Origin: Lingula anatina | Lineage: Eukaryota; Animalia; Brachiopoda | Assembly (NCBI GenBank): GCA_051362555.1 | Contig: CM120640.1 | Location: 56,584,788 to 56,648,787 of the forward strand | Direction of reading: 5' to 3' | DNA length: 64,000 bases | Shown here: positions 1-64,000 of the stretch, piece by piece | Layout: every line of letters starts with the position of its first letter | How positions within the stretch are numbered: the stretch's first letter is position 1 | Notes under the pieces: generated by a model | What the model was told of the DNA's origin: nothing | The model's database searches: none | What the model saw: only the letters and a program-made list of their open reading frames with translations | Made by a program: the position numbers and the translations under genes

Positions 1-309
1 TGTTTTTTATGTCTTTAAACATTATGTTACTTATGTAATATTATTTTATGCACTGTCATCATTTTTCAAATATTGAGACTTTCATCATGTGAATTTAAAC
101 TCATGGTCCTGAAACTGTAATCTTATTGAAAGGGTAGATTGAGACCATCTTCAAGGTCTTCCGGAAGACAGTCAGGCTATTAAGTTGATATTGCCTGGTA
201 TCTATTTTTTCTTCTGTTGGAAGACCATCAAAATGGAGGATGGATCAAAATAGATACTTTGGAATACTGTCAGAAAATATCTCTGGGTCCGCTCATGTTA
301 TTGACCATT

Positions 310-458
310 TTACCTGTTGTGCATGATTAAAATTCAGTGTTGACTGACAGTGCTATTATAAGCATTATTTATTATTGCATCAAAATTGACAAAATGACCT
401 ATTTTGCATCTTTATTTTCTGTTTTTTGTCTGTACATTTGACAGCTTTGCTGCCTTGT
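310..458. repeat. Dispersed repeat fragment
   Basis: Near reverse complement of ~30146-30266 (cagcaaagctgtcaaatgtacagacaaaa...tgcacaacaggta) and similar to ~60748-60832. Confidence 0.65.
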
Positions 459-819
459 TTTTTAATGTGAAGAGTACGTAGATCTCTGAAGGTCCACATG
501 GTGCACTGGTCCAATGGCAAGCACATATTCCAGAATAATTGTGAGCACTGCTGGTTTGATGGTAAAAATGAAATTCATTATATTCCTTTGTGTTGGTTAA
601 AATGTATTTATTATGGAATTTTGAATTTTGTACGCATTTCAACATGACCAAGTAATTTCCCATTCTGATTTACCAAAACCCATAAAGGGGGCTCAAATTA
701 TTACAAAGCACAGAACCAAATTTGATGACATTTTCTAGCATAAAAAGACATAAAATAGTATAATTCTGTGTGTTTCATACGAGACATTTTGTAATTTACA
801 ATTGTGGCAATCTATGAAT

Positions 820-3800
820 CTATGTGGGAATTTTAATCAAAAACTCCCCATTTTCATCATAAATGACATTGTCTTTTTGGTAAAACCTAGCTTTAGAACC
901 AGACACCTTAATCTTCATATAAGAATCTCTAGGAGTCACTTTTGTTCCAAATGGTTTTTGATATCCTGTCTCATAGTCATATACATATGGGTCTTTGTCA
1001 TATTTTATTTTATCCAGTATCTCCTTGCGAGCCTTTTCAACTGGCTTCTCGTAGGGATTCATTGCAGTTTCTGCATTGTTGCTATGTAGTTTATCTGTTG
1101 CTTTCAGATTCTCTTGTTCCATTGACTTTATTCTGTTGGCAGAGACAGAGGCTGTAGGGACAGGAGCACCATCTGAATCTTTACTTTCTGACAGTTTCCT
1201 TGTTCCTTTGTATTGATATTCCTTTAAAAGAACACCCAGTTCATTTTCATCTTTCACGCTGGTGAATTGTCCAATTTTATTATCATAGTCAATGCTATTT
1301 CTTAATCGTCCTCTGCCTCTTTTAAATTTTCTTTCTAAAGGCTGGTATGAAGGACTTGTTGCATTTTCTTCATTTTGTACTTCGTTATAAATGTCTTGAT
1401 GGTGAATAGAATCGGTATCATTTTCATCAAACTGACTGAAGTGCCCTCTACTTCTGTAAGCCAGATAATCATCCTTTACTTGTGCAGGTTTATAAAGCTC
1501 CTTTTCCATGTTACTTCCATCAGTAGTCTGTCCTTCAGGAAATGCTACTTTATTAAGTAGGTCTTTTACCTGATCATCAATTACATACACAGATGTCCCA
1601 CTACCACTTTCAAGCTTTTTTGGAGCCTCCATCTTCATTTGACTATCTTCTTTTTGGACAAGTGCCTCAAATGGACCAATAGTCCTAGAAGTATCTGTGA
1701 ATTAAAGGATATGTTTAATTATTAATTAAGAATGTAATGACATGCATCACATGTACCATTCCGGAGACAAATGAGATTTCTACATAAACTCATCTTGAGT
1801 AAAAAAAAATCACACGTCTTCATGTCAATTTACAGCATAAAATGAAAGACAAGGTTTTGAATCTAAATGGGTATTACAACATACCTAGTTTGACTTCAGT
1901 TTCAATTTGTCAAGATGAAGAACAGGTGATGGTGATTAATGATGTCAGAGAAATGTAACGTACCATATTCTTTAAGACCAGATACAAGCATCTTTCTCTC
2001 TGGAACAGGTAAACCTGGAATTCCCGATGCAGTTTTCATCTTCTTAATGTTGCCACTTTTCACCAATTCTTCATACAACAGTGCAACAGGCCCTCCCTCT
2101 TTGCCTCCTCCTTCAGTCAACAACTGCCAATTTTTCTTTACTCTGTTGTCATGTTTAGTAATTTCCTGTAGGTCACGGGGAACATATGAAGACTTGAGAA
2201 TTTGGATTATACCATGACGGCTCACTGGAAAACTTTCACTCAGTCTAGAAAATAATTCATTTATAATTTATGGCAAAACTTGTACACATACATGAGCTTC
2301 TTAAAATGTATGAAAAATATAAATTAAAGCAGTATAATAGTTCAAAAACATCAATACCCACTGCAAAGATTTTCCTTATAGATGGCCACAGTGTACAAAT
2401 AATATAAGAAGTATATTTATTATAGGTATTTCATTTGGAGAGTCAAGTGAAGTAAAAAAGAAGTAAGAATACAGACCACCAGTCTGTTCTTAGTACTGCA
2501 ACACAGTCCTTTTTATCCTCAATTTATAATGAATGTGATTTGCATTTTACCTCCACTAAGGAGGTTATACTTTAGCTGGCTTTGGTTAGTCAGTTTACAC
2601 CATTTTTGAAAAGGATTTTGGAATTTTCAGGAAAGGTTCAAAATTGCCAAGTTTACTAGCGATTCATTATGGGGGACACTCGGGTTCAATGTCACCCTAT
2701 TTATATTGGTAAAACAATGCAATCCAAGTTACCCAAGTCAATCTCTCGGATGATGATCTGGTGTCACTCATGTGTCATAAAACTATTCCACAATACTACT
2801 ACCCTATGCTCAGCTGTCAACTTGATTAGTAAGATTAACTGACTCTATGGGAGCCTAAGGGGATTTAATGACAGTCGTTTTGAATACTTTAACAGATTTT
2901 GATCAGGTTTTTTGCTTGATGGTAGAGTAGTATGTCACTCTCAGGTCTTTTATGTAATTATTAAGTTTGTGCACAGGTATTTAAATCATTTAACTATTTT
3001 ACAACAATCATTTTCTAACCAATCAAGGTGACAGCCAAGCGTGTTCTACTCTTTACAATTTGACAACTAGCAAAATCATGCAGGCAACTTATATTTGAGC
3101 CATCTTGGCAGTATTATGGGCTCTCCGAGTGCCCCTCTAGCTGTCCCATTTTTTTTGTCCACTGAAACAATTTCATTTATTCAGCAGGTACAATATACAA
3201 GTCTTTGGCTATTGTTTTTTCAATATTGGTAAACTTAAATTGTGTTTTATGTTGTTCACATGTCAGTGCCCACATAGTTTACCTGTCTACAGTCCACTCT
3301 TGAGGAAATTCACGGTGGAGATAACGTATCTGCTCTTTAGCATCCCAAGTTAATAAATTAGTTTCTGGTGGTGGGCTGAAGTACTTCCTCTTCAAAATCT
3401 TCCACTTGAGAATTTTTCTAACTTTTTCTTCATCACTGTAATGAATAAAAACTTACAGATAACCATTCTCCTCTTCCAAAGCATCACTGACCAAAGCATA
3501 GATATTCACAAAAACACTATCATCACTTAGAGGGGATAAAGCGACCTCTAATCAGATCACAATATAAAATACTTTTCTTTGTTAAAAAACACTCTCTCAC
3601 TAAAATTATTTATATAATTTCTTTCAGTGACAGTAACAGAAAAACCTTATTAATGAAGATAGATGTTAATGATGGTGATTAAAAAACAGCTTTAAAGGTG
3701 GTAAAATATTACAGAAAGCAATTGAAAAAAATTAAACATAGTTTCAAAATTTGACAAGATCCAAGTAAAAGAAAAACAGCATTCGCAAAACAAAGCAACA

Positions 3801-4675
3801 CTAGCTAAAAACAACTGTAAGTGTTGATACCACTACCAAATAAAGGGATTAATTTAAACTAAAAGTCTCAATAAAAGTCCTTGTCCTGTATGGAAAAAAC
3901 AGAGCAAGCTAGCTTAATACATACCCAAAACAAGATTATTTACTATAAAAGCTACTTGGCTGTGGCTGTAACTAAAGGCCTTTAATTATACATGGTAGAA
4001 TCACTTAAATTGTCTCATATTGTCTCATGCCATTTTGTATCTTGACTGACAATTCTGGACATCGAGCAATTCCTTTGAGTTTGAAGCAGAACTGCAACGT
4101 GGCTTCTCAGTTTTGTGGTAACAAGAAAAGTGAATGGTACTAATGTGTATGTAAATTAAACCGAAATAATGACACTTAGAAGGATAATTGGATCAATCCA
4201 GTTCTGTTTTTGGGATGCATTTTAGTCCCATAAATAACTGCAGCAGATTTCTGCATAAACAAAAGTACCATATGGATAAAACAGTGTCCACAAAGGACAC
4301 TTATAGAGTAAATAATACTGAAAAAAAAAAAAAAAAAAGATCACGGCCATTTTCAAACTTGACAGTATTTTAGGACAATGAGTAATCCTGCTGAGTTTGA
4401 AAAAAATGGCGAAATTACTCTCTAGTTATTGTGGTAACAAATAATGTGCACAGCTTCTGCTCTAATGAGGCAGACAGACAAGGGTAATGACATTCTATAT
4501 GGACACTATTGCATCTATTCATAAAAATCAATCCAGGAGTAGAGCTAGGATAGAACATACAAGAAATGAGAAAATTACCTTTTAGTAACCAATTTGTTAT
4601 AATGTCTGTTGTATGTATCTGCCTGGAAATCATCATGGTTGTTTTTGTCTAATTCCACAAACTTCTCATACAAAT
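820..4675 (-). CDS. NGRN: Neugrin (mitochondrial ribosome biogenesis factor); 5' exon(s) unresolved
   Basis: Phase-consistent GT-AG exons 4675-4579, 3435-3283, 2244-1964, 1694-820 translate to ...LLTWDAKEQIRYLHREFPQEWTVDRLSESFPVSRHGIIQILKSSYVP..., matching the neugrin domain (human LTWEAMEQIRYLHEEFPESWSVPRLAEGF..V.RRVLKS). Long charged C-terminal tail. Start probably at 7583 (see findings). Confidence 0.85.
2545..3140 (+). mobile_element. Degenerate Helentron-type non-autonomous element (HINE)
   Basis: 5' ttacctccactaaggaggtta and 3' cttggcag...gggctctccgagtgcccctctag mirror the termini of the better-preserved copy at 17936-18167. Confidence 0.6.
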
Positions 4676-4804
4676 CTGTAAAGAAAAAACATTAAATTTA
4701 AACAAAAGTGTGCATACATCCTCCAAATAAATATACAAATGTTATTTGCACAATAAAATGTCTTCTTGCACCCCCAAATTTCATTTGTTGACCCTACAAA
4801 CTAT

Positions 4805-5016
4805 GGCTCTATTCCCATAGATTTTAGATCGATCTATCCCCGTGGGGAGTCTCACTAGATTTTCAGATAATCCGACTTAAATGTCCGTCCTGCCTACTAC
4901 AAGCTGTAAGGGGGTAATTAACTTTCGTGTCCGCCCGGCTGACAGCTATTTAGCGTGAACCCCCACGGAGTTAGGTTGATCTAAAGTAGGTCGATCTAAT
5001 CTATGGAAATGGGGTG
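4805..5016. mobile_element. MITE family A (PIF/Harbinger-like), copy 1
   Basis: TIRs attcccatagattttagatcga / tcgatctaatctatggaaat; core aagctgtaagggggtaattaac shared with copies at 29719, 31802, ~34965, 50654. Confidence 0.75.
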
Positions 5017-5528
5017 TATAAGGTTATCAAACAAGATGATTATCTCAGCTGAAAAATTCATACTCCATCTTTAAAGTTGAGTTTTGTGGTTGTGTGGACA
5101 TGAACCTCAGCAATGTATTAATATATGCTTACTTGATCATTGTTATAAGTATATGCATCCTCATTGTAGTCAAACCTGACAGTTTGATATACGAGTATGT
5201 ACTCACATACAGTTCTATCGTCTCAACAACCAATCACGTAATGGAGTACGAATATGTACTACACTCATACATTCTTTTGATAGACAAAACTGAAAGTCTT
5301 GAGTGCTTAGAACAAACACTTACCTGGTATAAACAGCATAATTATTTCTGCTATAAATATTTTATTCTAAATAATCTGTCTTTACATATGTTATGTCTAT
5401 ATGCTTCTGCAAGCTACTATGTTAATAACGATATTACAAAGTAAGTGATTTATCACTGTTAGCTTTTATATACTTATTAAAATATCAGTACAGTTCTTGA
5501 CCACTATAAACTGCAACAAATAGCTTTA

Positions 5529-5966
5529 GGCTCCGTTCACATGGGAAATCTATTTTCTAAAAATCTAAAAATCTATTTTCGGTATCTTGTGATCATGGTC
5601 TGTGCCCTGAATACCCTGTGGCGTAATTACTGGCATGCGCAGTAGGAAGTTAGAAAGTAAATGGCAGTTGCGGTTAATTTGAAAAATGTGTTTGTCAATT
5701 TTGTGCAACAACAAGACGAAAAAGATGAAGAAGCTATACACACGACAGATATGAGTGCAACCGTCATGATCCCATGGCAAGCGATGCGTTAAGGTATCAG
5801 AATCTCCTCCGAGCGCAGCTGAGAATTAATTACAGCTTTGGAAGTAACTTGCTCGTGCTGCCAGTAATTACACCGCGGGGTATCCAGGGCACAGACCGTG
5901 ATCACAAGATACCGAAAACAGATTTTTAGATTTTTAGAAAATAGATTTTTTCATGTGAACGGAGCC
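5529..5966. mobile_element. PIF/Harbinger-like MITE with ~105-bp TIRs
   Basis: ggctccgttcacatg...gtaattactggca at left is the inverted copy of tgccagtaattac...catgtgaacggagcc at right; flanked by TTA on both sides (5526-5528, 5967-5969). Confidence 0.85.
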
Positions 5967-6411
5967 TTACAGTTAAGTACAAGTGTGTGTGTACATGTGT
6001 GTGTGTGTGTGTATGTATGTATGGGTGTGGATGTGTGGGATGTGCACATGTACGTATATGGGTGCGCATGCTTTAGTATGTGTGCATATGTACACATGTA
6101 CATATTTATTCTCATGCTGTAATGATATTTGTATGACAGAAATAAACTTACAAAAAAAAAAGAGTTTTGTGGTTGTTCATCATTATAAATAAAATATGTA
6201 TGATTTACTTAAATTATCTAAACTGAATAAGATATTAAAAACAAAGGTCTTTGAGAACATGCCAAAAAAAAAACAAAACAAAAAAAATTTTCTTCCAACC
6301 AAATGAAAGAAACACACCGACAAAAGAAATCAATACTAACAAATGTAATGCACAGTCAATGTGATGTATAGTACATACGTGTATGCATGTAGATCAATTT
6401 GAATTATCTTT

Positions 6412-7179
6412 GATAGGTATATCACAATCCGCAAGGGGCGCCACAGTAGTAACTATCCAGGGGCAGTGAAGTGCAAAACTGAGACCGGCCTGCTAACAGC
6501 TCGCCTATGACATTCCTTTTTTAAATCTCTCTTTTAGCGCCTTGTAAATACACTAATACAAGCCATTTACTAAATAAGCTGTAAATCAAAGAGTAAATTC
6601 TGGTCACGTAATTTTTCCGTGTTGCAGTCTTAGAGAACTTTGATTTGAGGACGTTTTGAAGTTTTGCCTTGACAAAATGTTTAAAATTTCATATAAGTAC
6701 TGCATGGAAGTTTTTGTAATTTATGCTGTGTAAAGTTCATGAAATTTGCAATATTATGGCTAAAAATCATGAAAATTAAACCATGCAAAGTATAGTTTAT
6801 TTGATGCGCAATATTTATAGTATATGATCTGCACGGAAGCCATGTGCTTGTGCGGTCACCAATTTGGTTTTGTTTCCAGGTCATTAGATTAACATAGAGT
6901 CCTAATTGCCCTAATTGGTCACAAGCAAGTATTTTTCGTCTTGTCACATACAACTGAGTGATCACTGCTGGTCAGTGGTCACAGGTTTTTAGCTGAAAAG
7001 TGTAGACACTTTTGGTGAATTTTTGCAGTTAAAAAACTTCAATATCTTTGTTGCTTGTGAAATATTTTAAAAATTCCAAAATAATTCATCTTTTTTTTTT
7101 TTTTTTTGTATTACCTTTCAGAAGATATAAGTATAATAATTTTCTGATCAGTTTGAAAAATTTTCTGATATACCTATCA
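6412..7179. mobile_element. Possible non-autonomous DNA transposon remnant
   Basis: 14-bp inverted termini tgataggtatatca / tgatatacctatca; no clear TSD and no coding capacity. Confidence 0.4.
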
Positions 7180-7575
7180 TTGAAAAAGTATTGAAAATGT
7201 GATAAAACATCTTAAAGGTGTATTCTTGCTGGAAATAAATAAAAATAAAAAATAAACACTGCCCTTTCAAGTTCCACGCATTTAGGTGAATATTTATCTA
7301 AATTAATTGAGTGCTGATCACAGTGACACATAAGGGTCCCTACCTCCATTAGACTTCCATGACATGGCTGCTCTAGCCGACAAATGAAGCTCATGCTGCG
7401 CAATAAAAGATGGAATTCTGAGTGCCAGCCGCCCCTGGTGGCAACTAAACACAACAGCTGCACTTAACATATCTGAGGGTGTTATAAGCCCACGTTAATG
7501 TGTTATATCCACGGATTGCTTCCTGTAGGCACGATGAAGGAGACAATCTGGTGCAAAACACGGGCGATCGTGGGA

Positions 7576-7793
7576 GCTGCCATTTTGAATCTCGTTTTAA
7601 GCATTTGTTTTCCTTCTATTTTTGCTACAGCATTTGTTAGCACTCATAATTTAAGTTAAGTTATTCTCATTACTCTTAGACTTTGTTGAAAAATCCACGC
7701 CTTACAACTTTACGTGTTATTAGTTTCTTTTTTTTTTTGTGATTTTAATCAGACATCTCGCGAGAAGATAAACGAGAGTTTGCCAATGAGAAA
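7576..7793. promoter_or_regulatory. Candidate bidirectional promoter NGRN/DCP2
   Basis: ~210 bp between divergent ATGs (7583 -, 7794 +); CpG-enriched flanks; YY1-like gctgccattttg at 7576-7587; perfect TCTCGCGAGA palindrome (BANP/Kaiso-type motif) at 7756-7765. Confidence 0.55.
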
Positions 7794-10700
7794 ATGGAAA
7801 CTGATGAGGCTCAAAATCCGCCGGCGGCCGCACAAGGTGCCACTACAACCTCATCATCGAGTTTTAAAATCCCTGTGTTTATATTAACGGATCTGTGTAG
7901 GTATGATGTAAATGAATAATAGCATTCATTAGATCTATACTATTCTCCATTCCAAATATCTTTCAACTACTAGTCGTACCAGTAGTACGAGATTCATAAA
8001 CAACTTGGAACTTGCAGTTAAAATGATGATTGAAACTGTTTTATTTTTGAGATTTTAAGGTTTACTTAATATAATTTAAAGAGAAACGCTGTGTTACACC
8101 TGTTTCATATGCCAACAAACGTATTGTCCAAAACCCAGCCAGACTCTGGCCTGGGGGCTTCAGCAGAACGCGTCGTTCAAACCTCCCCATCTACACATTA
8201 ACTACCAGAGGAGAAACGGCTGTGCCCAGTACCACAAGTACACAGCAGTGGGGCCGGAGGAAGAAAGTACTAGTGTATGACAGCCAGTGATGGTTAGAGG
8301 AAAGATGTTCCAAATCAGTATGAAGGTGGAAATGAGAGATGATTCCCACCTTAACTCTCTCTGGATTATCCAGGCTTATAAGGCCTAAACAAATGTGAAA
8401 AAAAATGTTTTTTGCTGTTTCAGCCGTTTTATCATCAACATGCCAAAGGAAGAAAGACAAGATCTCATAAGGATATTCTTTCAAATTGAACTGGCACACT
8501 GGTTTTACCTTGATTTTTACTGTCCAGAAAACCCAGAGTACAAAACATGTGGTATCAAAGACTTTTCTGCTCAGAATATCCTTTCATGTTGTCTTCGTGC
8601 TACATTTGGATATTAATGTTTATCCACACAACAATAATGGATTTAATATGTATGTATTCAAAGCGGTGTAGCTGAATTGCGCAACACAGCACGATAAAAA
8701 AATAAGTCCAGTTGCAAGTAAACACAGGGAAGGGTAATTTCAAACTAAATGTGGTGATATACAAGCTAAATTAATTACTTAGTAGTTAATATCATTGATG
8801 CAACTTGACAAACCGGCATGATTTTTTCATCATGGGGTCAGCCGCCATGTTGGCCAGTGGCTCTTCTTGGCTGCTAATATTTCCAAGAAGAGCCACTGTG
8901 ATTCGCCAACATGGCGGTCGACATGACGATATGAAAGTCTCGACAATTTGTTAATTTATATCAACAATATTACTTACCAAGTAAAATATTTTGCTTTTAT
9001 ATCACCCTAATTTGTTGAGAATTACTGTTTCTTTTGTCGAATTGCAACTGGACTTGTGTTTTTTTTTTTTTCAAATGTATTGTGCTGTATTGCGGTGTAT
9101 TGCGCAATTCAGCTACACCCTATACAAAGTGTTATAATTTGTCATTGTGTGTAGAAGTATGCCATTGTTTCTCAAATTTCCTTAACCTGCGTCACTTTTC
9201 AACCACTGTCCTTTTCTTATGCCACATGCTGATAGCTTTGAAAGGATTCTTGGTGACTGGAAATCCTACAAGCTTGCTGTGCCCACCTATGGAGCCATTA
9301 TGCTAGACCCAACACTGCAATATGTGAGTAACATGTAGGGTAATGACGTTATTGTGCATAGGGATGAAGTTCAGGCACTATCTTACATATTGAAATATTT
9401 GTACAGACATGGGAAAAGCTGGAGACACTGATGGTACGGAGTACCTGCATTACAAAAAATCTGCAGGTTCTCCTGATTCTGTGCAGGTTCAGTAGTAGAT
9501 GTTTACCTATGATTCATGTATATCTATTGTACTTGCACATAAATCTTGCTGGTTCAGACAACCTGCATTATCATAAATCTTGCTGATCCTCTGGCTTTTC
9601 AGGCAGTCATGAATGGTCGAAATTGCAGTTTCCCTATGTCTGTTTGTATGAAGAATGTTGAACATTATATGAACATGATTTAAGAGCATTGTTGTTTACG
9701 ACTGCTGCTTGTTATTGATATCAAAAGATTTAATATGTGCACATGCAGTAGTTAACTCCTGGGGTTTAAGCATTGTGAAAATTGGTAAAGATCATACTTC
9801 TGCTGCTTTTTATTATAATTGAGTGTTTTATTCCAATTTCAGTGCATTCTTGCTCAGGGCTACTGGCAGAAAAGTAGTTGGACTTTTCCCAAAGGCAAAG
9901 TTAATGAAGATGAACTGCCAATAGATTGTGCAGTAAGAGAGGTATAGTTTTGTATTACTGTACCAATTGCAAATTTTCATTTGCTGACTCTGTTTGAAAA
10001 CCTTACTTTTTAAAGCATAAAATTGGTAAAAAGAATTTAACTGTGGATATTACTTTTTATTTGTCAAACTATATTACCAATATAATTCGTTCAGCCATAT
10101 AGATTCAGTGACCCTGGCTTGTACAAGTAAAACCACATAATTGAATCAAAGTTTTCTTTATTGAAACCAAAATTAATTCATAAAATACCATTGCAGGTGT
10201 TAGAAGAAACTGGTTATGATATATCAAAGCAGATTAACAGCAACGATTACATAGAGCACAGAGTGAGTGACCAACTGGCTGGGCTCTACATCATTCCCAA
10301 CATACCACTGAATGCAAAATTCAAACCAAAGACAAGGAATGAAATAAAGGTTACTCGATTTTATTCTTGGCAGCCATGTATTACAGTCTGTGTTTTTTAA
10401 TATACCAGCTTAAACAGTTAAAATGTGTACGAATGCGATTGAGTTTGTGATTTCCATTACTTCATGTTGAAAAAATCTTTTATGTTAAAAAAACTCACTT
10501 AAGAATAGTAAATTTGTTTTTCTTATCACAGAGCTTGAAGTGGTTCAAAGTTGACCATTTGCCAGTTCACAAGAAGGATCAAACCCCAAAAACAGAACTA
10601 GGTCTAAGTGCAAATACATTTTTCATGATTATTCCATTTATAAAGTAAGTTAACAACCTTTCTGAAAATATTTGTAGGTGCAAAAATTGAATATCAGTTC

Positions 10701-11388
10701 TTTATATTTAAATTATATCTTTGTATTTAAATATATATATTGCCCAATTTCCTATAATGACAACTTTTGTTGATAAGGGAATTTATATTTTGGTAATTGT
10801 TTAGTTGTTGATTTGTTATAATTAAGTACTTCAATAATGCTTTTTCTTTAGGAACTATGGCTTTTGCTACATATTAATGTACCTCTGTTATGTACATTTT
10901 CAGTTTGATTTTCACATATTCTGCTATTACTCAATTCTGTGTTTGGCGTTTTACAGGCCCTTGAGAAAATGGATAGCATCCAGGTTACGGAAAACCCAGC
11001 ACTTGTCAGAATTGTCTGAATCCCAGGGTCCATCAAAAGCTAACAGACAGAGAACACAGAAAGAAACTCAGGATGTCAAACCTTTGACAGAGAAACAAAG
11101 ACTTAAACAACAGCAGTATTTTGCTCAGCAAAACATGTCAGAGTATCAGGATTTCATGAAATTTAAAGACACTAAAGCAAAAGGCAGAGATGACAGTAAA
11201 AGCAAAGTGAAAGATGACAGATCGAAGACAAAAGATCAAAGACTATCAGAAAAACCAAGTTCTCATTCACCTACTCCAAAGTTCCAGAAGCAGATGCAGA
11301 CCACCTCTCCAAAACAGAAGAAACAAGTCACTATTTTGGTAAGCATAAAATAATGTAAATTTGTTCCTGCACGTTTAGGATAAGAAAT

Positions 11389-11442
<54 letters not shown>

Positions 11443-12021
11443 AAGTGTTGAATCAAATTGCTTTTAAAAGTAAAATGTTGTCTTTGCTGCATCTTACAGA
11501 ATCGTGATGGCAGCATATCAGGAAAAAGCCCAGATAGTTCTAGGATTACAAGGAGGTCTTTAGCTACACAGTTTACTCGTAAGTACAAAAATTATTTATT
11601 GGCTGAGAATTTCATTAATTAGCTGGATATAAATGTTGTCGTAAAATTATTTCACATTTGTCTAAAACCCAAAATAGAAATAAGGCAAAATTATATAGAT
11701 GAAGCAGTTAGAGGTTAATCATTTTCTTTTCCCCTCTTCAGATACCCCTGTATTTGCTATTACTATTAGCATAATGGAAAAAAAATATAGAAATGCCAGC
11801 TAGCAAACTGCTAACTGTACAGGTATCTCAGTTGTCTTTCATGTTATGGATTCTATTCTTATTTCATAATCAGTTATTTAAATTTTATTTTAGATCCAAA
11901 AACAGATGGAATGCAAAAATCAAGTCAGCGAAAATTCAAGAAAGGACTATTACATTTCTATTCTGAAACTTGGGCTAATTTCCAACTTGACAAAGAAGCC
12001 TTATTAAAACTAATGCCATGA
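7794..12021 (+). CDS. DCP2: mRNA-decapping enzyme DCP2 (Nudix hydrolase)
   Basis: Exons 7794-7900, 8424-8575, 9196-9323, 9843-9941, 10197-10349, 10532-10644, 10957-11338, 11500-11578, 11894-12021. Box [12 protein letters not shown]...[14 protein letters not shown]; VPTYGAI; Nudix box [25 protein letters not shown]; C-terminal [12 protein letters not shown]. Confidence 0.97.
8576..9195 (+). other. U12-type AT-AC intron in DCP2
   Basis: Donor ATATCCTTT at 8576; branch point TTCCTTAAC at 9178-9186; AC acceptor at 9194-9195; splicing restores frame (SAQ-I-FNHCPFL). Confidence 0.93.
8663..9120. mobile_element. Foldback (palindromic) MITE inside the DCP2 U12 intron
   Basis: Termini ggtgtagctgaattgcgcaa / ttgcgcaattcagctacacc; nested inverted blocks ccgccatgttggc / gccaacatggcgg and cagtggctcttcttgg / ccaagaagagccactg. 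Confidence 0.8.
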
Positions 12022-12281
12022 TGACAACTATTATTTTACAGTAACTGTTGTAGGAACATTAAGAGTGAAACAAGTATTTATTATGTTTCAGGATTTTAAG
12101 CAATACAATGCAAGGAACTTGCCTCCACACTAAGATTAAACTATTCATAACAGAAAGTGTTGCTGGTGAATTCGGCAAAGACATTGGTTTACTAGGCTCA
12201 AAATTTGTTGTAAGATAGAATTTTGACTTGCTCATAAAATTTAGTATGTTGATTGGTTGATTTTTCCAAGCACCCATATTA

Positions 12282-12919
12282 TTATTATACCACCAGCCCA
12301 GCACTGGTGGTACCCATGACGTCACCATTATGACTTCTCCGCTTCCAGACTACAAGAGCCTGTGCACCCATCTATTGGATGAAGGTCACATATATTAATC
12401 TCAACTCGGTCCAAGTTAATTTTGGGCTTTGTTGGTGCACTGGTCTAGGTGTGGCACTTGCCACAGTGCACCCTTGTCCAAAATTTGCATAATTTGCGAA
12501 ATCTACAAAAAACCTAAATAAACAAAACTCCATCTGCAATACGATAACAACACTAACATAAAAAAAGAACCCCTGGCTTTTCTAACATTTTCATCTCTCA
12601 TTCAATATACACTCCTTTCCTCTTCCAATACAACTCTACCACCACAACATTCACCCTATACTACTTCCCCATCTACAAAATAATAATAATAAATAAATAA
12701 TAAAAAAAAAACTTCCTTTGAACTGGCAAGTACTTAGTCTCCAATGTTATGAATTTGAATTCACCACCCGTAGATGTTAGTCCTCTCCTTTCTTACATTC
12801 ATAAAGCATATACAGTAAACATTACAGTTGCTCTCCCTTATTGGTTTTCATTACAAATGCCCTTTATTCAGCTGGTGGTACAACACCTGGAGGCAGTATT
12901 GTTTCTCTGATCCTCTAGT
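12282..12919 (+). mobile_element. Helentron-type HINE, short relative of the 55.5 kb and 58.4 kb elements
   Basis: 5' taccaccagc..ctggtggtac and 3' cagctggtggtacaa...ctctgatcctctagt are near-identical to the termini of 55546-57250 and 58445-60382. Confidence 0.7.
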
Positions 12920-13461
12920 TATCAATGAATGCCCTATCTGGAGAAACTTGGCAAGCTGAAAGGTCTTCACCTAGTATCAGTTCATTACATCCGTCATTAA
13001 AAAATACAAAATCTTTTTCAAATTGTGTTTTGCCCATGTAATTGTTAATTCCATGATTTTCTTTTTGTATAGAGACAGTAAATATGGTCTAAATGAAAAT
13101 CAATACGGTTCCGGCACCAATTACCAATCTACAGAAATATTTTGAAATCTAAACACAAACAAACTAATAATCAGACCAACACACCTGCAAAAGTTTTTGC
13201 AAGTAAAAACAGAAATTCATGACCTTGCCATTATAACAAGACCTCTGAGCATCTTGCAATAAAAGGAGTGAGATATTTATTCAACTTCAATTTTTTTTTT
13301 AAATAAAAAATATTACATTTTTACTACAAAGTGTACAGGCTAAAATTGAAGCTCAACAGGCATACCTTAAACTAAATATGATTTTTCATTTTAAAACCTC
13401 TTGGTCCTCCTGTATAAACTCCCTACAATAATATGTACAAAGGAAGACTACCCCTGCCCCC

Positions 13462-13568
13462 TAGCATGAAAATTCATGCGTTAGCACTCCTATTGACGAT
13501 TCTGATATGTGCTATCTGTGCTGTTAGCAATCGTCAATAGGAGTGCTAACGCATGAATTTTCATGCTA
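13462..13568. mobile_element. 107-bp palindromic MITE with 10-bp target site duplication
   Basis: Perfect ~40-bp TIR tagcatgaaaattcatgcgttagcactcctattgacgatt; identical flanks ccctgccccc at 13452-13461 and 13569-13578. Confidence 0.85.
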
Positions 13569-14424
13569 CCCTGCCCCCCCTGAGAGGAACATAGACTAAC
13601 AAATGTCATGTTATGTTGAAATTTGTCATTCTCAATTTCAAATTTTTCATTTTCAAAATGACTAAAAAATGACTTTTAAACATCTACCATTCACAACCTT
13701 GTTCATTTTAGGTCAGACCTTATAAAAATGTAATGTAAAAAGAAATATTAGAATAGTGTGCACTGCCACTGCAAAATGATTACATTTTTCCAATGTAAGA
13801 AAAAGGTAAAATAGAAAAAAGTGTGCATGGTAAACGCCCAGTTTCTTTAGATACATAGTTTCTGAATACCTGTATTGAAAAACTTGGGGCAATACTGCAA
13901 AAACAAGAATTGTGTTTGGTTACAAAAGTGACATATTTTCAGAATCTTTAAAAGATTTTCTGATCACTAACACCATTTCATTTTGAAAAAAAGTTAATGC
14001 ATTGGTAAATTGCACCAATTCTTCTACCTGCAGACCCTCAGATTTTACAAATCATTGCATTTCCCCAGAAAACTGCCTCGGGCCTATAAAAGAAAAAAAT
14101 TTATCTACCTAACAACATTTTGGGGTTTGTAGATTTGTAAAAATGATACAGATATTGAAGAAAATCTCACATACATTGGCTGATTTTTTTGGCACATCCA
14201 ACGAACCTACTTGTATTTTATGACGGAAGTTATCCATCAGCAAATTCCATCTATGGGTCCTAATCATATTCTCTCAGACAAAAAATATAATTGACAAAAA
14301 ATTAATGACATATTTAAGGTTAACCAATTTCAACTCACAATAAAAAAACTATCTGTTAAATTAATATAGAAATATAAATGGCTATGCTTTGCGTAATTTT
14401 TTGCTTCAAATGAGCACTTGAGAC

Positions 14425-15044
14425 TTATGCCACTTCTATTTTCTTTGCTAGTTCCTGGATATCCTCATAAACCAGATCAAAATGCATCCACTGGTTGTCC
14501 ATTCCATCCAGGTACACTACAGGAAAAAATAGCAACATTTCATATTCACTTATTTAAATAACTCAAGATTTTCTGCATCAATAATGAAGAAGTAAAAACT
14601 GTCCGAAAAAATTAATCTGTCACTTTAAAAAAAAGTTTTGTCAATAACAAATGTTTTTCAATAACTTCTACACTAGGCTATACTTAAGGTTTCTTTCTTT
14701 AAAAATTAATATTGCACAATATGCTCAAAAACTGAAATTTTGATGCATAAAAAGAAGAAGAAATGGCCCTTTCAGATACACCCATGAGTTCTTACCAATA
14801 TCCTCCTGGTCTTTCAATTCAGCCTTGTTTTTCAAATACATTGGCCAGCAAATCTTCTCAAAGTAACCAGGAGGATCTGGAGGGTGGTAACGCCTTTTGC
14901 TAGATAAAAGCAAGCATAAACCTTATGATGCCTTTTCAGACAAAATATTTCATTCTAATATATATATATACACAATTAAAAAAACCTAAGACTATGATAT
15001 GTGAAAATCAGTCGGGGGAAGGGAGTTTGTCTTGAGTTTTTGGG

Positions 15045-15100
<56 letters not shown>

Positions 15101-18100
15101 AGTAAGTGGGAGATGGTCAATTGGGTGACCAACTTGAGGAAGGAATTTTACTTTATGTCCAATCTTTTATAAAATGATTTTGAAATGTTAAGAAAGTGAA
15201 ATTTCATATGTAACAAATTTTAAAATTCAACAGGAACTGAATTCATTGATTGTCAGATCCTACACAGTTTGTATGAACTCACCACCTTCTCTTAAAACAT
15301 TCCTCTTTGGGTAAAGTGAGGAAATATTTCTTGTCAAACACCTCTGCCAAAGGCCTGAAAGTATCGTGTTTAAATATATAATACAACAAGCAAACAAAAG
15401 ATAAAATCACTTAGGATATCTTGCCATTTTAGTAGCTCACAAATTAAACAGCATCTGAAGGGTAAACACCAAAATCCATGAATTCTATTACAAAAGAGTG
15501 ACTTAACTGATTTTAATACAACTTAGTCATAAAATTGAGACAAATATCACTTTGAATACCTGTAATTGTACAGTAGAAAACCTTCTACAAAGATAAGAGG
15601 TGGAGTCCCATCCTGACTGTGATAAGTACCAGGATCATTGATGGACTTCTGTACAACATTCATCATTTTCTCCATGTCTAATGCTGCCAGTTCTGGAAAA
15701 AAGTCATAACTTACCGTCCAGCTGCTTTCAAATTTATTGAATGCCACAAGGTGGTGGTGGTAACAAAAAAAAAATGAAATGATTCTATTAAATAAAAGAT
15801 GTTTTCACTAGAAAAACACTCAAGGAGTGAAGACCCCCCACTAAGGCAAGCCAATTCTCATTATTTCTAATTAATAATTGCCCAAATCATAGACACAGAG
15901 TCAAGATTTTACTGTTAATAATTTTAAAAAATCAAAAGCAGAACTCAAATCTTGGACGTCTCACAGATCAGCTGGCTATTCTAACCATCTAGCTACATTG
16001 TCCATGTGCCAACTTTTCAATTTAAAATGTGTACCAATAAAATAAGTCAAGCTGCTTTTGTAGCTTAGGGGACATTCAGAATAGAAGATTCGAGTATCAA
16101 CTGGTCCAAGGCTCAAATATGGTGGACCCTACATGAAAAGAAGAACGCTTAACCCTGTAATGGCCTCTCCGCCTCTCACACGCCTCCCCATGCGTCGTCC
16201 CTGCAGGGGCATATTAATAAAAGCTCCATTCGACCAGACACATGGGGAGGCGTGTTAGAGGCAGAGAGACCATTGCAGGATTAGGCTGTCTTCTTTTCTT
16301 GTAGGGTCCGCCATATTTGAGCCTTGGACCAGTTGATACTTGGATCTTCCATTCTGAATGGCCTCTTAGACCCAGTGCATGTGTGACAGGATGGGCGGGG
16401 GTAATAATGCATTTGTGACAGGACAGATAGAGGACATAGATGCAAAAAATTCCTGTACAATGCCCCATTTTACTAGTATAAATAGGTATAAATGGTAATC
16501 TGTATCACCCTCAAAATCTAATTTTTCCCTAGCCAATTTGTGACTTATCCTGAAAATGTCATCAAAATCCCTTTATAATGCTGTTAACAGACAAACAAAC
16601 TAATGTTAACTACTAATGGCAATGAAACATTACCTTCTTGTCAAAGGTGATAAATAATTCATAATTCATGAGTACATAACTTTGTAACCAGCTTTACATG
16701 TTAAAGATTAGTGATGAATTGTTTTCACATGGGGCTATTACAGAGAAACCCTTGCACCCAAACTATCTGGGGATCTGATCTCATACTTCCAACAGACCTG
16801 TAGCTAGGGTGGGGTTTAGGGGGTTTAAACAAACTACCCTTTTTACCAGATGTCTTCTTAGGGTAAAAAATTGATCTACATAAATGAAGGTTTCATGGAA
16901 AAAGGTCCACTTAAATAAAAAAAAATTAACATTGCTGGCTACCAGCCTATGTGATCAGAGTTTTTGGTTTAAAATAGCCCCAATGTGAACCAAGCTATAT
17001 TTACCATCCCAATTGGCATGTCCCAGCTCTGGGTCAGTGTGGAGACCTGCATGGTTGGGTGGCTATAGTGTTGAAACGGGATAAAAGTGAATACTAGTAA
17101 CATAAAAAATATTCATCAAATCATATTTTATAGTAATACAAAAAAGGACAGTAAAGACAAAGTCCTAACTACTGTAGTTGGACTTTTCATACAAATAATA
17201 TATAGTGTAAAACTAGAACACTCGGTTGGCAGAGATCACTGTCAAGGCAAAATGTAAATAACAAACTAAAACAATGAATTGTGATTCTTTCAAAAAGGAA
17301 ACCCAGGTTCAGTTAAAATTGCAATTACTTTTTTCTCTTCTTCAATATCACTTTCCTGAAAATATCATCAGAATTTGTGAACTTTTTGAGGGATAAAAAG
17401 AGATGCTGATGAAAACATACTCTCTTTTGTTTGCAGATGTAAACATTTACTTTCCACAAGCTTGAAGAAGTATTTCCTAAAATTTTTAACATAATGAACG
17501 TTGCCATGTAATTATATAAATTTTTAATCTTGGAAAGTCAATCACCTTTTATAAAACTTACCAAAAAGAATTCGTCTTGATGAATCACTGGACATCCTGG
17601 AAACTTCTGTTTCAACTTATATACTAATGTAGTTTTACCACCATTTGTTACCCTACAAAATAAAATAACCAATAAAGTCTGCTTTTTTCTTGATCGAATT
17701 GGCATTTCAATACATTAGTTCATAAAATCACCATATACATCCCAGCGCGTAAACAAAAGAAACCCTCATTTGCAAGCAAATACTAGCATATATAGCTTTA
17801 CTTAACTGTCGACGATGGTGGACAACCCAGCAATACTATTTCATACCCATTTAATTGTTAAGAATAACTACATTAATAACCTAGTAATATGTTTTTATGT
17901 CACCCCATTTTCTTGCAAATGTCTGTTTCCTGTGTTTATTACCTCCGCCAAGGAGGTTATGTTTTCACCCCTGTCTGTTTGTTTGTCATCAACATAACTT
18001 GATCAAAAAGTTATGGACCGATTTTGATGAAATTTTCAGGGTAGGTGGGAAATGGGTTAACTTAGAAGTGATTAGTTTTTGGTGATGATCCGGATCAATA

Positions 18101-18474
18101 ATCAATCAAAAATAATAAAAAAACGCTGCCTTGGCGGAGGTCTGCGCTCTCGGAGTGATTTTCTAGTTCATGTCTGGAGTCATTCTCACAAGTGTACTGC
18201 ACTGTATTGCATATTTTAGCATGACAGACTATGCGAGTCTCTTTGGGACATAAATGTTATGAAATTTGTTTCAATATCCTAAATCCATTTTAATCTTTTT
18301 TGTGCTATCGCAAAAGAGAGTAGTATTTTAAAGTATTTTTGCATGGTTTTTATGTTCATTGACCATTTAAGGTGACAGTCGAGCGTGTCTAGAAGGAGTA
18401 CATGCATGTACAGGAATATCTGTAAAACTTAAATTCGCCCACCCGCTAATTCCGATAACAAATGGTCTGGTCAT
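14425..18474 (-). CDS. NMRK1: Nicotinamide riboside kinase (NMRK1/2 family)
   Basis: Exons 18474-18443, 17652-17562, 17062-17005, 15692-15560, 15354-15283, 14899-14796, 14516-14425. VIGISGVTNGGKTT P-loop; IHQDEFF; NWDELAALDM; LIFVEGFLLYNY; RRYHPPDPPGYFEKICWPMY; VYLDG. Possible in-frame upstream start at 18558. NMRK1 versus NMRK2 cannot be distinguished in an invertebrate. Confidence 0.95.
15054..15098. repeat. (TA)n microsatellite
   Basis: Direct reading. Confidence 0.95.
15807..16653 (-). mobile_element. Degenerate HINE on minus strand hosting a nested MITE
   Basis: actagaaaaacactcaaggagtgaagaccccccactaagg resembles the reverse complement of the HINE 3' end; aaacattaccttcttgtcaaaggtgataa resembles the reverse complement of the 5' end; internal acagacaaacaaac. 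Confidence 0.55.
16068..16365. mobile_element. Palindromic PIF/Harbinger-like MITE family B
   Basis: Arms cattcagaatagaagat...ctctcacacgcctccccatg inverted as catggggaggcgtgttagag...atcttccattctgaatg; TTA on both flanks. Confidence 0.85.
17936..18167 (+). mobile_element. Helentron-type HINE (DINE-1-like architecture)
   Basis: 5' sub-TIR acctccgccaag with adjacent inverted ggaggt; gtct/gttt microsatellite; 3' sub-TIR cttggcggaggt; stem-loop cgctctcggagtg; ctagt end; T-rich insertion context. Confidence 0.8.
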
Positions 18475-18541
18475 CCTCGCAAACGTCCTCACGCATCTGT
18501 TCGGAATTCTACTTAAGCAAAAAATATATTTAACGTTGAAT

Positions 18542-18793
18542 CTACTGTGAAACAGCATCGAAGTCGTTGTCGTTCTCCTCTAAATCTTGTAACTGTTGAT
18601 CATCATCCACTGGGGTCGGACAACTGGTGTTCAATCTATCTAAAAATGAGTCCAAAAGTTTTTTATTCAAATGGTCAGTCTGCGAAATCTCACGCACTGG
18701 TTCCTCCTCTCCACCTACAGGACAGTGATCGTTGTTAGCATGTGCAGGAACATTGTTTGTTATCACATTTTCTTCTTTTGCACGGTCGTCCAT
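18542..18793 (-). CDS. Intronless 83-aa acidic small protein upstream of NMRK (unidentified)
   Basis: Strong Kozak (agtATGG); GC higher than flanking introns; helix-like core EISQTDHLNKKLLDSFLDRLN flanked by acidic low-complexity segments; candidate acceptor ttttattacttgtcag at ~18839. Confidence 0.6.
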   Translation of the reverse strand: MDDRAKEENVITNNVPAHANNDHCPVGGEEEPVREISQTDHLNKKLLDSFLDRLNTSCPTPVDDDQQLQDLEENDNDFDAVSQ

Positions 18794-18959
18794 ACTTTTT
18801 GAAATCTCGTTCAGCTTCGCGAGATTTCACATGGGCGACTGACAAGTAATAAAAGACGTCAATGACATGTTGAGATATACTTTGGTGAGCTATGAAAACA
18901 TAATCAGTTCAACACATATGTGTGTAAATAGTTATCCATTTCGTTCTTAATCACCTGAA

Positions 18960-19200
18960 ACATGTGTAATATGTGTAATTTATTAGATTCCCTTTTGTAA
19001 CAGATTTCACCATGTTGCTCAACACTGACAACAATATACCGTCAACCAGGTGCTCTTCATCCTCCAGTTCGAAATTTAGTTATCAGTGTAATCACGGTCA
19101 GTTTCTTTGAAAAAATCGTCACCACTTTATCTGCACGCGTGCGTGCACACACGCGCGTGCTTTTAGTACGTTGTTCGTTTGTTGTTGAAAAATTGACTAC
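18960..19200. promoter_or_regulatory. Candidate bidirectional promoter small-ORF+NMRK / CCDC124
   Basis: Only ~500 bp separate ATG 18793(-) and ATG 19301(+); CpG-rich gcacgcgtgcgtgcacacacgcgcgtgc (NRF1-like) at 19133-19160. Confidence 0.5.
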
Positions 19201-19300
19201 CTAAGATTTGATTGTACATGTACTCTACAATTATAAACAATTTTATTTAATTTTTGATGCACATGATATGGACATGGTATATGTTCAGTTTTAGGTCAAT

Positions 19301-21040
19301 ATGCCAAAGAAATTTAAAGGAGAGAACTCCAAGGCAAGTGAGGCCCGAGCTCGCAAGGCAGCTGTACAACATGCAGCCCAGGCAAAGAGAGAGCAGGAAC
19401 TAGAAGATGAGTATTGGAAGGATGAAGATAAACATGTGCAGAAGAAGCAACAGAGAAAGGTTGTGAAAAACGTTTCAAATAAGTAATAATGAAATCATTC
19501 TTCTAAAACCATTTCTTTCTCTTTGTGATGATTGAAGGGGATGGTGGGGAATATCAAATTGTGGTAAAACTGTAATGGTTTCTTGCTTGTGTAAAAGACT
19601 AATGTGGCATTATGATGGTTTCATGATGATCTGCTTTATATATTAAGATACTGTACAAGTTTTCAAAATGTTTGAAGGTTGTTAATCTTTATTTAAAAAC
19701 TAGTAATACTGCCATGTGATATTGATAAATCCCCTTTGTATTGTAGGATGAGAAAGAAAAAAAGAAAAATGAGCTTCTTGAGAGGAAACAGCAGCTGAAA
19801 CAGCTTCATGATGAGGAAATGAGTGCACTGCCTGGTAAAGCAAGTGCCAGACCTAGCAAGTTAACCAGAGCCCAGGTAGAAGCAAATGTAAAGAAAATGG
19901 AAGAAGCAAGTAAAGGTAATGTTGTCTCATATCAGTTGATATTTATGTTGATTTCTTTGATAAAGATCAACAATTAGTGTTTCATGTACCTGTATATTTA
20001 AGAATGTGGATGTAATCTGATTTGTACTTATGATTTTTATCAAGTTTTCTTTGCGCATTTGATTACTGTTTGAAATACTGGTAAGTTCATGGTATGAATT
20101 GCTTCAAAGTCATCCATTTTTTCAGATGTTTCATCAGTATTCAGTATCCCATAGACTTCCCCCAGGGAACTGAACTGAATACCTGACAACTTTGACAATG
20201 AGTTCAATTCCCTTCAAGGAACTCTATGAGATAGATGAAACATCGCAGCCCATCTGTACATGAATGCCCAACATGTGATTTATTTGTATTTTTATTTGCC
20301 TAAAACTACAACTGGATGAATCAAAATATACACTTTGATATGAAGTTTGTCATGTAACATTTCATTTGCAGCAGCTAAGAAAGAAGAGGATTTGACTCAC
20401 ATTGAAAAGCCATTGGAGGAGAATGTAAATGTAATTCAAGTGGAAGGAGTTGAGGCCAGATCTGTGGAGGATGCTATCGCAGCATTAAGGTGAGGAGTGC
20501 TGGGATTGTGCTAGTTGTGCCAGTAGTTATGAATTGATTGTGTTGCTTGAGTTGAATATGATGAAAAAAAAAACCATGGAAAAATATCAGCCTGGTTTAA
20601 ATACTCCCAAGTGGCAGTATAAGGAAACATATTGCTCAAAGCAGTTCATTATCGTTATGTCAGGGTACCTTATTTGTGGCATGATATCCTGTTTTTGGAT
20701 GTTTTTTTTTCGTGCACAATATTTACTTGAATAATAAGTCTCCTTTTCTCTTCACTTACTATTACATGTTCACTAATTTTTCAGCCAAACAATGGATTTA
20801 AGTTTAATCTATCGAAGTAGGGTTTACACCAGATTTTAAAACAACCCTGAGAACCAAGAACTTATGGTCTTCTTACAACATTAGGCCATTGTTGCTTTTG
20901 TCAATTCTGTTAAATGTTTTATTTGTGCTGTAAATAATGTTTGTTTTAGTTGTGCTATGATCAGTGTTAATTGGGTGCATGTTTCCACCAAACTGAAATT
21001 AACTCAGATTATTGATTACATTGCCAAAGTGACCCCCCCC

Positions 21041-21088
<48 letters not shown>

Positions 21089-21793
21089 GATGGAAACATT
21101 GTTGTGCAAAGTTTACAGAAAGAGCATACAGTGCTCATGTCTCCTTGTTAGCTTTCACATAAGGCCTCTTGCTGAAGTCAGTAATGGTTGTCACCCTCTG
21201 GTTGTATGCATTCAGTGGTGTAAAGAGTGGCCTGGGGCTACAAATAACTGAGTCAAAATATTTTTTTTAAGATATGAAACGTGTGGAAGCTGTTAAGGTG
21301 TAAGATTGACATGAAGATTGTGAAAAATTAAAAAAAAAAACTATTAGAATTCAGAAGTGTTGTACAAGTTGTGTACTGAACTGTACTTGATTTGCAATTA
21401 AATCCATGCAACCTGTTGATGACTTCTGCAGGGTTATAATTGCTAGAAGTGCAAAATTTCAGAAGCACTTGTTGTTTCTTGAGGTATAAAATGGCTTATT
21501 AAAAAGAGTGATATATTTACATTTAAAATTTGACTAAACATTGCTTTTGTGAAATAGCTTTTCTTGTTTTGTTTTCTAGTACCAATGATACAGAAGCAGT
21601 AGAGAGGCATCCAGAGAGGAGAGTCAAGGCAGCATATGCAGCTTATGAAGAAGAAAATTTGCCTCGTCTGAAACAGGAAAATCCAAATATGAGACTATCT
21701 CAGTTAAAACAGATGTTAAAAAAAGACTGGCAGAAATCTCCCCAGAATCCTTTGAATCAAAGGAGCTTAGCTTACAATGCCAAGGCCAGCTGA
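19301..21793 (+). CDS. CCDC124: Coiled-coil domain-containing protein 124 (Lso2/Oxs1 family)
   Basis: Exons 19301-19459, 19747-19915, 20372-20489, 21580-21793. MPKKFKGENSKASEARARK; EARSVEDAIAAL; ERHPERRVKAAYAAYEEENLPRLKQENPNMRLSQLKQMLKKDWQKSPQNPLNQ. Confidence 0.97.
20125..20245. mobile_element. Small degenerate inverted-repeat element
   Basis: gatgtttcatc..tcccataga..agggaactgaact inverted as agttcaattccct..tctatgaga..gatgaaacatc. Confidence 0.55.
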
Positions 21794-22559
21794 AATTTCA
21801 GTGTCGATTTGGTAACAGCTTGAAACCACACATGGTTTTAAATATTTCATAAAATCATGTCCAGCTTGCACTACCTCCCAGCTTGAAGAGTTACCTGGTC
21901 AGGAAAGATTTCAGTTGGTACATTTTAAAGTAAAAGTGGTGCTTATCAAGATGTATCAAACAATTAAAGAAAAGTTATAAATCATTCACCAAACTTGTTA
22001 TTGTGAACCACTAGTGTAGTAAGATACAACATATTTCAACTCTTTCGAAAGAGTCATGTTTCTTGCAAAAAAAAAAATAATAATAATGAAAATAATAAAA
22101 ATTAGCTAGGCTTTTAAATACATAAATCTAAAATTCTCTGGGTCTTTAATAAAATTTAATCACCCATTTCTGTTAAAGATGAAATCTGTGTGAATCTGTG
22201 TCTGATTTTGATCTTCTGATGGTGTCAGTTCCCCATCATTTCATCATTCCCATCATACACTGGTCAGTATAACTCAAAAGTTTTTGGAGAAAAAGTTTGT
22301 GGAGGGTAGAAAATTATGTAAGATGATCTGCTGCACACAGCTTTATGACATTAGCTTTATCAAACAGACTATCAAATAAACAAATAATAATAACTTATAA
22401 ATAAAATAAATGTGGACTATTAATCATTGAAGCATTCTCTGTTTATTTTTATTTCTAAAAGTATGTTTATAATCACGAAAAAGAATGTACAATTTTACTT
22501 TCATTTTTTTTCTGCATGATCAGTGAAGCTTGTAAGTTGATGATTCTGGGCAGCCCAAA

Positions 22560-22820
22560 GTGCTGGTGTATTACAACGTTACGTAGTTGGTGCAGTGGTG
22601 TGTGGAACGCATTTATGAATTACATGACTTTACATGAAATAAAACATGGCACAGTCTATTGTCTTTTGATGGGCTTTAAGGTGTCATATGGTGTAAGAAA
22701 GGTTATATTATGTACTGATTGCAACACGAGTCATCTACTGCATGTAATATACGAGAATGTAATTATCTAGGTGCAGGTCAAACTGTAGTTTCTACGTAGT
22801 TTACGTACATTAACACCAGC
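22560..22820. mobile_element. MITE-like remnant
   Basis: Inverted termini gtgctggtgt..tacgtag / ctacgta..acaccagcac. Confidence 0.5.
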
Positions 22821-24689
22821 ACATAAGACAAGGTGGCCAGACTACTTGCCCTAACTAGTCACTTCACATTCGGCCACTGGATTTAGTCCATTTGATTTGA
22901 TATTTAAACAAGACTGCCTATTGATTCGATGCTCAATAATCCAGCTCAAGAGAACAGAACAGATATGTTTGGATTGTCATCACAGAGAAAGACTTCAGGA
23001 AGGTTAGAAAAGGACCACTGAGCAACTAGAGGCTAACATTGAAAAAAGGAACCACTGATATGATAAATGATAAATGACACAAGAGGACATGCTGCAAGTT
23101 GGGGAATCACATGCACCTTAACATCTACATACTTGGCAGGAATAAGAATGGTGATGCTTGGTTATCTGAAGTATATATAATAAAAGAAAGGTAAAACAAT
23201 ACCACCCACATAGTGGATGTGATGGTTGGGTAAAAAAACCTGTATTAATCCCAAAGATTTGAAACTTTGTGTACTAAAGACTGTAGGAAGTTATTGAGAA
23301 GAGCAAATGACAAAGAAATGTAGTCAACCAAAGAAAAAAGGGCTTTCTATTTCTTCTAAATCTGATAGTGACTATGAAGTAGGAAAAAATTGAGGACTGT
23401 TTCTATTTCTTCTGAATCTACCAGTGACAGTGAACTAGGCTTTGACATTCAAATGGAAATGCAATAAGAAAGTAGTTCTGAATTGGAAAACATGCCATCC
23501 ACTTTGACAAGCATCAATCAATCAATGAACATGGAAAAAAGAGTCTGCCATGTACTTCAGCCACCACAACCTAAATCAGCACTGCCAGCTACTGTGACAT
23601 CCTGGTCTACCTTGGATGAGTCCTTTCCCTCCTCTGGCCCAGTACCAGTAAAACCCCTAAACAGAGATAAATCAGGACAGCTTATTGACACCACTTTGAC
23701 CATTACCTTGCCATCAGCTGTTAAAAAAATAATTTGCAAAGCTGGTAAAAAATTTATATATAAATGTGACTTTTGTGTCATTAAAATGTGTTACATGCAG
23801 TTGTATTTTTCAATTTGCAGAAAAATATGTAATATGAGTGTTCTGCAGACAGATGATATGGATTAAAAGGATATAAAATTTCTGTAACACCTTTTGTGAA
23901 AATATTTCCAAAATAGTCTTCCTTTTTTTATTCGAGCATGTTTGGGATACCAGTATGGGTAAATATTATTCAAGTGTGACTGATAACTATGAACCAACTT
24001 GTGTACTGGTAAATGAAATCATGAAACACAGTGCAGTGTATGAAAATACAGGCAATTAAGCCTGTATGTGAAATACCAATGCAATTATCTTATTGTATGA
24101 AGTGCCAGCCATGGTATAAGTATATTTTTAAGCTGATTTCACTGAGACCACTTTAGCAAGAAACCCTGTAGAGTTAGATCTATCCAGCTAGTATGATGGG
24201 TGTATGGGGATGCAGTCTTAAACAAAAGTTGGCACCCCTTCAAGAGTAACAGGAAGATTTTGTCAACTTGACATATGTTTTATGGTCAGATATCATTTAA
24301 AATGACCTTGCAAAATTAGAAAAAGATTTTATATCATTGTAGTTACTGGATGTAGTAATCTCAGACATGATGCTTCATCATCCCATGGCAGGTCAGAGGG
24401 TTATGAAACTGCTGAAGATTATGGGAATTCATGCCTTTTTATGAATATAATAAAGTAAATATATAACACAGTTATCATAAGATATAACTTTGAGGAATTA
24501 GTAAGAACCAAAATCATACTCTGATGATCTCATGATCAGTTTGAATGCCTTTAATCCAGGTTGTTTTAGTACATTTTGATTGTATATCCTAGTAAAGAAT
24601 TTTGGTTGATATCAAGAAGGAATGTGCTTTGTGGCTGAAAATTTTTGGTTTTAATATAATACGAATGCAACACCTGTAAAATGCATTAA

Positions 24690-25962
24690 CATGGGCGTAA
24701 CTAGGCATACGCACGGATGCACTGTGCGTACAATTTTTCGGCCAACCATGATATTATTTTATATAAATTTAGTGTATTTTTCACAGAATATATATCGAAA
24801 ATCCTCTGCGAATTAAAGTCACCTGTATGTACAAATCATCTGTATACGCACAATTGTTCTGACCCCCCGTCTTGCATACTTTTATTCAACTGAGGTAAAC
24901 AATGCCTGTTACCTTTACAAGTCCTATCTTAATCGTCCATCTAACTGGAACATCCTTTACCTCTTAATTGGAGGGTTAAGTGGCCTTCAACTCTCCTGTT
25001 GTCATGAGAGTAACGAATGCACTATTGCTGACGATATTTATCTCAGGTAAAATCTACCTGTGTGTTATTTTCAAAGAGCAGCTCCCGTAGACCTGGGGGC
25101 ACTAGATAAAATCTGGACACCAGGTTTAATAAGGAGCTACAGAAACAAAGGAAGAATTTTTCCTGCAAAGCTTCAAAGAATTTCACACGGACTTGATCCA
25201 GCTTAGCCCTCCAAACTAACAGGATGGCATGGGCAATTTTCACAAACAAATAATTAAACTTAGGTCGCATTCACAACGAGTTGAGCCAGGCTTTACAAAT
25301 CCTGGGGACTAAATATGGCGGATGTACATGAAAGAAAAACCGCCTAATCTTTTAATAGTCTCTCCGCCTCTCACACGCCTCCCTAGCTGTGTCGTCTCAA
25401 TGGAGCCGAGATTTAATGACTGTCCCCCTGCAGGGACGATGTGTGGGGAGGCGTGTGAGAGGCGGAGAGACTATTAAAAGATTAGGCGGTTTTTCTTTCA
25501 TGTACAACTGCCATATTTAGTCCCCAGGATTTGTAAAGCCTGGCTCAACTCGTTGTGAATGTGATCTTAGATGTATCAGAGCTCTATTCTGTCATATAAT
25601 TGGTTGTTTTTGGCAGCCATGCACCCGCATGAAAGCTGGATGAAACCGCATTTAAGTTCAACTCAGAGGAGGATCCAGGATTATTCGAAGAAGGGAGGGG
25701 GGTCTGCTAATGCGAAGTTAGCCTCCTTTTAAATGAATATACCCTTCTGGGTATATAAAAATATTGAAACTTTATTAAATCGCGAGAACATTTTTGACTT
25801 AAATGATGATTTTATCATTAATGGAAATTTAGCTATGATGTGTGGTACATATGCTGTGATTACGCTGTCCTTCATCTGTTGCGTTAGTCTACATTTTGCT
25901 GTACATGCTGGGTATTTTAAAAATCTGTGCGCACAATTTTTAAAGGTCTGGTTACGCCCCTG
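24690..25962. mobile_element. Non-autonomous DNA transposon with nested MITE
   Basis: TIRs catgggcgtaac / gttacgcccctg; attaa repeated directly on both flanks; no transposase ORF. Confidence 0.65.
25263..25566. mobile_element. Palindromic MITE family B, near-perfect copy
   Basis: ~120-bp arms (attcacaacgagttgagccagg...gcctcccc) almost perfectly inverted; TTA TSD; shares ctccgcctctcacacgcctcccc and ccctgcaggg with 16068-16365. Confidence 0.88.
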
Positions 25963-26181
25963 ATTAAAGACTGAAAAGGTTAATTAATGGAATTAATTTT
26001 GAAAGAATACTGTTCTATTCATTCTTACGTGTATTGGCAATAACACAGTTGAGCTCATATTACAGTATATAAAATTGTGAATGCATGTTTACTCACAAAA
26101 CTTGGAATGTCAATTTAACAAAGACAATGTATAAACTTAACAAAGACAGAAATGTAAAATTTACTTAAAACAATGGATATT

Positions 26182-29100
26182 TCACAACTCAGTTTTAGGA
26201 TGCTTATAAATATTTGCAAGTTTCATCGCATCAATTACCAGCTTTCTGAACTCTTTTGTTTCCACAGTTGTGTCAGAGTTGGCTCTGTACACATCTCTTG
26301 GTGCTTCAACTGTTAGTTCTTTGTGAGAATTATGCCACTCCAGGTATCCACCTCTCGCTTTTAGGATTTCTCCAAATTGCTTAAAGTTTAAAGAAGCATT
26401 GTATGGAACCAACTGTACAGCGACACTGCCCTCCGGGAGAAAGATACCATTCATGAGACCTGCTCCATTCATGCCTATGAGAACTGCATAGTTCTGAACC
26501 AACTGTAGCTGTTCTTGAACAGTCTTACCACCAAATTCAATCAAGTACAATTTTGTGATATCTTTCACAGACTTCACAAGCTCTTTTTCATTCAGAATCC
26601 TCCGTCGATTTGCCCTGAAATGACCATGGAAGCTGATTAATGCAGTCTTGAATAACATTCAATAACAAAATTCAAAACAAAGATGAATTGCAACAATTAT
26701 AACTATGTCTGACCTATTGCTGGCTCCCAAACTTGAACTGGAACATTGAGTATACCAGTGGGTGACATTTTGTCTTTTTTGTATACAAAGACAAGAAATC
26801 AAAATTTTATGTGCATGGACTACTTGTGGTAGTTCTCAGTAGAGTCCTACTGTGCATCAAGATGATGACAAATTTTGTTTGCAAAAAAAAAAAAAAAATT
26901 ACTCTGCCCGATTTGCCACATTTTTGTCTTAACTTGTCCTGAACTACTGTAGTGACATCAACGGGTGGGTGGAGTCCATCACTTAGTAAAAGGTCAATTA
27001 CGAATCACACCTCATCATCTCTCACACTAATTTGAAATGATAATTCCTACATGCCTACCTTGATATCAGTCCTACTTTCCTTGGTTTAGTTGGCGTTGTC
27101 ACATGGAGCATGGTTCTCATATAATTGACATAATTAAAAACCAAATATTTATCATTCCAGTCATACCTGGGAGTCTGAAAAAAAAAAAAAAAAAAAAAAC
27201 AATATGGAATTTTATTTTCATTTTTTTTTCATTTTTAAATGGGGGGGTCTTTGACAAAAAAGCAATGCAGATTTAAGATTGAAGCATGTCTCGGTCAACT
27301 CTACAGTGGTGTTTTAACAAAATTTAAAAAATGCGATAAATTGGCAATCCCATCTTCCGAACTTGTTTTTTTTATGCAGAACATACAATTTACACTGTAG
27401 GATTATCTGCATGATGTCTTTTAACCTGTGTTAGTAGTGATAACAAGGTTTTGTATGTTTTGGTGGCAGAGACAGCTAGCGAAGCCAGTGACAGCTTCAG
27501 GGAAAATAAACTGGCAGTATATTTAATCATGACCTTACCCCAAAATATATTTCCTTAAAACAGATCTTGGTTTCTTTCTTAACAAAATCTTTCTGGAGTG
27601 GTTTCATGTTATAGTCACCTGTTAAAAGCTGTAAAAGATTGTTAAATAAATTAATTGATCACAAATCATTGTATTTGAAAACTAATTTTATGAAAACATT
27701 TGTTGGATCATTAAATCATGCTTCAAACATCCATAACATTTTTAATTCTTAATAAGCACAAAAAAGTAAAAATCACCAATCTGTCATGTTTAAGTGATTC
27801 TTCATGATTCAGCATAGATGATAACAATTCAAATCAAAGGTTAAGAATAACACACTACTATGTATATATAGTAACTATTATGCATATATACTATAATACA
27901 GTACCTGCATCAACTGCATCCAATACTTGTTTTCATTCTGAAATGCTGGGGTTTCCCAATTAATTTTCTTTAAAATAATGGAGAAAAAAAGAATTTAAAA
28001 TAGCTGCTTAATTGTGTTCTTATTTTCAAATCACCCTCAACTCTATCCATTATTCAAATACTGTGATATATGTAAAATTGGCTCACCCACTCAGCATAGG
28101 TAAAATGGCAGTATGTGTATTATTTTACTGTAACTTTAACTTTTTTAATGATCTTTTCTTCTTTTAATTCAACACCTATTCAAAAATTCAAATAATGCAA
28201 TAAATCTGCATCTAATGAAAAATGACATTTTTATGCCCCCATTTATCAAAATACCAAAAGATGTGTGGCTATCAGATGTATTATTGATCATGCCAACAGC
28301 TAGACCACAATGTGCAGTTTGAAGCATCAAGGTCATGGCAGTCAGTTAAATTTCCTTTTGTTAAACACAGGTGTCAGACTATAATGGAGAGTTAGTGTAT
28401 TAAGGTAATTATTCTTTCCAGGTGTCTGCAGATCATGTCAAAAACCCTCTTCAGATGTGACATATTTATTAAAATTAATATCTTCATCAATATGCCTGTT
28501 ATACAGAGGTACAGTGTACTTGAGATTGAACTCAATGTTTCTTTATCTTTATCAGACTTAACTGTTAGCTTACATTTACTGTCCAGGTAATCTTTTCAAA
28601 AGTTTTATTCAGTGAATAATGTAAAATTCCAAAAATCTAAAAAATAAAAGTCATTCTGAGGTTTAACAGTTCAAACATACAGGTGGACACAGGGAGAGAG
28701 GGGGGGGGGGGCGGGGGTATCTTCAAACCAATTAAAAGGTTCAGCACTCATCTGTCTCAAAATGGAGAGAAAAGACAGATATCATATCCACAGAACTATT
28801 CCAAAATGCCCCAAAGTGTACCATACTTTCCAAAATTTATTTGCAAGAAGGGTGAAGAGTATTCTCCTTTCAAATTACACTAACACATTATATTAAATAT
28901 GTAATCTTTATAATTACCATGATACATTTATATGATTAGATATTCAACATTGGTCAAATCGTGAAAACAGATAAAGAAAAGTTCATGCACTTCTGACAGA
29001 ATGATGAGGTTATTTGATAAGAATATTTCAACTGATTTTTTAAAATCATTTGGCAAGATATGAACAGTTTTTCTATTTTGGTATAAACAAGTTAATGAAT

Positions 29101-29609
29101 TGACTGAATAAGGGAAACCTCTTTAACATGTAATAAATGAAACTCACCTTCAGTCTTGAACTTTCCACAGAAGGCATCAACAGGGTAGTTTTACGTCCAG
29201 TTTTTGATATGTCATGATACATTACAGAAAATAATGGTAACATCATGTCCCAGTGTAAATGGAAGTAGTTACTATTGCCTCCATAAAAATACATTGTAAA
29301 GACATAACCTACATCATACGTTTCTGTGCAAGTTATATCATCAATCTGTCCATCAAATGCTTGCACATCCCAAACTAAATCTGTTATTGAACAAGTTTTC
29401 TTGTATGTATTGATCACATCATTTCCACCATCATTGATGAGAAAGGACTGTGAGCTTCCATCAAGTACCACATTTGTTATTTTACAAAATGCTCCAGGAT
29501 AGTGTCCATAAGAAGCTGAAACTTCTGAAGGTCTCAATATTACAGCAACCCCAGGGTACAGGAATATCAACAGCTCCAACAAAAGAACCTGTCTGTCTGC
29601 TCTGCTCAT
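26182..29609 (-). CDS. Glycosyltransferase family 61 protein (EOGT/POMGNT2-like), ER-luminal
   Basis: Exons 29609-29148, 27967-27905, 27628-27539, 27174-27059, 26614-26182. Hydrophobic N-terminus; NYFHLHWDMMLPLF; GLISRANRRRILNE; EQLQLVQNYAVLIGMNGAGLMNGIFLP; YLEWHN; C-terminal KTEL (KDEL-like). Confidence 0.88.
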
Positions 29610-29718
29610 CTTAACTTGCACAAGTGACTAAGCCGTATAGAGTGAAAAAGTTGATGGGCAGTCAGTCTGAGTAAGTCAGTAACATATATATATATATACA
29701 TATCAAGGCAATGCTTTA

Positions 29719-29944
29719 GACTGGGTTTCCACAGATTTAGATCGATCCATCTGGATCGACCTAACTCCCTGGGGGTTCACGCTTAATTACTGTCAGCTTC
29801 CAGGAGCCGAGCGTGCACAAAAGTTAATTACCCCCTTACAGCTTTTAGTAGGCGGGACAGATATTTAAGCTGGTTAAGCTGACTGCAATCTAGTGAGACT
29901 CCCCAGGAGGATAGATTGATCTAAATATCTGTGGGAATGGTCTC
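29719..29944. mobile_element. MITE family A, copy 2 (reverse orientation)
   Basis: Same TIR and core as 4805-5016; flanked by tta / taa; paralogous empty site at 32271-32325. Confidence 0.85.
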
Positions 29945-30145
29945 TAAGTGTAGGCAATGTGTGGCTAAGGCACGGGAATTTGAAATATAAAAGTGTATAT
30001 TGTAACTATATGAAGTCTTTTGATGCAGGTATGATTTGCATATTTCATGCAGCCATATTAATAAAATGTTCAATTGATTTTTTCCTTAAGTCCATCAAGG
30101 TATTTTTTTCATTTTTTGAGAAACAAAGAGACTAATTCTAATTCT

Positions 30146-31350
30146 AACAAGGCAGCAAAGCTGTCAAATGTACAGACAAAAAGCAGAAAATAATAATGCA
30201 CAAAATAGGCTACTGTCAATTCTGATGCAATAATCAACATCAAATTTTAATTATGCACAACAGGTATTACTGATATAAGTAAAATGTGTAACTGGCATAA
30301 GGCTTCAGGCCCATGAGAGTTCAAGTTCACACTTTAAATTGCCAGAATGAGAAAAATGAAAATTTCACAAAAAATGCACGATTTCCATAAAAAGATGATA
30401 ATCCAATAGAACTGGTTTTCTAATTTGAGCTGTATGTCAATCCTAGGAATCATTCTTGGAAGTTAAAAAAATAATAAGTAACACAGTTTTCTTCACATAA
30501 CATTAGTGGTGGCAGTCCACAAAGTAGGTTTTTTGTCAATTTTGATGCAGTATTACATAATGATAAACAGTATTATTACCACCAATTTTTAATTATCTAC
30601 TATAAATAACATGGACATTTAGAAAATGTGATTATCATTCAGCCTCAAGCCCATTGGAGTTCTAAGTTCTACACTGAAAATACCAATATGTGAAAAATGA
30701 AAATTTCACAAGAATGTATAACTTCCAGACAAAGAAGCTAACTTGACTCTTTTCCAACTCAGGCTGCATTTTAGTCTTATGTTTCTTCTTTGTAAGTTTG
30801 AGAATCATAAGTAACATGATTTTCCTTTAATGGTCATGGTGGCAGTGCACAAAATAGGGTTTTCTTCACTTTTGATGCAGCATTACAGAACATAATGCTT
30901 AACAACATAATGACCATTCATTTTTAACAATAAAATATAAGTATCATGGATATTCAGAAAATGTGACTAGTAAAAGTCTTCAAGCCCATGGAGTCACACC
31001 TTAAAAAATGGAAATATGTGGAAAATGAAAATTTCACCAAAAAAAGTATAACTTCTAGAAAAATTAACGAATCAGACTGGTTTTCCAATTGAAGATTTAT
31101 TTTAGTCCTATGTTTCTTTCCTGTAAGTTTGAGAAGAAAAAGTGGCATGGTTTTCCTTTAATGGTCACTATGGCAGCAGTGCCCAAACAGGGTTTTCTTC
31201 AATTTTGATGCAATATTACATAATGCTTAACAGCATAATCACCACCAATCTTTAATTATGCACTGTAGGTAACATGAATATTTAGAAAATGTGACCAGCA
31301 AAGGTCTTCAGGCAAGGAAGGAACTTCTAAGTCACACCTTGAAAACGCCA
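30146..31350. repeat. Degenerate tandem array, ~330-bp period, part of a dispersed repeat
   Basis: tgatgca motif at ~30222, 30541, 30871, 31204; gaaaatgaaaatttcac at ~30351, 30692, 31021; ttagaaaatgtga recurs with the same period. Confidence 0.7.
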
Positions 31351-31801
31351 AAATGTAAACAAGAGATAACTGTTACGTGCTGAAATAAGTTTATTTCCAT
31401 TTTCAACATTTTTTACATAAAACAAAATAACCCACTTACTTTCATTTTTATATGATCAAATTGTTGAGATGGGAAAAATATCTATAGAACAACTTTAAAT
31501 GTCCAATTTGCTCCATTCTGAGATTCTGAAAATAGTAAATGATTGACATCCATGTCTGTACATAAAAAGTCGGCAAAGTAAAATACAACAAATTAAAGCA
31601 TGACATCAAAAGTAGTCTATTCAGTTTCCACGTGTGCAAGTATGGCAACAAACATTTTTATTTGTAACAGTGGGGGCTGCAGATTAATTATGCAAGTGGC
31701 AAGTACATACATCATCAACTGCATGAATAAATAGCCTCAACTAGAGTGTACCAAGTAACTTACTAGTAATGACAAGCAACCAGCTAATGATATACCTCTT
31801 A

Positions 31802-32003
31802 GACCCCATTCCCACGGATTTTAGATCGATCTATCCCTGTGGGGAATCTCACTAGATTACGGCTTAAGCGTCTGTCCCGCCTACTATAAGCTGTAAGGGG
31901 GTAATTAACTACCATGCACGCTCGGCTGACATCAATTTAGCATCAACCCCCAGGGAGTTAGGTTGATCTAGATGGATCGATCTAAATCTATGTAAATGCA
32001 CTC
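31802..32003. mobile_element. MITE family A, copy 3
   Basis: gaccccattcccacggattttagatcgatc ... gatcgatctaaatctatgtaaatgcactc; TTA on both flanks. Confidence 0.85.
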
Positions 32004-32698
32004 TTAGTATTTCAATTGTAAGGTTAACAACTTGTCAATGGGCAAATTTATCAATTTTTATATACTGATAGCATTTGTGGTGCTTTTACTGACTAGAATA
32101 GAACTATAGGGTAGCCTGTTTTTCAATGTTGTTGCTGCATGTACCAGTCGCTAGAGATGTTCTTATTTAAAAATCGGTCTATAAAATTCTCATTGCCCCC
32201 CCCCCCCCCCCCTTCTCCCATTGAAAAGATCAAGTCACTGCCATAATTGCTTCACAGGACTCCCACTGTGTATCAAGGCAATGCTAAAGTAAAGGCAATG
32301 TGTGGCTAAGGCACAGAAATTTGAACTGTTTTTAATCTCAAACAGATCTAAGACTTAATGTTAGATTTCAAGTTGCTATGTGCCATATGTATATAAAAAT
32401 AAATGATCATGCTTTCTTTTAAAACAGGCAACAAACGTTTTAACATGAGGTTTTGCCACAGGATTGCAGAAGAGTATGTGCACTTATAATTTACATTAAA
32501 AGATGCTTTGAGAGAAATTCTATTAAGTTATTTATAGATTATTTGTGGGTTTTGTTAATGTCTACTTTTAGATATAAATTCAATTTCCTGATTCTAAGCT
32601 ACTAGAACAGATACATGGAAACTTTTTAGCAATTTACGCTTTTTGAGGTCCATAATTGCTCTCATGCAGTGGCACATCAGATGCATATCAGAAATCGT

Positions 32699-32875
32699 AA
32701 ATTTGGGGAAAAACTAATTTTACAATTTTTTGTTAGGCCTTCCCTCCTCTTGTTCCCCATTCAGGACTAAAATGTTTCACCAGCATGTCAGATTTTTTTG
32801 AGGAAATTTGGGGAAAAACTAATTTTATAATTTTTTGTTAGTCTTGTTCTTAGCCCTCCTCTTGTTCCTCATTCA
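32699..32875. repeat. Short tandem duplication (~105-bp period)
   Basis: aaatttggggaaaaactaattttac/taatttttttgttag...ccctcctcttgttcc.cattcag occurs twice. Confidence 0.7.
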
Positions 32876-34248
32876 GTGTATGTTAGGATGTCAAGTTCTA
32901 TTGCATACCAGTATGATTTGGAAGATATACATTGTATTAATTTGTATTTTCCCATATTGCATGCATCTGTGCCCCAAAATTCTTCACATGCACATTTACT
33001 CTGCTTGGGAAAATCCTGGCATCAAAATGTAAACTGTGTGTTCATGCATTCTAGCTCCTTTTCTTATTGTGTAACAAATTTCAGGTTCTTGTGACATTAT
33101 ATATAGGGGGTGAAAACCAAGTGGGGGTCTGAAAAAAAAAAAAAAAAAAAAAAGACAGACATGGTGGCACTAAAAACCTAAATGAGACAGATCAAGAATT
33201 TTAACGGTTTATTCGGGGGCAGGTATGTAGCTATCTGTGTGTAAAATTTCAAGTCTCTAACTTATTAGGAAAAAATCATGTGCGGACCCTACCAAGCCTC
33301 GGTCTTTCGAACTGACGGGACGCACCTGTCGTTGCCACAAACAGTCACACCAGTCGTGTCACTTTGTTTGGCTGTCCTGACCGTGGAGTGAACATTAACA
33401 AAGAGTCTAAGCCATTATTAGGAGCAGTCTTGTTCTTAGCCCAGAGTGAATGAAAAAGATCAACTGCAAAAATAAAAATAAATAAAGTAAAAAATAAAAC
33501 GGCGTCTAGAGAGCAAAAAACGGAAACTGACACAATTCTTCCTCCTTATTCAGAAGATTAAAACCATGCTCTACAGATTTAGGCTGAGAAAGTGTCCTGC
33601 TTAGTCCGTGTAATAACCATGTTACTTTAACTCGGAGGAGACTGATGAAACTCTGCACTAGGGTCAGTTTAGGGTCACCTTGTATCCTCGAGAAATGCTT
33701 TTATAAATGCAAAATACTTATAACGTCAACAGTACCCAAAATGCTATCCTCAGTGGGTTGTCTTCAGTGGGTATGGACGCCCGCTGAGGCTAAAGAGCTT
33801 ATAATATGTTTAGGGTAATATTTGTTCGAGATTAGTTTCCTGCCTGGTTTGTTTAAAGGTACTTGAACTCTTAGCAGGGGTACATCCCTGCCCTTTTCAG
33901 GCTAGGGTAATTATATCTATGAAACTCTTTGAAAGATATGGTGGGGGAAAGCTGAGGTAGCGCTAGCAATTTATTTGCTGAGCCAAATCACTATTTATTC
34001 ATTACTTTTTTCTTTCTCTAAATAGACTAAAACAATTCAAATCAATCATATTTTGTTTAGCCAAATTCAGGACTTGACAGCTCCTAACATTTGCATCACT
34101 TGCTTCGCACAAGTGATTTCTTTGGTCAGGCAGCTACAATTTCTAAAAGTCCTACTTGCCCAAAAAATGTGACTTGTTTGGACCCTTCTGTACTGTATAA
34201 TGTTACCATCACTTCAGCAGTATTTTTTAATTAGTACCCCATGAGTAA

Positions 34249-34440
34249 GAGTGCATTCTGAACAGTAGACTTACAGATCTGGGGATCAAATATGGCAATT
34301 AACCCACTGAAAAGTTTGCTGCTTAATTCCCAATCAGATGCTGAATAGATTTCCCACAGGGATTATTATGCAACAAGTATTCAAGTGGGCTGGCCATATT
34401 TGATTCACAGATCTGTTAGTCCGCTGTCCTGAATGTGCTC
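34249..34440. mobile_element. Palindromic MITE related to family B
   Basis: gagtgcattc..acagatctg..atcaaatatggc inverted as gccatatttgat..cagatctgt..gaatgtgctc; aaatatgg motif shared with 16068 and 25263 elements. Confidence 0.65.
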
Positions 34441-34554
34441 AATAAGGCATTTTGTGATGTTTTAAGTTCAATCATTATCACTTGTACCTGATTAACACAT
34501 GCTTTTGAATTCCAGTTTTTTCATAATTGCAGGTGAATGCTGTTTGGTGCTAAA

Positions 34555-35884
34555 ATGATGGAAGGATTTGGTATCAAAGATGTTGGATATGTTGGGCCTG
34601 TTACTTCATTACAGTTTTATAATGAATATCTCCTTGCAGGTTGGTTAAATACGATCGATTTGGTCATTGTAACCAAAAAATAAGCATCTCCGTTATTTCT
34701 GCTTGTCAACCAGTTATAATATGTGCTGAAATCATAGACCCCTTGGAGAAGGCCCTACAGTAAATGGACTTCTGCAGAAGTAGGAGAATTATTGACATGA
34801 GTTGTTTGCCATTGCATAAGATAAAAACTACTGTCCAGATATGTATTTAAAGTGGAAATTTAAGTGGAGATTTTGATCTCAAATGTAATTGTAGAGTATT
34901 TTGGGCAGGTAACAAGCCGGGACATACTTGTTACATTCAGAAGTTCTATAACGGTGGCCTTCAAACAGGATTTAACAGGATCAATCCATCTCCAAGGGTT
35001 TTTTTTGCTAAATTGCTTTCAGTTTAAGTGACTTAGATATCTGGCACGCATACTGAAGCTGTTTAACGATAATTAATTCGTTACCCCCTTAGCAGCTTTA
35101 TTAGGCATGACGGACATCTAAACCACTTAAGTTGATTGCAATTTAGCAAGAATCCTTCGCGTATAGATTGATCCACAGTATGTATGACAGGGTCTGGGAA
35201 TGGTTCCTTAGCATTGTCAACAGCAAAAAAGGTCAGCATTTCAGCAGTGTGTGCAACTTGGTGAGGTAAAAGAAAGATTTAAGAGCTCCAGGATTCAGGT
35301 TGACGTGCTAACTGAATGCTGTTTAACAGTTACATGCATCTATATCTACATCATTCATGCATTAGCACATACAATGCATATCAAGAGTGTAAATAGGAGT
35401 GTTATGCATTTATTGTTTTTATATAGTATTGTTCAAAATATATATCACATATTTAAAATGTTGATGGCTATAACAGTATATGTGATTTTAGGTCAAGGAC
35501 CAAACATTTTGGTATTTGACACAAAGATGAACTCCATGGTTTATAAAGAGCAGATGCTTTTCCCTGCTGTAGTACATGGAATTCAAATAGGTACAGTACG
35601 TACATGTGAAATGTATTACATGCTGTTATTGCAAATTAGAATAAATTCAAAAGTTTTAAAGAATTTATGCATACTAATAAATGAAAAAATAAAATATTGA
35701 TTTTCTGACTTTATGTGGCTGCATGGATTGTAAATTTGACAAAATTATTTAAATATATAAACTGTAAACTTGTTTTCTGTTTGCTCTATGACCAGAAAAA
35801 AGAACCACCTGTGTGTTTGGTCAGAAATCGTGCAGAGTGCTTCAGATATCCGGAGAAGAAGATTATATGTTGAGGTGAGTAATG

Positions 35885-35939
<55 letters not shown>

Positions 35940-38900
35940 CTGAAAGAGAGTCAGATACTCTCAGTACAGAAAATATATCTTGATTACAATCATTTTATTG
36001 TCTGAAGAGCCTGAAACAGGTGAAAACGTTTATGATGATTAATTAACTTTTCCAATCATTATGTGACTTGTTTTGACTAAAAAAAAAAATTATATTATAT
36101 TATATTATATTATATTATATTATATTATATTATATTATATTATATTATATTATATTATATTATATTATATTATATTATATTATATTATATTATATTATAT
36201 TATATTATATTATATTATATTATATTATATTATATTTTTGGGGTTCTGACCTAATCCCTGGATGTATTTTCTCTGTGAAGAGGAGAAATAATTAATTATG
36301 CTTTTAGAAAGTGAAGATAATGAAGATTTCACAACTTGCAGAGTTTTCTCCTTTAAATTACTGGCTTAGATTATATAATTTTTTTTAAAGATTGGACAAA
36401 CTAACAGATGTTTGTGAACTTGAAGATTGGATCTGGGATGTGGCATGGATGTCCAATGGTAAGGTAAGGACTATGCAGGTGGATTTGCAGGTAATCATGA
36501 GTTTTTATAGTATGGTAGATGTACCACTACAGTTGACAGTCATGATGTGTGTAGTGTGGTAGATGTACCACTACAGTTGACAGTCATGATGTGTGTAGTG
36601 TGGTAGATGTACCACTACAGTTGACAGTCATGATGTGTGTAGTGTGGTAGATGTACCACTACAGTTGACAGTCATGATGTGTGTAGTGTGGTAGATGTAC
36701 CACTACAGTTGACAGTCATGATGTGTGTAGTGTGGTAGATGTACCACTACAGTTGACAGTCATGATGTGTGTAGTGTGGTAGATGTACCACTACAGTTGA
36801 CAGTCATGATGTGTGTAGTGTGGTAGATGTAACACTACAGTTGACAGTCATGATGTATGTAGTGTGGTAGATGTAACACTACAGTTGACAGTCATGATGT
36901 GTGTAGTGTGGTAGATGTACCACTACAGTTGACAGTCATGATGTGTGTAGTGTGGTAGATGTACCACTACAGTTGACAGTCATGATGTGTGTAGTGTGGT
37001 AGATGTAACACTACAGTTGACAGTCATGATGTGCATAGTGTGGTATGTAGATGTACCACTGCAGGTGAATTGGCAGACAGTCATTACTAGAGAATAATGT
37101 GACAATTAAATGATGACAGTGTAGATATTTACCATGAAAGACTTTGCTATTTCCTGTTTAGTATTTTCTTCATTTAATTGAAGCATTCATTGTTAAGTTA
37201 TTTTACATTGAAATTTGCTATACAGAAGGGCTTGATGTTGCCTGTTTTTTCCCAGATCAAACTGTTTTGTTTACCATTCAACCACTTCATTTTAGTCAAC
37301 ACTTACCCTGGCACTTGCTCTGGGACATAATGTTGTTCTACATTGGGACTGGCAGAGGAACACAATTCTTCACAGGGTGAAATGTGAAGAGAAATGCATT
37401 TTGTATCCTTTTTTTAAATAAAAGATCATAAAAATCATGCAAACATTAACAAAGAATAAAGAAATTTAAGAAAACATAAATTTGCAGTTTGCAAACTAGA
37501 AAATGATTTATTTTCCAGTTGAAAAAGGATTTATATGTGCATATTTAGACACCTTATTTTTTAAATAGGTATTTATAATTCATAGAAATTGAGAGGTTCT
37601 TAACAACATTTGAAGATATTCTGCTAGATTTATCGGTCACACATGGAGTGACCTGGTCTTAGCAGCAGGTACAGTGTTTAACCAAGTTGTCCTATGGCCA
37701 GTCTGTGGTCAACAAAATAAAGAGGGTCATCAGAAGGTCATTCATAGACTATCTGGTCATGAGGTAAGTTAAAAGATTAAAAAATAACTTTTTTTATCTT
37801 GTATAATAAGATTAGTTGTCACATTTCACTCTTGTACTAAGGCATTTAACAATATCTGTTAAGAATTGAATGTCATGTTAATTTTTTTCTTTTAATTGTT
37901 TGATGTTTTTCTTCTTTGCAGGGTGTCATTTTCTCCATTGCTTTCAGCAACCATAATATGTGTCTTTGTTCCGTCTCTGATGATCGCAGTATCAGGATAT
38001 GGCAACTATGTGTAATACCTGAAGGGCAAACTGACGGAAGATTGTCCTTAAACTCTAAAGGTCTTACAGGTGCAGCAATAGACCAGAACTCCAAAAGATG
38101 CACAGATGGAAATTTGACTATGCCAGGTCATTTCAGAAAGAAGGAAATCCCCATGGATGTCTGGTGCAGGATGCAGTATGAGTTGAAACATGTTATGTAT
38201 GGCCACAGTGCACGTGTGTGGGATGTCAAGCTACTCAGGGAATTGCTGGTCACTGTGGGAGAAGTAAGTTTGATGGTTTGAAAGTAAGGGTGATCCATTT
38301 TGGTTTTAAATGAAGAATTAATGTATTTGTGATATCAGTTTCCAAACTTGGAGATTTGTTTTATGTATTTCAGAATCTTTGAAAACATAAAAAATCATTG
38401 ACATTTTTCTGTTAATGTTTCTGGTTTATTTTTAGGATTCAACCTGCTTGGTTTGGAATTATGAGGGCCAAGTTTTACAAAAATTCAAAGGACACAAGGT
38501 GGAATATTTCAGATTGTGTTTGCCTGTAAACTGTTATTACACAGCATTTTAAAAACCACATCAAGTAACACATAATGTGAATGTGTTGCAATACAGCTTG
38601 TTAATTTTGATGAAAAGTTTTGATCTGGATTTTTTCAAAAATTTAGGTGTATGTAAGCTTCTTTTGTGTAATAATCATTTGTCACTTAAATGCATTTGTC
38701 ATTTAATGATTTTTTAAGGGCAAGAGCATATGGAGTTTGGCAGTAAATGAGACAGACTCTTTAGTGGTATGTATTCAAGGCAAACCTAAATCATGGTAAA
38801 TAACATACATGTAGAATTCGGCCAAAACTATTAAAATGAGACACTTTCTCCAATTACTGAACATTCTTTGCAGTTAAAAATGTGTCAGTTTTGCAGGGAA

Positions 38901-41900
38901 GCTTTTGTTATATTTTAAATACGGCAGCATATGGGCCAATAATTATTAGATTTTTGTCTATGGTGACCTAATTTTATTTTGACAGATTTCTGGGATGGGT
39001 CATACGGAAGTTAAATAACTTAATTTGACTGGAAAAAATTCTTGGTTCAGTTGCTCCCCCATAGTGTGTATGAAAACTGAGATGATTAAAACCTTATGAT
39101 GGCCTGTAAATAAGATTTACTTATATTTTACATTTCTGTTTTGTTTCAGGCAACAGGTGGGGGTGACTGCAGTGTCAGGTTGTGGCACCTAGCATCTGTT
39201 AGCTCTTCAACAACCAATGCCATCACTTCGCACCCCGTCACTGTATCCTCAGAACTCAAGGTAATGGTTTTGTGGGTATGAATATTATATATAAAAAGTT
39301 TAATCACATTTCAATTATTTCCATCAATTTCTTATAATATATTAGTATTAAGAATAGTTTACAGTATGGCAGGTTTTAGAACTGATATCCATTTTATGAG
39401 GCATATTGAAAAACCTTGCATGAATTGATATCCACATTTGATTAAATGGATTTGAAATGATGCTTTCCTTTTTATTTTTGTTTATATTTGAAGGAAGAGG
39501 ACTTCCCAAGATCTGTTGCACTATTAGATGACAATGTTGTTCTTATTATGACAAATGAAGGGTAAGGAGGCATTAAACCAAATTTTGATCCTAATGCATA
39601 TTATTTAAATAAACAGTCTGTATTTTGTAGACATGCAAATGAAATACAGTATCTTAATACAGTTGAATATTTGATATGTTTATTAGGCAATGCATGGCCA
39701 TTCATCTTTTTTTCCCACTGTTGATGCGGTTGTGCTATAAAGCCATCTTCTCTCTTTTTTTTTTTACCTTGATCAGAAAATTGCTGTGTCATACCAGTGG
39801 TAGTGGTTCTACAGTGTGGATGCAGGATTCAAGATACAGGTCCTACAGTCTGCTCTCTGTGTCCCCAAACAAAACACTAGTTGCTGTTGGAAATATTCAT
39901 GGAGATGTCAAAATATTTCATGTTGGTATGTAGATAATTTAAAACCATTCTAGGTTTATACTGGTTGATACTAAATGATATTTGCCTAGAACCCTGCAAG
40001 TATCTGTACAAGTTCTGTGAGCATAGAATAATTTGTGTATAGTCAATTCCATATTTGTTTAACAGATTTAAGCATATTGGACAAAGCAGGCATTTTTTTT
40101 TTTTTTGTTTCTTCATAGATGGAAATAGAATTGTCTGTCAGGAGGCTGAATATCATGTCTATGAGGGCAAAGTAATGAGTATCTTGTGGTTAGACCAGTG
40201 TACCCACTTCATCACATCTGGACCAAGTGGAGCTTTGGTAGGATTATACAATTATACATATTTCACAAACTAAGTTTGATGTATGAAATTCAGATGCTTT
40301 TAAAATAATTTTTGGGTTTTTACTGTAAACAGTTATGTTTTTTAATTATTATAGCTGTTGCTCTTGTTATCATTAGGATCATTATATTTACTGTCATTAT
40401 TTTTTATTAAATCAACATCTGGTGCCTTAAAATATGCACATGTTCATATGTATGTGAATTTTGCCAAAATTGGAAAATAAATGGAATAAGAGTAACGCCA
40501 AAACTATATTTACATAAAATTGATGTGTAGTTATATTTGATATATGTTGAATGAACAGTGCTAAGTTGCACTCTGAATACTTCCAGACACTGTGGGAAGT
40601 GACACCAAGTTCCACTAACATTAGGTACGCAGCTGTAGAACACTTCATACTCCCTAGCTGTAAACAGCGTTGGATATCAGCTGCAGCAGTATTATGGGAT
40701 AGCTGCATCTTGGTGTGTGGCGATAGAGGTGGCTCTGTGCATGTGTATCCAATGAAGAACACTGAGGTACTAAATATGGCTGAATAGGAATATATAAACA
40801 CCGCTAATGAGCAAAGTCTGTAATAAACAAAATACTTGACATTTTTTCTGCCATAGCCTAGTATGTGATTGTTTGTATAAGTAAGACTTGGAGTGTGATT
40901 TGACTTTTGTGAGAAGTGTATCAAAACACCCCTGAAATGTATTTTAGTTCAATATTAGATTGTTCACATAGTTAATGCAGGAGAATGTGATTGCCTCTTC
41001 GATATAGAATTTTTTGCTTTTGGCTTACAATTCTCTTCATCATCAACTGTCATATGTTGCAGCCAGAAGCCTTTCCTGCCCAAAGTTTTGCAAAACTCCA
41101 TGGCAAAGCAGGTGTGACTGATGTTTGCATCCATGCTGATTATGTCTATACTTCTGGGAGAGATGGTCAGTACAGGCAGTTCAGAGTGAGGGCTGGTCAG
41201 CTGGAGCTTATGACCAGTAGTAAGGTCAGTGGAAGTTACTATTTACTGATTTCTTTTAATCATATTAGATTTATTGGCTGTGCAGGGCCAAAAAGAAAGC
41301 CATAATATCCTGTGTTTTCTAAGAGAGATGACATTTGATTGTTTAATGTCTTTGATTTACCACCAGTAATGAAATGAGGTTTCATTAATGGAAATACTAT
41401 TTTGTTAAGTGTGATTAGTATCATAGGTCACCCCTTTTTGCCTTTGGTTTTAATGCACCTAATCGGATAGCATCCTATTTCACTGTTCAAAGGACTGTAA
41501 AGTGGCAATAAATCTCAACTATTCTTTCAGGTTTTCAAGGGATTTGAATGGATTGACCGAATGATTTTCCAAGACCAAAACATGATTATACTAGGCTTCC
41601 ACACAGTAAGTGTCGCTCACTCATTCTTAATATGTTGTTAAAATAATGTGATTTATTACATACTTTTTTTACCAAACCGGTCACATGGTATAATATCATG
41701 TGAATGATATAAATCCCTCAGCAGATAAATAGATAAAGTGATGAATATATAATAACATCAATGTATTATTGTTTTATTCAGTCCAAGTTTGTTGTCTGGA
41801 GCTTGAATCACAACCAGAAACTTCTTGAGGTAGAGTGTGGAGGTGGTCACAGAACATGGGACTTTGACTTAGGACGGGAGAGATGTACATTTGTATACCT

Positions 41901-44900
41901 CAAAGCAAAGGAGGTGGTGATGTGTAAGGGGGCTATAAAACTAGAAGAACCAATATTATTGGTAAGTGAAAAATAAATTCCTTGAATTTCTTGAGGTGTT
42001 TTACTGTCATTAATATTTTGATTGGCAATCATAAGGAAAAAATCCTTAATTATTTTTAGTTTAGATAGCTATTATAATTGTCATATTTTATTATTTTGTC
42101 TAAGAAGATACTTGATGATTATTGTAATTGTTCTTCACTTTTTTTAGCCAAGTCTGCATGGCAGAGAACTCACCAGTGTACTGCATCTGTTCTCTTATAA
42201 AGGTGATTATTAAACAAATATTTCATTATTTTGTCTTGGAATTTTTGTTCAAGTTAATGTATATCTCACATTAAGCTCTGAATTAACCTAGTTTGCACTA
42301 TGCTCGACTTCTTTGAACAGATATCTTGCATGAAGTGAATGTGTAATCTTTACTATCATTTAAATTCTGTTATAGATAAACACATATGTGCAACAAGCAG
42401 TGAAGACACCATGGTCAATATTATACAGCTTTCATGTATCCTTTTTGAGTGAGTTATGAATGAATTTAAAATGAAATATAATATAAGTAAAAGTTTATGG
42501 TCATCGTTATAAATCAATTATCCGGTTTTAACTAATTAAAATCGTTATAAATCAATTATCCGATTTTTTGGACTAACGATACCTGTAGATATAAATATTA
42601 AAATATTTATATATACAGGTATCGTTAGTCAAAAAAATAATATAGATTATGAATGTATTAAACATTTACAATCACTACAAAATTATAATCATAGCTATCT
42701 AATATTCTGTTAATGTGTTTTGTTCAGCCTTAATATAAAAACACAGCTCCTGGAACTACCATATGTAGTGATCTCAACATGACAGTGCTCAAGACATTGC
42801 AGGGTCATCTGTCCAGTGTCAGGACATTAACTTCAGTCAGGTCATCTCATTTGGCAGGAAATATAACACAATCAAGACTGCTGTTTTCAGGTGGTGGAAG
42901 AGCACAGGTGAAGTGTTGGAAGATTACAGTTTCAAAGCGTGAATCATGTGCTGATTGTCAACTTTCCAGTGCAGTAGTGAGTACTGTCTCTGGAAGTAAC
43001 ATGCCATGCCCCAAATGTGCCAAGAATAAAAAAGTGGCAGATTTTAGTCAAAGTGCTGATGACTGTGAAGTGGAGTGCAGTATAGAACTTGTCTTTTCTC
43101 ACATGTTGGATGAAAAAGGAAAAAGAAAAAGGAAGTCACAGATCAATTCTTGTGTGTCATCTAACCCAGAAACCAGATTCATGTCTCTCACTGCATTTAG
43201 AGCAGGTGATATATGTTCTGATTTTCAAGAAGATGTAGTTTTCATTGCTGCTGCTTGTTCTGATGGACTTGTAAGGTTAGTAGAAGAATGTCTGTTTGTA
43301 AAAACTACATTTAGTTCATCAGGGTATTGTTCATTAACTATTGCTTGTGAAATTTCCTGATGATTATGTTTGTTAAAATTCAGTATTCTACATGAAAAAG
43401 TTAGAATGTCAAAGTCTGTTGCATGTGTTTGTGTGTGTGTGTTATTTTTTTCCATATTTTTTGTATCATGCAGCATTACTTATGGTTGATATATTTTTTC
43501 GAAGTTTGTTTCTTTCACAGGTTATTTGCATTCCATGAAACGAACAAAAGCTTCATCGTCTTGGCAGAATCCACTTTCCATGACCACTGTGTCTTATATA
43601 TTGGACACCTGCTGATTCAATTCAACTCAACTTCTGAAGTTGTGATATACTCAGGTGCTACAGATGGGAAAATTGCTTTCTTCAATGTTTCAAAGATGGT
43701 CAAGGAATATGTGGCCAAATGTGTACATGTGAATTTTGAGGAGAACCAGTTAAAAAGTGAACATCGTGCAAAACAAACTACAAATTTATCATACATAAGT
43801 TGTACAGAAGAAGACGGTGTAATACCTGACTACCTCAGAAAACAATTTGCAAGAACAAATGAATATTACGACCTGCCTGCTTCCATAGAGGAGCCTTTCT
43901 TAGTCCTCCCTTTGCATCAGTCTGGTATCAGTGCTGTGGATGTGCAGTTCATAAAAGGCAAGATTATAAACAGATGGTCAACTTAATTAAACTGTATTTA
44001 TTTTATTTACCTTTGGAAGAGAATGTTGCAATGAGTTGTTTAGCAAACTTGGTACAGTACTATAGACCAGTGAAGTTGTTTCCATATTGAGAAAGAGAGA
44101 CACTTAAGAAGAAAACTGTATGTTATGCCTTTGTATATTCAGAACCAATAAAATATATTCATGTCAGTTTTAATTTTACACAAATGTTTGATCACTTCAG
44201 AGGAAATGCTATCAATATAAAATCAAATTAAGCAGTAATATTTGTACTTACAGGATTGCTATCTTTTCTATTTGCAGCTGGAGAATACATGGTGGCCAGT
44301 GGTGGAGATGATAATGCCCTGCATGTCACACACATTAGGCTTTGGAGAAACCAACAAGATGACAACATCAGTGGTGAAGAGGTCATGAGAGTTTCCATGG
44401 CAACTGCCCATGCAGCACAGATGACAGGCAAGTGATTTATGTTTTGTCTAAGTTGTTATACATCACTTACAAGGTCGGAAAGCTAAAGAACTGTGAACAG
44501 TATTTAATGGTAAATATTCAGTTTTCACTTTCAAATTATTTTTAGTTATGAGACCATAGTTGGAGAGTTAGAAAACATGGAAATTACATTTCCTATGTGA
44601 TGCCTTTCTAGGTGTTCATTTCCTGGACTCTACCCATGTTTTGACTGTCAGCATTGATCAGAGAATGGTCATTTGGACCCTGCAAGCAGAGACATTTCAG
44701 GTGAGAACTGAAGTGTGGTTTGTGTGATGAGTGAGGCTGAATTGGAACCTGGTGGGTGTTATAGGTGACTTACAATTTAAGGGGTGGTAGGTGAGACTGA
44801 TGGTAGATGGTGCTAGGTGAGACTTAGAACAATTTTGACTCATTTGGCAGCTTAAGTTTTTACATTTTTGATATCTTCTTATACAGTGTTACTTCACAGC

Positions 44901-45273
44901 AAGTTATGCCAATTTTTTTAAATAGAAGGGGAAATTGATACAGTGATCAATGTTGTCCTTAGAAATTTGTCTTGATTTCAGTTCAATGTGCTTGCAGCAA
45001 GGTATGTGAGTGTGTCTGACGTTGCAAGCATGGATATTTGGAACAAAAGGTACTTATTTGTAACGCAGTTGTTACATAAGCAATGAAAAAAAAATTGATT
45101 AGCTTTTTGAAAGCTTTGTTTTTAAAGTAAAGTTCAGTGTTGAAATATGAACATCTTGTTACTGAAAGTCAACTGGATATCAATTCTTTTCATTTTCCTC
45201 CACTAGTGAAAAAAGTTGCAGTGCAGCAGTAGTTGGAGTAGGAATTCAACTATTTGATGTATCATGGAGATGA
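34555..45273 (+). CDS. WDR6: WD repeat protein 6 (Trm734 ortholog; partner of tRNA 2'-O-methyltransferase FTSJ1/Trm7)
   Basis: 25 phase-consistent exons: 34555-34639, 35492-35590, 35796-35874, 36391-36463, 37296-37402, 37616-37763, 37922-38263, 38436-38498, 38719-38766, 39150-39260, 39494-39561, 39777-39925, 40119-40237, 40587-40766, 41063-41224, 41531-41605, 41782-41961, 42148-42202, 42376-42435, 42747-43275, 43521-43957, 44278-44427, 44612-44700, 44982-45049, 45207-45273. Motifs GPVTSL, DWIWD, GHEGVIFS, SDDRSIRIW, GHSARVW, CGDRGGS, CGGGHRTW, LHGRE, HQSG, SGGDDNAL, SIDQR. Confidence 0.95.
34965..35207. mobile_element. MITE family A, degenerate copy 4
   Basis: ttaccccctta.cagcttt, gatagattgatc-like and gggaatgg motifs as in 29719-29944. 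Confidence 0.55.
35889..35935. repeat. (TA)n microsatellite
   Basis: Direct reading. Confidence 0.95.
36089..36235. repeat. (TTATA)n pentanucleotide microsatellite
   Basis: About 29 perfect units. Confidence 0.95.
36513..37062. repeat. 44-bp minisatellite, ~12.5 copies, in a WDR6 intron
   Basis: Unit tggtagatgtaccactacagttgacagtcatgatgtgtgtagtg repeats head-to-tail at 36513, 36557, 36601 ... 37041 with rare variants. Confidence 0.97.
37403..37615 (+). other. U12-type GT-AG intron in WDR6
   Basis: Donor GTATCCTTT; branch TTCTTAAC ~11 nt before AG; no polypyrimidine tract; frame restored (CI-L-YSARF). Confidence 0.88.
42436..42746 (+). other. Second U12-type GT-AG intron in WDR6
   Basis: Donor GTATCCTTT; branch-like GCCTTAAT at 42727-42734; A-rich acceptor aaaaacacag; frame joins to ORF at 42779. 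Confidence 0.85.
42564..42637. repeat. ~74-bp palindrome
   Basis: gactaacgatacctgta.atataaatatt / aatatttatat.tacaggtatcgttagtc. Confidence 0.85.
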
Positions 45274-46264
45274 CACCTCTTTCAGCTGCAGATCATTCTA
45301 GGAGGCCAGCCTGGTTCATTTGAAACCTTTGGACATGGCTGTGTTGCATAGGTCAAAGTGTCATTTGAATCAATATTTAAAAGACAAGCTGTATAGTCAC
45401 TGGATATAAGTTTTTATTTTAAAATTTTAACAACACATTTCTTTTTTATAAATATTTATAATAAAGCTAACTACAAAATTGAAAATGTGAACTGTTACCG
45501 TAGCTGTTTTCACTTTAAAAGGATAACAATAAGTAACAGGACGGAATATGAGAAGCTGGTAACAATATCAAAGCTGTAATAACAAAACACCTGTGAAAAG
45601 TGCACAACCTTGATTAGCAACTGAAATTACTCAGCACATATTTTTAAACAAACTTCATATATCAGATTTCATTCATGGAATGATGTGCAACTTCAGTTCA
45701 ATAATAGCATAACTTGTTTACAGTGGGTGTATGGAAGATTATATGCATATTGCACTGAAAGATATAATGATATTCATCCATTATCTGTTGAATGTAATGG
45801 AAGAGGCATTAACTTTTCAAGATTAAATAGGTATACCCACCTAAATGAACTCGTGATAATAAATATTATATACAAATGAATGGTGGTAGAGCAAATCATA
45901 AAAGGAGTTTCATCTTATTCCAAATTAATTTTTTTTTCAATTGTAATGGTTCTTTGTTAAAGTGCTACCTGAGATGGTGTGAAAATGCCATGCTTTAATA
46001 TTAAATATATGCTGAGCAAAAATATAAATGCCCCACACACTACTTAAAAAATTTTATCAGGATCATAATAATTTTGTTTGATCATAAAAAGTGAATAATG
46101 TTGTTCAATGTGCTACAGATAAAAATTACAATAATAAGACAACATCAGTTCATTTAAAGTTGCCCATTACGTGCTAAATAATTCACATGGGGGATTTATA
46201 TTTTTGCTCAGAATATTTTCTACTGGAGATTGGAATGATTAAATGACAATTATATCTGTGTAAT

Positions 46265-46533
46265 TTATCTTCTGGTTGGTCCATACCCTGTACCCACAGG
46301 ACCAGAGGGATTAGATGGCCTGAGCTGGTCAAGTCTCTGTTGTAAATCTTCAATTCTAATGTCTTTGAGATGAAGCAAATGCTCCAACCTGCGCACTTTC
46401 GCATTAAGGATCTGGAAAAGTTAAGTGCAATACCGTCACAGGTGCTATTTATTACAGGGACGTGATATACAATGTTTCTCCTGCAATGACAGAATATATT
46501 AATCATTCATAACAAGAGTAGTTTTTGTGAGTT

Positions 46534-46583
<50 letters not shown>

Positions 46584-49500
46584 CTACCTTTATACTATAC
46601 AAGACTACCATTAAAAAAAATCCAATTTGTATTTTTAAAGAAATTTGATAATAATCACATGATATAAAGTATTAAATACGCACATGCAATGAAAATACTG
46701 AACTGATCAGTTTAATTATGGAAAGTTGGTATGAAAGTTGTTTTCTTTGGTTTTTAGATTAATCTATTAAACAGTGTGACATCCTTGCAAGATGGTTGGA
46801 GATGTATGCACCAAATAATAATAATAATCTCTGTGGCCTCAGCTAAAGACCAAGCTGTAGAAGTAAATTGGTTTATTACCTGTATTGTTTCATCTTTAGC
46901 TAAACATTCCTGCTGTTTCTCTTCAAACTGTACTTTTGATACTGTGTCTGTTGCTGGATAGACCTGAGCAGTAGGTTGTAATTTGCTGCAAAATGAGAAT
47001 AAAATGTTTTGGAAGTTCTTTTATAGTGAACAAAAAATATATAAATTTCACGAAAGGTAAAGCTGTGGTGACATTTTTTATAGGTTTAAATTGTAGTTGC
47101 CAACTTTCAGTTGAAAACATCTCACCTTTGACTTCCGTGGTGTTGTGGAACTGTGGGAGATTCTTGTTTGGAAGTATTTGGACCTTTCTTAGCTGCCCCA
47201 GCAGCACCAGTAGCTCCCTTGACAGGGGCACCTTTTAACCCTGTTTTGCCTTTATTTCTTCCTCTGGGAGAGGCTGTAACAGAGCAAAATAATGTGTTAT
47301 TGGTATAATACTTCTTAATTTATATCACGTGTTTAATGGGTTTCATTTATATCTTCCTTTTTTTTGGAGGGGGGGGGGGAAGAATTTGAAAAAAACAAAA
47401 CAAATATAACAGTTCCTTAATTTAATGCCCTTTCAAATTCCTTATCAATATTACTTGTTACAAAATAAAGATGCTATAAAAACTAGCCAGAAGCTAGTAA
47501 AATATGATTTAAAATATCAATCCTCAATAAGGTTTTCAATGAAACATAACAACTGTAACGGTCTAAGGAAAATAGATTTGTCTTTAAGCTTACTGACTTC
47601 AGATTACTTAATCAGCTTATTTTGCTTTTTTTTTAAGTGTAGCTTTTAAAATAAATTTCAAAATCACCCAGACAATAATAATTTAAGATTTAGTGCATAG
47701 ATAAAAAGTTAAAAGAGGAAGGTTTCAAAAAATGTACTTTAGTTACTCCAGTTATTTTGATATATCAAAATACTAAGATTAGTGATGAAGGAAGTCTGAT
47801 ACTCAAATAATAAGAACTAGTAAAAGATCATGCTACATAAACTGGATGCTATCACAGAGAAACCACTATATTGCACTATTAGTTTACTAATTCATCCAAA
47901 TGAAGCATTTTTATTTACAGAAAAGTGTCTCCAATCCTATCCTAGTAGAGAATCACTAAAACTACACTGTGCATGGTTCTATGATGCACGTGCCAGACTC
48001 ACCTGGGGATGCAAATGAAGCCACATAGGGACTTTCTATAACAATATGACAGAAATGTTAATTAGATGAGTGCAAGTGTATTCCAAAGAACCACACAATG
48101 CACTTCATATTTCCCTCAAAAAGTGTTACAAATCATTCAATAACATTCTAGGTTATACCAAAACACTGTGCAAGAATGATTTCTTTTTTCTTCTCACTAA
48201 AAGTCAGTTGGAGTAGGGGTGTTCTTGATCTCTGATTAGGAAAGTGTTTTAACACATTTAAAAACATTTAATATAACTTACTCTGTTCCTGGTCTACTTC
48301 AGGCTTTTCATCCTGCTTTGGTGGAGGATGATCCCTTTCCCACAAGATCCTGTCTATCTTTGTTCGAAGTGCCATCAAAACATGTTCTATCACCACTGGT
48401 TTACAAGTACATATAGCCCTAATCACATCATCTGCAACTTCGAAGTTCAGCTTTTTGAAAACTTTTCTGGAAAAATATTGACAAAATTTTCAATCTAAGT
48501 AAAATATCCTGAAATCTTTGTCAATGTGAGAATAAATTGGTTGCAAAAGTACATAATATCCTGTTGTGCAGGCTTCAAAGGGTTTATTGTTCTAAAGAGA
48601 ACTCTTTTATATAACAATTGGTAAACTTTAAGTTCGACTCTGTGACTATAAATTATGAACAAATTACAATTATCCACAAAGATAAAGAGTGCCTGAAATT
48701 TGAAAATGATGAAATTAGCTGTTTGTTATCAAAGATTGTTTCCACTAAAAATAATCATTTATTAAAATTGTCTATGAAAAGGGTTTCAAAATAATAGCTC
48801 AAAAAATTCAAACTAAAGAAAATTACTTGGCATGAACAGCAGAGAAGTTAAAAAACAAACAAACAAAAGTAAAGAATAGGGCAGGAAAAATCCAAAGATA
48901 AAGACCACTGAGGCAGTACATTCAGATAATGGCAGGGACCAATAAAATTAGTACTAGTACAAAGATCACACGTGTACACAGTATTGTGTGCAATTGCCTA
49001 ACAGAAGGTCTCTCCACACTTAAACTACCTGTTAAGCACATGCCAGTTTTCCATCTTCTGATTACATGCACTGGCTACTGGATAGTTATGAAGCTCAACA
49101 TAACCAGGGAAAAAGTGATTCACTACCTCAGCTGCCATCACTAAAATTCAATTGGGAGTTTAAACAGAAATGAACTGAGCAAGTTTATGGCTGTATATTA
49201 TTAGCTTCCCAGTGTTTATCAAGTCACACACAAAAAGCCTTTTGGATATTCTGATTAGCACGCTGCATTCCCTGTTGTTCAGACAACACCACAACACTGT
49301 CAAAACAGCAAACTTGTTCATTTGTCATCTTGAAATATTATGTATAATTTATGTTGGGACTCTTGTGAACTGGTCTAAACATTTCAGGTAAATGATACAG
49401 CATGTGCAGAAACATACCAAAGTGCATGGTGATAGTGACTAAATATAAACACTTCCAAGCAAAAAAGCAATGCCTGCAGCATTCATTGATTGGTATAATA

Positions 49501-51163
49501 GGGGAGATTAATAAGTTATCGATACATATGACCTAATTTAATACCTCTGCATTATCACTATTATTATAATTGATTTTTTTGCCAAAGGGAGGTTTTCCAA
49601 TCAATAAAATACTGAGTCATTACTGGAGATAGCAATCATCCTTATGGATTTTATACCTGTTCATTAACCTCCAATTTGTTTCTTTCTGGTCAGTTGCATT
49701 TGATGCAGGATAATTATGTAAATCCACAAGTTTAGGAAAGAAATGTTTTACTACTTCTGCTGCTAAAACTGAAAAATACCCATTACAAATAGTTGATTAA
49801 ATATAGAGTTTTTCTTATGGGCAGTAACAAATAAAACCTATTTTATTTTATCCGTTCATTACATTTTGTTGAAGAGTACACAGATTATATTACCACAAAG
49901 CTATGTGTTAGCACTCTTATTTACAGTTTCTGATATGTAGTATTTATATGCATGATAGACAGAGGTGCCTATTGCTACAGAATGAGGGCCAGCTTCTAAT
50001 ATAGCATGCCCAACACTATGTGGGGGCTCTCAAATCACTCCTTGACACTAACAGCATTATAAATAAGTTGAGATACATGTAAATCTGCTTTCCTATCAGT
50101 TATGCTGCTGTGAAATCACACACCCATTGAAGATCACCATGGACTTCTGAGGTGAGAGGTACTAGTAGCAATTGATTTGAGAGCTCCCAAATGGCTAGTT
50201 AGCCATCACTTGGCTATTACATCCACCTTTATAGATTGAGTGTAAGCACAGTAAGTACATATCAGAAACTGTAAATAGGAGTTGTAATGCTTTTAATTTT
50301 GTGCCATGTTGGGTTACATATAAACATCTTAAAACATATCGATAAAACTGTACCACTAAGATATGCTTGATGACAATGCTTGATGCAATGCTATGTCTTG
50401 TGAATGTTCATAAAAAATCTCTTAATAATCTCACAAAAAATAGATCCATGCAAGAGACTCATAAGAGTTTTTTTGTTTTTATTTGGTGTTTCAAACCATG
50501 TTCAACCCTACCTCAATATATAATATTGCATCCACAACAACAAAACAACATTATTAAAATGACAAAAAAATAATGATAGTGTTGGAGCCTTTTTATAGCT
50601 CCCTCACCAAAGTCACAGGAGTTAATAATTGATGAAATAAAACTAACATTTATGACTGGGTTCCCATACTTAGATTGATCCATCTGGATCGACCTAACTC
50701 CCTGGGGGTTCATGCTAAATTGCTATCAGCTCAAGATGCTTAAATGTCTGTCACGCCTACTGATAATTACCCCCTAACAGCTTTACTGGGCGTGACAGAC
50801 ATTAAAGCCGGTTACGTTGATAGCCATTTAGTGAGACTCCCTAAGGAGATAGATTGATCCAAATATCCGTGGGAATGGTCCCTATAATTTACATTTCAAC
50901 AAAATATTCAGCTTTTTTTCCAGATAATCAAAAAAAGGTAACAGATAATAGCTTATTACATTAATAAGACACGATAATTTTCTATAGTTTCGATTTCTTA
51001 TTTTCAATCTCTAGGGTATTTAATCAAAACACATACCTCCATCGGAGAAATCTCTAGTTATATTTCGTTTAGGACGCGAAAGTGGAATGCCATCAATCCA
51101 ACTGTAAAGTTCTTGCAGAACTTCGTCGTCAATTTCTGCCGAGAGATCTTCGTTGCCCTTCAT
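46265..51163 (-). CDS. SPEF1: Sperm flagellar protein 1 (CH domain + coiled coil)
   Basis: Exons 51163-51037, 49768-49657, 48466-48282, 48035-48003, 47273-47126, 46985-46880, 46411-46265. LYSWIDGIPLSRPKRNITRDFSDGVLAAEVVKHFFPKLVDLHNY; NRKVFKKLNF; AKDETIQILNAKVRRLEHLLHLKDIRIEDL. Confidence 0.95.
46534..46581. repeat. (CA)n microsatellite
   Basis: Direct reading. Confidence 0.95.
50654..50882. mobile_element. MITE family A, copy 5 (reverse)
   Basis: gatccatctggatcgacctaactccctggggg ... gatagattgatccaaatatccgtgggaatggtc, as in 29719-29944. Confidence 0.8.
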
Positions 51164-51760
51164 GTGTAAACAATTGAGTGATGTTATTTGTATTAGTCTT
51201 GCGTAACCTTAATACTTTTGACAAAATTATAACTGACAATTCAGATGAGACAGCAATTATCTAATTTTTTTTTCTGAAATTCTTCCTCTGCGACTTCCAC
51301 TGTTTACATTTGTTATCGAAACGGAATCTATCCCACAATTCATGACGTCAGCTCTGCAGTTAAAAGCTACGGAAATGCAAAAATGGTAAGGTGTTTTTTT
51401 TTGTTTTTTGTTTTTTTTTGTTTGTTTGTTTTTTGTTGTTTTTTTTGGGGGGGGGGCTTTAGTATAAAATGAACTTTTACACCGAAACATGCGACCTTTA
51501 GAATGTAAGGTGCGAGAAAGTTCTCTGCGGACTAGTTTAAAACTCTTCTGCGTGAAAAGGAAATAAACCAGGAAAAAGCAGGAAGTATGAATCAGACAAT
51601 TTCTGAATTGTGGACATTTATTCTGATAACATTTAAGAATTTGTTTTTTCCACACTGAAACGGTTCTTTGACACATAGTGAATGGTGATTAGTTCAGGGT
51701 AAAGTGGCATAGTTGTCAACAAAATCAGGAACTCGAGGAAGTAAAAATGCTGCACGTTAT
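51164..51760. promoter_or_regulatory. Candidate bidirectional promoter SPEF1 / kelch-b561
   Basis: CpG-enriched; forkhead-like TGTTTACA (51301) and TGTAAACA (51165); CRE TGACGTCA (51343-51350); ETS-like AGGAAGT sites. Motif matches only. Confidence 0.4.
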
Positions 51761-52000
51761 ATTATAAGTTTAAGATTCAGAGTGAAACTAGGTTATGGTG
51801 TAAAAAGACTAACTTCGCCGAACAATATTCCTCTTTTAAAATAAGGGTTGAATTAATACAGATATCTAGACAACCTCTAGATACATGTACATGTAGGTGC
51901 GGGTCAATGTCAATTGGAACCTGTTAATATAATGAATATTTTTGTTTGAATGATGCAACTTTTTATTTTTATTGAAAGCTGAACCAAGTACTATGAGAAA

Positions 52001-52387
52001 ATGATGGAAGGATTTATTATATGCCTCATAAGTGTAGCTGCTGCTGCATTTTTTATCCACCTAACGGATGGTCAATTACAGTGGCAACAGATACAGCCCC
52101 ACCCTTCTTCTCCATTACCACCTACCAGAAGAGATCATGCCATAGGATATATACCACAGAAAAACACACTGATAATGTTTGGAGGACAAGGGAATGGAAT
52201 TATATATGGAGACACATGGGTTTTTAATTTCAGTAATTGATACATATGTCGAGACACTTGATGATAAAGACATTAAAAATAATTTACATTAACAAATTGT
52301 CATAATTGTAATGGAATACAATTTTATTTAGATATCTAAGACAACAGGTAATTATCCTGGAAACTTATTGAATCATAATAAAAATGC

Positions 52388-52449
<62 letters not shown>

Positions 52450-53690
52450 GTATTTATTTATTATTATTATTTATTTTTTATTTATTATCATTTTATTTTA
52501 TTATTATTTTTTTTTTTTTTGCTATCAGATTCAAGCAGATGGAAAGAATTTAAAAAGATGCTATCCCCTCCTCAGAGATACAGTCTGGTTTATGGAGTGT
52601 ACAAAGACTACTTCTATATAACCACTGGGCAGGATGACATAATGACCTTCAGTGATGTTTGGCGTTTTGATATCAGGTGTTTATTACTTGAAAATTTTTC
52701 ATATATAGCCTCTGCTTATATCCCAGAGGCATATCACATACTTTTAGAATAACACAATTTCAACAATTATTCACAGCCAAGTCTTTAAAGGTTATCTCCT
52801 CTCAGAGTTAAGGACTTTATAGGATGGTGATCAGCAAGTAGTAGAACATCTGTTTGATTCTTCTTTTTTGTGTGCAAAAACTGTGTATACTTGTAATTCA
52901 GGGAAAACAAGCAGGTAGATTTGTTTATGTTTTAGTACATATATTTCTCTCCCTATGTGAACTTAGAAAAATAATGTGCTTACAAATGTCTTTATAGAAC
53001 TGAGACCTGGGAGGAAATGTCTCCAGATGGCTCCCATGTCCCTGCAGTTTATGGTGCAGCAGGTGGTGTAGCTGATGGTGGTGCCTACTTGTATGTCAGC
53101 CATGGTTTTGATATGGACAGGAGGTACTCTACCACACACAGATACAGTATTGAAGACAACTTGTGGGAGGAGGTGTATTCTGGTGGACATCCATATAGTC
53201 CTAATTATCCACATGCACGGTAAAACAGCTATTGCAATTTTAAGTATGTTGTCTAGAATATTTTTTTAAAAGGCAGAATAGGATTTTAATCAGTCTTAAT
53301 GCTTTTCATCTCTCTAGATTTTGTATGTGACTTCTTAATTAGTGTTTATGATTTCTGACTTGCATCCATGGATGCTTTGTTTTAGAAACATTCTACTGTT
53401 TTGGAAGTATTTGCATTCATGATCTAATGTAATTTTTCAGATGTTTGCATGGAGGCGTGATGACAGCAGAACATAATTTGGTGATTTTTGGAGGATGTTT
53501 GAGGTAAGAATTAAAAAAAGTTTGAATTCATTCAAAACCTTATTTGCTAAGTCTTTTGAAAAAATGTGTTTTATTATCCATTATAAATAAATCAGAATGC
53601 ATGTTTAAAAGTGATGTTGCATCGTGTTTGTGTGTCTTGAATTAATGAGACATCTCATACATAGTGCAGTGTTTATTTATTATTATTATT

Positions 53691-53721
<31 letters not shown>

Positions 53722-56700
53722 GGCAGTATGCTTCTTATCATGCACAGTCCTAAAATATAATCTCTGGCTCTACATAATTTCAGTGGTGGAGGCACAGGTG
53801 GCCCCTGCCCTAGCCACGACTCTTGGTTATTGGATGGTAAAGCTGGGGAATGGACTAAGCTGCCTGACTGTTTGTCCCCAAAAATTTATCCCAGTCTTGC
53901 TCTTCTGCCCAATGGGAATGATGGTCAAGTGGTCATTTTGTATGGTGGAATGGAGACTACAAGTCAAATGCTTAAGGTTCATATACTGTATTCTATGAGT
54001 CATAAAAATAATAGATTCTGATATATGTGACTTAAATCTACCTGATCTAATCATCTTGCAAAAGCTTATGGAATAGTCTACTTTTGATAGACAATTGTTA
54101 TGTTTCATGTTTACAAGCCTTGCTGTTTTCTTTTGTTTTCTCAGACATATGTCTCTCTTGAATCAGACGTTGGAGTTCTGGAATTGGAAAGTAACATTTG
54201 GAGTACCAGGAAAGTTTTGGTAAAATTCTTTCTTAATTGATTATTGATTTTAATAGATTAGATTTGTGCTTTGCACAAATATAAAAATTTCTTCGGGTGC
54301 TGTTTTTGTTAAATATTCAGTCAGAATAGTATTGGCTGCGTTCTTCAAAAATGACCTTTAAAGGGAAACCAAAATATGAAAACATTGTGAAATAATCAAT
54401 AGGTATATCATATTTTAGGGATCATCCTATCCAGTGAAACGATATAGTGCTGCACTTACCACTGCACAAGTACTTGGGGGGGTTGTGCTGTTTGGAGGAG
54501 AAACAATGACAAAGTATGTTAAAGAATTTGTACAAGCTAACAGTGTTATCAATTTTAAGTGTCTAACATACAAATTGTTCTGTTGGTTATGTAGATATAT
54601 TGGGCGCACTGTGTATTTGATGGGACTTTTGCAGGTACTTAGTTTCATTTGGGTTGAGAATTGAAGCCTTTGCCCCCATAAAAATATTTTATTTTTGTTA
54701 GTCTCTTCATGAAACAAACTTTTTCTTCAAGTGGGACAGTTAATGACCTTTGGCTACTTCGTGGAAATGGTTCATCTGTCACCAGCCTGGAAGTTAGTAC
54801 CAAGTGTGGAGGCCCATTTATAGTGTTCTGGAACCTGATAGTCCTCCACACAGTCTTCATGTTCGCTGGCTGGGGCATCTTACTGCAGGCTGGAGCATTT
54901 ATTGCTAGGTATTTCAAATGGAAAGGTCCCAAGTGGTTTCTCATTCATAGGGTATTGCAGGTATGTTGAACAAAGGGGTCTTGGACTGGATTCAGTATGA
55001 CAGCATTAAGGGTTTGATTGTCTTGTTATGTCATCTGTACTCCACCCAGTTTGGTGTTTTATAAAATGAGGAATATGGCATGGTATATTTGTGAGAATGA
55101 TTTTATGCACCAGTTGTGGCAAGTGCATTTTAATAGTAAAAAAATCACTGTAAGGTTTGATATCAATGTAAGATTCGATGGTTTACTTTTGATAATAATG
55201 TTGTATTTTTATTGTCAGAAATTATGCATATGGTATGATGGGTTACCTATGATTTAATATACATGTTGTAGTGTCAGTTGTGTTTTGTTTATCAAAAGTC
55301 ATGGATAAACACAGAACTGTACACTGTGTAATAATCTTTCTGGTCTTTTTTCCATTCAGTCCACAGGATTATTTTTTGCATTAGCTGGGTTTATCTGTGC
55401 CATAGTGTCTGTGAGATTTGACCACTTTTCCTTTGCCCATGGGATCATTGGGCTTATAATTATGATCCTAGGGCTGCTGCAACCACTCAATGCATTGATG
55501 TGAGTTAGTAATCTTGTATCATATATGCAAGAAGGCAAATTTTTATTAGTACCACCAGCGTGTACGCTGGCGGTACTCATGGTTTTAGTCCCGACCCGTC
55601 TCGTACAGCTCCGCCGGCTCCTGTGGCTTCGTCGGCTCCGCAGTCGGGCGCCAGAAACAAGTCGCTGTTACCGCTTCTCCTCCTAGACCGCAAGGACCTG
55701 TGTCCCCATCTCTTGGATTTAGGTCACATATAATCTCAACTTGAATCCCCTGTTTTTTTTGTCTCTGTTGGTGCATTGACCTGGGCGTGACGCTTGTTGA
55801 AATGCACCCTTGAAAATTCAATGCTAAATATCTCCCAAACCGAAGGAATTATGGGAAAAATTTCTATTGATGACTGACCGAAAATCATATGTAGCAAACA
55901 TGTGCAAACATGCCCTTGGATTTGACCTTTGACCTTTATTTCAAGGGCAAATGGGCCAAAATTTTCTAAAAATGAGAAATTTTTGCAAAAAAAAAAACAA
56001 TTATTTCTGCTTTTTTCCAGCAACTGTGCAGATCTAATCTATAATATTATGGACAGGTGTTACCCTTAGGGTCATCTTTCATCTTCGTGAGTTTGGTGTC
56101 AATCGGTGCATTTTCATGGGAGTAACAGCCATTAGATGCCGAAACTGAAAACTCTCTCTAATTCTGGATCCGTTAATGCTAGAGACCTCTTGTTTTTTGC
56201 ATTTTGTAGAGCTTGTCAAGCACAACACTAATGGTGGTATCTGTTTTTTTGTTTTCGATACGGCTTAGGCATTGCACTATATCAAAAAGTTCAACATCTG
56301 ATATTCAGTGATGAAAATAAAATGTGGAATACTCCAAAATTAGCAGAGATATGCCCATAGTTACTATTGAACTTGAATAGGAAGTCATATACTGGTAATC
56401 TGTGACCTTGAAATTGACCTTTGACCTACATTTCATGATTAACTGCACTTTGCAAGTTTTCTAATCTTTATATCTCCAAAACTGGCAAAGATACGCCCAA
56501 AGTTACTATTGAACTTGAATAGGAAGTCATATACTGGCAATCGAACTATGACCCTGACATTGACCTTTGACCTAATTTTCACCGTGAACTGAACTTTACA
56601 AATTTTCTAGCCCTTATATCTCCAAAACTGGCAGAGATAAGCCCATAGTTACTGTTGAACTTGAATAGGAAGTCATATACTGGCAATCTCACTGTGACCT

Positions 56701-57056
56701 TGAAATTGACCTTTGACCTACTTTTCACCATGAACTGAACTTTGCAAATTTTCTGGCCCTTATATCTCGAAAACTGGCAAAGTTACTATTGAACTTGAAT
56801 AGGAAGTCACATACTGGCAATCTTACTGTGACCTTGAAATTGACCTTTGACTTACTCTTTATGATGAACTGCACTTTGCATGTTTCCTGGCCTTCATATC
56901 TCCAAAATTGGCAAAGAAACGCCCTTAGTTACTGTTGAACTTGTATCGGAAGTCATATACTGTGACCTTGAAATTGACCTTTGACCTACTTTTACGCCAC
57001 TACTTTTTGCCCCTCATATCTTCAAAACTAGCAGAGATCTGCGTAGTGTTGTCCCT

Positions 57057-57090
<34 letters not shown>

Positions 57091-57804
57091 ATATTTTGAG
57101 AACTCTTGTTTATTGCATTTTATAGAGCTTGTCAAGCACAAGACTGGTGGTGATGTCCCTTTTTTTTGGGGAGGGGGGTCCATACGAATGTGCTTACTCC
57201 AGCTGGTGGTACAATATCTGGAGGCGGTATTGCCTCTCTGATCCTCTAGTTGAGAGTGAGAAGCAATTTACAGGTGTAATTTTGGGGAATTTCTCTTGCT
57301 TTTGGAAAAGCTGATATATGTATAAAATAGTCCAATGGGGATAGTGGATTAAATTTCTGGTCCTGCAAGAGGTGACAACCTGACATTATACTTTTTTTCA
57401 CTTCATCTTTTAGACGACCTCACAAGGAGCAAAATGAGGTCATATCTAGAAAGAGATGGATCTGGGAACTTATCCATTTGAATACTGGAAGGCTGGCCCT
57501 TATTTTGGCATTGATAAACATGGTTCTTGGTGAGCATTTATTTTCTGAGATACTCAGTTATCATTGTAAGTAATTTGATTAAACCAAAGATATATGCATT
57601 GATGTTAGGATTTGTTTTAATTATAACCTTTATTAAGATAAAAGATGTATTTCAGGGGTGTATTTGGAAGTATCTAGCCTGGGAACACAGATATTGACAT
57701 ATGTTTACATTGGCGTAATTATTGTAGCCTACATTGCCATGGAACTATGGACAAGAATCAAAGGGAAAGGAAGAAGTGAACAGATGGAGTTGAACAAAAT
57801 ATAA
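52001..57804 (+). CDS. Signal peptide + kelch-repeat propeller + C-terminal cytochrome b561 (FRRS1/CYBDOM-type) membrane protein
   Basis: Exons 52001-52232, 52529-52676, 52998-53219, 53441-53503, 53784-53976, 54145-54219, 54419-54513, 54732-54960, 55360-55499, 57414-57529, 57656-57804. About six kelch-like units (PTRRDH..LIMFGG..GDTW; VIFGG; VILYGG; VLFGG..NDLW). Four b561 heme His: LHTVFMFAGWG, FLIHRVLQ, FAHGIIG..LQP..RP, WELIHLNTGR. Confidence 0.88.
52389..52510. repeat. (TTA)n microsatellite with degenerate tail
   Basis: Direct reading. Confidence 0.93.
55546..57250 (+). mobile_element. Helentron-type non-autonomous element with five internal ~145-bp tandem repeats (intronic)
   Basis: 5' gtaccaccagcg/cgctggcggtac hairpin; 3' gctggtggtac sub-TIR, gaggc..gcctc stem-loop, ctagt end; repeats marked by ggaagtcatatactg and gtgaccttgaaattgacctttgacct. 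Confidence 0.85.
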
Positions 57805-58164
57805 TGGAATTCAAATGGTTGTTTTGATACAGTCAGCATAATGTTGTGCAATAAAAAGATTCTTCAATACAATGAGATTATTTACTATAGCACGGATCAG
57901 ATGTTTAAATATTTACCCTATGAGGCCACCCTTTTTAAAAATTTTATTAAAAGATTAAGTTGCAATATTAGGGGCTGAATTAAAATGTTATTTTCAACAG
58001 TGGAATAAATATAGTTACACACTACCAAGTTATAATAAAAAAAGTCTATTTATCTTTCTTTTTAAAATTATTCATTAATTTTTATGCACAGACACTGCAA
58101 ATATCTGTATATTTTCTGATTGGTCTGTCTGTCCACTTTCTTGCCATCACTGTCCAACACATGA

Positions 58165-60173
58165 TATTTGCCCCATAACTGCCAAACCATATTTTTGTTT
58201 TACTTTTGATTTACTGAGTAGTTTTGTTTGGTAAAGAGACCAGTTGCTTTTAAAAATCGGCATAATTGGTTTACATTGGTTTACGGTAATTATTCTTTTT
58301 TTTCCACAATTTTGGTGACGTTCGCCCCATAACTGCCAATTGAAACTGTATTTTTGTTCTACTTTAAATTTACCGAGTGGCTTTGTTTGGTAAAGAGGCA
58401 GACTGCTTTCCAAAATCAGCATGATCAGTTTACACTTACAGTAATTAGTACCACCAGCGTATACGCTGGCGGTACTCATGGTTTTAGTCCCGACCCGTCT
58501 CGTACAGCTCCGCCGGCTCCGCCGGCTCCTGCAGCTCCGCCGGCTCCTGCGGCTCCGCAGTCGGGCGCCGGAAACAAGTCACCGTTACCGCTTCTCCTCC
58601 TAGACCGCCAGGACCTGTGTCCCCATCTCTTGGATTTAGGTCACATATAATCTCAACTTGAACACCCTGTTTTTTTTATCTCTGTCGGTGCATTGGCCTG
58701 GGCGTGACACTTGTTGAAACGCACCCTTGTCAAAATTTTTGAAAATTCAAGGCTAAATATCTCCCAAACCAAAGGAATTATGGGAAAAATTACTACAGAA
58801 GTCTGACCGAAACTCATATGTGGAGATTCCAAATATGCCCTTGGATTTGACTTTTGACCTTTTTTTCAAGGTCAAACAAGCCAAAATTTTCTAAAAAATG
58901 GGAATTTTCTGCAAAAAAATATTTGTTTGTGCTATTTTTTGGAAACTACACAGATCTAAGCTCTCCTGTTACAGTGAGGGGTTACAATTGGGGACTCCTT
59001 TCATCTTTGGGAGTTTGGGGTCAATCGGTGCATTTTCACGGGAGAAGCAGCCATTAGATCCCGAAACTGAAAACTTGTTTTTATTCTGGAATGGTAAATG
59101 CCAGAAACCTTTTGTTCATCGCATTTTGTAGAACTTGTCAAGTGCAATACTGGAGGTGGTGTCCATTTTTTTTGTTTTCGATATGGTTTAGGCATTGCGC
59201 TATATCAAAAATTACAACATTGCAATATTCAGTGGGGAAAATGATAAATATTCCAAAATTAGCAGAGATATGCCCATAGTTACTATTGAACTTGAGTAAG
59301 AAGTCATATACTGGTAATCTAACTGTGACCTTGAAATTGACCTTTGACCTACATTTCATGATGAACTGCACTTTGAAGTTTTCTGATCTTTATATCTCCA
59401 AAACTGGCAAAGATACGCCCATAGTTACTATTGAACTTGAATAGGAAGTTATATACTGTTAATCTAACTGTGACCTTTAAATTGACATTTGACCTACTTT
59501 TCACCATGAACTGAACTTTGCAAATTTTCCAGCCCTTATATCTCCAAAACTGGCAGAGATACACCCATAGTTACTGTTAAACATGAATAGGAAGTCATAT
59601 ACTGGCATTCTTATTGTGACCTTGAAATTGACCTTTGACCTACTTTTCAACATGAACTGAACTTTGCAAATTTTCTATCCCTTATATCTCGAAAACTGGC
59701 AGAGATAGGTCCAAAGTTACTATTGAACTTGAATAGAAAGTCATAAACTGGCAATCTTACTGTGACCTTGAAATTGACCTTTGACCTACTATTTATGTTG
59801 AACTGCACTTTGCATGTTTCCTGGCCTTCATATCTCCAACATTGGTAAAGAAATGCCCATAGCTACTATTGAACCTTTATAGGAAGTCATATACTGTGGC
59901 CTTGAAATTGACCTTTGACCTACCTTTTTACCACAAACTGAACTCTGCATATTTTCGTGCCCTTCATATCTTCAAAACTAGCAGAGATCTGCTCAGTGTT
60001 GTCCCTAGGTTTTCTCTTTTGTCAGCATACTGGTATATGCAATACTGATAATGCATTTCAAGGAAAACCAATAGGCCTATTGTCTAGAAAATCACAGGAG
60101 TGATCAGTGTTAGGAAAATATAGGTCAATTTGAACATCTCCTTGATTGGACCATTTTAACTGTTATGTTTTTT

Positions 60174-60205
<32 letters not shown>

Positions 60206-60590
60206 GTGCATATTTTGAGAACTCTTGTTTATTGCATTTTATAGAGCTTGTCAAGCACAAGACTGGTGGTGGTGTCCAATTTTTTTTTATTATTTTTTTG
60301 GGGGGGGGTGTCCTTACGAATGTGCTTACTCCAGCTGGTGGTACAATATCCAGAGGCGGTATCGCCTCTCTGATCCTCTAGTTATTCTTTTTTTTTTCAC
60401 AATTTTGGTGACATTCGCCCCATAACTGCCAAACTGTATTTTTGTTTTACTTTAAATTTACCGAGTGGCTTTGTTTGGTAAAGAGGTAGACTGCTTTCCA
60501 AAATCAGCATGATCAGTTTACATTTACAGTAATTAGGTAGGTTGCTTTCGAAAGTCAGCACAATCTGTTCACATTTATGGTAATTATTTA
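58165..60590. repeat. ~155-bp tandem repeat interrupted by the 58445-60382 element
   Basis: gccccataactgccaa at 58170, 58324 and 60417; tttgtttggtaaagag in each unit. Confidence 0.8.
58445..60382 (+). mobile_element. Second copy of the satellite-bearing Helentron-type element
   Basis: Same termini and five ~145-bp units as 55546-57250; expanded gctccgccggctcc motif near the 5' end; ~170 bp of extra sequence near 60020-60190. Confidence 0.88.
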
Positions 60591-62378
60591 TTTATTTATT
60601 TTTTTGTGAAATTTTCATTTTTCACACAATAGCATTTTCAGTGACTTTTTTATCACATGGATTGAATCACTTGTTAGTTTTTGGTTGTTCATGTTACCTG
60701 TAGTACATAATGTAAGAGGGTAAGAGTGATTATGCTATTTTATGTAATGTTGCATCAAAATTGGTCAAAACATTATTTTGTGCAGTTTTATCTAAGTAAT
60801 GTCTGAACATTTGACAGCTTTTCTTCCTTGTTTCCTGAATGGTGTCTGTATATTCAGCAGCTTTGTGGTCTAGTGTATTAATATTGTTTTATTTATTGTA
60901 TTTATTGTAATTATTATTATAATTATTAAATCATTATATTTATTTTTGAAAAATATAACTTTTGAAATTTTGATAATGCAAGTAATTAAAAGGGGTTGCT
61001 TTAGTAATTTAGATTTGTAAGCATTTTTGACAAATATACATTTTTTTGCTTTTGTACGAAAAAATCTGTTAGATGCAGCTTATTGGTGTATCACAGTGTG
61101 ATATTCAATTTATATTTTAAACTCAATTTTGGTGCAATTGACCTTTTAATATAGGGTGCCAAACAACATTTTTTCATGGTTTTGTAAATTCTGGTTATTA
61201 AAAAAGGTGGTATATTTTTTAACATGTTAATTAATACCAGAATGTGGATACTTACCCCGTATGCCACCCAAAATTACACACCTGATTTTCAGTGTTTTTT
61301 TTTTTTTTTCTTTTTAATTTGGCTATGTGGTGGCTTTTATCAAGGTCTCCATTATTCATTAAATTAGTTTGAAATTTACTGTATGATTTTTTGACATTTC
61401 TACCGGAAACTTCAAGCTCATTCAAATATAACAAGAGCGAACATCATTTCAGGGGAGAACATCAAAATATCAGTAAATAAATTCATTTGAATTGCACTGC
61501 CATTGATTAGTCACCACATAATACGTGTGTACGAGTTGGGGGCATCCTGCATATATACCAAAATTTGCATTGTGCTAATCATTTTCATATTTTTACTGCA
61601 CAATTGTATCTGCCCAAATTAAGAGCAACAGAATGCAAACAAGGCCCACACTTATATCTGCAGAATACTCGTAAAAGATTTTTGTACTTTCTTAATATTT
61701 ATTCAACATTAAAATAGTTTATATTACCTTCCTTTGCATTTTTATTAATAATAAAACATTACATTTTAAGGTTGGTCATTTTTACTGTGCTAAGCACCAG
61801 TGTTTTGTATTGGACTTGTGCTTTAATATGGTATTTGTAAGTTGTTGTAACTGTACATAAATATTACCTTCATTTAACAAAGAGGCATACAGGTTACAAT
61901 TTTGCACATACCTAAAATGCCAGAAAAGTAGTATTTGAATCATGGAAATGAGTTTTAAAGAAAGCCAGCCCTTTAGAACTTCAAGTATTGCATGGGTTGC
62001 AAAAGCCAGCTGTAAGGAATTACACTAGTATCAAGTCTTATTATTTATTAATTAAACAGTTTTATTATGCATTGATTTAATGCCAATTTCTGTTTGTTAA
62101 ACTGATACGCCTTTGGACATGAAAATTTGTCATAGTTAAATTCAAAGATAATGAAATGATAAAAAATGCAAGCACATCAAAACTGGCTTAAGACATGCAT
62201 AAACAATTACTCTAAATTGTAACCAAAAATACATAATGCTGCATTATGTAAGATCATCTGCTAATGAACATACTATTTATAAAACTTACTACACACACAC
62301 ACATTCCTTCTACTCTCACATCCAGACTTGGCTCTTCTCACCCATATGTTTATGTTTGTATGTCATAACTTGCTGAAC

Positions 62379-63854
62379 CTATATTAATGTTGACTTTTTT
62401 ATGAGCACCCTACTGCCCAATTCATAATGTCCCTTCTTGTGTGATTTGCGTTCTTTTCTTCGTCTTTCTTTGTTGTGAACTGAATGTTCATGTCTATCCC
62501 TGTTTGCATCATTGTCCAAGTGTCCATGTTTGTCCTTGTCCAAATATCCATTTCTATCCCTGCCTTTGTCCAAATATCTATTTCTATCCCTGTCTTTGTC
62601 CAAATGCCTGTTATTATCTGTGTCGGTGTTGCTATGCTTGATCTTATCCCCTGCTGTGTGACTACGTCTGTGCCGCCATTTGTCAAATGATCCAGGTGAC
62701 AGTTGGACAGCCATCGGTTGTCTGGACCCGGGCGTCATCAGTACTGTTTGCTGAAAATGACAATGAAAAAACAATTCATAAAATATGCAATGTATTGGAC
62801 ATCTCAAACCTGTAAATGTGAACTGTTAACACTGGTTTAACAAGGAAGTAAAATAAAATTCCAAAATAAAAAAATGATAGCAATTTAGTTGGTGACCAAC
62901 AATGATTCTCAGGACAGAAATTATGTGTTAGTTAATGATAACAGTACACTGAAGTATTAGAGCAAATACCAACTACTGGTGAAAGGCTTTTAATAGAATT
63001 ATTAGAATATTAAAATATTCTCATTCTCTATTAAATTAAGGATTTCTGTTGATTGCAATTAAAGAACAAGTTGTTAAAATACGATAACTTTGCACATAAT
63101 TTTTACAAATTCAAGCAGACAGTGATGAAAATAAACAAAGGCCCTTTAGTTATAGGCAACTATATTAGGAAAAAATGAATCAATGAACATGCTTTGCATG
63201 TATAAACTGTAAATGATATAAATGGGAAATAAGCAGGTTAATGAGGACCCTTTTCCTATCCACATGCCCTGAAGTAAAAAGCAACAATATAATAGATAAA
63301 GTGTTATGGGCATAACAGTAAATAACAGTGCATTTAAACAGTAAAGAGTGAATTATCAGCAGGGGTACTGCCAAACTGCTACAGCTGTCACCAGCATAGT
63401 GTCATACAATGCTGGTGACAGCTGACACAGTAGGTGGCTGGGTCACAATATGCTTATGCTGTGAGCTCTTTCCAAACATGCAACTCCCCCATGCAAAGCA
63501 GCTGGAGATGAAATACCTGCCAAATTCCACTCATCAAGAAGTGGAGCACTGCTGGTCCTGCTTCGTTTACGTATTGGCTGAAAGGGTCAGAACACAAGGT
63601 TGAATTGTACAGCAGCAACATATCAAAGCGAAAAAAAAAAAAAAATAGCCAGGGCTGTAGATATTCTTAAAGCATGAAAAGCAGGCTAAAACAAGAGTTC
63701 ATGAGCCCATCCCTGAAGTATTTTAGTCATCATTACCTGTGTCTGTCTGGAAATCTTCTTGGAAGATCTAGTCAGGGGTGACACAAAGTGTGATAGCTGT
63801 TCTTTCTGAGGAGTACTAGGACTGTGGCGCTTTCTAGGAGGGTATTCACTGGTG
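62379..63854 (-). CDS. Putative 3' exons of an unidentified low-complexity, charged protein continuing beyond the window
   Basis: AG/GT-bounded segments ~63854-63737 (TSEYPPRKRHSPSTPQK...), ~63577-63517 (PIRKRSRTSSAPLLDEWNLA) and 62750-62379 (QTVLMTPGSRQP..DKDRDRN repeats..RKERKSHKK). Joining between the last two is uncertain; no recognisable domain. Confidence 0.45.
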
Positions 63855-64000
63855 CTAGGAGAGTGAAAAAGGTTCATATTTGAATGTTTAAGAAACAGGC
63901 ATAATATAGCATGCATTGAACGATCAAACTTTTCTTTCCACTTGATAATAAAATATATTATTAAGACAACAGCTAAAACAATGTACAGCATCTTACTACA

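Follow-up and report, generated by a model that had tools for sequence, protein, structure and literature searches.

Short open reading frames (ORFs) in the 5' leaders of unrelated housekeeping genes can encode microproteins that act in trans elsewhere, as exemplified by the ASDURF-ASNSD1 and SNURF-SNRPN pairs. Dicistronic mRNAs are common in flies, with 159 pairs counted in the available text of PMC4528330, which also presents MOCS2A/MOCS2B as two ORFs on one mRNA and the fly gene CG12016 as dicistronic with the upstream ORF CG42456 (about 80 codons, 93 nt from stop to start). The N-terminus of CG12016, as given in the accessible portion of PMC2276209, nearly matches that of the Lingula nicotinamide riboside kinase (NMRK). 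With regard to the initiation factor eIF2, the available part of bioRxiv 10.1101/2023.12.15.571226 describes a short repeated helix of PPP1R15A, embedded in acidic disorder, that binds a groove of eIF2gamma, the Phe and Trp (i, i+4) of its SAFLKAWVY sequence being placed in the groove, which is conserved in eukaryotes and older than the R15A ligand. PPP1R15B binds eIF2 via a short helix, H1 (PMC7615683, in its accessible part), and CDC123 assembles eIF2 through binding eIF2gamma (PMC8844851, PMC12860950) and often bears variable disordered inserts (PMC4431377), according to the accessible portions of these papers.

We analyzed a window of 64,000 nucleotides from the brachiopod Lingula anatina (all positions refer to this whole stretch), an AT-rich, intron-containing animal DNA in which an intact 83-codon ORF (18793-18542, minus strand, ATG to TAG) lies just ahead of NMRK. 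The reading that we prefer, with a probability of roughly 45%, combines a two-way promoter, a bicistronic RNA, and a helix acting on the eIF2-assembly machinery. A compact promoter at about 18790-18840 would drive CCDC124 one way and the microprotein-NMRK RNA the other, and the first exon of the minus-strand RNA would carry the conserved ORF immediately before NMRK. The protein likely made from this ORF would be disordered for the most part, with a single conserved helix whose target would be CDC123 or the CDC123 client eIF2gamma instead of NMRK, and the NMRK start would be reached by leaky scanning past the cap-proximal AUG together with reinitiation.

A probable shared first exon and two-way promoter

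The microprotein ORF has a strong Kozak context (A at -3, G at +4) and ends 67 nt before the NMRK ATG at 18474, which is one base out of frame with it. The intercistronic spacer (18475..18541, minus strand) is covered by RNA, contains an out-of-frame ATG at 18496, and lacks AATAAA and ATTAAA, so that the initial annotation of an intact ORF in strong context, followed by 67 nt that lack a poly(A) signal and then by NMRK in another frame, was borne out. An AATAAA at 18667 lies within the ORF because of the Asn-Lys-Lys codons there. The initial annotation mentioned neither this element nor the seven further ATGs between the two starts, among them that at 18496 and an NMRK-frame ATG (18556..18558, minus strand) that overlaps the microprotein end and from which NMRK would gain 28 residues.

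The NMRK coding region (14425..18474, minus strand) comprises seven exons, at 18474-18443, 17652-17562, 17062-17005, 15692-15560, 15354-15283, 14899-14796, and 14516-14425. NMRK is a real gene, since these seven GT-AG exons keep a frame of 193 amino acids open and the intronless relative L016 matches human NRK1 (E 1e-37); introns 1 and 2 were seen in reads. Intron 3 contains, at 16160-16290, about 60 nt repeated in inverted orientation with flanking near-repeats, probably a small mobile element. Intron 1 harbors an interspersed repeat (17910-18180), at which both-strand reads from many other copies accumulate with loose ends and many differences.

Transcription was assessed with four of nine same-species RNA-seq runs mapped to 17000-19700, using 6-25% of each run; strand was set in the three stranded runs from the NMRK and CCDC124 exons on opposite mates, and RNA 5' ends were estimated from 91-nt bins. 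Minus-strand depth in these three runs extended without a gap from 18443 through the spacer and the ORF to about 18790, and the donor at 18442 was joined to 17652, in NMRK exon 2, by 127 reads from the four runs (52, 5, 23, and 47). The first exon of the shared mRNA thus spans 18443..18800 on the minus strand, with an approximate 5' end. The ratio of ORF depth to NMRK exon 2 depth was 0.93 (X1), 1.34 (X2), and 1.23 (X4), and hence nothing points to a dominant start site within the ORF. No read or pair covering both the ORF and the splice junction was seen (longest side 73 nt). Based on the unbroken RNA cover spliced into NMRK exon 2, we consider it very probable that the locus produces one bicistronic mRNA, in line with the single transcript originally proposed for the microprotein and NMRK; both ORFs would be translated from one molecule. 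At 18575, inside the ORF, 19 of 78 X2 molecules start at one site, which may reflect duplicates or a real 3' end.

Reads of the minus strand extend to about 18788-18800, and those of CCDC124 on the plus strand start at 18839. CCDC124 begins with a non-coding first exon (18839..18884, plus strand) that is spliced GT..AG to 19289, ahead of the ATG at 19301; this junction was supported by 68 reads in the three stranded runs, 8 of 13 X1 molecules end at 18839, and the Pfam Ccdc124 match lies at 21527-21790. Because the CCDC124 exon starts at 18839 and minus-strand depth was zero in the bin 18820-18910 in all three stranded runs, the shared promoter is confined to the roughly 50 bases that separate the divergent RNAs, at about 18790-18840. 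Between the two RNA 5' ends lies TCTCGCGA (18817..18824, minus strand), which we take to be a housekeeping promoter motif and which has four matches at three places in the window versus 0.04 expected. The initial annotation had placed the promoter shared with CCDC124 further upstream, a position that the reads do not support. The other two TCTCGCGA(GA) elements, at 7756-7765 (about 50 nt before a plus-strand ATG) and 25780-25787, likely mark other gene starts. Other genes in the window include glycosyltransferase 61 exons at 26185-26658 (minus strand) and WD40 exons at 37904-38278 (plus strand). Minus-strand depth of about 2.3 was also observed at 19002-19183 within CCDC124 intron 1, in X1 only and unjoined to the ORF exon.

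The initial annotation had further described a start-stop mini-ORF and a splice acceptor ahead of the microprotein. The ATG-TGA sequence (18827..18832, minus strand) and the AG before 18839 are both present, but they lie in the bin of zero minus-strand depth, outside the RNA supported by reads. No joint within the ORF, within the spacer, or into 18839 was found among the 15 strongest of 31 joints. The proposed shared leader exon with alternative 3' splice sites found no support in the reads.

The microprotein ATG lies at the outermost limit of the RNA seen, and read ends accumulate five bases into the ORF, 18788 being the end of 5 of 14 X1 molecules and of 5 of 25 X2 molecules. Transcription starting at or just inside the ATG would leave the Lingula ORF mostly untranslated and the RNA a monocistronic NMRK message with a long leader, a reading also favored by an Arg34His allele and by the absence of ATG depletion in the window (see below). 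However, 20 of the 25 X2 molecules pass 18788, by about 11 nt on rough arithmetic for this run, and reads from RNA-seq commonly end somewhat before the cap. An intact core and allelic indels that preserve the frame speak against it as well. We therefore regard an untranslated ORF as highly unlikely and retain the bicistronic reading.

A conserved family of microproteins

The full HMMER scan with the 83-residue peptide revealed 53 representative homologues (E<=0.001), for which a single-sequence word search had returned none, and a profile search identified 506 proteins at E<=0.01 among 2540 candidates. ORFs of such length are common by chance (mean 4.9, or about 5, per shuffled 64 kb), so it is these homologues, rather than its length, that identify the ORF as a member of a real coding family. 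The profile listing comprised 120 of the 506 matches. Named members include the molluscs and annelid Elysia, Arion, Mactra, and Lamellibrachia; the coral, hemichordate, and insects Oculina, Saccoglossus, Drosophila willistoni (GK20681), and Timema; and the unicellular holozoans Syssomonas and Stephanoeca. Judged from these sequences, the family is apparently older than animals. No vertebrate or yeast name appears among the matches listed, which does not amount to absence.

Conservation is concentrated in a 22-residue core (residues 34-55; 18629..18694, minus strand), with a mean identity of 0.77 versus 0.17 in the flanks across 69 relatives. D40, N43, L46, and L47 are invariant in 70 of 70 sequences, Phe50 is 99% conserved, and position 54 is Leu, Ile, or Met. 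A single amphipathic helix (38-56) was predicted amid disorder, with pLDDT of 84-91 in blocks 31-50, and the flanks are acidic and disordered, in agreement with the amphipathic core between acidic tails noted at the outset. Comparison of the core with 17 loci gave codon-position identities of 0.66/0.91/0.43 and pS of 0.92 versus pN of 0.17; the loci were picked by protein match, which makes the low pN circular in part. Insertions that distinguish alleles within the ORF measure 3 or 6 nt (two sites with 10 rows in total, of which three apparently stem from a single 6-nt insertion split up), and an X7 allele changes the conserved Arg34 to His in 9 of 27 reads. The homologue search and the selection check suggested in the initial annotation thus revealed a conserved peptide with a coding signature, the latter with the circularity mentioned. 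The microprotein is almost certainly a real conserved protein.

The family could not be named originally, and this still holds: no Pfam or PDB family matches the microprotein profile, and the Atlas gave no usable match. A ZNF276 match (E 0.62) was taken as chance, as were the Pfam matches of the repeat protein P0001, the best of which (DUF3245) was barely over the cut-off in one of 12 proteins. Viral contigs contained no relative of the peptide or of the CDC123-like protein P0020 described below. A literature search, mostly without subscription papers, retrieved no work on the motif, on the member accessions, or on NRK with bicistronic; a broader search found the family in no title or abstract start, with one thread reaching the fly locus only. 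With no domain entry, structure, or paper found, the family is apparently undescribed.

Two variants of the architecture were observed. Five stand-alone members (P0001, P0002, P0003, P0062, and P0063) have two or three tandem helix copies, which suggests that binding may be multivalent; overall, the motif was matched twice or more in 6 of 225 proteins. A longer subfamily of 215-243 residues (P0044, P0151, P0152, and L023:146-793) has R-x-R-S/T-x-S repeats in a Ser-rich N-terminus, and its motif is followed by a C-terminal tail that is also conserved.

Downstream genes and the initiation of NMRK

The genomic context of the homologues was examined at 27 loci, with the NRK exon 1 pattern run on 22 and the profile on all of them. 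NRK was found downstream on the same strand at six loci (L001, L010, L011, L013, L016, and L017), a count that is a floor because 17 of the 27 have <1.4 kb of downstream sequence. The NRK ATG follows the microprotein stop by 32 nt in L010, 13 nt in L013, and 91 nt in L016, and the distance is 0.9-3.3 kb in L011 and L017; NRK in L001 was recognized by the first-exon pattern only, and L014 gave a weak NRK exon 2 match (E 0.01). The L013 locus also has a divergent CCDC124, thus reproducing the three-gene layout of the Lingula window. L016 contains both ORFs and, being intronless, is probably cDNA. Among the ten loci with at least 1.9 kb downstream, NRK was present in four, the weak NRK match in one, and TIPIN in one (L024). 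The remaining four (L008, L015, L020, and L022) showed neither gene, with Gemin7 lying 2.4 kb on in L015; NRK is absent from the 7.9 kb after L008 and from about 6 kb after L020 and L022. No common neighbor emerged from Pfam scans that covered 150 of the 309 frames downstream and 114 of the 375 upstream. The check suggested in the initial annotation, whether homologues sit 5' of NMRK, came out positive at six of the 27 loci. As far as these genomic sequences indicate, the downstream partner switches between lineages (NRK, TIPIN, or none seen), the NRK pairing being kept in several animal lineages and exchanged in others.

In Mytilus, 6 of 14 NRK1 records, representing five species, carry the motif as an in-frame fusion, and in Timema a TIPIN model begins with it; these fusions may be real isoforms or merged models. 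Gene models thus mishandle the family, which is either missed or fused to NRK1 or TIPIN. A splice donor is located 32-44 nt past the microprotein stop in L004, L014, L017, and L019. Post-stop donors are in phase 2 of the microprotein frame in four of five loci (phase 0 in L005), and NRK intron 1 has the same phase; exon skipping with readthrough could generate a fusion like that in Mytilus.

The position of NRK behind the microprotein at six of 27 loci and in the window, together with the Mytilus fusions, could mean that the microprotein works with or regulates NRK and is encoded together with it, as MOCS2A is with MOCS2B. We consider this improbable given the occurrence of TIPIN, or of no nearby NRK, at the other loci and given the fly CG12016, which is dicistronic with a different, hydrophobic peptide in the available parts of PMC2276209 and PMC4528330.

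The upstream position and the conserved peptide sequence would also fit a cis-acting uORF, at which ribosome stalling tunes NMRK translation. This appears very improbable, since the core ends 28 residues before the stop and is followed by a variable tail, and the motif is found ahead of various downstream genes or none, as tandem repeats in 6 of 225 proteins, and inside CDC123. For the same reasons (distance of the core from the stop, variable hosts, tandem copies, and presence in CDC123), a trans-acting binding motif fits better.

Out-of-frame ATGs within the ORF number 7 versus 21.3 expected in eight loci with a linked downstream gene (Poisson P about 3e-4, for loci that are not independent) and 42 versus 41.6 expected in eleven other loci. 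Eight partial, redundant, intron-split, or atypical loci were left out of the count, and L001 and L010 were counted from the second Met. The depletion in the linked loci fits what selection for leaky scanning would produce. The Lingula window has 6 out-of-frame ATGs in the ORF versus 5.0 expected and one more in the spacer; since depletion is absent, plain leaky scanning fits Lingula poorly, and NMRK there would need reinitiation after short internal frames or a start at 18558. Leaky scanning combined with reinitiation is a putative mechanism, which the ATG depletion supports in the relatives but not in Lingula itself.

A possible link to CDC123 and comparison with known systems

The lead toward a function comes from four CDC123-like proteins. 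One of them, P0020 from the choanoflagellate Stephanoeca, is related to CDC123 both by its D123 domain (E 1e-44) and by a match to the human protein (E 1e-33), and two copies of the motif lie between its catalytic core and C-terminal tail. In P0147, P0153, and P0040, the CDC123-like tail of P0020 comes after the motif (E 6.5e-8, 5e-6, and 0.016 among 223 proteins). The four proteins are unalike outside the motif and the tail, and their motifs score 26-56 bits versus at most 3.5 in 2000 shuffles. The P0020 sequence derives from a transcript assembly and covers only positions 146-278 of the D123 profile, the N-terminal half of the domain being missing; its single-sequence fold had a mean pLDDT of 41. 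Since P0147, P0153, and P0040 are C-terminal fragments with no D123 match or organism name, they may represent one lineage and one insertion event. The human and S. pombe CDC123 chains in PDB gave no motif match.

The motif copies in CDC123 are internal, a pattern that would be expected when a binding partner has been captured, whereas in the NRK and TIPIN fusions the motif is at the N-terminus, where an upstream ORF would place it. Because the helix also sits inside CDC123, the microprotein would be linked to eIF2 assembly rather than to the kinase, with CDC123 or eIF2gamma as the putative binding partner; we hold this role tentatively, at slightly less than even odds.

The microprotein might instead be real and bicistronic and have a target unrelated to NMRK and eIF2, in which case the CDC123 insert would be a one-off capture in one protist lineage. 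Consistent with this, the family moves with several housekeeping genes and fuses to them (NRK models in Mytilus and a TIPIN model in Timema), the D123 match and the organism name are found in only one of the four CDC123-like proteins, and a helix with hydrophobic residues at i, i+1, i+4, i+5, and i+8 is a generic binding pattern. The retention of the CDC123 copies in four otherwise unalike proteins, their internal position, and their doubling in P0020 argue against it, as does the N-terminal placement of the NRK and TIPIN fusions, which an upstream ORF predicts. We judge an unrelated target to be unlikely, though worth serious consideration, and continue with the eIF2-assembly machinery as the preferred target.

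A bolder version of the eIF2 reading, which we rate as quite doubtful, would make the family an ancient, pre-animal eIF2gamma ligand, whose helix, free-standing or tethered to CDC123, would sit in the conserved groove of eIF2gamma that the GADD34 repeats of mammals came to use later. It would act as a cofactor or brake of eIF2 assembly and would have stayed unannotated as a passenger ORF on changing housekeeping mRNAs. As a separate observation, eIF2gamma encoded on the giant-virus-type contigs L028, L029, L031, L032, and L033 is extended at its C-terminus by a long segment with a terminal Cys-rich finger, which by eye resembles eIF2beta/eIF5.

These results add a microprotein family widely conserved in invertebrates and their single-celled relatives, and the internal CDC123 fusion gives this anonymous ORF a testable lead to a function. 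Binding to CDC123 or eIF2gamma would make the microprotein a new player in eIF2 biogenesis and in stress-response control, and an annotated Drosophila member exists for tests.

Like PPP1R15A and PPP1R15B, the microprotein has a short, hydrophobic-faced helix in acidic disorder that is sometimes repeated, and its core includes (S/A)FL..(L/I), a likeness drawn by eye. Unlike PPP1R15A, it has no PP1-binding core and a longer conserved N-terminal part (RE-I-T-Q-T-D-H-L-N), and its core has no Trp, position 54 being Leu, Ile, or Met in place of the Phe/Trp pairing at i, i+4; a search of PDB with the core profile did not retrieve PPP1R15A/B peptides. The resemblance to CDC123 (D123, PF07065) is confined to the motif, which lies in the loop between the catalytic core and the C-terminal tail of the choanoflagellate protein; the 83-residue microprotein has no ATP-grasp (D123) domain and shares only the motif with P0020.

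At the level of gene organization, CG42456, which looks like DPM2, was rejected as an orthologue of the Lingula microprotein because the sequences are unrelated. The fly locus resembles that of Lingula in having an NRK-type gene behind a conserved ORF of about 80 codons on one mRNA, as described in the accessible text of PMC4528330. It differs in the peptide, which is hydrophobic and without the motif in the available part of PMC2276209, three supplementary files of which did not contain the motif. Since the upstream peptide of the fly NRK is a different one, NRK leaders would seem to host unrelated passengers and, to the extent of these partial sources, to have done so at least twice. The MOCS2 products form one enzyme and stay together, whereas the Lingula-type pairing is not fixed: TIPIN or no NRK is found at other loci, and the fly NRK has a different uORF. 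Of the precedents cited in the initial annotation, MOCS2A/B is therefore a misfit, given a downstream partner that varies by lineage (NRK, TIPIN, or none seen), and ASDURF-ASNSD1 or SNURF-SNRPN is the appropriate comparison. As in these two pairs, a microprotein ORF conserved as protein lies in the 5' leader of an unrelated gene, and both ORFs are contained in one spliced RNA. The Lingula microprotein differs from ASDURF and SNURF in belonging to another family (with no Pfam or PDB match), in the variation of its host gene, and in its occurrence inside CDC123. The bicistronic layout is thus already known, while the family that occupies it is apparently undescribed and its host genes change.
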